From contig JACPAE010000002.1 in NCBI GenBank assembly GCA_016181005.1, positions 123,682 through 187,681 of the forward strand: a stretch of 64,000 nucleotides of DNA, given 5' to 3'. The notes beneath the pieces were generated by a model that ran no database searches, was not told the origin of the DNA, and saw only the letters and a list, made by a program, of their open reading frames with translations. This document shows positions 1 to 64,000 of the stretch, in pieces. The translations under genes and the position numbers were made by a program. Origin of the DNA: Candidatus Aenigmatarchaeota archaeon (GTDB lineage Archaea; Aenigmatarchaeota; Aenigmatarchaeia; CG10238-14; SCSR01). Position 1 is the stretch's first letter; every line of letters starts with the position of its first letter.

Positions 1-1099
1 TTGCATTCAGATCGACATTGCCTGTATTCTTCACGTTTATATCAAATTCTACAAATTCTCCCTGGACAACAGATGCTGTTGGTACTGTGAAGGTTGCGCT
101 TACTGTTTTGAAGGACGGTGAGGCCAAGGCTGTAACTAGGAATTGTAATGAGGTGATTCTTTGGAAAAGGGACAGTCTAGATGTTATGCCATCCAAATCC
201 AACGATTGAGTTATCATTCTCGGATAAGTAATAAGCCTTTGTAGAGCTTCAGCAATTGAAAAGGAATCTGTGATTGAGCGCAAGACGGTTGCTATTCTGA
301 TTGAGATTTCTTCGAATGAAAATGAAGATTGGATGTTTCTTGAAAAGCTGATTATTCTTTGCGAGATTTCTGTGAAATCCATGGCATTTGTCGCTAATCT
401 TACATTGGTCAACAATGTCACTATGTTGTCAGTTAAATCAATGGCCAGAGTCGACGATATATTTGTGATAACGCTTGCCACTGCAGTTATTCTTTCAGTA
501 ATTGAAAGAGACTGGGAAACAGCTCTAATGAATGAGGCTAATCTTTGTGCGGTTTCTGAGAGGTCTATGGATTGGGTGATCTGTACAGCTTCTGTGAGGT
601 CGAATGATTGGGTTATGTTTCTAGGTATCCTCATAAAAGCCTGAATGGATTCTGCCAGATCGATAGACTGGGTTATGCTTCTGGCGAAGGATGCAAGGCG
701 GGTCATGGCATCAGTTATGTCGAGGGATTGGGTGATTTGGAATACACGGGTGGTGAAGGTTGAGATCGAGTCTGCCAGATCGATAGACTGGGTTATCGAA
801 TATAGACGGGTAACGAATGCCATGATGCTGTTTGTCAGGTTTATTGAATTCGTGAGGCTGCGGATGAACGAGACTAGATTTGAGGTTGTTTCTGTAAGAC
901 CTATCTCGATCGTGTTTAGTCTAATATTTGCCAGTAAATAGGTGATATTGTCAGTAATATCAAGAGATTGTGTTACTGAACGTGGAAAAGATTGTAAAGC
1001 AGCTGCAGTTATTCTTTCAGTAATTGAAAGAGACTGGGAAACAGCTCTAATGAATGAGGCTAATCTTTGTGCGGTTTCTGAGAGGTCTATGGATTGGGT
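1..1099 (-). CDS. C-terminal continuation (+1 frame) of the 20-aa repeat surface protein; runs off the window edge
   Basis: Frame open from 1099 to the edge: TQSIDLSETAQRLASFIRAVSQSLSITERIT...ITQSIDLADSISTFTTRVFQ...VVQGEFVEFDINVKNTGNVDLNA (Ig/CARDB-like start). Same repeats as the upstream ORF. Confidence 0.8.
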
Positions 1100-2040
1100 G
1101 AAGATCGATAGACTGGGTTATTTGCGCCAGCCTTGTGGTGAAGGTTGAGATAGAGTCTGCCAGATCGATGGATTGGGTTATGCTTCTGGCGAAGGATGCA
1201 AGGCGGGTCATGGCATCAGTTATGTCGAGGGATTGGGTTATGCTTCTGGCGAAGGATGCAAGGCGGGTTACTGACTCTGCGAGGTCGAATGATTGGGTTA
1301 TTGCCATAACTCTTATTATCAAGGCTTGTGTAGCATCGGTCAGATCGAAAGAATTGGTCAAATAGCGTGTATAAGACGAAATTGATGATATTCGATCGGC
1401 TACAGTAATTGAAAGAGTACTAGTTCGACTGATAAGAGGTACAATTACTGTATTTGTAATTCGCTCTGTCAAGCTGAACGACTGGGTTATGCTTCTGGCG
1501 AAGGATGCAAGGCGGGTTACTGACTCTGCGAGGTCGAATGATTGGGTGATTTGGAATACACGGGTGGTGAAGGTTGAGATCGAGTCTGCCAGATCGATAG
1601 ACTGGGTTATTTGCGCCAGCCTGATAGCGAATGTAGTTACGGTTTCTGCGAGGTCGAACGCCTGGGTAATTTGGCGTATGTATGAAGAGAGTGCTGCTAT
1701 ACGTTCTGTCAAATCAATCGACTGGGTCGTTTGGCGCAGGTACATGATTAGGGAGCTCATTGTCTCTGATAAATCTAACCCATTAACCGCATTTCTTATA
1801 TTTATAAAAATAGACCCCACTCTGTCCGTGGTTAAAAAAGAAGCGGTGCTAGTTCTTCCTACAATAGCTGATCTCTGATTGGGTGCAGTTAAAGTGAATG
1901 AGCTTGTTGATGCTCTGGTCAAGGCTTGTATAGACTCTCGTGTTTCCGATAAATCCAATCCGTTTGTTAGCCTTCTGTTGAAAGATATAAGTGCTGGTGA
2001 ATTTGGTGTTAATGTTATGGCATTGGTTGCAGTTCTTTTT
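130..2040 (-). repeat. Array of ~30 degenerate 60-bp (20-aa) coding repeats, several near-identical at DNA level
   Basis: Recurring blocks such as tgggttatgcttctggcgaaggatgcaaggcggg near 668, 1174, 1234 and 1483. Confidence 0.9.
481..1101. repeat. Exact 99-bp direct repeat (481-579 and 1003-1101)
   Basis: ctgcagttattctttcag...ctatggattgggtga is identical in both copies. Confidence 0.9.
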
Positions 2041-2660
2041 TCTGTTGCCCCAGCTGGCGTATAGTCTACAGTGACATTAAACCAGTCTATACGGCAACCG
2101 TCGGTTGATTCAAACAGTTCTCCTGCCGACATTACAGAAAGATTACCAGATGCATCAATAATATTTAGGGCTTGGGCATTGGTGGTGAAATTCATCATTC
2201 GTGTAACTTCTGTTTCAGTCGTATCTGTTGTTTGAGTCCACGCACCATTAGTGAAATTGGCGACTAGATTCTGGCATTCTTCATTATTTGTCGTCTGGGG
2301 GAATTCTTGCTGCTCAATATAAACAGCTATCCAGTTTATGGTGCTCGGAGTTTCGGCAATCGTGAAATTGGCTCTCAGAAAAGTTTCGTCGGCGGTTGAT
2401 ACGGTTTCACAGTAAATGTTATCTGAAGCACCCAAGCCTGTATAGCATGCCCCACTTCCATTGACACCATCCCATCCTGTTGTGAATGCAGGAGGAATTG
2501 TCATAGCTGTGCTATTTTTGTTGAAGAGATTTTGATTTATTACAGCAGATTTGCCATTCGCAGTGGAAAAGTTATAAACTGCTATAGCTGCTTCAACATC
2601 ATCAACGAAGGCAAAGACAGAAAGTAAGGCAATCATTATAATGAAAATTAATCCTTTCAT
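1047..2660 (-). CDS. Secreted Ser/Thr-rich protein with 20-aa repeats (N-terminal part, frameshifted at ~1100)
   Basis: ATG at 2660 overlaps the upstream stop (ATGA); signal peptide MKGLIFIIMIALLSVFAFVDDVEA; Cys-containing N-domain, then repeats such as ITQSFDLAESVTRLASFARS. Confidence 0.85.
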   Translation of the reverse strand: MKGLIFIIMIALLSVFAFVDDVEAAIAVYNFSTANGKSAVINQNLFNKNSTAMTIPPAFTTGWDGVNGSGACYTGLGASDNIYCETVSTADETFLRANFTIAETPSTINWIAVYIEQQEFPQTTNNEECQNLVANFTNGAWTQTTDTTETEVTRMMNFTTNAQALNIIDASGNLSVMSAGELFESTDGCRIDWFNVTVDYTPAGATEKRTATNAITLTPNSPALISFNRRLTNGLDLSETRESIQALTRASTSSFTLTAPNQRSAIVGRTSTASFLTTDRVGSIFINIRNAVNGLDLSETMSSLIMYLRQTTQSIDLTERIAALSSYIRQITQAFDLAETVTTFAIRLAQITQSIDLADSISTFTTRVFQITQSFDLAESVTRLASFARSITQSFSLTERITNTVIVPLISRTSTLSITVADRISSISSYTRYLTNSFDLTDATQALIIRVMAITQSFDLAESVTRLASFARSITQSLDITDAMTRLASFARSITQSIDLADSISTFTTRLAQITQSIDLHPIHRPLRNRTKISLIH

Positions 2661-2905
2661 TTTCTCAGCCTCTCCCACTCTTTTTTCAAATAGCAGAGGG
2701 TCGCGGCGCCTACTCTCCGCCTGTAGACAAGACCAGCACCTTCGAGCCAAAGGATGTGCTTGGTGGCCGTCTGCCTGTGCGCATCCGTTACTTTAGCCAA
2801 ATCCTCTATCGTAAGCCCTTCTGGGTGTTCTTTCAAAACTTCTACAAGTTTGTTCCTAAAATTCTCGCCATTATCACCATTACCAGACACTAAAGATATC
2901 ACCAT
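2657..2905 (-). CDS. Winged-HTH DNA-binding protein
   Basis: LVEVLKEHPEGLTIEDLAKVTDAHRQTATKHILWLEGAGLVYRRRVG; translationally coupled to the repeat protein. Confidence 0.8.
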   Translation of the reverse strand: MVISLVSGNGDNGENFRNKLVEVLKEHPEGLTIEDLAKVTDAHRQTATKHILWLEGAGLVYRRRVGAATLCYLKKEWERLRK

Positions 2906-3084
2906 TAATGTACATCATTAATTACTATTTGTTTTGCTTCAACTTAAAGGCTCACAAGGAAGGGAAAAAGGCATTACATGCATTTAATCAGAATAGAAGC
3001 TCAAGGCTTCCTTTGAGATAATTGATAAACTACTTTCCATAAGGGGTTAAGAATACTTTTAGTCAAGGGAATCAAATAATTATC

Positions 3085-5445
3085 ATGGGTAAGAGATTAA
3101 CCTTATATGTCTTTTGCAACATGCTTTTATTGGTTATAGTACCAAGCCTGGCTCAGAGCTATTCGCTTACTTACGAGACAGCTGGATTGGATACCTGGAA
3201 CGATAGCACACAGGTTGCAAATGGAGTCACGAAAGCTCAAGTTACTCTTCCATTTTCATTTAATTTCTTCGGCACCAGCTATTCCTCGGTGTGGGTTAAT
3301 GCAAATGGATTTATAGCGCCTGCTGTAGATTTAGGTGCGAATCCAACGATTGGCGAGTCGAATTTTAGAAAATCTAATATGATAGCTGTATTTTGGGGCG
3401 GAAGTTTTGAGGTTTTAAAAAATGAGTATTCCGACAGGGTAGTGTTTACATTTAATGGAAATTACCTAGGATGGCCAGTCACTGCGCAGGCTGTATTTTA
3501 CAGTAATGGGGATTTTAGATTACGCTATAGTAGTATTAACCAGGTTGTTGTTGATAATAATGCTTCGATTATCACGGGGGTCTCTAAAGGAGACGATGCA
3601 AGTTTTTATCATAATGACTGGGGTACAACTACACAAACTGCGTATTATAAGTATGTACCGCCTGCTGCTGCTACCACAACTACCGTTGCAGCTAAACTCG
3701 CCCCACAGATAATAAATTTCACTTCAACAGCGAATGTAACTAAAAGATCGCAAACAGTGGACTTTCTTTTCGGAATAAGCGATGATGTTTCAGTCGACCC
3801 CAACGCTATATCGGTATCCATAGTTCCAAAAGAGGGAAAGAGAGTTCTAATTGGTAGCCCTGTCCTTCGTTCAGGCAACGAAAAAACAGGCGTTTACAAT
3901 CTAACTTGGAAAGTGCCGAACAATATCACTCAAGGCCTGTACGATATAAAAGTTTTTGTCTGTGATAGTGCAGGGAACTGCAACATAGCCGCGACTGCTG
4001 GAAATCTGACTATTAATGCCACCCTATACTTCAACCTTAATGATAAATTGAAGGACTCCTACAACCAGACTGAAGAGATTAAGCTGAGTGGTGAGGTGGT
4101 TGACTTCTTGAACAACAGGGTGAAAGCAAATGTGACTTTGGATTTAATTTATCCTGGCGGTAAATACACTTTTAAAAACGCAACTGAATTCGGGAGGTAT
4201 GTGCTGAACTACAGAACAAGCCTGCTGGACGTGTTGGGAAATTGGACGATAGAGCTGAAAGCAACTGATGCTGATGGCAATGAAGGCACTCTTGTCAAGA
4301 AAGTAACCTTAAGGCAACCGCAGGCATTCTTTTACTACAGCGTAGTCTTCCTTTCACCTGTATCTGACGCAACTTATTACCGTGGCGAAAATGCCAGGAT
4401 TTCAGTAAAAGTCCTAGACCTTGACAAGCCTGTGGGGGATGCTGTAGTGAATTTAAAGCTGCCTACGGGCGAGTTGATACAGTTGAATGAAGTCTCTCCT
4501 GGGACAGGAATTTATCAGTCTTCGTATAGAATAAAATTCAAAGATCAGACAGGCAATTGGACTCTAGGCGTGGAAGGATTAAAGCAGACTGAAGCAGGAT
4601 TGTTTGCTGGATCGAATAGCATAGGAATAAATGTCAGGCATGTGGATTTGATAATTGATATTCTTTCGCCCGATAAAAATCGCTTTACAATAAATGAAAA
4701 TGTAAAAATTAAAGTAAAAGTTACTTATCCTGATAACTCGCTAGCCTCTGGAATAACTCTAAATGCAACTCCAGTGAAGAAAGCTTTGGCTTTAGTGGAA
4801 ACTGAACCGGGTATCTATGAAGCAAAATACAGATTCTCCCAGCAGGATGAAGGCAGACGCTCTCTGAGAATATTTGCATTGGATCCTTACGATAACTTGG
4901 CTTTTGTTGAAAAATCTATTTTTGTCGTACAGCCGACTATAGTCGATTTTCTTATGCAGCTGTGGTATATAACAGTCCCGGGCATTGGAGTGGTGCTGTA
5001 TTTAGTTGCGCGCACAAAATCTCCGACTATCATGCTGAAATATTACAATCAAAGGCTGAAAAATCTGGAGAATCTCAAGAAATCCACACAGGAAAAATAT
5101 TTTGTGGGGGACGGCATAGACGAGCCAACATTCAGAAGATTGGTGCAGGATACTGATAGGAAGGTTATAGAAGTCAAAACAAAAATAAAAGATTTGGAAG
5201 CTAGAATAGTGCAGCAAAAACAGACAGGTATTCCGGAGATTAAGGCTGTAGGAACCACTTTCTCGAATCTTAATCAGAGCTTGGAAAAGTTGGTGAGAGT
5301 GTACAAAAGGGGGGTAAAGGATGCAGCTGGAAAAAAGGAGCAAAAGAAAGAAGAGAAAGCTGATGAAAAGGCAGCGGAAAAATCAACTAGACAAAAAGGG
5401 AAAGAAACAGCTGATTTAAAGTCAAGCAAGAAGAAGGAAAGCTAA
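3085..5445 (+). CDS. Large cell-surface protein (NIDO-like N-domain, tandem Ig-like domains, C-terminal TM and coiled-coil tail)
   Basis: Signal peptide; LPFSFNFFGTSYSSVWVNANGFI; repeated GxY/GNWT beta motifs; TM LWYITVPGIGVVLYLVA. Confidence 0.8.
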   Translation: MGKRLTLYVFCNMLLLVIVPSLAQSYSLTYETAGLDTWNDSTQVANGVTKAQVTLPFSFNFFGTSYSSVWVNANGFIAPAVDLGANPTIGESNFRKSNMIAVFWGGSFEVLKNEYSDRVVFTFNGNYLGWPVTAQAVFYSNGDFRLRYSSINQVVVDNNASIITGVSKGDDASFYHNDWGTTTQTAYYKYVPPAAATTTTVAAKLAPQIINFTSTANVTKRSQTVDFLFGISDDVSVDPNAISVSIVPKEGKRVLIGSPVLRSGNEKTGVYNLTWKVPNNITQGLYDIKVFVCDSAGNCNIAATAGNLTINATLYFNLNDKLKDSYNQTEEIKLSGEVVDFLNNRVKANVTLDLIYPGGKYTFKNATEFGRYVLNYRTSLLDVLGNWTIELKATDADGNEGTLVKKVTLRQPQAFFYYSVVFLSPVSDATYYRGENARISVKVLDLDKPVGDAVVNLKLPTGELIQLNEVSPGTGIYQSSYRIKFKDQTGNWTLGVEGLKQTEAGLFAGSNSIGINVRHVDLIIDILSPDKNRFTINENVKIKVKVTYPDNSLASGITLNATPVKKALALVETEPGIYEAKYRFSQQDEGRRSLRIFALDPYDNLAFVEKSIFVVQPTIVDFLMQLWYITVPGIGVVLYLVARTKSPTIMLKYYNQRLKNLENLKKSTQEKYFVGDGIDEPTFRRLVQDTDRKVIEVKTKIKDLEARIVQQKQTGIPEIKAVGTTFSNLNQSLEKLVRVYKRGVKDAAGKKEQKKEEKADEKAAEKSTRQKGKETADLKSSKKKES

Positions 5446-5456
5446 ACGGTGATTAA

Positions 5457-6224
5457 TTGGAAGAAAAGAAAAAATCAGAAGGGGGAAAAACAAACAGAGT
5501 TAGAATCGGTGTACAAGGCTTTGATGAGTTAATTGAAGGCGGTGTTGAAAGAAATAGCGTTATTTTGGTGGCGGGTGGTACTGGAACCGGAAAAACAAGT
5601 TTCTGCACGCAATTTCTCCATTATGGAGCGCATGAAGGTGGAAAAGGTCTTTACATAAGCTTTGAAGAACCTCCTGAGCAAGTGTTGAGGCACGCCAATT
5701 CATTCTGCCAAGACTGCAAAGTACATCCTGAGAAGAGCAACATAATATTCCAAAAAGTTGATGTTTACAGGATAGCTAAAGCGGTTGAGGCTTCTATACT
5801 GAAGGCCAAGGGCGAATTGCTTATAGATGTCAAAGACCTGCCGGTAATGATTCCGCATGATTTCAAGCCTGATAGAATCGTCGTAGATTCCCTTCCTGCA
5901 TTGTCAGCTGTGTTCAAGGAAGAAGAATATAGGTATTTTGTTTTCAAATTCTTCTCGTTCCTCAAGTCGACAGGTGCGACAGTCCTTGCAATAACCGAAA
6001 CCACACAAGACCCTAGTGAATTCAGCAGAAGTGGTATAGAAGAATTTCTTGGCGATGGTGTAGTTGTTCTATATAATATCAAGCAGGGAGACATCAGGGC
6101 AAGGGCTGTAGAAATTTTAAAGATGAGGGGAACTAGGCACAAGGAAAAGATTGTGCCGTTTAAGATAACGGACAAGGGCATTGAAGTCTATCCAGACCAG
6201 AGCATATTGATGCAAGTAGAGTAA
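5457..6224 (+). CDS. KaiC-like (RecA superfamily) ATPase, single domain
   Basis: GFDELIEGG, Walker A GGTGTGKT, YISFEE, IVVDS, EILKMRG. Confidence 0.9.
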   Translation: MEEKKKSEGGKTNRVRIGVQGFDELIEGGVERNSVILVAGGTGTGKTSFCTQFLHYGAHEGGKGLYISFEEPPEQVLRHANSFCQDCKVHPEKSNIIFQKVDVYRIAKAVEASILKAKGELLIDVKDLPVMIPHDFKPDRIVVDSLPALSAVFKEEEYRYFVFKFFSFLKSTGATVLAITETTQDPSEFSRSGIEEFLGDGVVVLYNIKQGDIRARAVEILKMRGTRHKEKIVPFKITDKGIEVYPDQSILMQVE

Positions 6225-6515
6225 TCATGCGCTTTCTCTGACGCCAATTCCCTGGACTACATTGACCTGGAATGTCTGAGTCTCCCTGGTCTGGTTTTGC
6301 GTCGCGTTTTCAACAGTGGTGATGTTTGTCTCTACTTTTTCTTGAATATCGGGCTGTACTGTTGAAGGTGAAGGCTGCCGAATAACTGTGGATTCTATAG
6401 ATTCTGCATTTCCTTGCGTTGCATTATCTGGGCTTGGCAGTGCATTTTCTTGGAGTGAAGAACAACCGCTAAGCAGAATTATCACGAAAATAAACAAACT
6501 AAATTCAAATCTCAT
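6225..6515 (-). CDS. Small lipoprotein with low-complexity linker
   Basis: Lipobox LLSGC; S/T/Q/P-rich linker; C-terminal FQVNVVQGIGVRESA. Confidence 0.75.
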   Translation of the reverse strand: MRFEFSLFIFVIILLSGCSSLQENALPSPDNATQGNAESIESTVIRQPSPSTVQPDIQEKVETNITTVENATQNQTRETQTFQVNVVQGIGVRESA

Positions 6516-6554
6516 ATTATGAATAATATCTTTGTTTTAAAAGCTTTGAAAAGT

Positions 6555-7184
6555 TTAGACTACCCAGATGAACCAAGTGACATTGATCTTGTCATTTATC
6601 TGCAATGTCGCAGTTGTGAACGTATTCTGGGCGAAGAATATCTCTCTTGTCTGGTTTACAGTCGTAGTATTGAAAAGGCCAGTTGCGTTGACGTCAAGCG
6701 CCCCGCTGCCCGTATTTGTGAATTCAGCGGTAACTGACCAGTTACCCACTGCAGATGCCGCGCCTGTCTGGTTCAATCTCACAGTCCCTGATGCCCTGGC
6801 CAAACCCGAATGATCATATTCACCGCATAAAAATGTATTTGCATGGTCTTGAGCTGGTATGCATTGGTTGCCGCCTGGTCCGCCGCTTTTGTTGGAAAGT
6901 GCTATGTCATCGATTGGGCTCAAAGTTTCTCCTTGGAATGTCAATGCAGCCAATGTCGCATTCATGCCATCATCATTGAAGAGATTAGGATTGCAATCCC
7001 ATTGCGTCCATTCCGTTTCGCCCGCTCTTTGGATGTAAGTGCACTGGACAGCATGATATTCTAATGCCGTTGTACCGTCTCCTTCAGTTCCCACAGATCC
7101 CAATGGAGCAGAGAATAGTGCAAAACCCGCTACAAAAGATACTATAGCAACCACTGCAATTAGAGGTAAAAATTGAAAGTTCAT
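6555..7184 (-). CDS. Exported beta-rich protein resembling phage tail-collar/fibre-associated proteins
   Basis: N-terminal hydrophobic segment; pattern NLFNDDG..IAL..GE..GLARA..EFT..V..GLFN..F..F....L...DKINVTW recalled from phage tail-module proteins. Confidence 0.6.
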   Translation of the reverse strand: MNFQFLPLIAVVAIVSFVAGFALFSAPLGSVGTEGDGTTALEYHAVQCTYIQRAGETEWTQWDCNPNLFNDDGMNATLAALTFQGETLSPIDDIALSNKSGGPGGNQCIPAQDHANTFLCGEYDHSGLARASGTVRLNQTGAASAVGNWSVTAEFTNTGSGALDVNATGLFNTTTVNQTREIFFAQNTFTTATLQINDKINVTWFIWVV

Positions 7185-7238
7185 CTTCCCTATCTTTAAT
7201 TTAATTTCCTCCCTTAAATACTTTTGGGGAGTTTGAAC

Positions 7239-7754
7239 CTAGTTCTGCCTGAATTCTATGTACGCGACCAAAAGCCCCAACGGTATGCTGGACGGGTCGT
7301 TTGAGAGCAGAAATGCCACCAAAGCGAAAAGCGCTCCTATTCCCAGCGACTTGGCCAACCTTATCCAGATGTTGGGCTTTGAGAATTGCACTTTCGGTGC
7401 AGCTATCTTCATTTTTGTTTGCCTCCTTTCAATTATAATGATTACAGCAGTTAAAACTATTGTGAATGCGTAGAGAGACCAGAAAAATATGGTATTCATT
7501 GCCTTCAAATCGCCGAACCCCTGCGCATAATTGGGAAGATTAACAAGGCCGAACAGGTACGGGCTTGTGGCCCTTGTCACTTTCACTGTCACAGCCTGAC
7601 CCACGCCTATCACTTCGCCGAATCCGCTTTTGCTATTGTTTGGAGTTTCCCTAACAGCCGTTAGAGTGTCCTCAAGCGAGTTTATGACATTCGCATAGAT
7701 AAGAACAAGGAGAATGAAAATCACAGGAACCGCAATCAATTTTTGATATCTCAT
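7239..7754 (-). CDS. Multi-pass membrane protein, unknown function
   Basis: About four hydrophobic segments; loop FGEVIGVGQAVTVKVTR. Confidence 0.7.
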   Translation of the reverse strand: MRYQKLIAVPVIFILLVLIYANVINSLEDTLTAVRETPNNSKSGFGEVIGVGQAVTVKVTRATSPYLFGLVNLPNYAQGFGDLKAMNTIFFWSLYAFTIVLTAVIIIIERRQTKMKIAAPKVQFSKPNIWIRLAKSLGIGALFALVAFLLSNDPSSIPLGLLVAYIEFRQN

Positions 7755-7828
7755 CAGATTCCCTACTGAGACTTAGTTCGCATTTTAAACTTTTTAAATG
7801 CCAGTCACTTAGATATAACAGTGGATTT

Positions 7829-8215
7829 ATGCTACAAGACCCTTTGGCAGATGCGCTGACCGCAATAAAGAACGGCGACAGGATAGGGAAGAAGGAATGC
7901 ATAGTCAAATCTTCAAAGCTGCTTGAAAGCATCCTTAAGGTAATGCAGGAGAACAACTACATCGGACAGTTCGAAAGGATGGAGGACGGCAGAGGCGGTA
8001 AGTTCAAGATTGAATTGAAGGGGAGTGTCATAGACACGAAAGTTGTAAAGCCGAGATTTTCAGTTGCGAGGGACGAGTTCGAAAAATGGGAGAAGAGGTA
8101 CTTGCCGTCCAGGCAGATGGGTCTGCTGATTTTGTCGACCTCTAAAGGCGTGATGGCGCACAGCAAGGCAAAGGAGCTGAACATAGGCGGAAGACTGCTT
8201 TCTTATGTTTACTGA
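7829..8215 (+). CDS. rps8: 30S ribosomal protein S8
   Basis: MLQDPLADALTAIKN...GLLILSTSKGVM...IGGRLLSYVY. Confidence 0.97.
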   Translation: MLQDPLADALTAIKNGDRIGKKECIVKSSKLLESILKVMQENNYIGQFERMEDGRGGKFKIELKGSVIDTKVVKPRFSVARDEFEKWEKRYLPSRQMGLLILSTSKGVMAHSKAKELNIGGRLLSYVY

Positions 8216-8223
8216 GTGGTTTT

Positions 8224-8748
8224 ATGTACTCCAAGGAAATCAAAGTGCCCGAAGGAATTACGGTTGGTGTTGACGGCGGCAAAGTTACTGTCACGGGCCC
8301 GAAAGGGGAGTTGAGCAGGACCTTCAAGACCGCATATGGCACCAAGATAAGTAAGGCAGAGAATAAAATTGTAGCTACGTCCGAATCTGAGAACAGAAAG
8401 GCAAAGGCGTTGGTCGGAACTCTGGCTGCGCATATAAGGAACATGATCAAAGGCGTGTCGGACGGCTATACATACAGGATGAAAATCATATACAGCCACT
8501 TTCCAATGACCGTGAAGGTGGAGGGCGGAAAAGTTGTTATACAAAATTTTCTGGGAGAGCGGACGACAAGGACCGCGAAGATTGTGGGCAATACTGAGGT
8601 GAAGGTACAGGGACAGGATGTTACTGTCATAGGAATAGATCCTGAAGAGACAGGGCAGACCTCGGGCAACATTGAGCTCGCAACAAGAATAGTTGGCTAC
8701 GATCGACGTAGGTTCAATGACGGCATATACATAACGGGCAAGGAATGA
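8224..8748 (+). CDS. rpl6: 50S ribosomal protein L6
   Basis: VTGPKGEL, HIRNMIKGV, YSHFP, NFLGE, DRRRFNDGIY. Confidence 0.97.
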   Translation: MYSKEIKVPEGITVGVDGGKVTVTGPKGELSRTFKTAYGTKISKAENKIVATSESENRKAKALVGTLAAHIRNMIKGVSDGYTYRMKIIYSHFPMTVKVEGGKVVIQNFLGERTTRTAKIVGNTEVKVQGQDVTVIGIDPEETGQTSGNIELATRIVGYDRRRFNDGIYITGKE

Positions 8749-9095
8749 GCATGGTGAATCCAAGAAAAAGACCGGAATTTCCAAGATGGCCGTCCAAGAG
8801 CATAAGGAGCTTGAAGCCGGCGTGGAGAAAGCAGCATGGCATTAATTCAAAGATTAGAATAAAGAGAGGGGGCAAGCAGCCTGTGCCTTCTATCAGTTAT
8901 GGCGCTCCAAGGAATTTGAGGTATCTGCATCCTTCCCGCATGATGGAAGTTCGTATCCACAATGTTGCTGAACTCGGCAAGGTGAATCCGGAAAAGGAGG
9001 CTGTGAAGATTGCTTCGACTGTAGGCGCAAAGAAGCGCAAGGAGATAATCGAAAAGTCGCAAGCGCTGAAGATAAAGGTCTTGAATCCCCGATAG
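8745..9095 (+). CDS. rpl32e: 50S ribosomal protein L32e
   Basis: WRKQHGINSKIR, RYLHPS, VGAKKR; operon position. Confidence 0.95.
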   Translation: MSMVNPRKRPEFPRWPSKSIRSLKPAWRKQHGINSKIRIKRGGKQPVPSISYGAPRNLRYLHPSRMMEVRIHNVAELGKVNPEKEAVKIASTVGAKKRKEIIEKSQALKIKVLNPR

Positions 9096-9176
9096 AAAAT
9101 CCGCTACTCTCAATTCTATACTCCACTCTTGCGAAAACATTTAAATCCTACTTTTCAGAATTAATCAAGTGACTTT

Positions 9177-9602
9177 ATGGCAAGCGTTCAGAAAAAGCTG
9201 GCGGCAAGGGTGTTGAAGATTGGGCAGTCCAGAATATGGCTTAACCCGGAAAAGATGAAGGACATTGAAAAGGCGATAACAAAGTGGGACATAAGGAAGC
9301 TCGAGAAGAAGGGCGACATCAAGGAATTGCCGGAGAAGATAAGAGGACCTTCTAGAAAAGGAAAGGGCAGGAGGAGAGCAGGCAGCAAAAAGGGGAAGAA
9401 ATACGCGATTATATCGAGGAAGAGAAGGTGGATAACTGCCGTGAGGCCGCAGAGGAGGATGATAAGGGACTTGAAAGCGTCTGGCCAGCTGGAAAACTCC
9501 ACCTATAGAAAATTATACAAACTGATCAAGGGCGGCATGTTCAGAAGCAGGTCGCACTTGAAGCTCTATATAGAGCAGAACAGGATGCTAAAGGTCGAGT
9601 GA
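9177..9602 (+). CDS. rpl19e: 50S ribosomal protein L19e
   Basis: QKKLAARVLKIGQSRIW, YRKLYKLIKGGMFRS. Confidence 0.95.
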   Translation: MASVQKKLAARVLKIGQSRIWLNPEKMKDIEKAITKWDIRKLEKKGDIKELPEKIRGPSRKGKGRRRAGSKKGKKYAIISRKRRWITAVRPQRRMIRDLKASGQLENSTYRKLYKLIKGGMFRSRSHLKLYIEQNRMLKVE

Positions 9603-9606
9603 TTTT

Positions 9607-10122
9607 ATGAAATTGTCTCCGAGATACAAAATGCCGTTCAAGAGAAGGCACGCCTACAAGACTGATTACAAGAAAAGGCTGAAGATGCTCAAGTCGAAAC
9701 TGCCGCGGCTTGTTGTGAGGAGAAGTTTAAAGTACATTACAGCTCAGATCGCCGAATACGAAAACAAGAGCGACAAAATAAGAGTGGCCGCAACCAGCAG
9801 GGAACTGAAGAAGTTGGGCTGGGAGTTTGCGTGCGACAACCTGCCTGCGGGATATCTGACAGGACTGCTGATCGGCAAAAAGTCGCTGTCTAAAAACATA
9901 ACACAGGCTGTTTTGAACGGTGGTCTTTATCCTTCCGTAAAAGGTTCGAGGATTTATGCTGTCGCCAAGGGAGCTATTGACGCTGGGTTGAAAGTTCCTG
10001 TTGATTCCGGAGTTATGCCTAGCGATGACAGGATAAAAGGCGGGCATATCAGCCACAATGAGAAATTTAAGAAGATGCCTGAGGAATTTGAAAAGGTTAA
10101 GCAGAGGATTTTGGGTGGATAA
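9607..10122 (+). CDS. rpl18: 50S ribosomal protein L18
   Basis: KTDYKKRL, PRLVVRRS, NLPAGYLTG, KGAIDAGL. Confidence 0.95.
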   Translation: MKLSPRYKMPFKRRHAYKTDYKKRLKMLKSKLPRLVVRRSLKYITAQIAEYENKSDKIRVAATSRELKKLGWEFACDNLPAGYLTGLLIGKKSLSKNITQAVLNGGLYPSVKGSRIYAVAKGAIDAGLKVPVDSGVMPSDDRIKGGHISHNEKFKKMPEEFEKVKQRILGG

Positions 10123-10878
10123 ATGAAGGCAGAGGAAGTTAAGAAAACAGAAGAGCAGAATGAAGTTCCTACAGAAGTGCCGGTTGTTGCACCAGAGAAC
10201 GTGCCCGTGACTACGGAAATTCCTCCATCGGAAGAGAAGGGAAAGGCCTGGACGCCGAAGACAATCCTAGGCAGGCAAGTCCTTGACGGGACGATAAAAT
10301 CTATCGACGAGATTATTTTATCCGGCAGAAAAATCATAGAGCCGGGAATTGTCAACCATCTTGTGCCGAACCTGCAGAGCGAACTTTTGCTTATAGGCGG
10401 AAGAACCGGGAAGGGCGGGGGCATTCAAAGGATTCCGATCAGGATAACTGCAAAGATGCACCGTTCAGGCAGGAGATTCAGGACGTCGTCAATGATGATT
10501 GTTGGAAATGGCGACGGGCTTGTTGGCGTAGGCAGGGCCTCGAGCAGCGAACCCAGGACTGCAATGGAAAAGGCGCTTAACAAGGCGAAGATAAGCATCA
10601 TAAGGATAAGGAGAGGCTGCGGGGACTGGGAGTGCGGCTGCGGCACCGAGCATTCGATTCTTTTCAAGACAAAGGGCAAGTCCGGCAGCGTACGTGTCGA
10701 GCTTCTTCCTGCGCCGAAGGGAGTCGGACTAGTTGCGGATAACGAATCGAAGAAGATCTTGAAGCTTGCCGGCATCAAGGATGTCTGGGTGAGGACGTTC
10801 GGCAACACTGCGAACAGAATCAACCTGATTTATGCGATGTTTGATGCGTTGAAGAATCTGTATGTTTACGAGAAATGA
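10123..10878 (+). CDS. rps5: 30S ribosomal protein S5
   Basis: WTPKTILG, RRGCGDWECGC, PAPKGVGL, LAGIKDVW. Confidence 0.97.
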   Translation: MKAEEVKKTEEQNEVPTEVPVVAPENVPVTTEIPPSEEKGKAWTPKTILGRQVLDGTIKSIDEIILSGRKIIEPGIVNHLVPNLQSELLLIGGRTGKGGGIQRIPIRITAKMHRSGRRFRTSSMMIVGNGDGLVGVGRASSSEPRTAMEKALNKAKISIIRIRRGCGDWECGCGTEHSILFKTKGKSGSVRVELLPAPKGVGLVADNESKKILKLAGIKDVWVRTFGNTANRINLIYAMFDALKNLYVYEK

Positions 10879-10881
10879 TAT

Positions 10882-11187
10882 TCATTTCTTAACGCTAAAC
10901 CAAACTTTTCCTACGATTAAATCTTTCTCGATAGCGCCGAAGTGCCTGCTGTCTTTGCTGAAATCCCGATTGTCTCCCACGACATAGAACTTGTCCGAAT
11001 TCGTTATTACTGAAATCCTCTTAAGCAGAAACATATCCCTTTCTATCGGATGCTTTATAACTACAACGTCTCCGCGCGAAGGCTTGGCGAACCTATATGC
11101 CATCTTGTTGACTAGGACATAGTCTCCAGCCTTGAAAGTAGGTTCCATGCTCTTATCCTGAACTTTGAATCGCAATATTGGAAACAT
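10882..11187 (-). CDS. sodX: Nickel-SOD maturation protease (S26 family)
   Basis: SMEPT, LLKRI, GDNRDFSKDSRHFG; immediately downstream of sodN. Confidence 0.9.
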   Translation of the reverse strand: MFPILRFKVQDKSMEPTFKAGDYVLVNKMAYRFAKPSRGDVVVIKHPIERDMFLLKRISVITNSDKFYVVGDNRDFSKDSRHFGAIEKDLIVGKVWFSVKK

Positions 11188-11225
11188 GAAATCATATGAT
11201 TACAAACGATTTAAATTGTTTTAAT

Positions 11226-11714
11226 TTACTTCTTTGATATCGGATACACCGTTTCGTTGCCGGTTGGATAAGGCGCCTTGAATCTGGTCGTGCCGTAGCC
11301 TTTGGTCTCCCAGAAAATCTCAGCTATCCTGTTGACATCTTCAAGCAGTTCTTCTGAAGCTTCCAAATTAACCTCCTGCCTCGCCTTTGACGCTGTTTTC
11401 ATAATTTTCCATACAAGCTCGTGCAATTCCGGATATTTCTGCACATGCTCAGGCTTGAAATAATCCCCCCACAGTATCCTGACTTCCTGCTTGCACAACT
11501 CCGCATGCTGCTCCTTCACAGCCGTGAACCTGGCAATTTTGTGCGGGTCTCCTTTAGACTCTTCGATAAGGCTAGTCATCCTTATCACGGTATGCGCGGC
11601 CATTTGTGCCATATGTGGATCGTAAATCCCGCACGGAATGTCACAATGCGCATGCGCTGTCTTTGCCGGAAAAATCTTGTTTAACTCATCAAGCAGATGA
11701 TGCAGAAAGGGCAT
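11226..11714 (-). CDS. sodN: Nickel superoxide dismutase precursor
   Basis: Propeptide followed by the Ni-hook HCDIPCGIYDP; ILWGDYFKPEH; FWETK. Confidence 0.97.
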   Translation of the reverse strand: MPFLHHLLDELNKIFPAKTAHAHCDIPCGIYDPHMAQMAAHTVIRMTSLIEESKGDPHKIARFTAVKEQHAELCKQEVRILWGDYFKPEHVQKYPELHELVWKIMKTASKARQEVNLEASEELLEDVNRIAEIFWETKGYGTTRFKAPYPTGNETVYPISKK

Positions 11715-11794
11715 AATTTACTTTAAACCTCGCACCTATTTAAAACTACGCAGCTCAGCTAATTATAAAAGCATTAATTTCCTAAAGAATCTAA

Positions 11795-12262
11795 GTGAAA
11801 CCTATGTTTGCTGTGGTGAGAATCAAGAGCGCGATTGACATGCGGAGAAGCGTGAAGGACACTCTGAAGATGCTCAGGCTGAACGAACCGAACCACTGCG
11901 CACTGGTTCCGAACAATACTTCCTACAGGGGCATGTTGGACAAGGTGAAGGACTTTGTCGCTTTCGGCGAGGTTGAGAAGGAGACTGTGGCTAGAATTCT
12001 TGAGAAAAGGCTGAGGCAAGAAGGCGGGAACAAACTTGATGGGAACACGCTAAAGTCGCTGACAAAATTCAACTCCAACGAAGAGCTTGCGGAAGCTTTG
12101 ATGCAGGGCAATGCAAAGTTGAGCAGTTTTAAAGGTTTGCAGCCCAATTTCAGACTAACGCCTCCTTCAAAGGGATTCAAAAACACGAAGGAGCATTATC
12201 CAAAAGGAGACTTGGGATACAGAGGGACTGACATAAAGGAATTATTGGAAAGGATGATGTGA
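11795..12262 (+). CDS. rpl30: 50S ribosomal protein L30
   Basis: AVVRI, DTLKMLRL, FRLTPPSKGF, GDLGYRG. Confidence 0.95.
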   Translation: MKPMFAVVRIKSAIDMRRSVKDTLKMLRLNEPNHCALVPNNTSYRGMLDKVKDFVAFGEVEKETVARILEKRLRQEGGNKLDGNTLKSLTKFNSNEELAEALMQGNAKLSSFKGLQPNFRLTPPSKGFKNTKEHYPKGDLGYRGTDIKELLERMM

Positions 12263-12696
12263 TGGTCGTAAGGAAGAGGAAGAAGCACAGCAGGTTCAGG
12301 GGAAATAGGCACTATCACGGCTCTCACAAGAACTGGAAGGGAGGTGGAAACAGAGGTGGCAGGGGACAAGCAGGGATGCACAAGCACAAGTGGACTTTTA
12401 CTGTCAAGTATGACCCGGACCATTACGGCAAGCACGGATTCACGAGGCACGCGCAAGTAAAGGAAATAAAAGCGATTAACCTGAAGGATTTGGACAGGAT
12501 AATCGACAGGCTTGTTGCCCAAAAATTGGCCGGGGAAGAAAATGGGAAGGTAAAAATAAATTTGCCGAAGATAGGTTATGACAAACTGCTTGGTTCTGGA
12601 AATGTCACAAGGCCTCTTATAGTTGAAGCCAAACAATTTTCCAAGAACGCGGTTGCAAAGCTGGAAAAGGCTGGCGGCAAGAGTGTTAAGTTATGA
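12259..12696 (+). CDS. rpl15: 50S ribosomal protein L15
   Basis: GNRGGRGQAG, YGKHGF, KLLGSG, KLEKAGG. Confidence 0.96.
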   Translation: MMVVRKRKKHSRFRGNRHYHGSHKNWKGGGNRGGRGQAGMHKHKWTFTVKYDPDHYGKHGFTRHAQVKEIKAINLKDLDRIIDRLVAQKLAGEENGKVKINLPKIGYDKLLGSGNVTRPLIVEAKQFSKNAVAKLEKAGGKSVKL

Positions 12697-14120
12697 ACGA
12701 GGAGCAGGCCCCGGAAAAAAAGGACTTGGCAAGAAGGCTTTTGAGTTTTTTCCCGGCAATTGCAAAGCCTGAATACAAGCACGGAATCAACACCAAATTG
12801 AAATGGACAGGAATCGCCCTTTTGTGCTACCTTCTTCTGTCATGGACGCCTGTGTTCGGCGTTGACAGAGAAGCGAGTTTCGAGCAGTTCAGGTTCCTGG
12901 AAATAGTCCTGGGCTCAAAATTCGGAAGCCTGATGACGCTGGGTATAGGCCCTATCGTCACAGCCGGTATCATAATGCAGCTTTTGGTAGGCTCCAAGAT
13001 AATCAACTGGGACACGACAAAGCCAGAGGGGAGGAAAAAGTTCCAGACATGGAACAAGCTGCTTGGAATTTCTCTCGCATTCTTGGAAGCAATAGTTTTT
13101 GTGATTGCAGGCGCGCTCCCTGTTACCGGAGGCGCTCCCATAATCGTTGCGGTTATTTTCCAGCTTGCGCTTGGCGGTATAATCGTCATCCTTTTGGATG
13201 AATTGGTAACCAAGTGGGGATTCGGATCGGGCATTAGCTTGTTCATAGCTGCAGGTGTTGCAACCCAGCTTTTCATCGGATTGCTCAGTCCTCTTGCTGC
13301 TGGCGGCAGGTATGCTGGAGGTATACCAGGCTTTATATTCGGCCTGCTTGAAGGCAACTCATACTCGGCAATGATTTACTTAATTCCTGTCATAACGACT
13401 GCCGTAATTTTGTCCATCGTGGTCTACGTGCAGCACATCAACGTTGAAATCCCGCTTTCATTTTCGAAAATCAGGGGCTTTGGCAGGCCTTGGGCTCTGA
13501 AGCTGCTTTACACGAGCAATATTCCTGTGATTCTTACAGCTGCATTGCTTGCCAATGTCCAGCTGCTTGCGAGAGTGGGGACTCACATCACGCCTGAAGG
13601 TCTGACTTGCGGCTTGCTCGGGTGCTTCGACCAGTCGAACAATGCACTAAGCGGGGCAGTATACTATCTTTCGGCACCGGGCGGAGGTAGCGTGTACAAC
13701 AGCTTTCTGATGGAAATCATCACAGGCACTTTGATACACACCGAGGTCTTCCGGGCGTTGACCTACATGCTTTTTCTGGTCATAGGCTCCGTCATATTTT
13801 CAGTCTTCTGGGTAAACACGGCAGGCATGGGAGCCTCCACAGTTGCAGGACAGCTTGGCGGTGCAGGCATGCAGATATCTGGGTACAGGCGCGACGATAG
13901 GGTCATGGAGTCTGTCTTGAACCGCTACATACCTGCGCTCTCTGTCTTGGGCGGCATAGCTATAGGATTGCTGGCGGCAACGGCCGATTTAATCGGGGCT
14001 ATAGGCACTGGAACTGGAATACTTTTAACTGTTATGATTATGTATAACTATTATGAGCAGCTGCAGCGCGAGAACTTGGACGAGGCGCATCCATTCATAA
14101 GGAAATTGGCGGGCGGATAA
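12693..14120 (+). CDS. secY: Preprotein translocase subunit SecY
   Basis: LGIGPIVTAGII, GSGISLFIAA, LLYTSNIP, GTGILLTV. Confidence 0.98.
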   Translation: MNEEQAPEKKDLARRLLSFFPAIAKPEYKHGINTKLKWTGIALLCYLLLSWTPVFGVDREASFEQFRFLEIVLGSKFGSLMTLGIGPIVTAGIIMQLLVGSKIINWDTTKPEGRKKFQTWNKLLGISLAFLEAIVFVIAGALPVTGGAPIIVAVIFQLALGGIIVILLDELVTKWGFGSGISLFIAAGVATQLFIGLLSPLAAGGRYAGGIPGFIFGLLEGNSYSAMIYLIPVITTAVILSIVVYVQHINVEIPLSFSKIRGFGRPWALKLLYTSNIPVILTAALLANVQLLARVGTHITPEGLTCGLLGCFDQSNNALSGAVYYLSAPGGGSVYNSFLMEIITGTLIHTEVFRALTYMLFLVIGSVIFSVFWVNTAGMGASTVAGQLGGAGMQISGYRRDDRVMESVLNRYIPALSVLGGIAIGLLAATADLIGAIGTGTGILLTVMIMYNYYEQLQRENLDEAHPFIRKLAGG

Positions 14121-14121
14121 C

Positions 14122-14610
14122 ATGGTCTTTGACGGGTTGATATCGGCATTCGCAACTTTGATGAACCCTGTGTTCTCACCTCTTCTAGTGTTCCATCCGG
14201 CAATTGCTCTGATGTTGTTTGCCGTTTTCATGAGCCTGGTTATATTCGGCATAAACAAGGTCATGATAGATAAGAAGGTGGCGAAAGATGTCAAGAACAA
14301 GCTTGCCGAAGTAAGGGAAAATTTGACGAAAGCCCAGAAGGAAGGTAGGAAGGAGGACATAAACAAGTTCCTGAACGAGTACATGAAAATAAACAACCAG
14401 TACATGAAGCAGATGTTGAAGGTTGTTGTAGTTTCGACTATTGTTGTAATTTTCCTGTTCCCGTGGGTTCCGGCAACTTTTGGCGACACCGCAGTTGCGG
14501 CCCTGCCATTCTCACTGCCGTTTATTGGAAGCGGCGCACATTGGATATTTTGGTACTTGCTTATTTCCCTCGCGTCAAGCTGGCTGCTGAGGAAGTTCAT
14601 AGGTGAGTAG
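14122..14610 (+). CDS. DUF106 / EMC3-TMCO1 family membrane protein
   Basis: TM, coiled coil, TM, then WIFWYLLIS; usual position after secY. Confidence 0.88.
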   Translation: MVFDGLISAFATLMNPVFSPLLVFHPAIALMLFAVFMSLVIFGINKVMIDKKVAKDVKNKLAEVRENLTKAQKEGRKEDINKFLNEYMKINNQYMKQMLKVVVVSTIVVIFLFPWVPATFGDTAVAALPFSLPFIGSGAHWIFWYLLISLASSWLLRKFIGE

Positions 14611-14850
14611 ATGAAGAAGGTTAAGAGAAGGACGCCGAAAGGAAGAATCAGCATTCAACGCAAGAGAGAAAAGCCGTCGGTTGCAAGATGCGCCACTTGT
14701 AAGATGCCGTTGCATGGAATTCCCAAGTTGACGCAGAATGAGAGGGGAAAGTTGGCTAAGAGCCAGAGAGTTCCTTCGAGGCCTTATGGCGGGAATTTGT
14801 GTGCAGACTGTTCGAGAGAAGTTTTTAGGGAAAGGACAAGAATAATTTAA
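14611..14850 (+). CDS. rpl34e: 50S ribosomal protein L34e
   Basis: RRTPKG, CATC..LHGI, RPYGGNLCADC. Confidence 0.95.
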   Translation: MKKVKRRTPKGRISIQRKREKPSVARCATCKMPLHGIPKLTQNERGKLAKSQRVPSRPYGGNLCADCSREVFRERTRII

Positions 14851-14863
14851 CAATAATGCTCTT

Positions 14864-15130
14864 TCATTGGAGGTGTGGATTGATGTACCTCTCGTATTCA
14901 TCTGCCTGTTCATCTACCCATTGCCGATAGGGATTCCTTATAAAGTCCTGGGATAGTAAGTGATCGATCAGCATCAAAATAGCAGCTGGGCTTAGTGTTT
15001 TGAAAATGCTGTATGGTATCTCATAATACTGTTGAAGTATTCCAGCACAGGGTTCAAGGCTGTCGCCGATTATTTTTTCTGTTTTTATGTAAGGTTTAGT
15101 ATACTCTATACCTATTCGAGAAATTTCCAA
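14864..15130 (-). CDS. Hypothetical protein (ORFan)
   Basis: TTG start at 15130 preceded by AGGTG and an upstream TTTATAAA; fills the gap between rpl34e and rpl14e. Confidence 0.5.
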   Translation of the reverse strand: MEISRIGIEYTKPYIKTEKIIGDSLEPCAGILQQYYEIPYSIFKTLSPAAILMLIDHLLSQDFIRNPYRQWVDEQADEYERYINPHLQ

Positions 15131-15177
15131 ACACCTGTGCTTTATAAACTTAATTAAACACAAAAAGATATAAAATA

Positions 15178-15537
15178 GTGAATTTTGTGGCAAGCATAGA
15201 ACCTGGAAATGTATGTGTCAAAATTACTGGACGGGAGGCCGGACAGTACTGCGTTGTGTTGAAGAAAGTCAACAATAGTTTTGTTCTGGTTACAGGACCC
15301 AAACAACTGACAGGAATTAAGAGGAGGCAGTGCAACATTGCCCATCTTGAACCGACGCAACACAGAATTGATGTGAGCTCAGATACAACAGACGAAGATG
15401 TGGTTGCCGCCTATGAGAAAGCCAATCTTGTCACTAAATTGAAGCTGAAAAAGCCTTCTGCCGGCGAGATGAAAGGAAGGAAATCGGAAGGCAAGTCTAA
15501 GGCTGAAGAAAAACCGAAGAAAGCGAAATCAGAATAA
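15178..15537 (+). CDS. rpl14e: 50S ribosomal protein L14e
   Basis: CVKITGREAG, FVLVTGPK, RRQCNIAHLEPT. Confidence 0.95.
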   Translation: MNFVASIEPGNVCVKITGREAGQYCVVLKKVNNSFVLVTGPKQLTGIKRRQCNIAHLEPTQHRIDVSSDTTDEDVVAAYEKANLVTKLKLKKPSAGEMKGRKSEGKSKAEEKPKKAKSE

Positions 15538-15559
15538 ATGGAATTTCCCAGTCTTAATT

Positions 15560-16516
15560 ATGTGGTTGGTTAAATCGGAAGATGCTACAAATTCCGAGTA
15601 CGGGAAATCGCCGAATGAAAGGACTGTAGGAGAATTGATTAAATCTTCTGTGATAATCGTTGACAAGAATGCAGGGCCGACTTCTCATCAAGTCACTGCA
15701 TGGGCAAAGAATATTTTTTCTGCAAAATTAGCAGGGCATGGAGGTACCTTGGATCCTGGCGTAACCGGCGTCCTGCCTGTGGCTTTAGATAATGCGACCA
15801 AGATTATGTCCGTGTTGTCCGGACTCGATAAAGAGTATATTTGCGTGATGCATTTGCACAAGGAAGTGCCGGAAGATGTTTTAAGGAAGACTATTTCGGA
15901 CAAATTCCTGGGAAAAATCAGGCAAACACCGCCTAAGAAATCGGCAGTTGAAAGAAGGGAGAGGGAGAGAACTATCCATTTTTTCGACATTCTGGAGATT
16001 GAAGGAAAGGATGTGCTGTTTAAAGTCGGCTGCGAAGCCGGAACTTACATAAGGAAACTTTGCGATGACATCGGGAGAACTTTAGGCACTGGAGCGCATA
16101 TGTCGGAACTAAGGAGGACGAAAGCTGGGAATTTCACTGAGGATGATGCACATTCGCTGGTTAGTGTGCGGGACGCTTTTGAGTTCTGGAAGAGCAACGA
16201 TGAAAAGAAGCTGAGAGCTATGCTGATACCGGCGGAGTATGCTATACCAAACGTGAAGAAAATCTTTGTGAAGGACTCTGCTGTTGATGCGTTGTGCAAC
16301 GGTGCACCCTTGTATCCCAGTGGCGCGGCAAGAATCCAGGAGGATATCGCCAAAGGTGAGACTGTAGCTTTGATGACATTAAAGGAAGAACTAATAGCTT
16401 TAGGGATAGCAAAGATGACAAGCGAGGAAATACTCAAGAGAAAGACTGGGATAGTGGCAAGAGTCGACCGGGTTCTGATGCAACGGGGAATCTACCCGAA
16501 ATGGAATAAAGCTTAA
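15560..16516 (+). CDS. cbf5: H/ACA pseudouridine synthase Cbf5 (TruB + PUA)
   Basis: GPTSHQV, GHGGTLDP, CEAGTYIRKLC, PUA domain. Confidence 0.96.
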   Translation: MWLVKSEDATNSEYGKSPNERTVGELIKSSVIIVDKNAGPTSHQVTAWAKNIFSAKLAGHGGTLDPGVTGVLPVALDNATKIMSVLSGLDKEYICVMHLHKEVPEDVLRKTISDKFLGKIRQTPPKKSAVERRERERTIHFFDILEIEGKDVLFKVGCEAGTYIRKLCDDIGRTLGTGAHMSELRRTKAGNFTEDDAHSLVSVRDAFEFWKSNDEKKLRAMLIPAEYAIPNVKKIFVKDSAVDALCNGAPLYPSGAARIQEDIAKGETVALMTLKEELIALGIAKMTSEEILKRKTGIVARVDRVLMQRGIYPKWNKA

Positions 16517-16541
16517 TAAGGCTAAAATACAGTGAGGATTT

Positions 16542-16829
16542 ATGAAAATTTCGGATATAAAGCCGGGAATGAGCGGGATAACTATAGAGGCCAAGGTTGT
16601 GGAGATTGGGGAGAGAAGGGATGTAAACACAAAATACGGTGTGAAGAGCGTTGCTGATGTCGTTATCGAGGATGAGACAGGGCAAGTAAAATTGTCGTTG
16701 TGGGAAAACCAGATTGATTCAGTTTCTGAAGGAGACACAATCTCAATCAAAGGGGCTTACGTCACTCAGTTCAGGGATACGATGCAGCTGAACATTCCAA
16801 GGACTGGCGGCATGGAAGTTCTCAAGTAA
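16542..16829 (+). CDS. Single OB-fold ssDNA-binding protein (SSB/RPA-like)
   Basis: MKISDIKPG, DETGQVKLSLW. Confidence 0.9.
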   Translation: MKISDIKPGMSGITIEAKVVEIGERRDVNTKYGVKSVADVVIEDETGQVKLSLWENQIDSVSEGDTISIKGAYVTQFRDTMQLNIPRTGGMEVLK

Positions 16830-16832
16830 ATC

Positions 16833-17171
16833 TTAAATTCTTATATCTGATTTAGAAAAACAAGCTTCTGGTAGTATTGCACAACCATCTACAAAATCTA
16901 AACCTCTTTCCTTTTCATACTGTTTGAAACGCTTTGTAACTTCTGCAGGCTCTATACCGTAGCTCTCTCCTAAAATTATCAATTGTCCATAGATTTCTGC
17001 TCGAGTGGGCTTGGCCAAAGTTATTACTCTCTTCAAAGTGTCAATTTCTTGTACCTTACTCTGCAATTGCGCGTTTAGACGGCTAACTTCAGTGTTTCTA
17101 CTATTATAACCTACCGTACCTGCATACAGCATAAGAGGTAGTAACATGTACGCTAAGAGAGACCTTGACAT
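16833..17171 (-). CDS. Hypothetical protein with N-terminal hydrophobic segment and coiled coil
   Basis: ATG at 17171 with TATA-like AAGCTTAAATAG about 21 nt upstream. Confidence 0.6.
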   Translation of the reverse strand: MSRSLLAYMLLPLMLYAGTVGYNSRNTEVSRLNAQLQSKVQEIDTLKRVITLAKPTRAEIYGQLIILGESYGIEPAEVTKRFKQYEKERGLDFVDGCAILPEACFSKSDIRI

Positions 17172-17289
17172 AATTATCAAGTAAACTGTGGCTATTTAAG
17201 CTTTCGTAGCTGAGGTCGCTAACCTATAAAATATCTTCCTTAACAATATTCTAGTAGGCTTAAGAGCTGATTTACGAGATGATGTGTAT

Positions 17290-17435
17290 GCCGAGGTCGC
17301 TCAATCTGGTGGAGCACTGGATAGCTTAGCTAGGTGAATCTTGAGTCAACAGGTTGTGATGATTGGTGATTGAAAGACAACCAGCGGGCGTAAAATAAGC
17401 GCAAGCCTATGTGGGTTCAAATCCCACCCTCGGCG
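17290..17435 (+). tRNA. tRNA-Ser(TGA) with two introns and possibly a third
   Basis: Acceptor GCCGAGG/CCTCGGC plus G73; anticodon stem CTGGT/ACCAG after removing ~18 nt (30/31) and ~33 nt (37/38); long variable arm; GTGGGTTCAAATCCCAC. Confidence 0.85.
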
Positions 17436-17556
17436 CTCTTAAAGATTTAAATACTTTGCATTCAAACTTTATCGCATGGGAAACACTTTACAGGGGGACT
17501 TGCTAGTTCTAACTGAATGGTTTCTCGATTAAACCAAAAATAAGGAGGTAACTACA

Positions 17557-17964
17557 ATGAGATTTGGTGGAAGAGGAGGTCCTGGAGGAAGACGATTTGG
17601 CGGAGGCCCTAGATTTGGCGGCGGACGCGATCGTGATTTCAGAGACCGACGCGACGATTTGCCCAAACCGGTAAAAGTCGGCGACGAGTTCGATGTCGAA
17701 ATAAAGGAAATGGGCTCGAACGGCGACGGCATAGCAAGGATAAACAACTTTGTTGTGTTCGTTAAAGGCGCTGGTATGGGTGAAAAGCCTCACATCAAGA
17801 TAACTGACGTGAGGAACAGATTCGCCATAGCTGAAAAAACTGACGGTTCATCGTCCACGGAAGAGGCTACTGAAGCGCCGAGCGTGGATGACGACGAAGG
17901 TGAAGGCGAAAGTGGCGAAGGAAACGACAAAGAAAGCGATGACGAAGACAGCAAAGAAGAGTGA
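17557..17964 (+). CDS. TRAM-domain RNA-binding protein with RGG-rich N-terminus and acidic tail
   Basis: PVKVGDEFDVEIKEMGSNGDGIARINNFVVFV. Confidence 0.92.
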   Translation: MRFGGRGGPGGRRFGGGPRFGGGRDRDFRDRRDDLPKPVKVGDEFDVEIKEMGSNGDGIARINNFVVFVKGAGMGEKPHIKITDVRNRFAIAEKTDGSSSTEEATEAPSVDDDEGEGESGEGNDKESDDEDSKEE

Positions 17965-18100
17965 CTAAGCACGCTTTCATTTTTTCTTTCTTTATTTTTT
18001 TTTGCCAAGTTCTTAAAATAATTTTCCTATTTCCTTTGCTGTTTCGGCGGGATTTTTCAAACTCCCTTAAAGAAATAAGCTACAACAACCAATTAAGAAT

Positions 18101-18814
18101 ATGGAGAACGAGCATAAAGAACTGGTTCTTACAACGTCGAGATTTTATTTCTTGGGAAACTATTTCATAGCGCTTCTAACGATTATTTTTCTTGTTCTGG
18201 CATATACTTCATTTAATTTTACATTCACGCTTACGCCGAAGAACCAGTCGGAACTGGTCTCAACGTTGGTTGTCCTAGGCATAGCTGCTATAGCGGTTGT
18301 GATGGTAGAGCAGCCCGAGTGGGAGAAATTCCGTACGAAGTTTTTCGTGACAATGAATGAGGTCGTCAAGGAAGAAGGCATCATACAGAAGGAGAGGGTC
18401 GTGCTGCCGTATGCGACTGTTGCTGACATCAGGGCGCAGATGGGATTCATGGGCCGGCTTCTCAACTACGGGACGGTGAGTGTAAGCTCGTTCAAACCCG
18501 GCAGTGACATGGTTATGAAGGGCGTGCGAAGACCTGAAAAAGTTCATATCATGATACAGAACCGTGTGAATATGCTAAGAGAAGGGCAGCTGCAGATGTT
18601 TGGCAAGAGAGAGGGAGGGAAAGGAGAACAAGCTGATGAGAAGATATACGAACTTGAGAACAAGAGGAGCGAGCTGGAGGAGATGATAGAAAAGACCAAG
18701 GAGTCGTTCTACAACAGAGAGATAGATGAAGGGCAATTCAACAGCACAGTGGAGAAATTCCAGCAGCAGATTATAGAGATTGACGTAAAGCTCAAGAAAT
18801 TGGGCAAAAAGTAA
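18101..18814 (+). CDS. Membrane protein with bacterial PH (bPH_2) domain and coiled-coil tail
   Basis: Two TMs; GRLLNYGTVSV; GVRRPEKV. Confidence 0.8.
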   Translation: MENEHKELVLTTSRFYFLGNYFIALLTIIFLVLAYTSFNFTFTLTPKNQSELVSTLVVLGIAAIAVVMVEQPEWEKFRTKFFVTMNEVVKEEGIIQKERVVLPYATVADIRAQMGFMGRLLNYGTVSVSSFKPGSDMVMKGVRRPEKVHIMIQNRVNMLREGQLQMFGKREGGKGEQADEKIYELENKRSELEEMIEKTKESFYNREIDEGQFNSTVEKFQQQIIEIDVKLKKLGKK

Positions 18815-18828
18815 CTTAACGATGGTTT

Positions 18829-18975
18829 TTGTCCCCGATAAATGCGGTGGCTGGAACTAGAGTAGATGTTATTTTAGACCACTTGAAAAAACTAGAAAAG
18901 GAAGGTAAAGTGTTAAAAGAACGGGAAGGCAAAAGATATATTTGGTGTGTAAATGCCCACAAATCAAGGACCTGA
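18829..18975 (+). pseudogene. Winged-HTH fragment
   Basis: VILDHLKKLEKEGKVLKEREGKRYIW (recognition helix plus wing), N-terminal helices missing. Confidence 0.4.
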
Positions 18976-19840
18976 ATATTTTGCTGCGGAACGGAAATAC
19001 CTACAGTCTAGAACAAAATTAGAAAAAATGACCTGGCTGGAGGAAATGATACGCACCTCTGTGAAACATAAAGGCACTGAAAAACTGCTAGCCGATTTAC
19101 GAAAGCGCCTGGCTAAATTGAAAAAAGAGGCTTACATACAAAGGAAAAAGAGTGGAAAACCGAAGGTTTCAATAAGGAAGGAAGGAGCTGCACAGATTTG
19201 CATCATAGGATTTACTAATTCTGGGAAAAGCACGCTTTTGAATTCACTGACAAACGCGAAAGCCGATATTGCATCCTATCCATATACTACGAAAAAGCCA
19301 GTTGTCGGGATGATGGATTACGAGGATTTGAGGTTCCAGCTGATTGAAATACCGGCCACCTTCGAGTCCGAGTCTATGAGCCTTTTGCACACATGTGATC
19401 TGATTATAGCCGTACTGGACAGCACCCAAAACGTTCAGGAGCAGAGGGAAGAATTGGTCAGAATTTTAAAGGAGAATAGGCTGGAAAACAAGAAAATAAT
19501 TTTTGCCAAGAACAAGAGCACTGTCTGCGGCCTGGACAGGGAAACCATCTGCATGGATACCAAATCCGGCATAGGACTGGAGGAAATAAAAGAAAGGACT
19601 TGGAAAGCTCTTGACAAGATAAGGATTTATACCAAATCTCCCAAAAAGCCTAAATCAATTCCAGCCCTTGCCCTTAAGAAGGATGCGACAGTGGCAGATT
19701 TGGCAAAAGAAATACACAAGGATTTTATGAAAATTTTCAAATACGCGAGAATATTCAATTCAAGCAAATTTTCTGGGAAAAAAGTGGGTTTGGACTACAA
19801 ATTGCACGATAATGACGTTGTGGAGATACATTCACGGTGA
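18953..19840 (+). CDS. DRG/OBG-family GTPase with TGS domain
   Basis: MPTN, KHKGTE, GFTNSGKST, YPYTT, LHDNDVVEIH. Confidence 0.92.
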   Translation: MPTNQGPEYFAAERKYLQSRTKLEKMTWLEEMIRTSVKHKGTEKLLADLRKRLAKLKKEAYIQRKKSGKPKVSIRKEGAAQICIIGFTNSGKSTLLNSLTNAKADIASYPYTTKKPVVGMMDYEDLRFQLIEIPATFESESMSLLHTCDLIIAVLDSTQNVQEQREELVRILKENRLENKKIIFAKNKSTVCGLDRETICMDTKSGIGLEEIKERTWKALDKIRIYTKSPKKPKSIPALALKKDATVADLAKEIHKDFMKIFKYARIFNSSKFSGKKVGLDYKLHDNDVVEIHSR

Positions 19841-19907
19841 TGAAATAGTTTTCCCGAAAAAACAATACTTTTTTAAGTAAAAAACTATATAAATTATAGA
19901 AAAGAAA

Positions 19908-20336
19908 ATGGTTTTCGGACCACATTTGACATTGGATATATACGGATGTAGTAGAGAAGCGCTCAAAGATGCCGATTTTATTTACGAAATTCTTGACGAA
20001 TTGCCGGATCTTATAGGCATGACTAAAATCAGCAAGCCGTCTGTGAGCTATTATGACGGCAATCCTGACAGCTTCGATAAAGGCGGCGTATCAGGTTTCG
20101 TGATTATTGCAGAAAGCCACATTTCCATACATACGTTCGTCGAGCAGCAATTTGCCTCTGTCGACATATTTTCCTGCAAAGAGTTTGACATTGAAAAAAG
20201 TGTGGAGTATCTAAGCGGAAAGCTCGGCGGCAAGAAGGTGGAGAAGAACTTGATAATGAGAGGGACGGAATTTCCGAAAGACTTGAAGGTGGCCAAGCCT
20301 ATCTTTGAGAAGCAGAGAAAGATGCTCAAGCGCTAG
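19908..20336 (+). CDS. speD: S-adenosylmethionine decarboxylase proenzyme family
   Basis: GGVSGFVIIAESHISIHTF, DIFSC. This family also includes arginine/ornithine decarboxylases. Confidence 0.88.
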   Translation: MVFGPHLTLDIYGCSREALKDADFIYEILDELPDLIGMTKISKPSVSYYDGNPDSFDKGGVSGFVIIAESHISIHTFVEQQFASVDIFSCKEFDIEKSVEYLSGKLGGKKVEKNLIMRGTEFPKDLKVAKPIFEKQRKMLKR

Positions 20337-21258
20337 GTTTTCTATCTAACAAAGCGGCATAAATTATCGGCAATGCTATTGTCGCGTCGCTTTCCACTGT
20401 AATGTGTCTTGCATTTTCGTTGACTTTGCCCCAAGAAATCGCCTCGCGTGTTCTGGCGCCGCTCAAGCTGCCGTCGTATTCTACTGCAGTAGTTATGTAT
20501 ACCGCATAATCCAAGCCGCCGCGAAACTGCTGGTGCCATATAACATGATGCTTCGATATGCCGCCGCCGATTATAAGGGCGCCCGACTTGGCTGCACTCC
20601 AAACCAAGTCGCTAAGCATTTTTTCGTCTTTCAGAACGTTGATTTTGAAATCATGCCGCTGGGAAAATTGCCATACCTGATAACCTACAGCCCCGTCAGT
20701 TATGCCAGGTATCACCATTGGCACCTTGTTCTTGTAGCACCAGTAGAGGATAGAATCTTCGTTGTTGATTCTTTTCCCAATCTCCCAGCAAAGCTCGTAG
20801 GTTGAAAGTTCTTTCATGCCGCTGTCGAAAATGCTTTGAAGAAATTCTTTCATCTTTTCCTCGATAATTATTCCGTAGTTGCCTTCTGGAAAAACTATGT
20901 TGCCCAGCCTGTGCATGCCCTTCTTTCTAAGTTCACTGTCATCCAAGTCGAAACTGCCGTGATAGTAGTCCTTGTAAGCCCTGGCTATGTCGTGGTCCAG
21001 AGTGCCGCACGTGGTGATGACTACATCGAACCAGTCCTTCTTTATCATGTCTTTAATGACCCCTCTGGTGCCGGTTGACACTATGTCGGCAGGAAATGAT
21101 AGAAAATTAAGGGAATTATCATCGTTCAGCATCTCTTCTATGATGTCAGTTCCTTCGGCAAGCTTTTTTGAAGTAAACCCTCCGGAAGCTTGCATCTGCT
21201 TAACTAATTCATCGACGGTTATTTTTTCATTTATGCTGAAATCGTCTACTTTTCTCAC
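20326..21258 (-). CDS. dys: Deoxyhypusine synthase
   Basis: GGGISKHH, DGSLSGA, EAISWGK. Confidence 0.92.
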   Translation of the reverse strand: MRKVDDFSINEKITVDELVKQMQASGGFTSKKLAEGTDIIEEMLNDDNSLNFLSFPADIVSTGTRGVIKDMIKKDWFDVVITTCGTLDHDIARAYKDYYHGSFDLDDSELRKKGMHRLGNIVFPEGNYGIIIEEKMKEFLQSIFDSGMKELSTYELCWEIGKRINNEDSILYWCYKNKVPMVIPGITDGAVGYQVWQFSQRHDFKINVLKDEKMLSDLVWSAAKSGALIIGGGISKHHVIWHQQFRGGLDYAVYITTAVEYDGSLSGARTREAISWGKVNENARHITVESDATIALPIIYAALLDRKPSA

Positions 21259-21329
21259 AATATCATCTATGAATAGTAATTTAGAAATTTTATAACCTTA
21301 TTGTAAGCTCATTAAATAATTATGAAATT

Positions 21330-22412
21330 TTATTTTTCCAGGTGGCTCATCAAATCCAGTCCACCTCTTTTTGACTTGACCCTCTCATTTAACGCATGAA
21401 TAACAATAGGCAGGGCTATTGTAACATCAGCATAGCATTGAACAAAATTGCCAGCGTGATTTATCTTACCCCAGCTAATCGCCTCTTCAAAGGTGCAACC
21501 AGATAAGCCTCCCCATTGAGGGCTGTCGGTAGTTATTTGTATTGCGTATTTGTGAGGATAGTATGTTTCTCGAACTTCCTGCTTACTTTCCTTGACTCGG
21601 AAGGTATGTGATTTTCTGCCAGGTATTTCCCTTTTCTGATAAAGAAGATTGGGTGTAACTGCAAGGAGCTGGATGAAGTCCTTTGGGACCCCGCCGCCGA
21701 TATATACAACGGCAGTTTCTTTAATCTTTTCCCCCAAGCTCATGAATTCGGTATAGTCTTTCATGTTATCAATTACTAGATTGAAACCTTTGCTTTTAGC
21801 AATCAATCCTGCATCTCCATACGGGCTGTCGACAATTGCAGGACAGAATATAGGGACGTTGTGTTTTGCGGCTGTTGCAACAATGCTGTTTACTCCCTTT
21901 TCTTCCAACCATTTGCCAAACATATACAAAAGCTCTCGTGAAGAATAAGGATGACCCCCTTTAAGGGAAGAGGTGTAAAAATCGGCAATCAGTTCTGTCA
22001 TCTTCATATAGTCTGACTCCTTCCCGAAGACATCGTAATATCTATTGACATTCTGATTGAGTAAAACATTATCGTCAACATATTGACTTCCTTGCCAATA
22101 ATCGAATCCCATCGCCTCAACAATGTCCTCAGAAATGTTTGCGCCTGTTGAAACCAAAACGTCGATAAATCTGTTTTCGATCAGCCAATTTATAATCTTC
22201 CACTGGCCAGTTGTACTCAAAGAGCCGGCATAACCTAAAATAATAGTAGCATCCTTGTCCCGCACCATCTTTTCCCAAACATCAGCAACTTGCCCAAGTT
22301 TTTTTCCTTGGAAGCCTGTGTTTGCCATTTCAGAAAGAAGCTGTGAAATCGATTTTGGCCCATTTATTTCAATTGATTTAACTTTTTCTTTCAGTTCGAT
22401 TTTTTCATTCAT
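21330..22412 (-). CDS. Second deoxyhypusine synthase-like protein
   Basis: TGFQG, STGAN, IGGGVPKDF, WGGLSGCT, EAISWGK. Confidence 0.9.
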   Translation of the reverse strand: MNEKIELKEKVKSIEINGPKSISQLLSEMANTGFQGKKLGQVADVWEKMVRDKDATIILGYAGSLSTTGQWKIINWLIENRFIDVLVSTGANISEDIVEAMGFDYWQGSQYVDDNVLLNQNVNRYYDVFGKESDYMKMTELIADFYTSSLKGGHPYSSRELLYMFGKWLEEKGVNSIVATAAKHNVPIFCPAIVDSPYGDAGLIAKSKGFNLVIDNMKDYTEFMSLGEKIKETAVVYIGGGVPKDFIQLLAVTPNLLYQKREIPGRKSHTFRVKESKQEVRETYYPHKYAIQITTDSPQWGGLSGCTFEEAISWGKINHAGNFVQCYADVTIALPIVIHALNERVKSKRGGLDLMSHLEK

Positions 22413-22456
22413 TGATTATTTTATAGTACCTTAAACTTATAAAGTTTTTTTAAAAA

Positions 22457-23908
22457 TTATTTTTTCATCAAACTTTTTACAATCTTCATTGCTTCCTGCG
22501 CATCAATCTTTCCTCTAACTTTGCTCATCACAATCCCGTATAACTTTTCAAACTGAATGTTTGGCTGTTGATTTAAAATTTCCTCCGCGATTTGCCTAAC
22601 TTCAGCTACAGACAACGGCTTTAGATTAAGTTCTCTCAACGCATCCTCCACACTATTCTGAGGATATGTCGCAAGGTATTTCAGAATCTCTGGAATTGCT
22701 TCTTTCATAATCTTTCTCTTGCCGAGATGGTCGAAGAGTTCCAAGAACCTGCTCTCCTGTATGCGGTCTATTTCAATTTTCTCCCTTCTCTCCAAATCTT
22801 TCACAATAGAAGTCAAAGTGTTTGCAACAACCACTGCATCGGCGTTAGTTTTTTCTACAACCTTCTCAAACAAGTACAGATATTCCGAGCTCACAATTTC
22901 CTTCGCAAGCGTGTCGGGCAACTTTAGCTTTGTCTTAAATCGCTCGATTTTGCTTATCCAAGATTCAGGAAGATTCTTCTTTAAAGATTCGACAAATTCT
23001 TTCGTGACTTGAATCGGCATTAAATCGGATTCTGGATACATTCTCCCCCTTCCAGGCAATGGCCGGAGGTATCTTGTCGTCCCGTCCAGGTTTGCACCGC
23101 GGGTTTCCTCTTTCGGCTTTTCCTTCATCTGCCTTTGGACTTCGAACTGGATAACTTTCGACAGCAAGCCCAGCTCCTGCACGCCCTTCACTTCAATTCT
23201 CGGTCCGTTCCTGATGCTAACATTCAAATCCTGCCTTATAGAACCTATTCCAACTTTTGTCTTGCCTGTCGACCTGGCAGTTATTCCAATTAAATAAGCA
23301 ATCTCTTGAATTTGTTCGGGAGTGAAATTTTCTAAAATTCCTGTGTCAATTTCCACCAGAGGAACGCCAAGCCTATTAAGTCGGTATATGACATTACCGC
23401 TCTGCTCTCCAACAATTGCTGAAGCGTCTTCTTCCAAACTAATCTGAGTTATCGGTATTCTGCTGCCCTTGTAACTTATCCAACCGTTAAGCCCGATTAT
23501 TGCGGTCCGTTGGAAGCCGGACGTGTTGCTGCCGTCAATAACAATCTTTCTCATGACATGAATTTCATTTGGAATTTCACAGTTCAGCATCAGCGCAATC
23601 CGCAATCCAATCTCCAGAGCTTCCGGGTTTATTTCATGCGGCGGCTCTTCGTCCAATTCCACAAGGCAACTTTCGCTGTTGAAGACTTGGTACTGAAAAG
23701 TTCTGTCGCGCAAATATTCGAATTCTGCCGCAGTGTCAATTTCACCAAGCTCGCTTGCGACAGGATGTAATTTCCTCACAACAGATTTAACAGGATTCTT
23801 CTCTTTCATCGAAGTTGGACATTTGCAAAAGAGCTTGTGAGTGTCGAGTTGCATGTGCAGCTCCAACCCGGCCTTCATCCTCAATGACTTGTAATTAATC
23901 TTGTCCAT
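22457..23908 (-). CDS. gatE: Glu-tRNA(Gln) amidotransferase subunit E (no GAD insertion)
   Basis: GLELHMQL, KLFC, DEEPPH, IDGSNTSGFQRT, RPLPGRGRMYPE; start at MDKINY. Confidence 0.95.
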   Translation of the reverse strand: MDKINYKSLRMKAGLELHMQLDTHKLFCKCPTSMKEKNPVKSVVRKLHPVASELGEIDTAAEFEYLRDRTFQYQVFNSESCLVELDEEPPHEINPEALEIGLRIALMLNCEIPNEIHVMRKIVIDGSNTSGFQRTAIIGLNGWISYKGSRIPITQISLEEDASAIVGEQSGNVIYRLNRLGVPLVEIDTGILENFTPEQIQEIAYLIGITARSTGKTKVGIGSIRQDLNVSIRNGPRIEVKGVQELGLLSKVIQFEVQRQMKEKPKEETRGANLDGTTRYLRPLPGRGRMYPESDLMPIQVTKEFVESLKKNLPESWISKIERFKTKLKLPDTLAKEIVSSEYLYLFEKVVEKTNADAVVVANTLTSIVKDLERREKIEIDRIQESRFLELFDHLGKRKIMKEAIPEILKYLATYPQNSVEDALRELNLKPLSVAEVRQIAEEILNQQPNIQFEKLYGIVMSKVRGKIDAQEAMKIVKSLMKK

Positions 23909-25236
23909 TAAATCACAGACCTGGGACTGATTTCCCCAGCATAATTTGTCATCATCATCTCCCTGATTTTCTTCATGTCTTTCGTCTGGCCGAGAACCCA
24001 CATTAATTTCACGAGAGCGGTTTCAGGCGTCCAGTCTGCATAGTTGCCGATGACCCCTGTCTGCTCCAGGATTCTGCCTGCCTCGTAGATTTCCAAGTTC
24101 AACCTTCCGTGAATTGTCTGCGGTGCAATAACGACCGGAATTCCGGAATCAATCAAATTTTTCAAGCTAGGTATAAGGCTTTGCGTATATTTATCGCCGC
24201 CCGCATTTGTCGGCACATGGCCCAAGCCCGTGACTGCAACAACTACACCATCGTAAGACCGCAGAGAATCTATAAATCCAGGTTTGATTCCAGGATAAAC
24301 ATAAACGAGAGCTACATTTGAATTCAAATTTTCTTCCAGTTTTATCTTTTTGCCGTCTCTTTTCCGATAGTCGGTTCTAAGCAACTCTATTTTCTTGTCA
24401 GGATACGTTATCTTTGCCAATGGCTGGGCGTTTACGCTTTTGAAGGCATCTCTGCTTGAAGTGTGCAATTTTCTTACTTTGGTTCCCTGATGGAGATAGC
24501 AGAATTCGTCGCTGGCGCTGCCGTGCATGCATACAGTCACTTCGGCTATGTCCGACTTGGCTGCCGCCAAAGTAGCACAGACAAGATTTACTAGATTGTC
24601 GCTGCTTCCCCTGTCGCTGCTTCTCTGGGCGCCGACCAAGACAACAGGAACCGGCAAATCTTTCAACATGAAACTCAATGCCGCAGATGTGTAGTGCAAA
24701 GTATCGGTGCCGTGCATAAGGACAATTCCGTCAACTCCGGAGTTTATTTCCTTTACAACTTCGGCTGCAATTATTCTCCAATGCTCAGGCGTCATGTTCT
24801 CTGAGAACAGGTCGAACAATTTTCGTCCTTTGATGTTGGCTATGGCTTTCAGTTCTGGGAATGACTGTAACAAGTCGCCGGGCGAGAAAGCCGGTGAGAC
24901 AGCGCCGGTTCTGTACTCAATTCTTGATGCTATAGTCCCGCCGCAACCCAGGATGGAAACCGTAGGCTTGGACGGATCTTTTCTTATGGTAACTTCGGAT
25001 GGCTTGAACCTAACTGGCCTGCCCTTTTCCACAAGCTTTACCTTGACATCCTTTTCGTATTTTATCCCTATGTTGTAGCCATTTGCTAATTTTATCACCA
25101 AGGAAGAAGTATCGCCCAGGCCTATCCTTGGCATGAGTATACCCGTGTACCGGGATTTTCCTTTCTCGACAGAAACTTTATCTCCAATCTTTATCTTCTT
25201 GCTCTTAAGCAACGACTCTATTTCTTGAGAGTACAA
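23908..25236 (-). CDS. gatD: Glu-tRNA(Gln) amidotransferase subunit D
   Basis: NGYNIG, GGTIASR, HGTDT, QRSSDR. Confidence 0.96.
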   Translation of the reverse strand: MYSQEIESLLKSKKIKIGDKVSVEKGKSRYTGILMPRIGLGDTSSLVIKLANGYNIGIKYEKDVKVKLVEKGRPVRFKPSEVTIRKDPSKPTVSILGCGGTIASRIEYRTGAVSPAFSPGDLLQSFPELKAIANIKGRKLFDLFSENMTPEHWRIIAAEVVKEINSGVDGIVLMHGTDTLHYTSAALSFMLKDLPVPVVLVGAQRSSDRGSSDNLVNLVCATLAAAKSDIAEVTVCMHGSASDEFCYLHQGTKVRKLHTSSRDAFKSVNAQPLAKITYPDKKIELLRTDYRKRDGKKIKLEENLNSNVALVYVYPGIKPGFIDSLRSYDGVVVAVTGLGHVPTNAGGDKYTQSLIPSLKNLIDSGIPVVIAPQTIHGRLNLEIYEAGRILEQTGVIGNYADWTPETALVKLMWVLGQTKDMKKIREMMMTNYAGEISPRSVI

Positions 25237-25363
25237 AGTATCAGATTATATATATTGCATTGATTAATAAAAGTTTGTGTTTTAGACCACAATCTCGACT
25301 AATTTTAAAATCCTGAAATCGCATCAGTGTCTGTATTTATCTGCATTCTCAAACGCTTGTAAA

Positions 25364-25648
25364 TTATCCACTTGTTAATATTCTAAAATAACGTGATTGT
25401 TCGTAAGGTGATAACCTACCAGGATTTTCCGCTACTAGAATAGGTGCTCTCTCTTCACTTCTCATCATTTGGTCTACATCTATGTACCACCCTCCAGATT
25501 CACCAGTTCTTGGAGGTCGCTTTTCAAGTAACCGCTCTCCTAAATTTCCGACATGAATCTGACCATTAAAAACTCTACGAGTCAGCTCTTCCACAGATGT
25601 TGATCCCAAATTGTAAAAATCTCCACCAATCTTTAGAGTGTATGCCAT
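25364..25648 (-). CDS. Hypothetical protein (ORFan)
   Basis: TTTAAATAG box and AAAGGT directly before the ATG. Confidence 0.6.
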   Translation of the reverse strand: MAYTLKIGGDFYNLGSTSVEELTRRVFNGQIHVGNLGERLLEKRPPRTGESGGWYIDVDQMMRSEERAPILVAENPGRLSPYEQSRYFRILTSG

Positions 25649-25672
25649 ACCTTTTACTAATTAGTAAACTAT

Positions 25673-26545
25673 TTAAATCCCACGCAAATCTTCTATATCA
25701 GTTGTATAACCTAATGGAAACAATCCAACCGTATCTGTTCTAGAATCTATATTTCTTCCAGCATAGACATAAACATTCTGTCCGCCATCCAAAGCACTTA
25801 ATCTGGCGAGACAATTATATCGTTGAGAAGTTTCACGTAGATTTTCTGGAATAGTGTCAAAGAACCTACTAGTCGGGATCCGAGGAGGAAGAGAATTTGA
25901 TAGATAGATGATATTTCGTCTACCCCTAAAACTAGGTAAAGTTGGGATCTCTGCTGAAAATTCTTTTCCATAAATATTACCAAATAACATAACCATTCTA
26001 CCATCATTTGCTAGCATATGAAACCTTTCATAGTTATCTCGCACAAATGCAACTACATCTATAGTATCATTCAATGGAAAAGCTTCAGACTCCTTGAAAT
26101 AATCGTATGCGTCTTTAAAACATGCTTGTACTTTCACAACATCTGCTGGATTATAATCACCAAAACCGTCTCCTGTGCCTGATTTTTCTGCCATATACGT
26201 CAAAAAGCGAGCAAAACCTTCAAAGTTCCTATATCTTCTGAAAGCTTCTATAACTACCCTACCAAATGCTACTACGTGAGGACTTATATCAGCCATTACT
26301 ATACCTTCAGGCAAAGTCCCGGCTGAAAATGTGTCTAACATAGTAAGGCAATTGCCGCATCCAACACCTACAATATATCCGTCTATTTGTTCTCTTTCTT
26401 GAATCTGCCTGAAAAACATAGGACGAGCACTTTCATTCGTTACAAGTATTGCAGGAGATTGCCAATATCCACGTTCTAAAACAGGAGGGTAAATACGTTC
26501 TTCTAACTCTTTCATTTTTAAGCTTATAACACTCTCTAACATCAC
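25673..26545 (-). CDS. Hypothetical protein, possible Rossmann/SAM-methyltransferase fold
   Basis: IVGVGCGN...IVMADISP...IIYLSN. Confidence 0.55.
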   Translation of the reverse strand: MMLESVISLKMKELEERIYPPVLERGYWQSPAILVTNESARPMFFRQIQEREQIDGYIVGVGCGNCLTMLDTFSAGTLPEGIVMADISPHVVAFGRVVIEAFRRYRNFEGFARFLTYMAEKSGTGDGFGDYNPADVVKVQACFKDAYDYFKESEAFPLNDTIDVVAFVRDNYERFHMLANDGRMVMLFGNIYGKEFSAEIPTLPSFRGRRNIIYLSNSLPPRIPTSRFFDTIPENLRETSQRYNCLARLSALDGGQNVYVYAGRNIDSRTDTVGLFPLGYTTDIEDLRGI

Positions 26546-26647
26546 CCAATCAACTTTAAAGAATAAATTAATACGAAGATTTAAATGTAGCTATTTCACG
26601 ACACCAAACGTGGTAAATTAAACAAATACGTTAAAGGTTGTGATAAA

Positions 26648-26761
26648 TCATTTTATTTTCAGTCGTTTCCAATATTTGTTGATGTTTGTTTTTTCCCACA
26701 CTGCCCGGAATCTCCTCAAGCCTTGTCTTACTTTACGAAATCTTTGCTTTAGAATTACCAT
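26648..26761 (-). CDS. 37-aa basic protein, L39e-like
   Basis: MVILKQRFRKVRQGLRRFRAVWEKTNINKYWKRLKIK; TATA-like CTTAAATT upstream; below the ORF-track size cut-off. Confidence 0.5.
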   Translation of the reverse strand: MVILKQRFRKVRQGLRRFRAVWEKTNINKYWKRLKIK

Positions 26762-26791
26762 GATATCATTTATACGATACTTAATTTAAGC

Positions 26792-28501
26792 CTATGACGA
26801 GCAAGCCTTGACAAATCCCATAAACAGCGGGCTAGGAGTTAGAGGTCTTGACGTGAACTCACCGTGAGCCTGTGTCGCGACAAAAAACTTGTTCTTAGGT
26901 ATCTCTATAAATTCCACCAGATTCCTCTTCTCGTAAATCCCAGACATAGACATGCCGTTCTTTTCCAGCGTTTCTCTGTAGTCATTGCTAATCTCCCATC
27001 TGTGGCGGTGCCGTTCACTCACAACATCTTTGCCATAAAGTTTTCTTACCAGAGAATTAGGCTTTAATTTGGCAGGATAAGAACCAAGCCTCATAGTACC
27101 TCCCATCTCAGATTTCTCAAGCTTGTCCTTCTGCTCAGGAATAATATCAATTACAGGGCATGTTGTATTCGGGTCTACCTCCGTCGTATGCGCTGTCTTC
27201 AATCCGCACACATTCCTTGCAAATTCAACAACCGCAAGCTGCATCCCATAGCACAGCCCAAGATACGGTATGTTATTTTTCCTAACATGTTCAATTGCTT
27301 TAATCTTGCCTTCAATGCCCCTTTTGCCGAATCCGCCAGGAACAATTACTCCGTCTACGCCTGACAATGCCTTTTCAGCAGAAATCTTTCCGTCTTCTAT
27401 GTCAGTTGCCTCAATCCATTTTATCCTGACTTTGGCTCCATTGTAAGGCGTGGCATGCTCAAGAGATTTCAAGATGCTCAAATAAGAGTCGTGGACATTC
27501 GTGTATTTTCCGACTATCCCAATCACAATTTCCTTCTTCGCATTTTTAACTTTGCTGACAAACCCTTCCCAGTTTTTGAAATTAAGCGTCTTGTCCCCAT
27601 TTTTTTTAGGCTTGACATTTAAAGCAGCGAAAATCTCCTTATCAAGACCAAGGTCACGAAGCATCAGAGGTATCTCATAGACATTTGAAAAGTCATATAG
27701 GTTGTAAACACGGTTTACAGGAACGTTGCCGAAAACGCTTATCTTTTCCCTGACTGAATCTGGCGTAGGTGTTTGCGACCTGGCTATTATCACATCGGGC
27801 TGCACTCCAAGCCCCATCAGTTGCCTCAAGCCCAGCTGCGCCGCCTTGCTCTTGTACTCGTTAAGCGAGCCCGGCTCTATGACATAAGTGACATTCACGA
27901 ACATTACATTTTCCTTGCCTTCTTCATATCGCAACTCGCGCATTGCCTCGACAAAGTAGGCATTCTCCAAGTCTCCTACAGTCCCGCCGACCTCAACAAG
28001 AACGACATCTGCATTTGTTTTCATCGCAAGTTGCCTGAGAAAGTTTTTAATTTCGCCGGTTACATGCGGGATGAACTGAACGTCGCGTCCAAGGTATTTT
28101 CCCGCTCTCTCCTTGTCAATTATAATTTTGAAAATCTTTCCTCCAGTCAAATAATTGTCTTTCGTCATGTCTCTGTGCAAAGCCCTTTCATAAGAGCCCA
28201 AGTCAAGATCGCATTCTGTTCCGTCGTCCAAGACAAAAACTTCGCCATGCCTGAAAGGGTTCATGGTGCCGCTGTCATAATTCAGATAGCCATCGAACTT
28301 TACCGGAGACACATTCAAGCCGTGACAGCTTAGCAAAGTTGCCAAAGCACCTGAAAAGGTTCCCTTGCCTACGCCAGACATCACGCTGCCTGTAATTATG
28401 ACGAACTTGGATTTGCCATATTTGTAGCCGTCTGGAGAAGAAGAAAAATGCTCGTGTTCCATTGCGCCTTCGGCCAATGATTTCTCTTTGGTAGGAGACA
28501 C
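26792..28501 (-). CDS. pyrG: CTP synthase
   Basis: SGVGKG, HGEVFVLDDGTECDLDLG, VPGGFG, GLCYGMQ, ERHRHR. Confidence 0.98.
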   Translation of the reverse strand: MSPTKEKSLAEGAMEHEHFSSSPDGYKYGKSKFVIITGSVMSGVGKGTFSGALATLLSCHGLNVSPVKFDGYLNYDSGTMNPFRHGEVFVLDDGTECDLDLGSYERALHRDMTKDNYLTGGKIFKIIIDKERAGKYLGRDVQFIPHVTGEIKNFLRQLAMKTNADVVLVEVGGTVGDLENAYFVEAMRELRYEEGKENVMFVNVTYVIEPGSLNEYKSKAAQLGLRQLMGLGVQPDVIIARSQTPTPDSVREKISVFGNVPVNRVYNLYDFSNVYEIPLMLRDLGLDKEIFAALNVKPKKNGDKTLNFKNWEGFVSKVKNAKKEIVIGIVGKYTNVHDSYLSILKSLEHATPYNGAKVRIKWIEATDIEDGKISAEKALSGVDGVIVPGGFGKRGIEGKIKAIEHVRKNNIPYLGLCYGMQLAVVEFARNVCGLKTAHTTEVDPNTTCPVIDIIPEQKDKLEKSEMGGTMRLGSYPAKLKPNSLVRKLYGKDVVSERHRHRWEISNDYRETLEKNGMSMSGIYEKRNLVEFIEIPKNKFFVATQAHGEFTSRPLTPSPLFMGFVKACSS

Positions 28502-28616
28502 AACAGAGTAGTGTTCTGAGATTTATAAAGCTTATTTTGTCTCATGAAATTGAGTTTCTTATCTAACGGATTTAAAATTGATGTTTCTATTAATTAACAT
28601 GAGATTGGGAGAAGCC

Positions 28617-28847
28617 ATGAAAATTGATGTCGGGAATATAGTCTATTTAACTAACGTTTATTTTGATACTATGAAAAGAGCAATTGTGGGGGTGGAATTA
28701 CCAAAGGTATTTACAAAAGGCAAAGCATATGAAATTGAACGTATCTCGGAACTCGGAACTAGACCACCAATATTTCATTTTTACCTAACAGACGACAGAG
28801 GAGAACAAAGAATGATGCATTATAGGTGGCTAAAAACTAGAGCGTAA
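28617..28847 (+). CDS. Small hypothetical protein
   Basis: GGAG before the ATG; beta-rich sequence. Confidence 0.5.
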   Translation: MKIDVGNIVYLTNVYFDTMKRAIVGVELPKVFTKGKAYEIERISELGTRPPIFHFYLTDDRGEQRMMHYRWLKTRA

Positions 28848-29029
28848 TCTAAGGAGATTTTAGGCGAACATAGAGAATTCTTGCAAGAAGGCGGTTATGC
28901 TGGGAAAATAACATATAAGCCAGCGAAATCTTCTGAATTCTTAACAGCTAAAACTTTATCGTTTGCTTCAATAAATCTTTGAAAAAGATTTTGCCCATTG
29001 TTTAAATTATTGCAAATAAAATATATAAA

Positions 29030-30172
29030 CTACCTACCGAAAACTATCGAGACTACATCCCTATGCTTTAATTTATGGTCGGCGGCCAGCCGCATTTTTG
29101 TCCTTGTATCAATGCCTGTAACAAATTTTTCTCCCAGCTGTGTGTGGACTTTGAATGCAAATTCCTTGACTGTAGCTCCATTAGGTACAAGGAATGCATC
29201 GGGCAAAACATTTCCATCCTTATCAGTCAACTTGTTGGCATCGGCCACAGGATAAACTGCAATATAGTTTAGAACATCGAAGACTGCCTTATTCAAGCAT
29301 TCCTGCACTCCAGTTGAACCAAATCTGTCCAACACTTCCCTTTGTATGAATTCCAGCGCTTTTTTCCTTCCTTCGTCCAAGTCGCCAATTACGTGGAAAT
29401 CGTTACCATGATAATACACCAATTTCTTTTCGTGCGCCTTCTTTAATGCAACTTCCGATTCTGCACTTGTTGGAATTACTAGCTTGTGAGGTTGTTTCAA
29501 CTTTTCCAAGTTTTCTTGAGCTGGAGGCAAATCAATTTTGTTAGCCGCAATGATTATGGGCTTGGACAGTTCCCTTAAGATTTTGGAGAATTTCTCTATG
29601 TCATTCAACGAACTTCTTTCAAGTGTTTGGGAAATTTGCTCTTTCGTAACTTCCAATCCGCTCAACTTTTCATGAAGCAAGTTGATTAAATCTGCTTTGG
29701 AAGACGGCAGCTTTAGTTTCTCAAGATTTCTCTTAACCACATACTCAAACCAATAATTTATCTCATCTTCAAGAAATTCTATCTCCTTTCTAGGATCAAA
29801 ATTTTCTGTAGGCTTTCCCTCTGCGTCCGTAAGCCCGGAAGCGTCGACAATTTGAATTAAGACTGATGCTTGTCTAATTTCATCAAGAAATTTATTTCCT
29901 AGTCCCCTCCCAGCATGTGAACCCGGAATTAATCCGCCTACATCAACAAGCTTAACAGGAACGAATCTTTTCCCATCTTTGCAATGCCCATGCTTAGGCT
30001 TGCATGTTAAATTGAAATCTTTGCAAACGCAATCGATTGTCGCATAACCTATTCCTGCGTTGGGTTCTATGGTTGTGAATGGCACTGGTGAAGTTTTTAC
30101 ATCTATCATCGTCGCGGCTTTGAAGAAACTTGATTTCCCTGAACTAGGCTTGCCTACCAATCCAATTATCAT
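29030..30172 (-). CDS. ychF: YchF-family ATPase/GTPase with TGS domain
   Basis: GKPSSGKS, PFTTIEPN, GRGLGNKFL, ANKID. Confidence 0.94.
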   Translation of the reverse strand: MIIGLVGKPSSGKSSFFKAATMIDVKTSPVPFTTIEPNAGIGYATIDCVCKDFNLTCKPKHGHCKDGKRFVPVKLVDVGGLIPGSHAGRGLGNKFLDEIRQASVLIQIVDASGLTDAEGKPTENFDPRKEIEFLEDEINYWFEYVVKRNLEKLKLPSSKADLINLLHEKLSGLEVTKEQISQTLERSSLNDIEKFSKILRELSKPIIIAANKIDLPPAQENLEKLKQPHKLVIPTSAESEVALKKAHEKKLVYYHGNDFHVIGDLDEGRKKALEFIQREVLDRFGSTGVQECLNKAVFDVLNYIAVYPVADANKLTDKDGNVLPDAFLVPNGATVKEFAFKVHTQLGEKFVTGIDTRTKMRLAADHKLKHRDVVSIVFGR

Positions 30173-30195
30173 AAATAAACTAAGGTGTTAAAGAA

Positions 30196-30474
30196 TTAAC
30201 TTTTAGCTATCATGTAGATTTCCCTTAGCATCCTTTCCATGTTCTGTATCCTCTGGTCCAACGCCTGATATTCGAGCTTTATGCTCTCCACCTGAGCCAT
30301 CATCATGTCTATCTTCGCCTTTAGGTTCTCCATCGAAGTATCAATCGCTTTCGGCTGCATGGCTTGTGCCGGCAAAGTTTCCTGTGGCAATTGCTCTTCC
30401 TTTTCCTTGCGCCTTCCGAAAATCAGCCTGAATGGAAAAACTATTATGTTTCCTACGATGCCTAATATGCCCAT
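30196..30474 (-). CDS. Small coiled-coil protein with amphipathic N-terminus
   Basis: Heptads LKAKIDMMMAQVESIKLEYQALDQRIQNMERML; operonic. Confidence 0.75.
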   Translation of the reverse strand: MGILGIVGNIIVFPFRLIFGRRKEKEEQLPQETLPAQAMQPKAIDTSMENLKAKIDMMMAQVESIKLEYQALDQRIQNMERMLREIYMIAKS

Positions 30475-30478
30475 TAAA

Positions 30479-30994
30479 TCACCTTGCCACTACCTCTGGC
30501 GATATTCCCAACGCCTTTCGTATCTCCCCTGACAAATCTCCTGCTTTAATCCTGCATTCCTGCAGTAAGTTCCGCCTTACATCATTGTACAAAGTCCTGA
30601 AATAAAGCCAGCGCAGGGACTTGTAAATCCCGCTTTTCTGGATTATTGTGTTGCTTGGGGACTCTGTCCTTAGAATGCCTCTGATGATAATCGAGACTTC
30701 CCCTTCCTTGTTCGGATCCGTCGGCTGCTTGCCCTGCATTATCAGCTCGGAATAGATCTTTGACCAGTTGTCGTAAGTTTTCCTTATGACAAACCTGGAA
30801 AAAAACGGTATAGGTTCGGATGTTATGTCCCATCTGAATTCCCTTTCCCACACGTCCTTTCCTCTGATGTCCCATATGGCCCTAAGCAGCTGAGGCACCA
30901 CGCTGTAAAGCCTGAAAGGGTTGGGGCCTCTGTAGTCTATTCTTATCTGCCTGTCCGGCACCAGGCAATCGTCCTCTAAAATCCAACTGGCCAT
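30479..30994 (-). CDS. Hypothetical protein, paralog of 30999-31526
   Basis: DCLVP..YRGPNP..EREFRWD..IRGILRTE.P. Confidence 0.8.
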   Translation of the reverse strand: MASWILEDDCLVPDRQIRIDYRGPNPFRLYSVVPQLLRAIWDIRGKDVWEREFRWDITSEPIPFFSRFVIRKTYDNWSKIYSELIMQGKQPTDPNKEGEVSIIIRGILRTESPSNTIIQKSGIYKSLRWLYFRTLYNDVRRNLLQECRIKAGDLSGEIRKALGISPEVVAR

Positions 30995-30998
30995 TAAA

Positions 30999-31526
30999 TC
31001 ACGTTTGCGGTAGGAGATTGAAGAACTGCTTCAGCTCGTCGCCGAATTGCAGCAGAAGCCCCCTGCATTCTTCAACATACTTTTTCCTTATGCCCTGATA
31101 AATCAGCTTGTGGTACATTGTCCGGAACATCTCGTATAGCAGGCTTCTCTGCCAGACAGTATCTTGAGGGTACTCTGTCCTTATCTTCCCTTCAAAGCTG
31201 ATCTTTACCGAGCCTTCCTTGCCGAACTCCTTGCTCGGGTGCGCGGTGCCGTCAATAATTACTGTGATGTCCTGGAAAGTGAACGTGTCCAAGTCCTTGA
31301 TTGTCTCGAACCTGACATGGAAGCTTTCCCCCCCAGCCACCCTGTCCCATCTGAATTCCCTTTCCTGGATTTCCTTTTCTGTTATGCCGAACAAGGTTGT
31401 GAATATCTTGCGGATGTATTCGTAGGTACGCTGCGGATTCGGGCCTGTGTACTCTAGAGTGGCCACCGGCCTTGGTATCAGGCAATAGTCATGAATCAAT
31501 ATTCTTGCTCTGGCGAATACTGGCAA
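30999..31526 (-). CDS. Hypothetical protein, paralog of 30479-30994
   Basis: YCLIP..YTGPNP..EREFRWD..FEGKIRTEYP. Confidence 0.8.
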   Translation of the reverse strand: MPVFARARILIHDYCLIPRPVATLEYTGPNPQRTYEYIRKIFTTLFGITEKEIQEREFRWDRVAGGESFHVRFETIKDLDTFTFQDITVIIDGTAHPSKEFGKEGSVKISFEGKIRTEYPQDTVWQRSLLYEMFRTMYHKLIYQGIRKKYVEECRGLLLQFGDELKQFFNLLPQT

Positions 31527-31571
31527 ACAATCACTAATAAGATATGTAAATTTAAAAGTATAAAGTATATT

Positions 31572-31754
31572 ATGGTGCTTTCGGAGCTTGCCGGCTGGGG
31601 TCTTATTGTCTTGGGTCTGTTCTTCATAATAGCGTTTCCCGGCATCCAGTCAGGCTTTGGGAGGGGCTACATGCCAGACGAGTTTGCGAATATGATAATT
31701 CTGATTGGCTTGATTCTCCTTGGTGTGGGAATCTTCTTGGTAGTTAAAACTTAA
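31572..31754 (+). CDS. Small two-TM membrane protein
   Basis: MVLSELAGWGLIVLGLFFIIAFP...IILIGLILLGVGIFLVV. Confidence 0.7.
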   Translation: MVLSELAGWGLIVLGLFFIIAFPGIQSGFGRGYMPDEFANMIILIGLILLGVGIFLVVKT

Positions 31755-31778
31755 TCTGGAGAAAAACGAAATAGTATT

Positions 31779-33542
31779 ATGTCGAATGTTGTCAAAACGG
31801 AGATTTACAACGAAGAGCCGGGCATGGGCTTGAACGCCAACCCGTTCGAAGGCGAGATGTATATTGATCTTACAGGCCCTATGGGCTCTATGAGCGGCTT
31901 GTACTACGGGCTTATTTTCCAGCTGCGTAAAGTCGGCTTTGAGACTCTTAAGATAGAAGAATGGATACAAGTTCCTCCGGTATTCAAGCAGTACTACGAT
32001 TTGACCATACACCAGAAGGAGCAGCTTGAAGCGCAGATAAAGGCCGGCCTAGGGCAGATTGCCACAGCCATTCATGACTATGACCTGATTTCGCACGACC
32101 TGAGAAAGTACAGGGAATACATGGATTACTTTACAAAAATCGAGAAGGGAAAGAAGATGATGATGTCTAAAAAGAAGCTGGAGAAGGACGAGGGAGAGCA
32201 GATGGCCAAGGAGGGTACGCAACTGCTGAGATCGGTTTTTGTCGACCAAGTTGACGCGCATACCGGAGAAGGCATTGCCATCAGGACAATCACTCCCAGA
32301 TGGCCCACAATAATTGTCGACTTTATGAGGTTGGACGACAAGGATACAGACCCGAAGAAGATTGCACAAAGGCATGGTTTCACAGAAGCCGAGGGCGCTG
32401 TGCTTTCGACCAAGAACAAGCTTTTCATGGAATGGAGGGACAGGCTGTTCAAACCCACTCTGCAGGAAAGGTTCCAGAATGTCAGAAGGCTTGTGGAGAT
32501 GAGAAGGGCTTCTGTAAGGCAGTATACGGAAATGATCAAACCTACGATAGCAAGGTATAGGATGATTGATGATGCGCTTCGAACTCCTAGTGCTAGAGGT
32601 TTTCATACAAGATTTCTTTTTCCGCCTGGCTCGCAGGCTTACTCACTTGACATGACGAGAATTTGGGCATTCCTTCCGTTCGCACCTGCAGAAAAATACA
32701 AGGTAACACGGGATTTTTTTGACACTGTGACCCTGTCTGAGGCAGGATTCAACAAAAGAGACATAGAGATTCTTGCAAAAAATGGCGTGGATGTCAAAGA
32801 AACTCTACCGGCTTTGCCGGTTGAAAGGTCTATAGACGATATTGTCAGAAGATATATGCCAAACGTGCAGAAAACTTATAATGTGGAAATATCGATACAT
32901 GACGTGTACCTGGCTCGACAGCGGTTGTCGAACATCTACAGGACAAAGGCCATGCAAATGATTGGCGGTGTGCCGCGAAGGGAGAGTTTGCCAACAATGG
33001 CAGGTGGCTCCTGGCCGTTCAGCCCTTACTTCGTCTTCCTGGACATACCTTTCCTGAGAAATGTCATCAGGCTTCCTAACGGCACAGAACTGGAGGATAT
33101 GATGGTTGACACCATAACAGTGCAGACAAGGAGCCAGAATGTCATGATCGTGACCATACTGGAAATGATTGCAAAGGAAAAGGAGCTGGAGAACTACATC
33201 AAACAGCTTTTAGGAGAGTTTGGGGGGCCGGATTTGAATCTGAAGAGCATCGAGGAACTTGTAAAGGAGGAGTATCCGGAAATGTTCGGCGGCGAGGAAA
33301 AAAAGGAGCGGAAAGAGGGGAAAGATTTGCTGGAGCCAGTTAAAAAAGTTCAACATGCTTTAGGCGACGTATTAAGCTCTTTAGGATTAAAGTTTGACGT
33401 TTTGCGGGCACGCGGACCCTACGAGTTTGCGATGGACGACAGGATTGCAGAGATGTTCCAAGTCGAGTCGATGGTTCAAGGCTATCTTTATGTTTTGCGG
33501 TATCTTCAGCAAGGCGTAAAAGTTCCTGGTATAAGGATTTAG
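31779..33542 (+). CDS. Large helical hypothetical protein
   Basis: 587-aa ORF adjacent to the next gene; no motif recognised. Confidence 0.8.
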   Translation: MSNVVKTEIYNEEPGMGLNANPFEGEMYIDLTGPMGSMSGLYYGLIFQLRKVGFETLKIEEWIQVPPVFKQYYDLTIHQKEQLEAQIKAGLGQIATAIHDYDLISHDLRKYREYMDYFTKIEKGKKMMMSKKKLEKDEGEQMAKEGTQLLRSVFVDQVDAHTGEGIAIRTITPRWPTIIVDFMRLDDKDTDPKKIAQRHGFTEAEGAVLSTKNKLFMEWRDRLFKPTLQERFQNVRRLVEMRRASVRQYTEMIKPTIARYRMIDDALRTPSARGFHTRFLFPPGSQAYSLDMTRIWAFLPFAPAEKYKVTRDFFDTVTLSEAGFNKRDIEILAKNGVDVKETLPALPVERSIDDIVRRYMPNVQKTYNVEISIHDVYLARQRLSNIYRTKAMQMIGGVPRRESLPTMAGGSWPFSPYFVFLDIPFLRNVIRLPNGTELEDMMVDTITVQTRSQNVMIVTILEMIAKEKELENYIKQLLGEFGGPDLNLKSIEELVKEEYPEMFGGEEKKERKEGKDLLEPVKKVQHALGDVLSSLGLKFDVLRARGPYEFAMDDRIAEMFQVESMVQGYLYVLRYLQQGVKVPGIRI

Positions 33543-33543
33543 T

Positions 33544-35370
33544 ATGGTATATCATCTTACAGTTTCAAGCGGCTTGGGAAGCATAGGAAGGGATCCCAAC
33601 TTGATGGGTCTTGGGAAGAAGATTCCGTCTATTCTTACTTACGGAGTTAATGTCGTGCAGGCGGACATGGAGACTTTTACATCCGCCGAATTGTTCGAGC
33701 CTGAGGTCGAGAACCTTGTGAAAAGGTTTGTAGATGATTTGGGCATTAAATGGGTTATGCACGGGGAGATAGGGCAGACTGTAGCTTTCGAAACAGCATT
33801 GCAGCAAGTTTGGAGGCAGGCACACAGGAGATTGCACCAGTACATGGACGCGATGTATGACAAGTTTGGCAAGCCGAAGAACATGAGCAAGTATCTGCCT
33901 GGTTATATTGACTTTCACATTTCAAACATGATGTCGATTGGATATTTTGCCGAGAGGTATCGATTGGCTGGAATTCCTATGCTGGATTTCAAGGGAAGAA
34001 ATTCTTGGATAGATTTGTTAAATGAAACTCCAGAATTGAAAGACTGGTTTAGAAACGAAGGTATGTTATATTTGGTTTACGGTCGTGAGATACCTGTTGT
34101 AGTAACTAGCGTCGACCAAATCAGAAATAGGGCATCACAGGAAGTTTTGATGAGGAAAATTGAGGAGCTAAGTGCCAGGCCTGAAGTTCGCGAAAGAGTT
34201 GTAAGAGATTATATTCAAAGGTATGGTCGGCCGCCGGATGAAAGAAACATGAGGGATGCGATTGGTAATTTACCGGAAGCCCAACCGACAGACGAGGAAA
34301 TAAAAACTCAAGTTTATGACGAATGGTCTGGAGCGACTGCAACTAGATACGTCAGAGGAGCGATTACTGACGAGGAAATCGCTTATGTGCTTATAGCAAA
34401 ATATCTAGAGTTCAAAAAAAATGATCCTAAGGAGCCCCTGTGGAAGATGTACTTTCAGGATAGGTCAATGAAGGATCTGGAAGAAAAATGGGCGCCTAAA
34501 AAACTTGTGAATACTGTTACCGGTGAAATTTATCTTGATCCAGAAATTGTTGCTATGGTTGCAAGCAGATATGTGCTTGGGCATTTTGAAGCTGACCCGC
34601 TGAAGGAGTATACAGCTGAGATGATAAAGAAGAATCCGGGAAGGGAAGGAGATTCCTTCTATGAAAAGAGTGCGATTGACAAGCTGAAAATCATAAAGGT
34701 GCAGTTGGTTTTCGAAAACCCTGAATTAAGCGAAGGGCAGATAGAAGGCCTGCAGAGAATCATACGTGCGGAGCACATGTATTATTTTGCCAAGGCGGCT
34801 GAACAAGTATTCAAAACAGACCTGCTAAAGATTCTGATAGATCTCAATCACTGGCTGCATAATGCGATAGATCCGGCAAAAGAATTTGAGCAGATGAAGA
34901 AAGGAGGGCATGATTTTGGAAAGTATGTGAGGGCCGTTCACATTTACGAGCCGTTGCCCATACACCACCATAACCCGTTTGAGATCCCTTCAGACCAGCA
35001 GTTCAAGATATACAAATGGCTTTTTCAACTCAGAGGACTGGGGTTCAAAGAAGGCTATCTTGTTTTCGAACGCGGCGGCGGCCAGAATCCTTTTGAAATA
35101 ACCAGGACCGCCGTGCTTGCATTAAGGCAGATAATCGAGAACTTGGATAAAGGAATTGACCCACAGAAGCTGCCGATATCTTTCTACGGCATCTCGCCAG
35201 AAGGAATCCTGTCCGAGCAGAGGCAGAGGGTTATTATGGTCGAGCATGCAAGGGATCCTTTGCAGGGGCTGATTATCGCACCTGAAGAGCAACATACTGC
35301 ACTGGGCAAGGAAGCCCTGGCAAAGCCGGGTATGACGCCTGAAAAGTGGAAGAAGGAAGAGCTGAGATGA
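33544..35370 (+). CDS. Xylose isomerase/AP-endonuclease-2-like TIM barrel with large insertion
   Basis: Metal-ligand motifs VMHGE, DFHIS, VFENP, IDLNH, VHIYE, HHH.P, VFERG. Confidence 0.7.
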   Translation: MVYHLTVSSGLGSIGRDPNLMGLGKKIPSILTYGVNVVQADMETFTSAELFEPEVENLVKRFVDDLGIKWVMHGEIGQTVAFETALQQVWRQAHRRLHQYMDAMYDKFGKPKNMSKYLPGYIDFHISNMMSIGYFAERYRLAGIPMLDFKGRNSWIDLLNETPELKDWFRNEGMLYLVYGREIPVVVTSVDQIRNRASQEVLMRKIEELSARPEVRERVVRDYIQRYGRPPDERNMRDAIGNLPEAQPTDEEIKTQVYDEWSGATATRYVRGAITDEEIAYVLIAKYLEFKKNDPKEPLWKMYFQDRSMKDLEEKWAPKKLVNTVTGEIYLDPEIVAMVASRYVLGHFEADPLKEYTAEMIKKNPGREGDSFYEKSAIDKLKIIKVQLVFENPELSEGQIEGLQRIIRAEHMYYFAKAAEQVFKTDLLKILIDLNHWLHNAIDPAKEFEQMKKGGHDFGKYVRAVHIYEPLPIHHHNPFEIPSDQQFKIYKWLFQLRGLGFKEGYLVFERGGGQNPFEITRTAVLALRQIIENLDKGIDPQKLPISFYGISPEGILSEQRQRVIMVEHARDPLQGLIIAPEEQHTALGKEALAKPGMTPEKWKKEELR

Positions 35371-35545
35371 TCTGACCCTATTCTATCTCGTACTTCTCAA
35401 ACAGCCTGTCTATAAGTTCTGTGATTGTATCCTGTAAAGCCGTTTTATCAAATCCTATGATAAGCGTATAATTATAAAAGATTTCTATAGTTTACCACTT
35501 CCAAGTGACAGTAACCTTTATATACAACCAAGTTAAGAGATATTT

Positions 35546-36403
35546 ATGTCTTTCGACAGGTTGGAACAGGAGCTGGAAGACGTGGAGCTTGCCAAAAAGC
35601 AGGCGCAGCAAAAACCTCACCCGGCGTTGGCGGACCAAAAGGAAGTTATAGAAAAGGTTGTCAATTACACGAACGCCATCAGGAAGCAGTACGGGGAATT
35701 GATCAAGTCTGTTCTTATTTTCGGCTCTGTCGTCAAGGGCACGACGGTTAAAGGCTCTGATGTTGACGTCTGGATAATAGTAGATGACACGGCAACAAAA
35801 GCCAGTGACGACCTCAACAGGGTTATAGACCATCTTTATTTGATAGCAAGCGAAACAAAGGACCTGCACATACAAGTGCACACTCTGACAGAATTCTGGC
35901 AGTCGATTAGAATTGGTTCACCCGAGTTTTCCAACTTTTTGAGATACGGGCTGACAATTTACGACACAGGCTTTATGAAGCCCATACAGAGAATGCTTCA
36001 GATGGGGTTGATTCCTCCCAGCGACGAGACGGTGAGCTTGAAGACACGTGCAGCAAGCACTAGGTACAAGAAGATAAAGCTTGACATCAAAGCGATGGTT
36101 TTCGAGCTGAGATACACTGCTTTGGATATTGTCCAGGCGGTTGTCATGTACCACTACAAGGAAACCCCTGACTACAAGAAGGCTCCGGAATTTCTGGAAA
36201 GGATGGTCAAGGAAAAGAAGCTGGAGCCGGAATATGTCGACAAGTTTATAGAGCTTGACAAGCTCTGGAAGGACATAGACCATGGCGATATAAAGGAAGT
36301 TGCGACCCAGCACTTGGAGCATGCATTGCAACTGGCGAAAGCTATAATTGACAGGATGAAGAAGTTATTGCCAAGAGATTTTGTCGGCGAAGAGAGCATG
36401 TGA
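35546..36403 (+). CDS. Pol-beta-type nucleotidyltransferase with HEPN-like domain
   Basis: IFGS..SDVDVWIIVDD; helical C-domain with degenerate WKDIDH. Confidence 0.85.
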   Translation: MSFDRLEQELEDVELAKKQAQQKPHPALADQKEVIEKVVNYTNAIRKQYGELIKSVLIFGSVVKGTTVKGSDVDVWIIVDDTATKASDDLNRVIDHLYLIASETKDLHIQVHTLTEFWQSIRIGSPEFSNFLRYGLTIYDTGFMKPIQRMLQMGLIPPSDETVSLKTRAASTRYKKIKLDIKAMVFELRYTALDIVQAVVMYHYKETPDYKKAPEFLERMVKEKKLEPEYVDKFIELDKLWKDIDHGDIKEVATQHLEHALQLAKAIIDRMKKLLPRDFVGEESM

Positions 36404-37653
36404 GTTCAATGGAAAGAGAAAAAGCTAGGCCAGAAGCTCCCAACGTCCAAATTCCGGACACGGCGCCGAAACTGGAGACAAAGGAACAGAGAATTGAGAC
36501 TGTAAAGAAGTATGCAAAAAAAGTGCTGGAAAAGTACGGACAGTACATTAAGGCTATTGTAATGATGGGTTCTGTTGTAAGGGAAGAGTTCAAGCCGAAA
36601 AGCGATATTGACGTTTTCATTGTTGTTGACGACGCGACTTTCAACCTGACTAACGAGATGCTTGACAAGATGGATGCCGACCTGTTCAAGATGGTAAACG
36701 AGATACCGGAAGTTTGGATAGACGTGAAGAACGAGTTGGGCAAGGATGAGAAAATTTGCCTGCTCTCGATACAGCCTGTGTACACTCTGACAGAATTCTG
36801 GGATTATGCAAGAGTTGCTCATCCGATAATTTACAATTTCATCAAGGAAGGTGTCCCTGTTTATGACACAGGATTCTTCACGCCGATTAAAAGGCTGTTG
36901 GACATGGGGAAGATCCCTGCTACAAGGGAGGCTATAGAAAGCTACATGGAAGGCGCACCGAAGAAGTTGAACAGGGCAAAGACTGTAAAGCTGCTGATGC
37001 TTGCAGAAGATTGCTATTATGCAATGCTTAATGCCTCGCAAGCCGTGCTGATGTTTATGGGTTTGTCTCCGCCGGTTCCAAGCAAGGCATATGACGAACT
37101 AACAACGCATCTGGTAAAGCCTGGCATTCTAGACAAGCAGTATGCTGAATGGCTGAAGGAGATTATTGAGATTAGAAAGAAGATAGAGCACAAGGAATTG
37201 ATGGACGTCTCTGGTGCTTTTGTCGACGAGTGGATAGACAAGGCTGAGAAATTTGTTGACAAGATGTTTGGCCTGTTGAATGCACTGGAGGTCAGGAAGA
37301 AGGAGAAGGTTCTTGAGAGGACGCATGAAGTGATGTACAAGGCCGCAATTACTGCATTGAAGAGCTTGAAGAAGATGCCAGAGAACACAAGGGAGGAGGA
37401 AGTTTTGAGATCTGTCGGAGATTTGACGAAAGCTTTCAGGAAAGAATTTATTGACTCCAAGCTATTGGAAACCTATTATGCCGACGTGTGGGATAGAATT
37501 GAGAAAATGAAGGCACTGCACGACGAGAAGAAGATAATGGAGATTCCAGACAGGGATGTTTATGAGATGAGGGAGCATGTGAGGAAGCTCATCAGGGACT
37601 TGGCTAAAGTTTTGAAAGACAAGGGCTTTGCACAAGAAGACAAGATGGAATAA
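36400..37653 (+). CDS. Pol-beta-type nucleotidyltransferase with HEPN domain (Rx4H intact) and helical extension
   Basis: MMGS..SDIDVFIVVDD; YYAMLNASQAVL; RKKIEH. Confidence 0.87.
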   Translation: MSSMEREKARPEAPNVQIPDTAPKLETKEQRIETVKKYAKKVLEKYGQYIKAIVMMGSVVREEFKPKSDIDVFIVVDDATFNLTNEMLDKMDADLFKMVNEIPEVWIDVKNELGKDEKICLLSIQPVYTLTEFWDYARVAHPIIYNFIKEGVPVYDTGFFTPIKRLLDMGKIPATREAIESYMEGAPKKLNRAKTVKLLMLAEDCYYAMLNASQAVLMFMGLSPPVPSKAYDELTTHLVKPGILDKQYAEWLKEIIEIRKKIEHKELMDVSGAFVDEWIDKAEKFVDKMFGLLNALEVRKKEKVLERTHEVMYKAAITALKSLKKMPENTREEEVLRSVGDLTKAFRKEFIDSKLLETYYADVWDRIEKMKALHDEKKIMEIPDRDVYEMREHVRKLIRDLAKVLKDKGFAQEDKME

Positions 37654-37686
37654 ATTTAATAACAACAATTACGGAATAGATAACTT

Positions 37687-38484
37687 ATGCCAATCAAGTT
37701 CGGTTTGCTTACGAATCCTCAGATAAACATAATTCAGGAAATAAAGACGATAAAGGACATTGGAGTTGACTACGTCGAGGTTGGTATAGAATGGCCAGGA
37801 GGTTCTACTGATTTCATCATCGAAAACAAGGACATTATCATTAATCTTCTTGGGCAGTTCAAGCATCCTCCTGTAGGGCACACCGCATGGTGGATTGACC
37901 TGGGAAATATTTACGAAATTGTAAGGAAAAGCTGGGTTGAGGAGGCAAAAAGGGCTGTGGATGCCGCAAAAGCACTCAAGCTAACGACTGTGAACTTCCA
38001 TTTCTATTCTTCCAGGATAACCGAGACCTACAAAGACTATCACAAGGAAATGCTGGACAACATAGTAAAGAGCTTGAAGGAAGTAGTGACTTACGCGAAG
38101 AAATACAAGATAACTGTGATGTATGAGAATGCGCCTTTGAAAAAGGAGGTTGTGGGCATAAAGGAATACAAGTATGTTATCGACAAGGTTCCTGGCTTGA
38201 AGGTCCATCTTGACATCGGGCATGCTTTTGTGGAGAATGGAATGAAGGGCATCAAATCCTATTTAGCCACCTTTGGAAGCAAATTGCACCACATCCATAT
38301 TCATGACAATAGCGGTGAAGGCGATGAGCATCTGCCGCTGGGTGACGGTGGCATTAACTTCAGGCAAGTGGCAAGGTGGCTGAAAGAAATCAAGTACGAC
38401 AGAACTCTAACGTTTGAAGTCTTTACAAGCAAGCAAGATGCAAAAGAGTCTATACTGCGCTTCAAGGAATTGCTACCTAAATAG
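37687..38484 (+). CDS. Sugar-phosphate isomerase/epimerase family TIM barrel
   Basis: YVEVG, GHT, YEN, LDIGHA, HIHIHDN, DEHLPLG, TFE. Confidence 0.9.
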   Translation: MPIKFGLLTNPQINIIQEIKTIKDIGVDYVEVGIEWPGGSTDFIIENKDIIINLLGQFKHPPVGHTAWWIDLGNIYEIVRKSWVEEAKRAVDAAKALKLTTVNFHFYSSRITETYKDYHKEMLDNIVKSLKEVVTYAKKYKITVMYENAPLKKEVVGIKEYKYVIDKVPGLKVHLDIGHAFVENGMKGIKSYLATFGSKLHHIHIHDNSGEGDEHLPLGDGGINFRQVARWLKEIKYDRTLTFEVFTSKQDAKESILRFKELLPK

Positions 38485-38772
38485 GTACACGACACCTTTC
38501 TGGGCCAGGAAAATTATTGAGACCATGTTTAATATAGAATTAGAAAACATTCCTGTTACTGGAAAAATAAGATATATGCCAGATATTGCATCCAGAATGC
38601 TAAGAGGATTTCTTTTGAACAATGCAAAGGAAATGCCTTTAATTACGAAATACGCAACAGCAAACAAAGAGGCTGAACTCGGCAACAAACTAAAATACAA
38701 ATGAAGAATAATAATCGAAACTGCAATCAGCTGCGCTATTCCTGTTATTTTGTGTTCGACGCCCATGTTCAT
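38473..38772 (-). CDS. Small membrane protein
   Basis: Hydrophobic 99-aa ORF overlapping both neighbours. Confidence 0.6.
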   Translation of the reverse strand: MNMGVEHKITGIAQLIAVSIIILHLYFSLLPSSASLFAVAYFVIKGISFALFKRNPLSILDAISGIYLIFPVTGMFSNSILNMVSIIFLAQKGVVYLFR

Positions 38773-39305
38773 CTAGATATCCATTCTTTTTCTTTTACAT
38801 TCTCGGATTTATTTGCATGTCTGGCGAGGGTGAACAATAAATCAGACAACCTGTTAACATAAGGAATTATATTTTCGTCTAGTTGTTTTTGTTTTGACAA
38901 CGAAACTATGCTGCGCTCCGCCCTTCTGCAGATTGTCCTTGCAACTTGAAGCAATGAAGCAGTCTGGCTTCCGCCAGGCAAAATGAAATGCCTTAATTCT
39001 TGCAAATCTTTTTCAAATTTCTGAATATTTTCTTCGAGGAATTTTATATTATCTTTTGTTAACTGTGGTAATCTTGAATTCTCGGTAGAAGCTAATTGCG
39101 AGCCAAGAACAAACAAGTCTTCTTGGATTTTTTCCAAAAGTGAATCAATTTCTTCGTGTTTGTTAACTGCGCGGATTAATCCGACATAAGAGTTAAGTTC
39201 GTCCACATCTCCATAAGCTTGGACTTGGCATTCATCTTTACTGACTTTCTTGCCGCCGAATAAGGAAGTTTCGCCTTTGTCGCCTTGGCCTATGTTTGGC
39301 TTCAT
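38769..39305 (-). CDS. PduO-type ATP:cob(I)alamin adenosyltransferase
   Basis: GDKGETSL, YGDVDELNS, FILPGG, RTICRRAER, NRLSD. Confidence 0.93.
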   Translation of the reverse strand: MKPNIGQGDKGETSLFGGKKVSKDECQVQAYGDVDELNSYVGLIRAVNKHEEIDSLLEKIQEDLFVLGSQLASTENSRLPQLTKDNIKFLEENIQKFEKDLQELRHFILPGGSQTASLLQVARTICRRAERSIVSLSKQKQLDENIIPYVNRLSDLLFTLARHANKSENVKEKEWISR

Positions 39306-39401
39306 AAAAATGAATGTTATTGTTAAAATAATAAGGTTAAGAAGGTTCTGTATTTAAAATTAACTTTGAGATTAATATTTTGAATTGTAAGTAAAATATA
39401 T

Positions 39402-40340
39402 TTAATCTTCTTTGGCTTTCTTTTCTAACTCGTCTTCAAGGCCCAATTTCTTCACCAATTCAGTGTAGCGGTTACGGATGGTCACTTCCGTGATATTGGT
39501 AGTGTCGGCAACTTCCCTCTGCGTCCTCTTCTCGCCAATCAAAACGCATGCAATGTAAATAGATGCAGCCGCAACGCCAGTCGGTCCTTTGCCTGAAGTT
39601 ATCTCATGCTTCTTGGCTTTCTTCAAAATCTCTATGGCCTTTGCCTGGACCCTGTCGCTCAAACCGAGCATTGAACAGAATCTCGGAACATATGTTACTG
39701 GATCTGCAGGCAATATCCTGATGTTCAATTCCCTTGAAATATAACGATAAGTCCTTCCTATTTCCCTCTTCTCCTCTCCAGACGATTCTGCAATCTCGTC
39801 CAAGGTTCTCGGGCTGCCGAACTCCCTTGATACTGCATACGTCAAAGCCGCAATAACAGATTCTATGCTCCTTCCCCTGACAAGGCCTTTGTTGACAGCC
39901 TGCTCGTAATAACGGGCTATTCTTTCGTGGACGCTTCTTGAAAGGTTCAAAAATGAGACGATTCTCTGCAGTTCAGACAAGGCAAAAGAAAGATTTCTGT
40001 CCTTGGACTTTATCAGTCTCTTGTGCCACTTGGTCAATCTGTAATACTGTGCCCTTTTCTTCGTCGGAACCTTGTAAAGCTCCCCGACACCCTTGCCTAT
40101 CTCAGTTGTCATTCCCTTGTCATGCTTGGTGAATGTCAACGGAGCACCTGTTCTCGCCCTTCTTGACATCTGCTCCGTGTCGAAAGCCCTCCATTCCTGG
40201 CCTGTGTCGATCATTTCCTCTTCCATCACAAGACCGCACTTGTTGCACACAAGCTCGCCTCTTGTCAGGTCTTCCACAAAACTAGTGCTACCGCATTCCG
40301 GGCATGCTTTTCCTGCTCTTGCGGGTTTTGTCTTTTGCAT
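39402..40340 (-). CDS. tfb: Transcription initiation factor IIB
   Basis: CPECG..C..CG Zn ribbon, EWRAF, LVRGRS, TEVTIRNRY. Confidence 0.98.
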   Translation of the reverse strand: MQKTKPARAGKACPECGSTSFVEDLTRGELVCNKCGLVMEEEMIDTGQEWRAFDTEQMSRRARTGAPLTFTKHDKGMTTEIGKGVGELYKVPTKKRAQYYRLTKWHKRLIKSKDRNLSFALSELQRIVSFLNLSRSVHERIARYYEQAVNKGLVRGRSIESVIAALTYAVSREFGSPRTLDEIAESSGEEKREIGRTYRYISRELNIRILPADPVTYVPRFCSMLGLSDRVQAKAIEILKKAKKHEITSGKGPTGVAAASIYIACVLIGEKRTQREVADTTNITEVTIRNRYTELVKKLGLEDELEKKAKED

Positions 40341-40398
40341 TATTTATCACTTTTAAGTGAAGTCAAATGAGCTATCTTATCTATTAATAGCAAACTAT

Positions 40399-40914
40399 TT
40401 AAATCTTTTGGTTTTCGATTAATTTGGACTTTTCTGGGCTTAAATATATGCTTTCCTTTGGCCTTCTTGCCAGCTTCCCGCCGCAGTTAGGACAAGTATT
40501 TTTGCTGTCGGCAAATTTCCTGCAGTTATTGCAGTAGCTTGCCCACTTGACGGATTTGGTTATCTTGTTGACGACGGAGAGATAAGCCACCCCCAGCTTT
40601 TGCGCCACATTCTGTATATTATAATCGTCGGAGACCACCACAAGGTTGTACTCTTTTGCAAGCGCAAGAACCTTGAAGTCTGTACCGGACATTTTCTCCG
40701 CATCCCCAGTATTGGCTGCGGCCTCCTTGACCTGCTTTACAGCCTCTTTCCCGGGCTCGAGCACGCTCAATTTGATTCCCGCCAGCTTTGCAACACTTAT
40801 CCTGTCCTTCACCTCTTCTACGACTTCGCTGACCGTGAATATCTCCTCGAACATCCGGAAATCATTTAGGTAAATTATCGCGCTTGTGTCCAGAACAGCT
40901 TTCATGCAAAACAC
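40399..40914 (-). CDS. nob1: Nob1-like PIN endonuclease with Zn ribbon
   Basis: VLDTSA, SGTD, SDDYNIQNVA, CNNC..CPNCG. Confidence 0.9.
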   Translation of the reverse strand: MFCMKAVLDTSAIIYLNDFRMFEEIFTVSEVVEEVKDRISVAKLAGIKLSVLEPGKEAVKQVKEAAANTGDAEKMSGTDFKVLALAKEYNLVVVSDDYNIQNVAQKLGVAYLSVVNKITKSVKWASYCNNCRKFADSKNTCPNCGGKLARRPKESIYLSPEKSKLIENQKI

Positions 40915-40944
40915 TTGGAATTTATATTAATTTAACTCCAAATA

Positions 40945-41157
40945 GTGGATATGGTTAAGGACTTTCCCCTGCTCCCGCTGGAGAAGATAGCGCGAGAGGC
41001 AGGAGCCGAAAGGGTTTCCCGTTCTGCATTGCTTACGCTGAAGGAAGTGTTGCTGGAAGAATCCGAGGACATCTCCAGAAAGGCCGTAAAGTTCACAGAG
41101 CATGCAAAGAGGACGACTGTCAAAAGAGAGGACATAATTCTGGCCAGCAGAAGGTAA
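40945..41157 (+). CDS. Archaeal histone
   Basis: AGAERVS, HAKRTTVKREDI. Confidence 0.95.
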   Translation: MDMVKDFPLLPLEKIAREAGAERVSRSALLTLKEVLLEESEDISRKAVKFTEHAKRTTVKREDIILASRR

Positions 41158-41164
41158 GACAAGG

Positions 41165-41824
41165 ATGAGGCCGTCGCTTTCTTTAATCCTCAACATTCTG
41201 TTGCGTTTGCTTATAGTCTATTTCCTTGTCGAGGTAATGCTATTTCCTGAAGACCCGAGATTTGCCGGTAAGGCCATACCGCTGAGGAACCTCATAATCG
41301 TCGGAGGCCTGAGCCTGCTGTTTCCGCTGCTTTATTTCCTGGGCAAGAAAAGAAAGAGCTATCCTTATTTGGCTGATTTTATCTACCTCTCGATTTACAT
41401 CTTCGATATGGCCGGCAACTCTTTAAACCTTTATGACACTGTCTGGTACTATGACATAATCGCCCATTTCTACGGCACAGGAGCCTTTGCCGCAGTAGCT
41501 TACCTTGTTATATTGGGGCGGCAAAAGTTTGGTGCAATCAAGCTTTCTGGATTCGAAATTCTGCTGTTTGCCGTAGGTATTGCAACAATTATCCACGTCG
41601 GACTTGAGCTGCAGGAATATTATACTGATGTCTTCTTCGGAACTCACAATGTTGTTGGCAAGACCAATGACGTCCAAGGAATGGCAGACACTGGGCATGA
41701 CCTTGTCGCCGGATTTCTGGGTTCATTTGTTTACATCTGGGCTGTAAACCTGCTTTTTGCACTAAACTCGCGCTACAAGAATGAAACTTTGGAATCGCTT
41801 GGAACAATTTTCACGCGCGGTTAA
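41165..41824 (+). CDS. Membrane protein (DUF2238-like)
   Basis: YDIIAHF, ELQEYYTD, DTGHDLVAG. Confidence 0.7.
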   Translation: MRPSLSLILNILLRLLIVYFLVEVMLFPEDPRFAGKAIPLRNLIIVGGLSLLFPLLYFLGKKRKSYPYLADFIYLSIYIFDMAGNSLNLYDTVWYYDIIAHFYGTGAFAAVAYLVILGRQKFGAIKLSGFEILLFAVGIATIIHVGLELQEYYTDVFFGTHNVVGKTNDVQGMADTGHDLVAGFLGSFVYIWAVNLLFALNSRYKNETLESLGTIFTRG

Positions 41825-41856
41825 CTATAAATAAAAACAAGTGGAAATAAGTTAAA

Positions 41857-42249
41857 ATGGCTGAGACAAGTAGGGCTGCATTGAAGGATTTGAAGCCGGG
41901 AAGTTTTGTAGTTATAGACGATGCACCTTGCAGGGTGGAGAAAGTGCAGGTAAGTACAAGTGGCAAGCACGGCGCAAGCAAGGTCAGGATAGAAGCAATC
42001 GGTCTTATGGACAACAGGAGAAGGAGCATGCTTGGTCCTTCTAGCGACGAAATTGTTGTCCCGATAATTCTAAGGAAGCAGGCGCAGGTGCTTGCCGTTA
42101 CTGGCGGCAAGGCGCAGCTGATGGATATGGAGAATTATGAAACGCTTGAGCTGGATATACCTGAAGAGGTTAAGGACAAGGTAGTTCCAGGGACGGATAT
42201 CATATATTATGACGTGCTAGGAATTAAAACGCTGAAGCAATTGAAATAG
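41857..42249 (+). CDS. eif5a: Translation factor aIF5A
   Basis: STSGKHGASK hypusination motif; QLMDMENYET. Confidence 0.97.
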   Translation: MAETSRAALKDLKPGSFVVIDDAPCRVEKVQVSTSGKHGASKVRIEAIGLMDNRRRSMLGPSSDEIVVPIILRKQAQVLAVTGGKAQLMDMENYETLELDIPEEVKDKVVPGTDIIYYDVLGIKTLKQLK

Positions 42250-42605
42250 AGTTTCTGATAACTGGAGATTTTTGCATAAAACTGCAAATAATTGTTTGAA
42301 ATAAAATAGTTTCCACTATCCACAGGATCAGGCTGTTTATCAAAGTCCGTCAATCTTAGGCGATTAGTAAGAGCCGGCTGAACACCTCGGTCGAAACCTT
42401 GGTGCTTACACCGCTCTCCTATCAAAGCCATCGTCTATGGCAGCCTTCGTCCAACCACCGGCATTGCTGCCAGCAGTCGGATCGGTTGTCTATTTTTCCG
42501 GATGGTTTCCTCCTTAGATGCCTTCAGGAGTTATCCATGTATGGCTTAGCTGCCCGGCAATGCTGTTAACAACCGGTACACCAGAGGCCACGGAAGGATG
42601 TTCCT

Positions 42606-43233
42606 TTTACGTGCGTTCACGCCGAAAGAAAATTAACTTTCTTGTTAAATTTTATTGAATTAGAAGGTTCTATTGTTTTCCAGAATTTTTCGACATTTCT
42701 TTTTGTAAAGATTATTAATCGGAATATGTAACTTTTATCATTTTTGTATGGACCGTAAATTTTTGATTTTATTTCTAGTTTATCTAGAACTTCTTTGACA
42801 TTCTCAAGGACTTTAGAATCCTTTTGATGCATTATTACTCTAAAGTCTTGTTTTTTGTTTTTGCTTATATACAATTGACCTTCTGCCTCGAAGAAACCCC
42901 TAACGAAAGATATACTACTATCCCCATTTTCGAACTTTACTTCGTTTAATGGTTGTAATAGTATTTCTAAAGTTTCTTTTGGAATTTCATTTTTTCTAAC
43001 ATAAATCCAAAGCATGTATATTCCGTCACTCGTTTGAATGATTTTAGGTTCTTTATTTGTTATCTGCTTGATTACAGGTGCAATAAATCTCCTTAACCAA
43101 ACGTCATCTTTTTGCCTTACGACAATTCTAATTGTTCCCTTTCCATCGTATACATGTCCATCTGCTAGAACTCCTTTAAGGTAAGCTATATTGTTCATAC
43201 CTTACCTATTGTTAATTTTCGACGTAAATACAT
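42606..43233 (-). mobile_element. 23S BHB intron (628 nt) in the sarcin-ricin loop, encoding a homing endonuclease
   Basis: Exons join to AGTACGAA|AGGAAC; central helix TACG/CGTA with 3-nt bulges. Confidence 0.9.
42617..43198 (-). CDS. LAGLIDADG homing endonuclease (two motifs)
   Basis: IAYLKGVLADG and SFVRGFFEAEG. Confidence 0.9.
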   Translation of the reverse strand: MNNIAYLKGVLADGHVYDGKGTIRIVVRQKDDVWLRRFIAPVIKQITNKEPKIIQTSDGIYMLWIYVRKNEIPKETLEILLQPLNEVKFENGDSSISFVRGFFEAEGQLYISKNKKQDFRVIMHQKDSKVLENVKEVLDKLEIKSKIYGPYKNDKSYIFRLIIFTKRNVEKFWKTIEPSNSIKFNKKVNFLSA

Positions 43234-43418
43234 TTCGTACTTAACCTTCCTTCCGGTCAGACACCCAACACCTCCTGTAGATTGCGACCGAACTGTCTCA
43301 CAACGTTCTGAACCCAGCTAGCGTCCCCCTTTAACTAGTGGACACCTATACCCTTGGCTGCTGCTGCACAGCCAGGAGGGGGGGAGCCGACAACGACGCA
43401 CCAACACGCCAGGTCAAT

Positions 43419-43459
43419 TTACTCGCAATTAGAGTGAGCAAACGTCGACCTTGAATGCA
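43419..43459 (-). other. 23S BHB intron, 41 nt (~E. coli 2477)
   Basis: Helix GCTC/GAGT; exons join GCTCAC|ATTGACC. Confidence 0.75.
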
Positions 43460-43627
43460 GTGAGCTTTCACTGGCTACGAGCCCATTATCCCCGAGGTAG
43501 CTTTTCTCATACCACCGGCACCCATTAATGGACACCGATGTATCGTTAACCCACGCTTTCGCGTTTGGATTCCCTGCTTTGCGGAATCCAATCAGGCTTC
43601 CTTTTGCGTTTATACTCTATTCCGGAT

Positions 43628-43658
43628 AACCAGTCAGAGTAATTTACCTACATCCGAT
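43628..43658 (-). other. 23S BHB intron, 31 nt (H84 loop region)
   Basis: Helix TCAG/CTGG, stem TCGGA/TCTGA. Confidence 0.75.
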
Positions 43659-43662
43659 TTCT

Positions 43663-43770
43663 GTCGGGTAATGCGAACTGATTAAATTTGCGGCTCATCA
43701 GCTACCTCGCTTATCATGAAATCAAAACCGAAGTTTACAATCACCGCCGCACAAATGCAGTGCGCATTAT
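43663..43770 (-). other. 23S BHB intron, 108 nt (H84 loop region)
   Basis: Helix CGGG/CCCG, stem TAATGCG/CGCATTA. Confidence 0.8.
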
Positions 43771-44023
43771 GACCCGGATGAGGAAACCTTAGGAGGCCCT
43801 TGATCCTTTATCAAGGGCGTACCGCCCCAGCCGAACTGCCCATCTGATGGTGTCCTCTTACGAGTAAGCAGTACAGTTTTGAAAGGGTAGTGTTACATTT
43901 TCCTCTCAGCCTTGCCCAGAAGCAAGGCCTAATGACGAGTCCTACCTACGCTCTGCAACCAAAACCGTACCGCAGCATCAGACTGCAGTAAAGCTCACCG
44001 CTGGGGTAAGGAAAATTAAAGAT

Positions 44024-44329
44024 TTATTCTCTTTCTCTCCTTGTAATATCTCCTAGTCCATGCATATGAGTATCCCCTACAAATACATCTGGATCTTGAC
44101 CATGCCCACGATAAGAACGTGGAGCTAATGCACCTTTGCTTCCAAGGTATACCTCATAAATCTGCTGCCCAGTCTCACGTAAATTTTCTGCTATTCTTGG
44201 ATGTCTTTCACTTTTTGAAGGTGGCGTATTTAACCAAAGAATATAACGCCTTATAACACTTCGCTCTTCTGAGCTAAAGTCATACTTTTTTAGTTCTCTC
44301 TTAATGTACCATTCTATAGGGCGATGCAT
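44024..44329 (-). CDS. Intron-encoded hypothetical protein (101 aa)
   Basis: MHRPIEWYIKRELKKYDFS...; the longer track start at 44410 crosses exon sequence; TATA-like box about 23 nt upstream. Confidence 0.6.
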   Translation of the reverse strand: MHRPIEWYIKRELKKYDFSSEERSVIRRYILWLNTPPSKSERHPRIAENLRETGQQIYEVYLGSKGALAPRSYRGHGQDPDVFVGDTHMHGLGDITRRERE

Positions 44330-44350
44330 ATGCACTTTAGAGCAATTGGT

Positions 44351-44371
44351 GTTTAAATATATTTTCTTTTC
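44351..44371 (-). promoter_or_regulatory. BRE/TATA-like element inside the intron
   Basis: GAAAAGAAAATATATTTAAAC upstream of ATG 44329. Confidence 0.5.
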
Positions 44372-44397
44372 CTTAACCCCATCTACGGGGTCTACGT

Positions 44398-44435
44398 CTT
44401 GGGTTATCAAAATAGATAAATCTACTTACGATAAA
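44398..44435 (-). other. 23S BHB intron, 38 nt (~E. coli 2055)
   Basis: Helix TGGG/CCCA, stem TTATCG/TGATAA. Confidence 0.8.
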
Positions 44436-44552
44436 TTCCCACAGGAGGTCTCAGGCCTATTCACCTGAATAGCAATTTCGCTGGGTACCAGTCCAAGACA
44501 GTGGAGAAGTCGTTAAGCCATTCAGACGGGTCGTCAATTAAACGACAAGGGA

Positions 44553-44719
44553 ATGCGCTATGAGAAGTTCCTATTCTTGCTAGAACAGAAAAATTCTCTT
44601 TCATTCCTTAACGTCTTTCTCCAAAGTTTACAGCCGCTAAAGTTCGCATACATTTTCCAGTGGTTTCTGACTATCGCACCGTCTATAGCATGTAGCATAT
44701 TTCAAGAAACTTCCCATAT
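44553..44719 (-). other. 23S BHB intron, 167 nt (~E. coli 1937)
   Basis: Helix GCGT/GCGC, stem TATGGGAAG/CTTCTCATA. Confidence 0.85.
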
Positions 44720-45856
44720 TTACGCTACTTTACGACGGTCAGAGTTACCGCCACCGTTTACCGGGGCTTAGTCCCCTTGGAAGGGGCTTTGACACACCGG
44801 CACTGGGTAGGCATCAGAGACTGTACTAACCCTTTCGGGCTTGCAGTCTCAGGCGTTTTTGTTAAACAGTCGCCTCTCCCTTGCTAGTGACACCTGCAGT
44901 TCCCCTTTCGGAAAACCACAGGCACTGCTTCTTGCGAACTTACGCAGCTAATTTGCCGAGTTCCTTAGACTGGGTTGTCCCAACACACCTTCGTCTTCTC
45001 AACGAGTCTACCTGTGACGGTTCTCGGTACGGGCATGAAGGATCCTTCCAAGTTCGATTTTCATGGGCTCAAGGAATCGACAAAACTCTGCATACGCAAA
45101 GCTATTCCTGCATTCACCTCCTTCTCCTCATTATAAGACTCCAGAGGCTTCAACAGTTAACTTACGTTTGCCTATCCCAAAGCGTCTCGAACCTGGCTTG
45201 CGTTGCCGCGCGTACCTCCATGGTATCGGAATATTAACCGATTTCCCTGTCGCGTGCTTAGATTAGCGGCACACTTAGGACCGACTAACTGCCAGCTGAC
45301 GAACATGGCTGACAAACCCTTAGACTTCAGGTGGCTAAGATTCTCACTTAGCTATGTTGCTACTGTCAGCAGGATCTTTATTCCTCCACGGTCCACTCCT
45401 GCTCACGCAGAAGCTTCTGCCCATGAAGGACACCCCTCTACCCTCTTTTGCAAGAGCTTAGGTATCGGTAACTGACTTAGTCCCGTCCATTTTCAGCGCA
45501 TAAATCCTCGGTAGGTAATCTGTTACGAACTTCTTGGCGGATGGCTGATTCTAAGCCTACCGTCCTACTGTCTGAGGATTTACACTGCCTTCTACATTTA
45601 GTCAGTATTTAAGGACCTTAACCTAAGTCTGGGTTCTTGCCCTCTCGGATACCGAGCTTACCCCAGCACCCTAACTCCGGCCTTCTACGGCTGCAGGAGA
45701 TTCGGAGTTTGGCAGAAAAACTGGACCTTTCGATCCTTGGCTTTCCAATCAGTAACTCTACCCTCCTGCAAGCCTCCAGCCAGGCTGCACCAAGATGCAT
45801 TTCGAGGGGAACCAGCTATCACTGGGTTCGTTAGGCTTTTGGTGTTCAGAAAGAAG

Positions 45857-46117
45857 TTATTTAGGTTGTTTAACTAATTCTCTATCTAGCATAGGATCCC
45901 AAAGAGCATGCGCAACTAATCTTCCAGGCATTCCTAGCCAATATCTAAAGTTTCGTTCTGTTGTATCTGCTGCTGTATACGGAAAACCTGGAATATCTCT
46001 CCACCTTAACGCGTTACTAGCAATTTGATACGCTCTTATGTTTTCGTAGACTGCAACTGCCGTTGAGGCTATCGCAGCAACTTTAGCCGTATTTCGCAAC
46101 AAACTTCTGTAATTCAT
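45857..46117 (-). CDS. Intron-encoded hypothetical protein (86 aa, hydrophobic N-terminus)
   Basis: Fills the intron loop; AAAGGT before the ATG and AAGCTTAAATAG upstream. Confidence 0.65.
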   Translation of the reverse strand: MNYRSLLRNTAKVAAIASTAVAVYENIRAYQIASNALRWRDIPGFPYTAADTTERNFRYWLGMPGRLVAHALWDPMLDRELVKQPK

Positions 46118-46139
46118 ACCTTTATGTTTTGGTAGAATA

Positions 46140-46151
46140 CTATTTAAGCTT
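46140..46151 (-). promoter_or_regulatory. TATA-like element inside the intron
   Basis: AAGCTTAAATAG, identical to the 12-mer at 17192-17203 before another ORFan. Confidence 0.55.
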
Positions 46152-47325
46152 CTTTCTAAATTTCACCCCTAACCCCGGATCACCCGAAGGAATTGCAACT
46201 CACAACCGGTAGCAGACTTCCACCTACCTTTCGATAGGCTTCATCTTATCCAGGGTTAGATCACCCAGTTTCAGGTCATACCCCAGTAACTTTAGGCGCT
46301 TTCACACCATGCCCCACACTGCTTGCGCAGCTACGGGCATATCGCTTTCGCTTAGGCTTCCCGGCTTAGCCGGTTAACCTCGCTACTGAGGCATACTCCC
46401 TGCTCCGTTTTTCGAAACGGACGGCATGATCCTGTAATCTGTTCTTCGTACTAGCATGAGCGTTCCTTCAGAACAGAACCTTTCGGACCATGCCTGACTA
46501 TGGCCATTTGGTTTCAAGCTCTTTTCACCGAGCTTTCGCTCTACTTTTCAGCTTTATCTCACGATACTACTTTGCTATCGGACTTCAATAGTGTTTAGGG
46601 TTGCCGGTTAATGACCGGCAGATTCCTGCTCCATATCCGAGGAGCAGTACTTAGGATACTTGGAATCTTCTTTCTCTCCTTCTCTTACGTGACTATCACA
46701 CTTTGACGTGGGGCTTTCCAGCCCACTTCAGATCAGAAAGTTAAGAAGTGCCCAAGTCCTGCAACTCCACATCCATCCCTGCTTTCGCAGGGTGTTCGGT
46801 TTACCCTGTTCTGCTTTCACTCGCCGTTACTGACAGAATCTCGATTGATTTCTTTTCCTGCGGCTACTAAGATGCTTCAATTCACCGCGTTCCTCTCCCT
46901 TTCGGGATTGCCCTTAACGGGCTGCGAATCGCATTAGGTGACTCTGGGGTCGAATCCTCCCTGCGGATAACCCAGAATTTGTGCAGCTTGGCACAACCTT
47001 CGTCAGCTATTGAAACCTAGCTATCCACCAAATGGCGTAGCATTGACAGACCTTATTGACCAACCTGATCCTATGAATAGTGTCATCTTTACGGCCTCTT
47101 TTGACAGTTCGCTCTTCATCCTTTTTTCAGAGAATAAACTCTAATCACTGGCCTTCACCCTTTCCCCCTTAACAGCAGATAAGGAGGTGCACAAACGTAG
47201 ATTGCCCCTTGTTAAGTTTTTTTTAGAAGATAACGTAAGAAGCACGTGTAAGTAAAACACTCCTATGCGCTTATTGAGCTGACATAGTATCGCCGAATCT
47301 TGTAAGATTTCTTATGGGATTAGAC

Positions 47326-47333
47326 TTTATATA
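47326..47333 (-). promoter_or_regulatory. Putative TATA box for the 23S transcript
   Basis: AAAAAC-TATATAAA upstream of the 23S leader. Confidence 0.55.
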
Positions 47334-47357
47334 GTTTTTGATTTTAATGGCGTCTGA

Positions 47358-47738
47358 CTATACGTCTCTATCCAAAAAGTAATTGTCTATAAAGATTTCA
47401 TCATCACTCACAGGGGAACCACCTGTTAAAATCACAACTTTATTTATTTCCTTGATTTCATTCGTCAATCGTGTTGACAGTCGAGCTAAAGTAGAGTTGT
47501 AAGGACGCCTTTTACGTTTACTAGTTTCTTGCACTAGCAAAACAAATCCATATGTCCTGTAATCACCTTGCACACCAATAGTTTTTGTTGGCATCAACCT
47601 TGCGTTCAAGTTATATTTTCTAAGAACTCTATTGGCTTGTTCTTCGACTCTTTCTCTAATCGCCAAATAATGAAATGCTTTTTGAAGATGCTCAATTATG
47701 TCATGCCTGTATACCAAAGAAGGAACTAGACCTGCCAT
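47358..47738 (-). CDS. Stand-alone GMP synthase C-terminal-domain-like protein
   Basis: TIGVQGDYRTYG and LARLSTRLTNEIKEINKVV; ATG downstream of tRNA-Ala. Confidence 0.7.
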   Translation of the reverse strand: MAGLVPSLVYRHDIIEHLQKAFHYLAIRERVEEQANRVLRKYNLNARLMPTKTIGVQGDYRTYGFVLLVQETSKRKRRPYNSTLARLSTRLTNEIKEINKVVILTGGSPVSDDEIFIDNYFLDRDV

Positions 47739-47771
47739 ATGATAATATGATTTGGAAAGAATTAAAGTTAG

Positions 47772-47857
47772 TGGACTGGACGGGACTCGAACCCGTGGCC
47801 TCATGCTATTCTGATATATGTGCAAAGCACGCGATCTACCAACTGATCTACCAGCCC
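47772..47857 (-). tRNA. tRNA-Ala(TGC) with 13-nt intron (47808-47820)
   Basis: GGGCTGG/CCAGTCC with G3:U70; CGTGC-TTTGCA[intron]A-GCATG. Confidence 0.93.
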
Positions 47858-47911
47858 ATTACAAGATATTAACTTGTACTTTATAAGAATAGGAAAACTA
47901 ATTCAATAAAT

Positions 47912-48691
47912 ATGTCCCTACATCATTTTTCTATATCCTTTTTAATGTTCTTCTTATTGTTTTCGTCTTTTGCATTTGCACAAGAAGAGGAAAGCTTTGG
48001 AACAGAAGCGATTCTACAAGTAATTATATATGTTTTAAGTTTCGTTGCAATAGTCTATGCATTTAACACAATCGGGATTATTGGTAGTGTTTTAGTTTAT
48101 ATTATATTTGCAATAGTGTTCTTTTCAACCATTTATATTTTGCATCTCGCTATTAATTTCTTTGGTATAGAACTTGGCGAATTTACACTTGATGTTTGGG
48201 CGCATCTTCTGTTTTACAGTGGTATGCTCTTGTTTGCAGGCGCTTCAAGAAAAATAAGTAAATATAATACCGACCCCATGTTATCCCCCCGAGATATAAC
48301 AATACTAGGTATTTCAGCTGCATGGTGGGTTGCTCTCATAGCTCTTATAATTCCTCTAAATCCTTTTGTCAATCTTTATGCTGGAACTTTAATTGATACC
48401 AGCGGTGCAATACACTTTATAGCATTTGGCATTGCGCTATATGCAGCCGTACAAGTTAATAATATGAAAAAAATCGTTGGAAAACTAATTTCGAATTCTA
48501 TAATTTATTTCTTGATATCAATAGTTTTTCTGGGTTTAATTCATCTATGGGAACTTCTAACAGAAAGTTGGAAAGTAATTTCACTACCTGATACTGTAAT
48601 AGAATCTACAGAACTTGTACTCTTCACGATTGCTATGATTTCATTTATTTTAGCATTTAGATCGATTAAAAAGGCGTACCACAATGAGTAA
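47912..48691 (+). CDS. Polytopic (7-8 TM) membrane protein, possible sensor
   Basis: Repeated hydrophobic helices with His-containing motifs (WAHL, IHF, IHLWE); AT-rich. Confidence 0.75.
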   Translation: MSLHHFSISFLMFFLLFSSFAFAQEEESFGTEAILQVIIYVLSFVAIVYAFNTIGIIGSVLVYIIFAIVFFSTIYILHLAINFFGIELGEFTLDVWAHLLFYSGMLLFAGASRKISKYNTDPMLSPRDITILGISAAWWVALIALIIPLNPFVNLYAGTLIDTSGAIHFIAFGIALYAAVQVNNMKKIVGKLISNSIIYFLISIVFLGLIHLWELLTESWKVISLPDTVIESTELVLFTIAMISFILAFRSIKKAYHNE

Positions 48692-49229
48692 TCATATGCC
48701 TTCTGCTAACCTAATGAATGAAGTACGCCAATCGCAAATTATGATTGCAGTTGTTTCTAGGGAATCGTACAATCAGCAAACTCTTGATTTAGCAAAAATG
48801 GTTGCGGACAGATTTACGAAAATTTGCTATGTTACAATAAATAGGTCGTATTCCAATTTAGTTAAAGAATTTCAAAATTCGAAAATTGATGTTGATAAAT
48901 TTGTTTTTATTGACGCGACACCTGGTGATGGAAAGAAGACTGCACCGAAGGATAAATGCATTTTTATACGTGCCCCTAACGATATACTTCAACTAAGCAT
49001 AGGCTTTGCACAACAGTTAGATAAAGTTGGATTTGAGTGCGCTATTTTTGATTCGTTAGATGCCATTGAAATTTATGCGAATCCCAAAAACATAATAAAA
49101 CTAGTTCATACGATGATAAACAAAGTTCGAGGAACAGACATCAAAATGATTTTTATAACAAGTGAAAAAGATTCTGAAATAATGAAAGAGTTGTATATGT
49201 TTATCGATAAGATTGTAGCTTTAACTTAG
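48684..49229 (+). CDS. Degenerate KaiC/RecA-like domain protein (no Walker A)
   Basis: ICYVTINRSY, FVFIDA, IFDSL. Confidence 0.7.
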   Translation: MSNHMPSANLMNEVRQSQIMIAVVSRESYNQQTLDLAKMVADRFTKICYVTINRSYSNLVKEFQNSKIDVDKFVFIDATPGDGKKTAPKDKCIFIRAPNDILQLSIGFAQQLDKVGFECAIFDSLDAIEIYANPKNIIKLVHTMINKVRGTDIKMIFITSEKDSEIMKELYMFIDKIVALT

Positions 49230-49523
49230 TGAATGCATTAATATCAACTTTTAAATCAAAACTCTATTATAGCCGGGGATACACAGCAAAAACAACTAAT
49301 AAAGCTCTTTCAATATCGAAACTACAGAAGTCACACACAACAACCATCACTTCACTAAATCTACAATAAGATTCTGATAAGATAAAGTCATTGGAGGTTC
49401 AATTCCTTAGACACTTAGAAAAAGTTCTGTTAACAGGTAAAGTCAATCTTTTGATGCCTCGAGGGTTAGACTCGCTCTTGCACAACTTGGATCTTTAGGA
49501 GGTGATCCAGCCGCACGTTCCCG

Positions 49524-49658
49524 ATACCGGATCGAATTGAGCATGTTGATTTTGGATGGCTATAATCAATTCACCTCCAACTCATCACAACTCAGAGTCA
49601 AGCCTTGTTTTCATACTATAGCCGATTAGGTTTCAATTTCTAATCGCTCTTTCGATCT
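49524..49658 (-). other. 16S BHB intron, 135 nt (h45, ~1512)
   Basis: Helix GCCG/CGGT, stem GATCGAA/TTCGATC. Confidence 0.85.
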
Positions 49659-49763
49659 TACGGCTACCTTGTGGCGACTTAGCCCCTCTCGCGAACCCTC
49701 AACTCGACCTACCCTTGCGGGCGGGCCTCGATGAGAACTCACTCGATTGGCTTGACGGGCGGT

Positions 49764-49800
49764 TTACACTTGACTAGTAGAATTTCTTCCCTATATCAAT
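49764..49800 (-). other. 16S BHB intron, 37 nt (~1397)
   Basis: TTGCACAC|ACCGCCCGTC; helix GCAC/GTGT. Confidence 0.88.
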
Positions 49801-49834
49801 GTGTGCAAGGAGCAGGGACCTATTCGGCGAACGA

Positions 49835-49898
49835 ATTCACGACAGAAAGATGGTTCTTCAGGTGTCCAACCCTCAAAATCATCAGCACCTTCCTATCT
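49835..49898 (-). other. 16S BHB intron, 64 nt (~1362)
   Basis: Helix TCAC/GTGA. Confidence 0.8.
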
Positions 49899-50166
49899 TG
49901 GTGACGTTCGCCTACTAGCGATTCCGGCTTCATGCGGATGAGTTACAATCCGCAATTCGAACTGAGCATGCTTTTAGGGGATTTGCTTCTCCTTTCGGAG
50001 TTGCATCCCATTGTGGCATGCATTGTAGGTCGCGTGTAGCCCAGGAGGTCCGCGCCATACAGACCTACCGTCGCCCATTCCTTCCTCTGGTTTATCACCA
50101 GCGGTCTCGTATAAGTGCTTGCTTTCCGGAGAAAGCAGTGGCAACATACGATATGGGTCTCGCTCG

Positions 50167-50204
50167 GTAGTTATGAGGAAATTGAGTTTACAACTTACCC
50201 CATT
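50167..50204 (-). other. 16S BHB intron, 38 nt (~1102)
   Basis: GGTTAA|CGAGCG; helix GGTT/AACT. Confidence 0.8.
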
Positions 50205-50227
50205 TTAACCGACTTAACGGCACGTCT

Positions 50228-50264
50228 TTACCGCTGTGCATATCGCATCATGACATAACACAGT
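50228..50264 (-). other. 16S BHB intron, 37 nt (~1079)
   Basis: Helix ATCG/CGGT, stem CTGTG/CACAG. Confidence 0.82.
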
Positions 50265-50277
50265 CACGATACGAGCT

Positions 50278-51003
50278 TTATCGTTCGATCAATTCCCTAA
50301 GTAAAAATACTTTTTGTTGTTTTTTCTCATCTTTGAGAAATAACTTGCTAAGAATTTTAACAGCAGAATTAAATGATATTTTAAGATCGTATGCATTTCT
50401 GTTCTTATAAGTTGATATCCATCCGCTAATGTTGAATTTCTTCAATAATGAAAAATCTTTTCTTGCTTCTTCAAGACTACCGTAGGTTATTTTTATTGGA
50501 CTTGTCCTATATTTAACTGCGTACAACATTAATGTTCCATCGGCATCTATACGACCAGAAAGATACGCAAGTAACTCATTTTCTCTTTGAATTAAGGTTT
50601 CTCGATCCTGTTCTAAATTTTCTAGAATTCTTCGAATTAAACCTGAATTTATTTTAACTCTTGATGCATCACCATTGTTAATGGAAACTTTCTTCAACAT
50701 CTTTCTTTCTTTTACGATTCGCTCAAGGAACTTCATAAATTCATCCAACAGTTTTTCATTTGTGTTTGTGATGCCAACTGAATTTCCAAACCAATATTTA
50801 TCACCACACCAAAGCCCAAGGTTATAGAAGAATTTTTCATCAATTTGTAAGAATCTTGTCACATTAACCGAATTTTCGAACTGATTCCTAACATTTGATT
50901 TTAGTGAATTTTTCTCAACTGAGACGTACTTATTAATGTACTCCTTCGGTAATACTAGTTTTAAATCCAATTTTTGGACTGTGCTTTCGATTTCCATTTT
51001 CAC
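50278..51003 (-). CDS. LAGLIDADG homing endonuclease
   Basis: FYNLGLWCGD and LAYLSGRIDADG; the stop codon forms the last three intron nucleotides. Confidence 0.9.
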   Translation of the reverse strand: MKMEIESTVQKLDLKLVLPKEYINKYVSVEKNSLKSNVRNQFENSVNVTRFLQIDEKFFYNLGLWCGDKYWFGNSVGITNTNEKLLDEFMKFLERIVKERKMLKKVSINNGDASRVKINSGLIRRILENLEQDRETLIQRENELLAYLSGRIDADGTLMLYAVKYRTSPIKITYGSLEEARKDFSLLKKFNISGWISTYKNRNAYDLKISFNSAVKILSKLFLKDEKKQQKVFLLRELIER

Positions 51004-51108
51004 TCACTTGTTAACTGAAATAATGTGAAGCTGGGTATATCTGGTTTTAGTCTTGTGATATGAAATAGAAATCAAGATATACCCAACTATTTAGAAACTG
51101 AGTCGAAT
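50278..51108 (-). mobile_element. 16S BHB intron, 831 nt (~1066), encoding a homing endonuclease
   Basis: CATCGTC|AGCTCG; helix ATCG/CGAT. Confidence 0.9.
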
Positions 51109-51245
51109 GACGATGGCCATGCAGCAGCTCTCGGCTTGTTAGGTAAGACCTTCAGCCTGACCTTCATCCTGCCGTCGCCCCTGGTGAGATGCCCGGCGTT
51201 GAATCCAATTGAACCGCAACCTCCACCGCTTGTGTGCTCCCCCGC

Positions 51246-51277
51246 TTGAACTAGAGCCAGAACTAACTGAACCCTAT
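51246..51277 (-). other. 16S BHB intron, 32 nt (~922)
   Basis: GGAATTG|GCGGGGG; helix GAAT/GTTC. Confidence 0.83.
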
Positions 51278-51291
51278 CAATTCCCTTAAGT

Positions 51292-51331
51292 AAAGTGTGG
51301 GTAACACACGATACCAATCCTGCTAACCCAT
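51292..51331 (-). other. 16S BHB intron, 40 nt (~908)
   Basis: GTGAA|ACTTAA; stem TGGGT/ACCCA. Confidence 0.83.
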
Positions 51332-51717
51332 TTCACCCTTGCGAGTATACTCCCCAGGTGGCCCACTTAACACCTACGCTCCGGCACCGCAATCTCCCAA
51401 GAAGATTGCAGCACCAAGTGGGCATCGTTTACTGCTAGGACTAACGGGGTATCTAATCCCGGTCGCTCCCCTAGCCTTCGTCCCTCACCGTCAGACAAGT
51501 TCCAGACAGACGCCTTCGCCACCGGTGGTCCCTCTAGGATTAACGGATTTAACCCCTACCCTAGAAGTACCTCTGTCCTCTCCCTCTCTCAAGCCTGCCA
51601 GTATTCCCCGCAAGCCTGACAGTTTACTGCCAGATTTCACAGGGAACTTAACAAGCCGGCTACGGACGCTTTAGACCCAATAATAGTGACCATCACTTGA
51701 GCCTCGGGTATTACCGT

Positions 51718-51744
51718 GTACCGTGCTACCTTTGCGTATAGCAT
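51718..51744 (-). other. 16S BHB intron, 27 nt (530 loop, ~526)
   Basis: GTGCCAGCCGCC|ACGGTAA; stem TGCTA/TAGCA. Confidence 0.85.
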
Positions 51745-52375
51745 GGCGGCTGGCACCCGTATTGCCCGGCCCTTATTCTCCGTCCTGTTTTCAGACGGCA
51801 AAAGTTTCTGCAATGCAGAAACACTCCAAGTCCCCTTTTCGCCCGTTAAGGCATTGAAAAGTTTTCTCTCCTGCTGCGTTCCGTAGAACCTGGATTCATG
51901 TCTCAGAATCCATCTTAGGGCTCCTACTTCCATAGCCCTCACTCGTTATAGGTTTGATAGTTCGTTACACTATCAACAGCCTGATGAGCCGCAGTCCCAT
52001 CCTTAGCCGCAAAAGCTTTCGTTCTAGCCACATTCCAGTAAGCTAGAACTATGGCGTATTAGCCGCACTTTCGCACGTTTATTCGCCCGCTAAGGGCAGG
52101 TTGACTACGTGTTATGAAGCAATTCAGGTCGGGTCTTACCCGATCCCTTCGCATGGATTAGTAGAACTCGGATAGCAATGGTCTCTGGCGGGATCAGCCA
52201 GAATTGGCGGTCTAACCCTCTAAGGTTTCATCATAATTGACCTTACCTGCAACGCTACTGCAGAATAGCTGTTGAACCACGAACTAGAATTAACTTTTTC
52301 ATTCATTGTCAGTCGACGTAGTCAAAGTTAAACGCCTTTAGCTCGTGAGACTAAACAGATTATATGACAAGGAGG

Positions 52376-52383
52376 TATTTAAA
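52376..52383 (-). promoter_or_regulatory. Putative TATA box for 16S, overlapping the upstream ORF stop
   Basis: GAAAATC-TTTAAATA. Confidence 0.5.
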
Positions 52384-52687
52384 GATTTTCTGGGTCAAGA
52401 GAAAGAGCATATTCTCTACCCTCTTCTGTAAGGGAATAGCGGGAGGTGTATGAATGCTTTAAAGTTTCAGCAGTGACTAAACCTGCCTCATTAAGCTCTT
52501 TAAAATAAGAAGAAAGAGAAGTACCTGGAAGGAATCTTCCCTTGAATACGTTTTCTACTATTATACTAAGATTTCTATGTGTTCCTTCCTCTGGTTCACT
52601 GTTTCTCAGCAATGTGTACAAAATAACATTTTTGGCTTTTTGTGCAACTGCCGGACTTTTCCAAAATTCGTACAAGTCTGTTGTCAT
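52379..52687 (-). CDS. Winged-HTH (PadR-like) protein
   Basis: PGTSLSSYFKELNEAGLV...YSLTEEGREY; ATG at 52687 with TATA upstream. Confidence 0.75.
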   Translation of the reverse strand: MTTDLYEFWKSPAVAQKAKNVILYTLLRNSEPEEGTHRNLSIIVENVFKGRFLPGTSLSSYFKELNEAGLVTAETLKHSYTSRYSLTEEGREYALSLDPENL

Positions 52688-52746
52688 ACTTTTAATAGAG
52701 GAGGGTAAAACATTTAAAGTTTTAATGACGCGGGAAATAAAAGGTA

Positions 52747-52819
52747 GGTCCAGGTGCGGGAATCGAACCCGCGCCCCGAGGACCACAACCTCGTACTCTA
52801 CCATTAAGCCAACCCGGAC
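52747..52819 (-). tRNA. tRNA-His(GTG)
   Basis: GTCCGGG/CCTGGAC, C73, CGAGG-TTGTGGT-CCTCG. Confidence 0.95.
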
Positions 52820-52826
52820 ATTCTGA

Positions 52827-52949
52827 TGCTGGTGGAGGGAATTGAACCCTCGACCTCTGCGAATCATGTCATCTTTTCATCAAAGCTCATTTGACTTTAT
52901 GAGCACAGCATAGGCTCTTTCGATGTTCTAACCACTGAACTACACCAGC
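52827..52949 (-). tRNA. tRNA(CAT), probably elongator Met, with two non-canonical introns
   Basis: GCTGGTG/CACCAGC; ~15-nt insert at the D-arm/anticodon junction; BHB intron at 38/39 (helix TCAT/ATGA); mature CTGTG-CTCATAA-CGCAG. Confidence 0.85.
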
Positions 52950-52998
52950 TTCATTAATTAAATAAGCATTTCGAATTAATTTAAATGGAAGTGTATTT

Positions 52999-53988
52999 AT
53001 GCACTTGATAATTTTCGGCCCGCACGGCTCTGGCAAAGGCACGCAGGCGGAGAAGATATCCCAGCACTATGGTATAGTACGTGTCACCACCGGCGACATA
53101 TTCAGGGAGAATATAGGAAAAGGCACCCTGCTTGGGAAACGAGCAAAGAAGTACATGGAATCGAACGTTTACGTCCCGGACCAGGTAACTAATGGCATGG
53201 TTAAAGAGAGGCTTCAGAGAGCTGATTGTAAAAATGGATTCATATTGGACGGCTATCCACGAACTCTTAACCAGGTAAAGTTTCTTGATAAACTTCTCGG
53301 AAAATTGAAAGTTAAATTAGATGCTGTTGTCAATTTGCAAGTTGGTGAAGATGAAGTTGTGAAGAGATTGTTGAAGAGGGCAAGGAACACTGACGATACC
53401 GAAGAAGGAATTAGAAAGCGTGCTAAGGAGTATGAGATAAAGGCAAAGCCAGTTTTAAACTATTACAAGAAAAAAAGCAAGGTGGTTGATGTGAACGGTG
53501 GGCAAACTATAGATAAAGTTTTTCAAGACATTAAAACAATATTAGACAAGGTGCAAAAGATAGAAAGAACGCTTGTTATTGTAAAGCCGGATGGTGTGAA
53601 AAGGAAACTTACTGACGAGATTGTTAGAAGGTACGAAGCCGCTGGCTTGAAGGTTGTGGCGATGAAGAAGGTAGAGGCATCCTCTTCAATGTTAAGCTTG
53701 CACTATTCAGCACATGTAAAAAAGCCTTTTTACAAGGGGCTTGTAAAGTTCATGACGGAAGGGCCAGTTGCGGCGATGATAGTTGAAGGTGAAAATGCAG
53801 TTGCACGAGTAAGGGAGATTACAGGGGTCACTGACCCAAGTAGGGCGCAGAAAGGAACCATACGCGGGGATCTTGGAGACGACTCTACAGAAAGGGCGGA
53901 CAAGGAAGGCAGGGCAATAAGGAATCTGGTGCATGCGTCGGGGAGTAAAGAGGAAGCCGAAAAAGAAATCAAACTTTGGTTTGGATAG
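52999..53988 (+). CDS. Fused adenylate kinase / nucleoside-diphosphate kinase
   Basis: GPHGSGKGTQ, TGDIFR, GFILDGYPR; then TLVIVKPDG, GTIRGD, RNLVHAS. Confidence 0.93.
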   Translation: MHLIIFGPHGSGKGTQAEKISQHYGIVRVTTGDIFRENIGKGTLLGKRAKKYMESNVYVPDQVTNGMVKERLQRADCKNGFILDGYPRTLNQVKFLDKLLGKLKVKLDAVVNLQVGEDEVVKRLLKRARNTDDTEEGIRKRAKEYEIKAKPVLNYYKKKSKVVDVNGGQTIDKVFQDIKTILDKVQKIERTLVIVKPDGVKRKLTDEIVRRYEAAGLKVVAMKKVEASSSMLSLHYSAHVKKPFYKGLVKFMTEGPVAAMIVEGENAVARVREITGVTDPSRAQKGTIRGDLGDDSTERADKEGRAIRNLVHASGSKEEAEKEIKLWFG

Positions 53989-53992
53989 GAAT

Positions 53993-54478
53993 ATGTATCA
54001 ACCTGTTATAAGAGCTGCGAGAATTTCTGAGGTCGATTTACTACACGAACTAATAAGAAGTGAAAGCTTTAGACCTGTAGGAGACGATTGGAAAGGATTT
54101 TTATTATACATACCCAAACCGCAACTGAAGAGCTATGTGGAAGGCGGCAGATTCTTGGTTTTAGACCAAGATAACGAAGCTGTTGGGTGTGTTTTTCCTG
54201 ATGAATATGATGACATCATGGAGCTCAGGTCTCTTGTGGTCATACCAAAATACAGAAACAATGGTTTTGCGGAATATCTTATAGATGCTGTAAAGCAAAT
54301 CGCAAGAGACAAGGGTTATTCTGAAGTGTATACCCTTACGAGAACTCCGCGTGTTTTTGAGAAGTATGGATTTGTTCTGGCAGAAGACAGACCTCTGCAA
54401 AAGGTTGTGAAGGACTGTTTGTCCTGCCCAAGATATGAGAACTGTGACGAAATAACAATGATGGCTAGATTAAAGTAA
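53993..54478 (+). CDS. GNAT N-acetyltransferase (ArgA-like)
   Basis: ELRSLVV.PKYRNNG, YTLT, FEKYGF, DCLSCP..CDE. Confidence 0.85.
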   Translation: MYQPVIRAARISEVDLLHELIRSESFRPVGDDWKGFLLYIPKPQLKSYVEGGRFLVLDQDNEAVGCVFPDEYDDIMELRSLVVIPKYRNNGFAEYLIDAVKQIARDKGYSEVYTLTRTPRVFEKYGFVLAEDRPLQKVVKDCLSCPRYENCDEITMMARLK

Positions 54479-54505
54479 ATAATTGACAAATACAAAAGAA
54501 TTGAT

Positions 54506-56200
54506 ATGTTCGAGAGGGAAATTTTAAAGCTTTTGAAAACTGCAGGTGTGCATGCAACAGAAGATGTTTTAGAAACGTCGCCGAAAGATGAATTTGGAGA
54601 TTTGTCGTTTCCATGCTTCAATCTCGCCAAAGAGCGAAAAATGAATCCTGCGGAAATCGCAAAAGATATTGCATCCAAAATTAAAATTCCTGGAAATTAC
54701 AACATAGAGAAAGTGGAAGTTGTAGGAGCCTACGTAAACTTTTTTTACAATTATTCAAAGTTGTCTAAATTGGTTTTGACGGATGTTCTAAAGAAGAAAG
54801 CCGAGTTCGGGAAAAGTGGGAATAGGAAGGGAAAGATATTAGTGGAATTTGCGCATCCGAACACTCATAAACTGTTTCACATAGGGCATTTGAGAAACAT
54901 CACGACTGGAGAATCCTTATCAAGAATTATGGAGTTTAACGGGTTCGATGTCATAAGGGCAAACTACCAGGGAGATGTCGGGCTTCACATTGCAAAATGT
55001 CTGTGGGGAATAAAAAAAACTGGCATTAAGAAGTTTGCATCCCTTGGTGAGAAAATAACCTTCTTGGGCAAGGCTTATGCAACAGGAAGCAAGGCATTCG
55101 AGGAAGATGCTACGGCTAAGAACGAAATTGTTGAATTAAACAAGCAAATATACAAAGGAGACCGAACTGTACTGAAACTTTGGAAAGAAACCAGAAAATG
55201 GAGTTTGGATTATTTCGACGGAATATACAAAAGAGTAAATACAAGGTTCGACAGGCTTTATTTCGAGTCGGAAGTTGCGGCAAAGGGATTGGCGATTGCC
55301 AAAAAGGCTTTGAAGAAAGGCATACTGACAAAAAGCGAAGGCGCTATCATTTTTGATGGCGAGAAACATGGGCTTGATAAGAGGGTGTTTATAAACCAAA
55401 TAGGGTTTCCGACTTACGAGGCGAAGGAACTAGGGCTTGCTGAGCTGGAGTTCTCGGAGTTTGGGAATATCAGAAAGGCCATACACGTTGTCGGACCTGA
55501 GCAGTCCAGCTTCTTTAAAGTGATGTTCAAGGTAGAGGAATTGCTGAACCCAAAGAAGTTCAAGGGCAAGCAGCAGCATCTCGCATACGGCTGGGTAAGA
55601 TTGAAAGAAGGGAAGATGTCGTCCAGGCTAGGAAATGTCGTAGAAGGCGAGCACCTATTGAATGAATTGAAAAGAATCGTGTTGGAAAATTATCTTAACA
55701 AGCAGGATTATCCAAGCGGGAAAAAGATGAGGATAGCAGAAAAGATAGCTGTTGGTGCCGCCAAATATTTCTTCTTGAGATTTGACATACCGTCAGAAAT
55801 ATCTTTTGATCTGAGCCAAGCGGCGTCGATAGAAGGGAACACAGGTCCTTACATACAATATGCTTATACCAGATGCGCGAGCATTGTCAGGAAAGCTGGG
55901 AAATGGAAGCCAAACCATGGCAATGATGAGATGGAGCTGGAGGAAAAAAGAATAGTAAAGCTATTATCAGGTTTTCCAAGAATTGCCAGCCAAGCAGCAG
56001 ATGATATGAAACCAAATTATATTTGCAATTATGTATACGAGCTGGCAACTGCCTTGAACAACTTTTATGAAAAACATAGAGTCATAGACGTGAAAAATAT
56101 CAACCTGAGAAATTTCAGGCTGACTTTAATCAAATCTGCCCAGACGGTATTGGGAAACTGTTTGGAACTGTTGGGAATAGAAACTGTTGAAAGAATGTGA
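54506..56200 (+). CDS. argS: Arginine--tRNA ligase
   Basis: HPNTHKLFHIGHLRN, KMSSR, GPYIQYAYTR, ERM C-terminus. Confidence 0.98.
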   Translation: MFEREILKLLKTAGVHATEDVLETSPKDEFGDLSFPCFNLAKERKMNPAEIAKDIASKIKIPGNYNIEKVEVVGAYVNFFYNYSKLSKLVLTDVLKKKAEFGKSGNRKGKILVEFAHPNTHKLFHIGHLRNITTGESLSRIMEFNGFDVIRANYQGDVGLHIAKCLWGIKKTGIKKFASLGEKITFLGKAYATGSKAFEEDATAKNEIVELNKQIYKGDRTVLKLWKETRKWSLDYFDGIYKRVNTRFDRLYFESEVAAKGLAIAKKALKKGILTKSEGAIIFDGEKHGLDKRVFINQIGFPTYEAKELGLAELEFSEFGNIRKAIHVVGPEQSSFFKVMFKVEELLNPKKFKGKQQHLAYGWVRLKEGKMSSRLGNVVEGEHLLNELKRIVLENYLNKQDYPSGKKMRIAEKIAVGAAKYFFLRFDIPSEISFDLSQAASIEGNTGPYIQYAYTRCASIVRKAGKWKPNHGNDEMELEEKRIVKLLSGFPRIASQAADDMKPNYICNYVYELATALNNFYEKHRVIDVKNINLRNFRLTLIKSAQTVLGNCLELLGIETVERM

Positions 56201-56201
56201 A

Positions 56202-57626
56202 TTACTCTTTTACGAAATGCTTTAGACTTTTCGAGACTTTCTTTTCTTTCTGGTTCAGTGAATGTATCGCCATCCCGTACGCGTCCATGACAGCCTCTCT
56301 GAATGCCTCTACAAGTGTAGGATGGGGATGAAGAGTGTTTATAACATCGTCCGCTTTCAAGTATTTCAACGCAAGTATCGCCTCGCCTATCATATCTGAA
56401 GCGCGCTCATTGATCATGTGAACCCCCAGAAACTTTTTGGTCTTCTTGTCTATTATGACCTTTACCAAACCGTACGAATCCCCAAGTGTCATCGCACGGC
56501 CGCTGGCCTTGAAGTAGAATTTGCCAACCTTAACATCATGCTTCTTCCTCGCGTCGTCCTCTGTCATGCCTATTCGCGCTATTTCGGGTATCGCATAAAT
56601 GCAGTAGGGCACCAGCCGACCTTTCATGGAGGAATTAAATCCCATTGTGTTCTCTGCCGCAACAATTCCGTTTTCAATAGCCTCATGTGCAACTCTCCCG
56701 CCGGCAACATCTCCAACAGCATAAACGCCCTTAACAGAGGTCTCCATCTTGTCATTTACCATAACCTTACCGAACTCGTCAGTCTTGACGCCTACAGTTT
56801 CAAGCCCAATATTTTGGGTGTTCGGCCTTCTGCCGGTTGAAACAAGGACCTTGCTGCTTTCGATAGTCTTGCCGTTAGAAAGCTTTACCCTGACTTTGCC
56901 TTCGTCGCTTATTTCAGCCACTTTTGCATTAGTCAATATTTTGACCCCCTTATCTTTCAATATTTTTTCTACTCTTGATGAAATGTCCCTGTCTTCAAAA
57001 GACAACAGCCTGTCAAGCATCTCAACAATCGTCACATCAGCGCCGAATTGGGAAAATATGCATGCGAACTCTACACCCTCCGGCCCGCCGCCGACAATCA
57101 AAATATCCTTCGGTATTTCTGCGGTCGAGAGAAATTCTTCGCTAGTGAAAATATTCTTGCTTCCCGAAAAAATTTTCGGCTTGGTGCCAGTGCTGCCGGT
57201 CGCAATGATTATATTCTTGCACTTTAACGTTTCTTCGAACTTGTCTCCCTTGTAAACAGAAACCTCGTGCCTTGACTTTATCCTGCCCACACCACTAAAA
57301 ATTTTGACCCCATTCGATTTCAATAGTGTTTCCACCCCTTTCATCAGCTTGTTCAGAAGCATGTTTCTGCTTTCCATCATCTGCTTCTGATCAACTCCTT
57401 CGCTTGTCATCCTTATTCCGAACTGTCTTGCTAACGGGATGTTCGACTGTATCTCCGCAAGTTTTATCATCGTCTTGCTAGGGATGCAGCCATAGTTATT
57501 GCATATGCCGCCCAACCTGTCCCTTTCAATCAATGCAACTTTTCCGCCTAACTGCGCAGCCCGAATAGCGGCAACGTATCCCCCTGGGCCTCCTCCTATG
57601 ACTACGACATTGAACTCTTCCGTCAT
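56202..57626 (-). CDS. lpdA: Dihydrolipoyl dehydrogenase family oxidoreductase
   Basis: GGGPGGYVAAIRAAQ, GGICNNYGCIPSK, HPHPTLVE. Confidence 0.9.
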   Translation of the reverse strand: MTEEFNVVVIGGGPGGYVAAIRAAQLGGKVALIERDRLGGICNNYGCIPSKTMIKLAEIQSNIPLARQFGIRMTSEGVDQKQMMESRNMLLNKLMKGVETLLKSNGVKIFSGVGRIKSRHEVSVYKGDKFEETLKCKNIIIATGSTGTKPKIFSGSKNIFTSEEFLSTAEIPKDILIVGGGPEGVEFACIFSQFGADVTIVEMLDRLLSFEDRDISSRVEKILKDKGVKILTNAKVAEISDEGKVRVKLSNGKTIESSKVLVSTGRRPNTQNIGLETVGVKTDEFGKVMVNDKMETSVKGVYAVGDVAGGRVAHEAIENGIVAAENTMGFNSSMKGRLVPYCIYAIPEIARIGMTEDDARKKHDVKVGKFYFKASGRAMTLGDSYGLVKVIIDKKTKKFLGVHMINERASDMIGEAILALKYLKADDVINTLHPHPTLVEAFREAVMDAYGMAIHSLNQKEKKVSKSLKHFVKE

Positions 57627-58915
57627 TTGCTAATTGCCTCTTTTACGAAACTAATTTCTCCTGCAAGATTAGAATCGAATTTTGATTCACTTAAAAATTT
57701 ACTTCCGTCCAAGGTCAACGGTTTGACGTTTTCTTTTGCGACAAACCCAGGCGATGTCCAAGAGAACGGTCCCATCATAATTCCAGGGTATATCGATGTC
57801 TTGATTCCTGTTTTTGTATAGTCTCCCATAACAACTCCAAACTTTCTCCTGCCTGTGTCAACCATTTGGCCTTTTACATTCAGTCTTATTGACTTGTTGT
57901 CGTGCCTTAAATTTGCGATTATGGTGCCTGCTGCAAGGTTGCAGTTGTCGCCGATTACAGAATCGCCCACGTATGATAGATGTTCTATTTTCGTGTTGTC
58001 CCCTATAATAGTGTTCTTTACCTCAACCGCATTTCCTATCCTGCATCCATTGCCTATGACAGAATTAACCCTTATGAAACAATTCGGCCCTATTGTGCAG
58101 TTGCTGCCAATTATGACAGGGCCTTCTATATAGGCACCAGACTTGATAATGGTGTTTTTACCCACACTGACAGAACCTTTCATCATGACATTTTTTTCGG
58201 CAGCTGGGACGTTTGAGACGATTTCTTTCATCAGCATTTCATTAGCGATTAGGAGATCCCATGGATAACCTATTGGCACCCACTTGCCAGCAATCACACA
58301 TTTCACAGGATGCTTCCCGCACATCTTAAAGACCGCATCAGTGACCTCGAACTCATCCCGCGGGGATTTCTTCACATCTTCCAAAAAGTTGAAAATATCT
58401 TTGTTCATTACATAAAGTCCAGTGTTAGTTAACTTTGAATCGGGATTTTTAGGTTTTTCAATTATATTTTTTACAAATCCTTTCTCAACTTCAACTGAAG
58501 CAAAATTTTCCGGATTTTCCTTTTCATTTGCCAATAGACAGAGGCCACTCTTTAAACACTTCTTGATGTCGTCGCTATGGTAAATGTCATCTCCGCACAT
58601 TACAAGGAATGTTTCGTCCTTTATCATGTCCTTCGCTTGCAGTAACGCATGACCCGTGCCCATTCGCTGCTCCTGCGAGACGAATTTTAAATTCATTCCA
58701 AATGAATTGTTCTTGAGGAAATTTTTTATCTTGTCCTGCAAATAACCTACAACCAGTATCACGTCTCTAATTCCACTCTTTTTTAATTGTTCAAGATTAT
58801 GCTGCAATATTGTTTTGCCGGCAACTTGCAACAGAGGTTTTGGCTTTGTATAAGTCAATGGGCGCATTCGAGTACTATCGCCCGCCAATAGCATTACAGC
58901 TTTCATTCGATTCAC
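57623..58915 (-). CDS. glmU: Bifunctional sugar-1-phosphate nucleotidylyl/acetyltransferase (archaeal GlmU type)
   Basis: RMRPLTYTKPKPLL, hexapeptide repeats, HLSYVGDS, ANLRHD, TGRRKFG. Confidence 0.92.
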   Translation of the reverse strand: MNRMKAVMLLAGDSTRMRPLTYTKPKPLLQVAGKTILQHNLEQLKKSGIRDVILVVGYLQDKIKNFLKNNSFGMNLKFVSQEQRMGTGHALLQAKDMIKDETFLVMCGDDIYHSDDIKKCLKSGLCLLANEKENPENFASVEVEKGFVKNIIEKPKNPDSKLTNTGLYVMNKDIFNFLEDVKKSPRDEFEVTDAVFKMCGKHPVKCVIAGKWVPIGYPWDLLIANEMLMKEIVSNVPAAEKNVMMKGSVSVGKNTIIKSGAYIEGPVIIGSNCTIGPNCFIRVNSVIGNGCRIGNAVEVKNTIIGDNTKIEHLSYVGDSVIGDNCNLAAGTIIANLRHDNKSIRLNVKGQMVDTGRRKFGVVMGDYTKTGIKTSIYPGIMMGPFSWTSPGFVAKENVKPLTLDGSKFLSESKFDSNLAGEISFVKEAISK

Positions 58916-60465
58916 CTGATGAGCTTCATTAATGAAGCCGCAAGCTTTTCAGAGTCGTGAGTCAGCAAACCCAATTCTCCCCACTTGAATTCTTTCCTTT
59001 CATTCAGGAAGTTGCCCTCGATTAATCCAATGGAATTTAATTTTTCTTTATCAACCTGTACCATGCTTGCACCTAATTTCGTAAAATGTTCCAAAACTGT
59101 TTCATCTGGATGAGCTGTATTTACTATGACATAATTAAGAACATGTCCCTTAAGATATTTTTCCAGCGCGTCAACGTGTTTTGAAACAGTAAAATCATCT
59201 GTCACATAAGGTTGCGTCATCACGTTGCAGATAAAAACCTTCTTTGCCATGCTTTGCTTGATAGCCTCAGGCACCCCAGCGACAAGAAGATTAGGTATCA
59301 CGCTTGTATACAAGCCTCCTGGACCAAAAACAATCACGTCTGCATTCTCTATCTCCTCCACAGCCTCCGGCAAAGCCTTTACACCTTCAGACGGTTTCAG
59401 GAAAACTTCGGCTATAGGTGATTTGACTTTGTTCTCGTTCCTTATCTGTGCCTCGCCCTGAATTACAATGCCGTTCTCGTATTTTGCACATATGTCTGTG
59501 TTGACGCCTGTGACTGGGAACACCTTGCCCCTTATCTTCAGTATTTTACCGGCCTGTTTAATCGCCTCTTCGAAAGAATTGAATAATTTAGTAAACGACA
59601 GCAGCAAAAGATTTCCGATGCTTGTGCCTTCAAGATACCCGTCCAAAAATCTGTAATCGAACGCGTTCTTCAGAGTTTCGTCCGCATTCGACAAAGCAAC
59701 CAAGCAATTTCTTATATCGCCGGGCGGCAGAATCCCATAATCCTTCCTCAGCATCCCAGAGTTTCTCCCGTTGTCCATCACAGTTACTATGGCAGTGATG
59801 TTAACATCATATTTCCTTAATCCTTTTATCAGGATGGGGAGACCTGTGCCTCCCCCAATCAAAACAACATTTGGCCATGCGTTCACGCTGAGGTTCAATA
59901 GCTCCCTCTTGCACTGTGCAAGACTCTCGAAAGTTATTACATGAAAGCCCAGCTTTGAAGCGGCTTCCGTGTTCCTAATCTTGTCGTCTATTAACAGAGA
60001 GTTTTCTGGAGGTATGCTGAAGTGCTTTATAACTTCAAGATATGATTCGTGCCACGGCTTTTTGATGCCGCGCTCGAACGACCAGAAGGTAGCGTCGAAT
60101 AACTTGTCAAGCTCGTATTTCTGTATCAGATAGTCGGCCCACTCCTTGGTAAAGTTGGAAAGTATTGCAAGCTTGTATCTGGGCCTTAGGCTCTTAACAA
60201 TTTCCAGCATGCCGGGGATTGGCACGAGCTCCTCCCTTACAAGGGATTTCAGTTGCTCTACAGAATATTTCGTGCCGGTTCTCTTTATGAATTCCTCGAA
60301 GAGTTTTTCCTCAGAGATTTTACCCAGCTGCAAGTCTTTTCTCAAGTCGGAATGGTCTACACTTCTGAACTCCTGCTCGTCTATGTCCAATCGCTTGGAC
60401 ACGCCGTGCCACGAGTTTACTAGCACGTCTTCAAGATCGAATATTATAAGCTTGATAGACATCAT
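58912..60465 (-). CDS. HAD phosphatase fused to YvcK/GlmR (UPF0052) domain
   Basis: IIFDLEDVL, KKP, IDD; then IGGGTG, DNGRNSG, PPGDIRN, GPGGLYTS, THDSEKLA. Confidence 0.9.
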   Translation of the reverse strand: MMSIKLIIFDLEDVLVNSWHGVSKRLDIDEQEFRSVDHSDLRKDLQLGKISEEKLFEEFIKRTGTKYSVEQLKSLVREELVPIPGMLEIVKSLRPRYKLAILSNFTKEWADYLIQKYELDKLFDATFWSFERGIKKPWHESYLEVIKHFSIPPENSLLIDDKIRNTEAASKLGFHVITFESLAQCKRELLNLSVNAWPNVVLIGGGTGLPILIKGLRKYDVNITAIVTVMDNGRNSGMLRKDYGILPPGDIRNCLVALSNADETLKNAFDYRFLDGYLEGTSIGNLLLLSFTKLFNSFEEAIKQAGKILKIRGKVFPVTGVNTDICAKYENGIVIQGEAQIRNENKVKSPIAEVFLKPSEGVKALPEAVEEIENADVIVFGPGGLYTSVIPNLLVAGVPEAIKQSMAKKVFICNVMTQPYVTDDFTVSKHVDALEKYLKGHVLNYVIVNTAHPDETVLEHFTKLGASMVQVDKEKLNSIGLIEGNFLNERKEFKWGELGLLTHDSEKLAASLMKLIR

Positions 60466-62231
60466 TTCACCGTTACGCTCTTCGCGAGATTCCTTGGATG
60501 ATCCGGATCCAAACCTCTCAACACAGCTAATTGGTATGCGAGTATTTGAATGGGAATTATCTGGACTATAGGATTTTCGTTATTTGCCTCGGGCACTTTC
60601 AACCAAAAGTCGAATACTTCGTTGTTCGTTGGTGAAACTCCTATTATGTAACCGCCACGGCTCTTGATTTCGTTCGCGTTTGAAAGAATCTCTTTCTCTG
60701 TCTCCTCCGAAACAAACACGATGCACGGCGTCCCGTCCTCCACAAGAGCTATTGGGCCATGCTTCAATTCTCCGCCCGCAAAAGCTTCTGCATGTATGTA
60801 GGATACTTCCTTGATTTTAAGCGCAGCCTCCAATGCAGTCGTATACTCGAGGCCTCTGCCAATAAGGAAAATGTGTTCCTTGTTTTTCAGCTTTTCAGCG
60901 AGCTCCTTTATCTTTTCCTTGACAGTTGCCGAAGTCAAATGGTAAATCACATTCCACAAATAATTCAGCCTTTTCTTCCCTTCTTCCAATTTTCCCGAAA
61001 GTGCGTATGCCAACAGCGTGAAAAGAGCAAGCTGTGATGTGTAGCTCTTTGTCGCAAGCACGCATATCTCCGGCCCCGCATTCAAATTCAAGAACGAGTC
61101 TGAAGTCCTGGTGAGAGACGAACCTACGACGTTTACAATTGACAGTATCTTGCAGCCTCTCGCCTTGGCATATTTTACAGCCTCCAAGACATCGGCGGTC
61201 TCGCCGCTTTGGGATACTGCAACAACCAATGTTTTTGGCGTGAGGAAATGCTCGTAGTGTGGGAACTCGGACGCCAATACAACGTTGACATGCATTTTGT
61301 TCAGCTTGGATAAAATGTAGCTTGCTGCAAGGCATGCATGATAGGAAGTTCCTGACGCTATGAGGAATATCCCGTGCGCATTCCTGATGCTGTGCACAAC
61401 TCCGTCTACAACTTCTTTGGTCTGTTGGACTGCCTTCTGCACTGTCTCCACCTGCTCGGAGATTTCCTTGAGCATGAAATGATTGAACTCTCCCTTCTCG
61501 GCTTGCCTGATGTCCCAATCTACAGTGTCGACCTTCCTGTTAACATCACCGCCTTCCAAGAGGCTGAAAACTTTCATGCCGGTGTCGGTTAACAATGCCA
61601 CATCGCTGTCATGCATGTAGACAACATTTTTGGTGTGCTCAAGAAATGCCGGAATGTCACTTGCTGCAAAATAGCTCCCATCAGCTACGCCTATGACAAG
61701 AGGCGATCCCTTGCGTGCTGCTACTATCTTTCTTTCATTCTTGTGGAGTGCTAGGATAGCGTAACTGCCTTCAAGCGACCTTAGCGCAGAAAGTGTTGAG
61801 TCATGGAAATTCTTCCCCCTTTTCATTATCTCCTCTATCAGATGCGGTATCACTTCCGTATCCGTCTGGCTTTTGAACTTGTGGCCGTTGCTCACAAGAT
61901 TCTTCTTCAGCTCCTGGTAGTTTTCTATAATGCCATTATGAACAACTGCTATCTTTCCTTCGCAGTCTGTGTGCGGATGCGCATTCTCTTTTGTAACGCC
62001 GCCGTGTGTGGCCCATCTTGTATGCGCAATGCCTAATGTTCCAGGCAGGTCGGAGAAGTTGAGCCGTGTATTAATCTCGTCCACTTTTCCTACATCCTTC
62101 TTCATATGGAACTCCTTGTCCAGAGTGACAATACCAGCGGAATCATACCCTCTATATTCAAGCCTTTTCAGCCCGTTGAACAAGATTGGGGTTGCATTCT
62201 TTGTTCCTATATAGCCAATTATCCCGCACAT
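60462..62231 (-). CDS. glmS: Glutamine--fructose-6-phosphate transaminase
   Basis: MCGIIG, EYRGYDSAG, HTRWATHG, SQSGETAD, PRNLAKSVTV. Confidence 0.98.
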   Translation of the reverse strand: MCGIIGYIGTKNATPILFNGLKRLEYRGYDSAGIVTLDKEFHMKKDVGKVDEINTRLNFSDLPGTLGIAHTRWATHGGVTKENAHPHTDCEGKIAVVHNGIIENYQELKKNLVSNGHKFKSQTDTEVIPHLIEEIMKRGKNFHDSTLSALRSLEGSYAILALHKNERKIVAARKGSPLVIGVADGSYFAASDIPAFLEHTKNVVYMHDSDVALLTDTGMKVFSLLEGGDVNRKVDTVDWDIRQAEKGEFNHFMLKEISEQVETVQKAVQQTKEVVDGVVHSIRNAHGIFLIASGTSYHACLAASYILSKLNKMHVNVVLASEFPHYEHFLTPKTLVVAVSQSGETADVLEAVKYAKARGCKILSIVNVVGSSLTRTSDSFLNLNAGPEICVLATKSYTSQLALFTLLAYALSGKLEEGKKRLNYLWNVIYHLTSATVKEKIKELAEKLKNKEHIFLIGRGLEYTTALEAALKIKEVSYIHAEAFAGGELKHGPIALVEDGTPCIVFVSEETEKEILSNANEIKSRGGYIIGVSPTNNEVFDFWLKVPEANNENPIVQIIPIQILAYQLAVLRGLDPDHPRNLAKSVTVK

Positions 62232-62472
62232 GGAAAAACCAACACATCGCTCTTAATCACTTGCACAAACAAATTTTAAATACGTGGGGGACAGGGAATG
62301 TGAAAATGCGAGGAACCATTCACCCATTGGACATTCCCTCATCCTAAGAAAATAATTCTCATGAGGCCATATAAATCGAGCCTAAAAACATTGTTTACAA
62401 ATGGTGCTCGCGGCTGCAAAAAAAGGTTTAAAAGGCCTTAACCACTAAAGAAAGATTTATAAAGGTAAAAAT

Positions 62473-63402
62473 ATGGTTATAGATATGTCGTACGTTGTAG
62501 AGGAGCATCCGGAAGGCCAGATGATTCGCAGAACTACCATCATGAAGCCAGCTACCTTTAACGCATTGAACAGCGAGCTTGCTGTGAAAATTCTCGAGGA
62601 GCTTGGAAAGAAGTCACAGTGCGCCATGGACATTGCAAGGAAGTTGAAGCAGCACGAGCAGAAGATTTACTATCACATCAGGAGGCTGGAGAAGGCCAAC
62701 ATTGTGAAGCTTCTCAGGCGCGAGGAGCGCGTAGGCGGGCTGGCAAAGATTTACGAGGTAACGCATCCCTACATATCGATGAAGCTTTACGAGGGCGAGC
62801 ATATTGCTGATGTAAAGAGCAGACCGAAGGAGATCGAATTTTTCAAGTCCTTCATAAAGAACGGCAAGTTCGACGGGTTGATTGTTGTAGGTTCGCCAGA
62901 CCCGCATGGAAAGTATGGCGCTCAGGCTTCTGACGGTAGCGCTGCCATAGACTTGGCCTTGCTTCTGGGCAGTTTCCTGCAGAAAGTCTCGCCTAATTAC
63001 AAACTCGACACCGAAGTCAGGGAGAACGACTTGAGGAACAACCTGATTATTGTAGGCGGGCCAAAAGCGAACATTCTGATAGACAGGATAAACATAAATT
63101 TGCCGATTTATTTCGATACAAAGAATGAGTTTAATATTGTTTCCAGTTTCACCAAGTCTGTATACAGCGAGGACAACGTCGGGATTATTGTAAAGATGAA
63201 GAGCCCGTTCGCAAAGGACAAGGAGATTATTCTTCTTTCTGGAAAAAGGTTCAAGGGTACCAAGTCTGCCATTTTAGGACTGATGAAGTATTTGAAAAGG
63301 ATAGAGGACGGGAACAGGTTTGATGAAGGAATAGCAAGGGTTGTTCACGGCATTGACATAGATTCTGACGGAACTATTGACGATGTGGAGTTTCTGGAAT
63401 AG
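62473..63402 (+). CDS. ArsR-like HTH regulator with C-terminal alpha/beta domain
   Basis: AMDIARKLKQHEQKIYYHIRRLEKA; NLIIVGGPKAN; divergent from glmS. Confidence 0.8.
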   Translation: MVIDMSYVVEEHPEGQMIRRTTIMKPATFNALNSELAVKILEELGKKSQCAMDIARKLKQHEQKIYYHIRRLEKANIVKLLRREERVGGLAKIYEVTHPYISMKLYEGEHIADVKSRPKEIEFFKSFIKNGKFDGLIVVGSPDPHGKYGAQASDGSAAIDLALLLGSFLQKVSPNYKLDTEVRENDLRNNLIIVGGPKANILIDRININLPIYFDTKNEFNIVSSFTKSVYSEDNVGIIVKMKSPFAKDKEIILLSGKRFKGTKSAILGLMKYLKRIEDGNRFDEGIARVVHGIDIDSDGTIDDVEFLE

Positions 63403-63450
63403 ATTCCTGATAATACGGCTTATAGTAACCAAAGGCGAGCAACGTAAGAA

Positions 63451-64000
63451 TCACTGAGGTTTGGAAATTCTTTTCCTCAAAAATATTAAAATGACAGCTA
63501 TAACTATCACCACTAATATAACCAATATCCAAGAGCTGTTTTGCGGCAGAATTTCGGCAATGCCGGAAGGTTTTTCTTCTGTCGTCTGTTCTGTTGTCGG
63601 CTGTTCAACCTCACCAGACTTAACCTCGCCACTTATTGCAAAAATTGAGAGCCCTGAAAACTCGGCTTCATAATAAACATTCTCACTGTCGCTACTGCTT
63701 CTAGTTGTTGACAGTTTTTCCCATCTGTCAGTAGAGTCCAAATATCTCTGCAGTGTTATCATCGCCTCGTCAATATGATTTTCCTCAATCCACGATTTTT
63801 CCACCTTAAAATTGATCTTGGTTTTGTTTATATCAGCATTTGTGATGTTCGCTTTGGTTATTTCAACATAATGGTAGACCTTGCCGGAAGCTTCGTTTAC
63901 AACTGAGGCAGGCACAGCATTCAGTTTCGACACAATGATCTGTATATTATTCACAGAATTTTTAACAGTTATCTCAACTCTGCCAATTGCGATGTCCTGT
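63451..64000 (-). CDS. PGF-pre-PGF domain surface protein (5' end outside window)
   Basis: VYHYVEI, INFKVEKSWI, YEAEFSGLSIFAISG, C-terminal TM plus basic tail. Confidence 0.85.
   Translation of the reverse strand, partial: QDIAIGRVEITVKNSVNNIQIIVSKLNAVPASVVNEASGKVYHYVEITKANITNADINKTKINFKVEKSWIEENHIDEAMITLQRYLDSTDRWEKLSTTRSSSDSENVYYEAEFSGLSIFAISGEVKSGEVEQPTTEQTTEEKPSGIAEILPQNSSWILVILVVIVIAVILIFLRKRISKPQ

Follow-up and report, generated by a model that had tools for sequence, protein, structure and literature searches.

A conserved surface-protein locus of Aenigmatarchaeota and its possible likeness to the beads-on-a-rope fibres of phages

The window analysed, a stretch of 64,000 nucleotides from a Candidatus Aenigmatarchaeota archaeon (contig JACPAE010000002.1), begins within the gene for a giant surface protein with a long series of 20-residue repeats. 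The locus is core chromosomal, beside a ribosomal protein operon, and the remark in an earlier note on this DNA that no capsid, terminase or integrase is nearby was right, as a PHROGs scan of the 46 ORFs over ~37 kb around it gave no capsid, portal, terminase or integrase. The features that matter for what follows are these:

1..2660, minus strand: giant surface protein, candidate 'rope', N-terminal two thirds (ORFs and reading frames)
2031..2660, minus strand: signal-peptide-like N-terminus and globular N-terminal domain of ~185 aa (translation)
128..2030, minus strand: array of ~32 units of 20 aa (repeat HMM)
1095..1104, minus strand: +1 frameshift at a repeat junction (ORF frames; contigs of 4 runs)
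2657..2905, minus strand: 82-aa winged-helix (ArsR/MarR-like) protein (Pfam MarR 3e-5, NCBIfam ArsR/SmtB 1e-7)
6555..7184, minus strand: 209-aa protein, predicted to be a secreted or anchored glycoprotein, candidate 'bead' (sequence and AF2 fold)
7239..7754, minus strand: 171-aa membrane protein, constant partner of the bead gene (alignment and gene neighbourhood)
Directly downstream of the repeat gene: second, smaller NEW3 surface protein of 405 aa (PF10633 3.2e-11)
Outside the window: MinD/ParA P-loop ATPase of 313 aa (PF10609 7.4e-23, PF01656 6.7e-18)

Translation places the start of the repeat gene at window position 2660 on the minus strand, with a signal-peptide-like N-terminus. The gene has ~1,500 codons and extends 1,840 bases past the window edge. 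Beyond that edge it codes for two NEW3/NPCBM_assoc (Ig-like) domains (Pfam PF10633, which matches two stretches of this C-terminal part at 2.1e-20), and after them for a TM helix and a basic tail at the C-terminus; intact orthologues are of 1,242-1,886 aa. Was it, as the earlier note had it, one secreted repeat protein read from 2660? The array is real, but the gene is not one open frame, as there is a +1 shift at about window 1095-1100. Because no contig in four public runs bridges 1101-1104, and because alternative joints occur (1101->1192, 1098->1501 and 579->687), the shift is probably an artefact of assembly, and the number of repeats is uncertain. The N-terminal domain is rich in N-x-S/T sites, has no family match in Pfam or NCBIfam, and is variable, being common only to L005, L012 and L010 among the 11 orthologues with an N-terminus (L007, from which the N-terminus is absent, was left out of this count). 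If the giant protein is anchored via its C-terminus, this domain is the distal tip.

With its NEW3/NPCBM_assoc domains (by Pfam) and, from reading of the termini, its signal peptide and C-terminal TM anchor, the giant protein belongs with the archaeal S-layer-like/NEW3 (NPCBM_assoc, COG1470-type) proteins, and it has in common with them also the basic tail and many N-glycosylation sites. It differs from them in its long 20-aa array and in its constant association with the pair formed by the bead and its membrane partner, and nothing points to its forming a lattice. The stop of the winged-helix gene overlaps the start of the repeat gene, for which reason the two are probably co-transcribed, and in 10 of the 21 related loci the winged-helix gene lies immediately before the repeat gene. 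It, the second NEW3 protein and the ATPase, in which an N-terminal deviant Walker A (KGGxGK) and a ParA/CbiA domain identify the MinD/ParA family, are conserved accessory genes.

With an HMM made from 22 units, 26 copies score 8 bits or more within the ~642-aa array of ~32 unit lengths; the earlier note had put the repeats at ~30. Over 195 units, drawn from the window and its orthologues, the consensus has R5 (89%), T8 (90%), N/Q9, D12 (78%), L/I13, T14 and E/D15, and the 20-aa period is strict in the window array and in all 9 of the 9 orthologues examined. As a control within the genome itself, the repeat gene is alone among 275 ORFs in having a 20-residue period. Of the 3,314 ORFs of at least 50 aa in the genome, all of them searched with the HMM, 2,038 have at least one domain, and the 209-aa protein has none. 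An AF2 model of the array is all-beta, with a regular 11-residue strand and a 3-4-residue strand predicted per unit (strand-turn-strand), at low confidence: pLDDT is 52.5, and 32-37 in the other four models.

The 209-aa protein consists of an N-terminal hydrophobic helix followed by a beta-sandwich with one helix. It carries 8 N-x-S/T sites and conserved cysteines, and its C-terminal strand is invariant. In the earlier note it had been likened to the small beta-sandwich proteins of phage tail modules, here with an export segment, and a structure search against phage tail proteins had been suggested; that search upholds the likeness. The closest matches of its AF2 model (pLDDT 78.5) are phage tail and neck proteins, which take all 9 of the top 9 rows of one structure listing and 7 of the top 10 of a listing independent of Foldseek. 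The best, to a tail chain of the archaeal virus HFTV1, Haloferax tailed virus 1 (PDB 9h4p chain BD, residues 378-508), has VIA Z 10.3 and rmsd 2.4 over 130 aa with 23% identity, and a Foldseek E of 1e-5, but there the domain lies within a 953-aa tail protein and is no free bead on a rope. Next come GP4 Fiber I (8jou_a; VIA Z 8.2, rmsd 3.2, 120 aa), A511 gp105 and the phi812 arm segment (Z 8.0) and the whiskers of Sf14 (neck chain 9c39_K, Z 6.1) and Bas63 (9mt4_M, Z 5.4); for the beads of chain-like phage fibres the Foldseek E is 9e-3, a fold-level resemblance, and by the structure-comparison tool's own note a best Z of 7-8 is common. Among viral models in BFVD there are 43 matches at E<=1e-3. 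The protein itself has no Pfam family at E<=0.01 and no PHROG family. However, the viral family phrog_5417 is matched by 33 of 64 members of its wider family, at best with 4.9e-10 and covering profile positions 12-154 of 156, so that the link to viral proteins is transitive, via the family profile. PF23140 (Gp80), to which the 209-aa protein does not belong, is matched by 1 of the 64, at 1.2e-3. The bead family has 595 cluster representatives at E<=1e-3.

Its constant neighbour, the 171-aa protein, has 3-4 TM helices and a conserved, strand-rich extracellular loop of ~60 aa, in which G52, V57, R61, Y66, G69, L73, P74 and G81 are invariant in the alignment; charged residues within the TM segments (E109, D153 and E167) are also conserved. 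Its gene adjoins the bead gene in 18 of the 20 related loci with an upstream flank, on the same strand in 17, and is directly upstream of it in 23 of 34 metagenome loci. In 12 of the 21 related loci the bead gene has a homologue of the repeat protein next to it, and the order of the genes takes several forms. Among 201 genomes, 19 have the bead, 17 the membrane partner (all of them among those 19) and 15 the repeats (14 of them among the 19), and in one of the genomes, G119, the repeat ORF is on a different contig from the pair. Two genomes of the same genus, 92-93% complete, are without bead, partner and repeats. As linked genes are gained and lost together, this phyletic pattern and the synteny are not independent.

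The 55 non-duplicate divergent metagenome loci extend the association. A fundamental 20-residue period is present in 20 of their 126 ORFs of at least 300 aa, ORFs with that period are in 19 of the 61 loci fetched and in 16 of the 27 that are of at least 6 kb, and the arrays are of 28 to 107 units. The window HMM matches none of the 20 periodic ORFs: the repeat itself diverges across these loci, and its period holds. The bead gene, the 171-aa partner and giants with a strict 20-residue period co-occur across Aenigmatarchaeota and the divergent loci. Co-occurrence had been expected for four genes, and it is a lipoprotein of the window that falls out of the set, having one weak match in the 21 related loci and being found in 1 of 60 other family genomes, there on a contig other than the one with the bead locus; it is no conserved member of the module.

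For what is such an arrangement known? In phages GP4, Bas63 and A1002, bead-fold dimers are threaded on a 'rope', each taking up ~20-24 of its residues (PMC12609058; PMC13730344), and whisker and Fiber-1 monomers are incomplete sandwiches that a strand of the rope completes (PMC12609058). The A1002 rope carries 11 dimers on residues 243-468 and two short segments, from which domain limits we compute ~20.5-24 rope residues per dimer, the fibre rising 27 A per dimer (PMC13730344). The fibres compared were GP4 Fiber I (gp80) with its rope, the Bas63/Sf14 collar-whisker, the A1002 gp39 rope with gp40/gp41 dimers, and VP1 gp11. The archaeal locus is like them in having a candidate bead whose mature form, of ~140-170 residues, has a related beta-sandwich fold, and whose gene is beside that of a long protein with many short units at even spacing; the unit length of 20 residues fits the A1002 spacing. 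A rope has evenly spaced docking strands at ~20-27 residues per dimer, and the giant protein has a strict 20-residue period with a conformation that AF2 models at low confidence. The differences are also considerable. The context is cellular, with no virion genes among the 46 ORFs, and the candidate rope is self-anchored, with signal peptide and C-terminal membrane anchor, whereas phage ropes attach to virion collar, adaptor or nozzle; the archaeal bead begins with a signal or anchor helix and carries 8-12 glycosylation sites; there is a dedicated 4-TM partner, for which the two viral loci examined that hold a bead homologue have no counterpart; and the arrays are of 28-107 units, with docking that we infer, compared with 2-11 dimers in the phages. 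A phage ORF adjoining a bead homologue has weak 20-aa periodicity and no match to the window HMM, both being counted against the fibre reading. The locus may work like a phage fibre, yet it is no member of a phage system.

The locus is a conserved surface module of Aenigmatarchaeota (DPANN), and the reading to which we incline, tentatively and with somewhat less than even confidence, is that it is a cellular version of the phage beads-on-a-rope fibre. The giant protein would be exported and stay in the membrane through its C-terminal helix, with its NEW3/Ig-like domains as the fibre base, the array of ~30 units as the rope, and the variable N-terminal domain as a distal, probably adhesive, tip. 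The 209-aa protein would be exported and heavily N-glycosylated and would as dimers dock on successive repeats by beta-sheet augmentation, so that the repeat number would set the length, ~80 nm at the 27 A per dimer of A1002, and the 171-aa protein would hold or load beads via its conserved extracellular hairpin loop. The analysis shows the repeat array, how the proteins are built, the bond of fold and family between the bead and viral proteins, and that the genes are linked and co-occur; that beads dock on repeats, the dimer stoichiometry, what the 171-aa protein does and any part in host attachment are what we infer. The core of the earlier proposal, a phage-tail-like subunit docking on each repeat to give a surface filament of ruler length, has gained real support, because the modelled subunit fold matches accessory proteins of phage fibres, necks and baseplates, GP4 Fiber I among them, and because phage structures show such an architecture and the three genes co-occur widely.

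Counted in favour of the fibre were the fold, the phrog_5417 link, the phage precedent, the linkage, the phyletic pattern and the divergent relatives, together with the lack of a confident fold of the array's own and its poverty in N-glycosylation sites (0.6 against 3.1 per 100 aa), with the 8-12 on the bead. The main rival, one to be taken seriously and which we would nevertheless bet against, is that the array folds by itself, as a beta-solenoid or serpentine stalk, in what is an ordinary giant adhesin or S-layer-like protein, and that the 209-aa and 171-aa proteins are a separate surface complex, e.g., a glycosylated lectin-like cap or receptor using the same envelope pathway, unthreaded. 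The modelled strand-turn-strand units could be a self-sufficient solenoid, counted against the fibre at their low confidence; R5, T8, N/Q9, D12 and E/D15 are polar or charged ladder positions typical of solenoids, for which a strict period is equally expected; and L027, L031 and L032, of one family, have the pair between DNA polymerase and helicase with no repeat gene nearby, and five of the 19 bead-positive genomes (G197, G001, G068, G086 and G121) have no repeat match, both being counted against the fibre. Against the solenoid, the model is poor, Pfam and PDB profile searches of the array give no known solenoid family, and it leaves unexplained why a homologue of a phage bead fold accompanies 20-residue arrays across lineages whose repeats do not match one another, and why the period matches the rope length per dimer of A1002. 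Also weighing on the fibre side of the balance unfavourably are that the HFTV1 domain is not known as a bead, that matches to true beads are middling, that the 209-aa protein has no direct Pfam or PHROG match, that phyletic pattern and synteny are not independent, and that the N-terminal helix of the bead may stay uncleaved as a membrane anchor, in which case beads would be kept at the membrane, away from a long fibre.

That middling Z is common for sandwiches, and that the 209-aa protein lacks a direct family match, are also what would be expected were these genes neighbours by chance or co-regulation, physically unrelated, and the viral-like fold just a common beta-sandwich. We consider this unlikely, as half of the bead family matches a viral PHROG at sequence level, the linkage persists through permutations of gene order, the three components have one phyletic pattern, and the triad recurs in divergent metagenome loci. 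Very improbable is the full form of the earlier proposal, in which the lipoprotein tail and the 171-aa loop carry single repeat copies that anchor the filament. The repeat HMM, whose use against the neighbours had itself been proposed, misses both: the best lipoprotein domain has -2.6 bits at residues 37-42, outside the tail in which a register-matched copy had been seen (rank 741 of the 2,038 ORFs with any domain), and the 171-aa protein, said to have a weaker copy in its loop, has -2.4 bits (rank 678). Nor does it match the orthologous neighbours at 12 related loci, and with the sparse occurrence of the lipoprotein the proposal is, for that protein, largely refuted. The 171-aa loop, highly conserved and strand-rich, could nonetheless bind the bead in a comparable manner.

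In donor-strand systems, such as chaperone-usher pili and the archaeal threads and bundling pili, a strand of another polypeptide completes an incomplete sandwich. The same principle of completion is proposed here, and the 171-aa protein could hold beads in a chaperone-like manner. Unlike in those pili, a single long scaffold supplies every strand in the model, the next subunit none, and unlike in chaperone-usher pili there is no usher or chaperone homologue. With slightly more reserve than for the fibre reading as such, we suggest that DPANN archaea build membrane-anchored beads-on-a-rope fibres of their own, with a ruler of 28 to >100 units, a glycosylated phage-related bead and a 4-TM donor-strand-like loader. 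If so, such a fibre would be the first example in cells of an architecture that has been known, from virions, only since 2023, and a candidate organ for the attachment of DPANN episymbionts to their hosts; the phage module would either have come from it or have been captured to give rise to it. The term 'domesticated', used in the earlier note, implies a direction of transfer, and the present data point to none.

Beads-on-a-rope assembly is a recently recognised phage route to long, flexible, length-programmed appendages. According to two reports, the small proteins of one fold, namely GP4 Fiber-1, the Bas63/Sf14 whiskers, VP1 gp11 and A1002 gp40/gp41, are incomplete sandwiches as monomers, and their dimers lie end to end on an extended ‘rope’, a strand of which completes each sandwich (PMC12609058, PMC13730344). 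As described there, the A1002 rope (residues 243-468, 3-32 and 96-107) spans ~300 Å and holds 11 dimers, and from these published limits ~20.5-24 rope residues and 27 Å per dimer can be computed (PMC13730344). Is there a cellular counterpart? None was found in print in the literature on chain-like fibres, on the GP4 rope and fibre, and on giant DPANN surface repeats. The locus described here may encode one, a reading that we hold tentatively and at slightly less than an even chance. The genes discussed are these.

2660 leftwards, minus strand: giant repeat gene, signal-peptide-like N-terminus, the putative ‘rope’
6555-7184, minus strand: 209-aa protein, the putative ‘bead’
7239-7754, minus strand: 171-aa protein with four transmembrane helices, the membrane partner
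6225-6515, minus strand: 96-aa lipoprotein
119,639-121,840 of contig C1 (11642-13840 of locus L036), 1.8-4.0 kb before the window start: genes for a 405-aa NEW3 protein and a MinD/ParA ATPase

The window covers 123,682-187,681 of contig C1. The region is ordinary chromosome, of a 740 kb source genome in five contigs that is 92% complete, and relatives of the window proteins bear Aenigmatarchaeota MAG names. A ribosomal operon (S8-L6-L32e-L19e-L18-S5) begins at 7829, and genes for cysteinyl-tRNA synthetase, primase and PCNA lie before the window start. The lack of capsid, terminase and integrase genes nearby, remarked on in the earlier note, held up in a PHROG scan of 46 ORFs over ~37 kb, in which no portal was found either.

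The giant gene, whose start overlaps the stop of a winged-helix gene (82 aa, 2657-2905), encodes an N-terminal domain of ~185 aa with many N-x-S/T sites and then the array of 20-aa units. The array is as real as it had seemed by eye, with an HMM from 22 units finding 26 copies of at least 8 bits within ~642 aa. At ~1095-1100, at a duplicated partial unit, there is a +1 frame shift, and the second frame, of 985 codons, reaches 1,840 bases before the window start. Its product closes with a pair of NPCBM_assoc/NEW3 domains (2e-20), a transmembrane helix and a basic tail. The presence of a genuine 20-aa array in a giant surface protein with a C-terminal anchor is shown. Is the shift a property of the cell or of the assembly? 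The locus is present in four groundwater metagenome runs of one study, possibly the source of the window DNA, and among the sequencing runs listed it was found in no RNA run. Contigs of the four runs fragment between ~510 and ~1593, where alternative joints occur, and none bridges 1101-1104. As contigs are so broken in all four, and as orthologues of the giant protein are intact (1,242-1,886 aa), we attribute the frameshift to the assembly and treat the number of repeats as approximate.

In the AF2 model of the 209-aa protein (pLDDT 78.5, pTM 0.73), an N-terminal helix precedes a beta-sandwich that contains one helix. Among PDB chains, Foldseek ranked the HFTV1 tail highest (E 1e-5), with GP4 Fiber I in second place (E 9e-3), and VIA-align on the Foldseek list gave Z scores of 10.3 for HFTV1, 8.2 for GP4, 8.0 for both A511 gp105 and the phi812 arm segment, 5.8-6.1 for phiKZ gp139 and 5.4 for a Bas63 connector chain, the following row being an unrelated chain at 4.0. 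HFTV1 and GP4 led again in a scan of 48,161 chains independent of Foldseek, with phage tail or neck parts taking seven of its top ten rows; the identity of the HFTV1 chain (9h4p chain BD) was not established from the main text of PMC12494034. Archaeal thread and bundling pilins, TasA and chaperone-usher pilins were absent among the fold matches listed. The 43 BFVD matches at E<=1e-3 include proteins of haloarchaeal tailed viruses and of lipothrixviruses and annotated tail fibres, and the nearest ESM Atlas clusters, by features (0.96) as well as by structure (TM 0.66-0.72), are mostly viral; for the 171-aa protein that atlas offered nothing usable.

A profile of the 18 close relatives of the 209-aa protein (207-238 aa) reached 595 cluster representatives at E<=1e-3, nearly all of 180-235 aa. 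The family keeps four cysteines, an invariant C-terminal strand and 8-12 N-glycosylation sequons, and a hydrophobic N-terminal segment is present in all 12 distant members aligned. The viral family phrog_5417 is matched by 33 of 64 wider-family members, at best at 4.9e-10 and over nearly the whole 156-position profile, and PF23140 (Gp80) by one of the 64. With the Foldseek and VIA-align matches this bears out the phage-tail-like sandwich that the earlier note had proposed. The small exported glycoprotein is shown to belong to a large family related to accessory proteins of viral fibres, necks and baseplates. The window protein itself had no sequence-level family match; Pfam and NCBIfam gave nothing above noise for the 209-, 171- and 96-aa proteins, the bead profile found among PDB sequences only an unrelated chain (E 0.88), and a family member used as tblastn query had no match in 50,697 phage records. 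A weak CsgH match (E 0.043) from small-protein family searches was set aside. Viral contigs yielded no relative with one protein alignment (A1) and three loci, two of them confirmed by the family HMM, with that of the distant members (A5). Upstream of the bead homologue at the viral locus L100 is an 825-aa ORF whose last ~200 residues are weakly periodic at 20 aa (lag-20 score reaching 0.70; lags 19, 21 and 22 negative). As the window repeat HMM does not match this ORF, it is counted only as a hint.

Could the genes be neighbours by chance? That is improbable on the counts from 21 non-duplicate related loci (L001-L012 and L027-L035; L025 repeats L011, and L026 repeats L006). The 171-aa gene adjoins the bead gene in 18 of the 20 loci with upstream flank, on the same strand in 17, and a homologue of the repeat protein is present in 12 of the 21, the winged-helix gene in 10, and the 405-aa NEW3 surface protein and the MinD/ParA ATPase in nine each. 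Gene order is shuffled across lineages (e.g., L007, L034, L035) and the gene set is kept together. In one family (L027, L031, L032) the bead/171-aa pair occurs by itself, flanked by genes for a family-B DNA polymerase and a helicase, and in the window and L004 the bead and winged-helix genes are separated by those for a KaiC-like ATPase and a secreted protein of 786 aa. A common set of 201 genomes of the phylum was scanned with profiles of bead, partner and repeats: the bead was found in 19, the partner in 17, all within those 19, and the repeats in 15, of which 14 are bead-positive and the remaining one is 85% complete. Five bead-positive genomes have no repeat match, all three are absent from two genomes of the window's genus that are 92-93% complete, and in one genome (G119) a 4,349-codon repeat ORF and the bead/partner pair are on separate contigs; a second repeat protein is present in each of G082, G124 and G054. 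Since the relatives are not independent of one another, and linked genes move as a unit, the phyletic pattern supports the synteny without multiplying it. The 4-TM protein is shown to be a constant partner, and linkage and co-occurrence of the triad to be conserved.

In the earlier note the co-occurring set had four members. The three just counted stay together; the lipoprotein does not, being matched in one genome out of 60 others from the family, where the match and the bead locus are on different contigs, with a single weak match in the 21 related loci. That note had further proposed that a register-matched repeat copy in the lipoprotein tail, and a weaker one in a loop of the 171-aa protein, anchor the filament. 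With all filters off, the repeat HMM was applied to every genomic ORF of 50 aa or more (3,314 in all), and only the two repeat-gene pieces score (31.7 and 31.2 bits), the next-best ORF reaching 7.3 bits. Neither neighbour is matched: the best lipoprotein domain has -2.6 bits, rank 741 of the 2,038 ORFs with any domain, and falls on residues 37-42, outside the tail, while the 171-aa protein has -2.4 bits and rank 678, and the 209-aa protein has no domain at all. Anchoring by single-repeat proteins is accordingly very improbable, and the lipoprotein is not part of the system; it has a lipobox-like LSGC and is apparently a lineage-specific small gene. In 12 related loci (1,194 ORFs) the same HMM picks out only orthologues of the giant protein, each with 13-36 units in seven of these. 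Just two further ORFs, both small, reached 8 bits across these searches (9.2 and 8.3), and they were taken as chance.

The 12 distant family members led to 61 metagenome loci, or 55 once duplicates are removed. Of the 55, 34 have at least 600 nt of upstream sequence, and 25 of these contain a relative of the 171-aa protein, 23 of them directly upstream on the same strand. Among 126 ORFs that reach 300 aa, a periodicity scan (BLOSUM62 autocorrelation, lags 8-60, cut-off 0.6) flagged 23, and in 20 of the 23, one being an antisense shadow ORF, the fundamental period is exactly 20, i.e., positive at lags 20, 40 and 60 and negative at 10, 12, 15 and 30. Such ORFs occur in 19 of the 61 loci fetched, and 16 of the 27 loci that reach 6 kb have one; in the control, 275 ORFs of at least 300 aa from the window genome, period 20 was found only in the two repeat-gene pieces. 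(The sole further periodic ORF flagged in that genome, a giant one of 1,274 aa on contig C5 at 37,245-41,066, plus strand, has a 58-residue period.) The divergent arrays have 28-107 units and a loose shared basic-hydrophobic-T/S-Q core, and the window repeat HMM matches none of them. All nine Aenigmatarchaeota orthologues examined have the 20-residue period, some with a 40-residue super-period. With the period kept in both sets and the HMM missing the divergent one, the 20-residue period travels with the bead gene while the repeat sequence drifts. The longest arrays seen are in L090 (10,552-20,178, ~107 units) and L085 (7,166-16,981, ~89 units), in giant-protein relatives of over 3,200 codons that are ended by the contig end.

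What, then, would the repeats do? Beads would dock on them if the locus is a beads-on-a-rope module. The rival that weighs most is that the giant protein is a self-folding stalk and that bead and membrane protein form a separate complex, which is a real possibility, somewhat less probable than the first reading. AF2 on the array (16-row alignment) gave an 11-residue and a 3-4-residue strand per unit and no helices, at a low confidence (pLDDT 52.5, the remaining four models 32-37), and such a model would suit an unfamiliar solenoid as well as a partner-dependent rope. The repeat profile had no match below E 0.3 among PDB sequences. The array has few N-glycosylation sequons: per 100 aa they number 0.6 in the array of the window protein against 3.1 outside it, and 1.5 against 2.6 in eight orthologues, one of which (L028) is reversed. 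Tandem bead genes, present at that locus (genome G148, contig C26, 276,976-278,101) and at L037, L052, L056 and L064, recall phage A1002 with its two bead proteins and one rope.

DPANN archaea depend on contact with host cells. If the beads-on-a-rope reading is right, their unexplained giant surface proteins would gain a concrete structure and the family of 595 cluster representatives, of unknown function, a mechanism, with a bearing on how archaea and their viruses exchange surface and fibre modules. Should the solenoid hold instead, there would still be three new results of use to annotation, namely that the triad is conserved, that the 20-residue period is strict and that the small protein has viral kin.

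Some neighbouring genes deserve mention. At L029 a bead-like gene is followed by a 992-aa secreted protein, not a 20-aa-repeat protein, and upstream of the bead-like gene (~800-3,800) are short, overlapping ORFs in which peptide words recur on both strands, a pattern that looks like a translated CRISPR-type repeat array. The 405-aa NEW3 protein, encoded directly downstream of the giant gene, has its own C-terminal anchor, and next comes the MinD/ParA ATPase with a long charged tail. On the plus strand at 3085-6224, the 786-aa secreted protein has MG2/Ig-like matches, a C-terminal transmembrane helix and a long K/E-rich tail; its gene is followed by that for the KaiC-like ATPase, which is single-domain (Pfam 3e-54). 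A weaker version of the pair is present in L007, and the two look like a separate conserved two-gene module.
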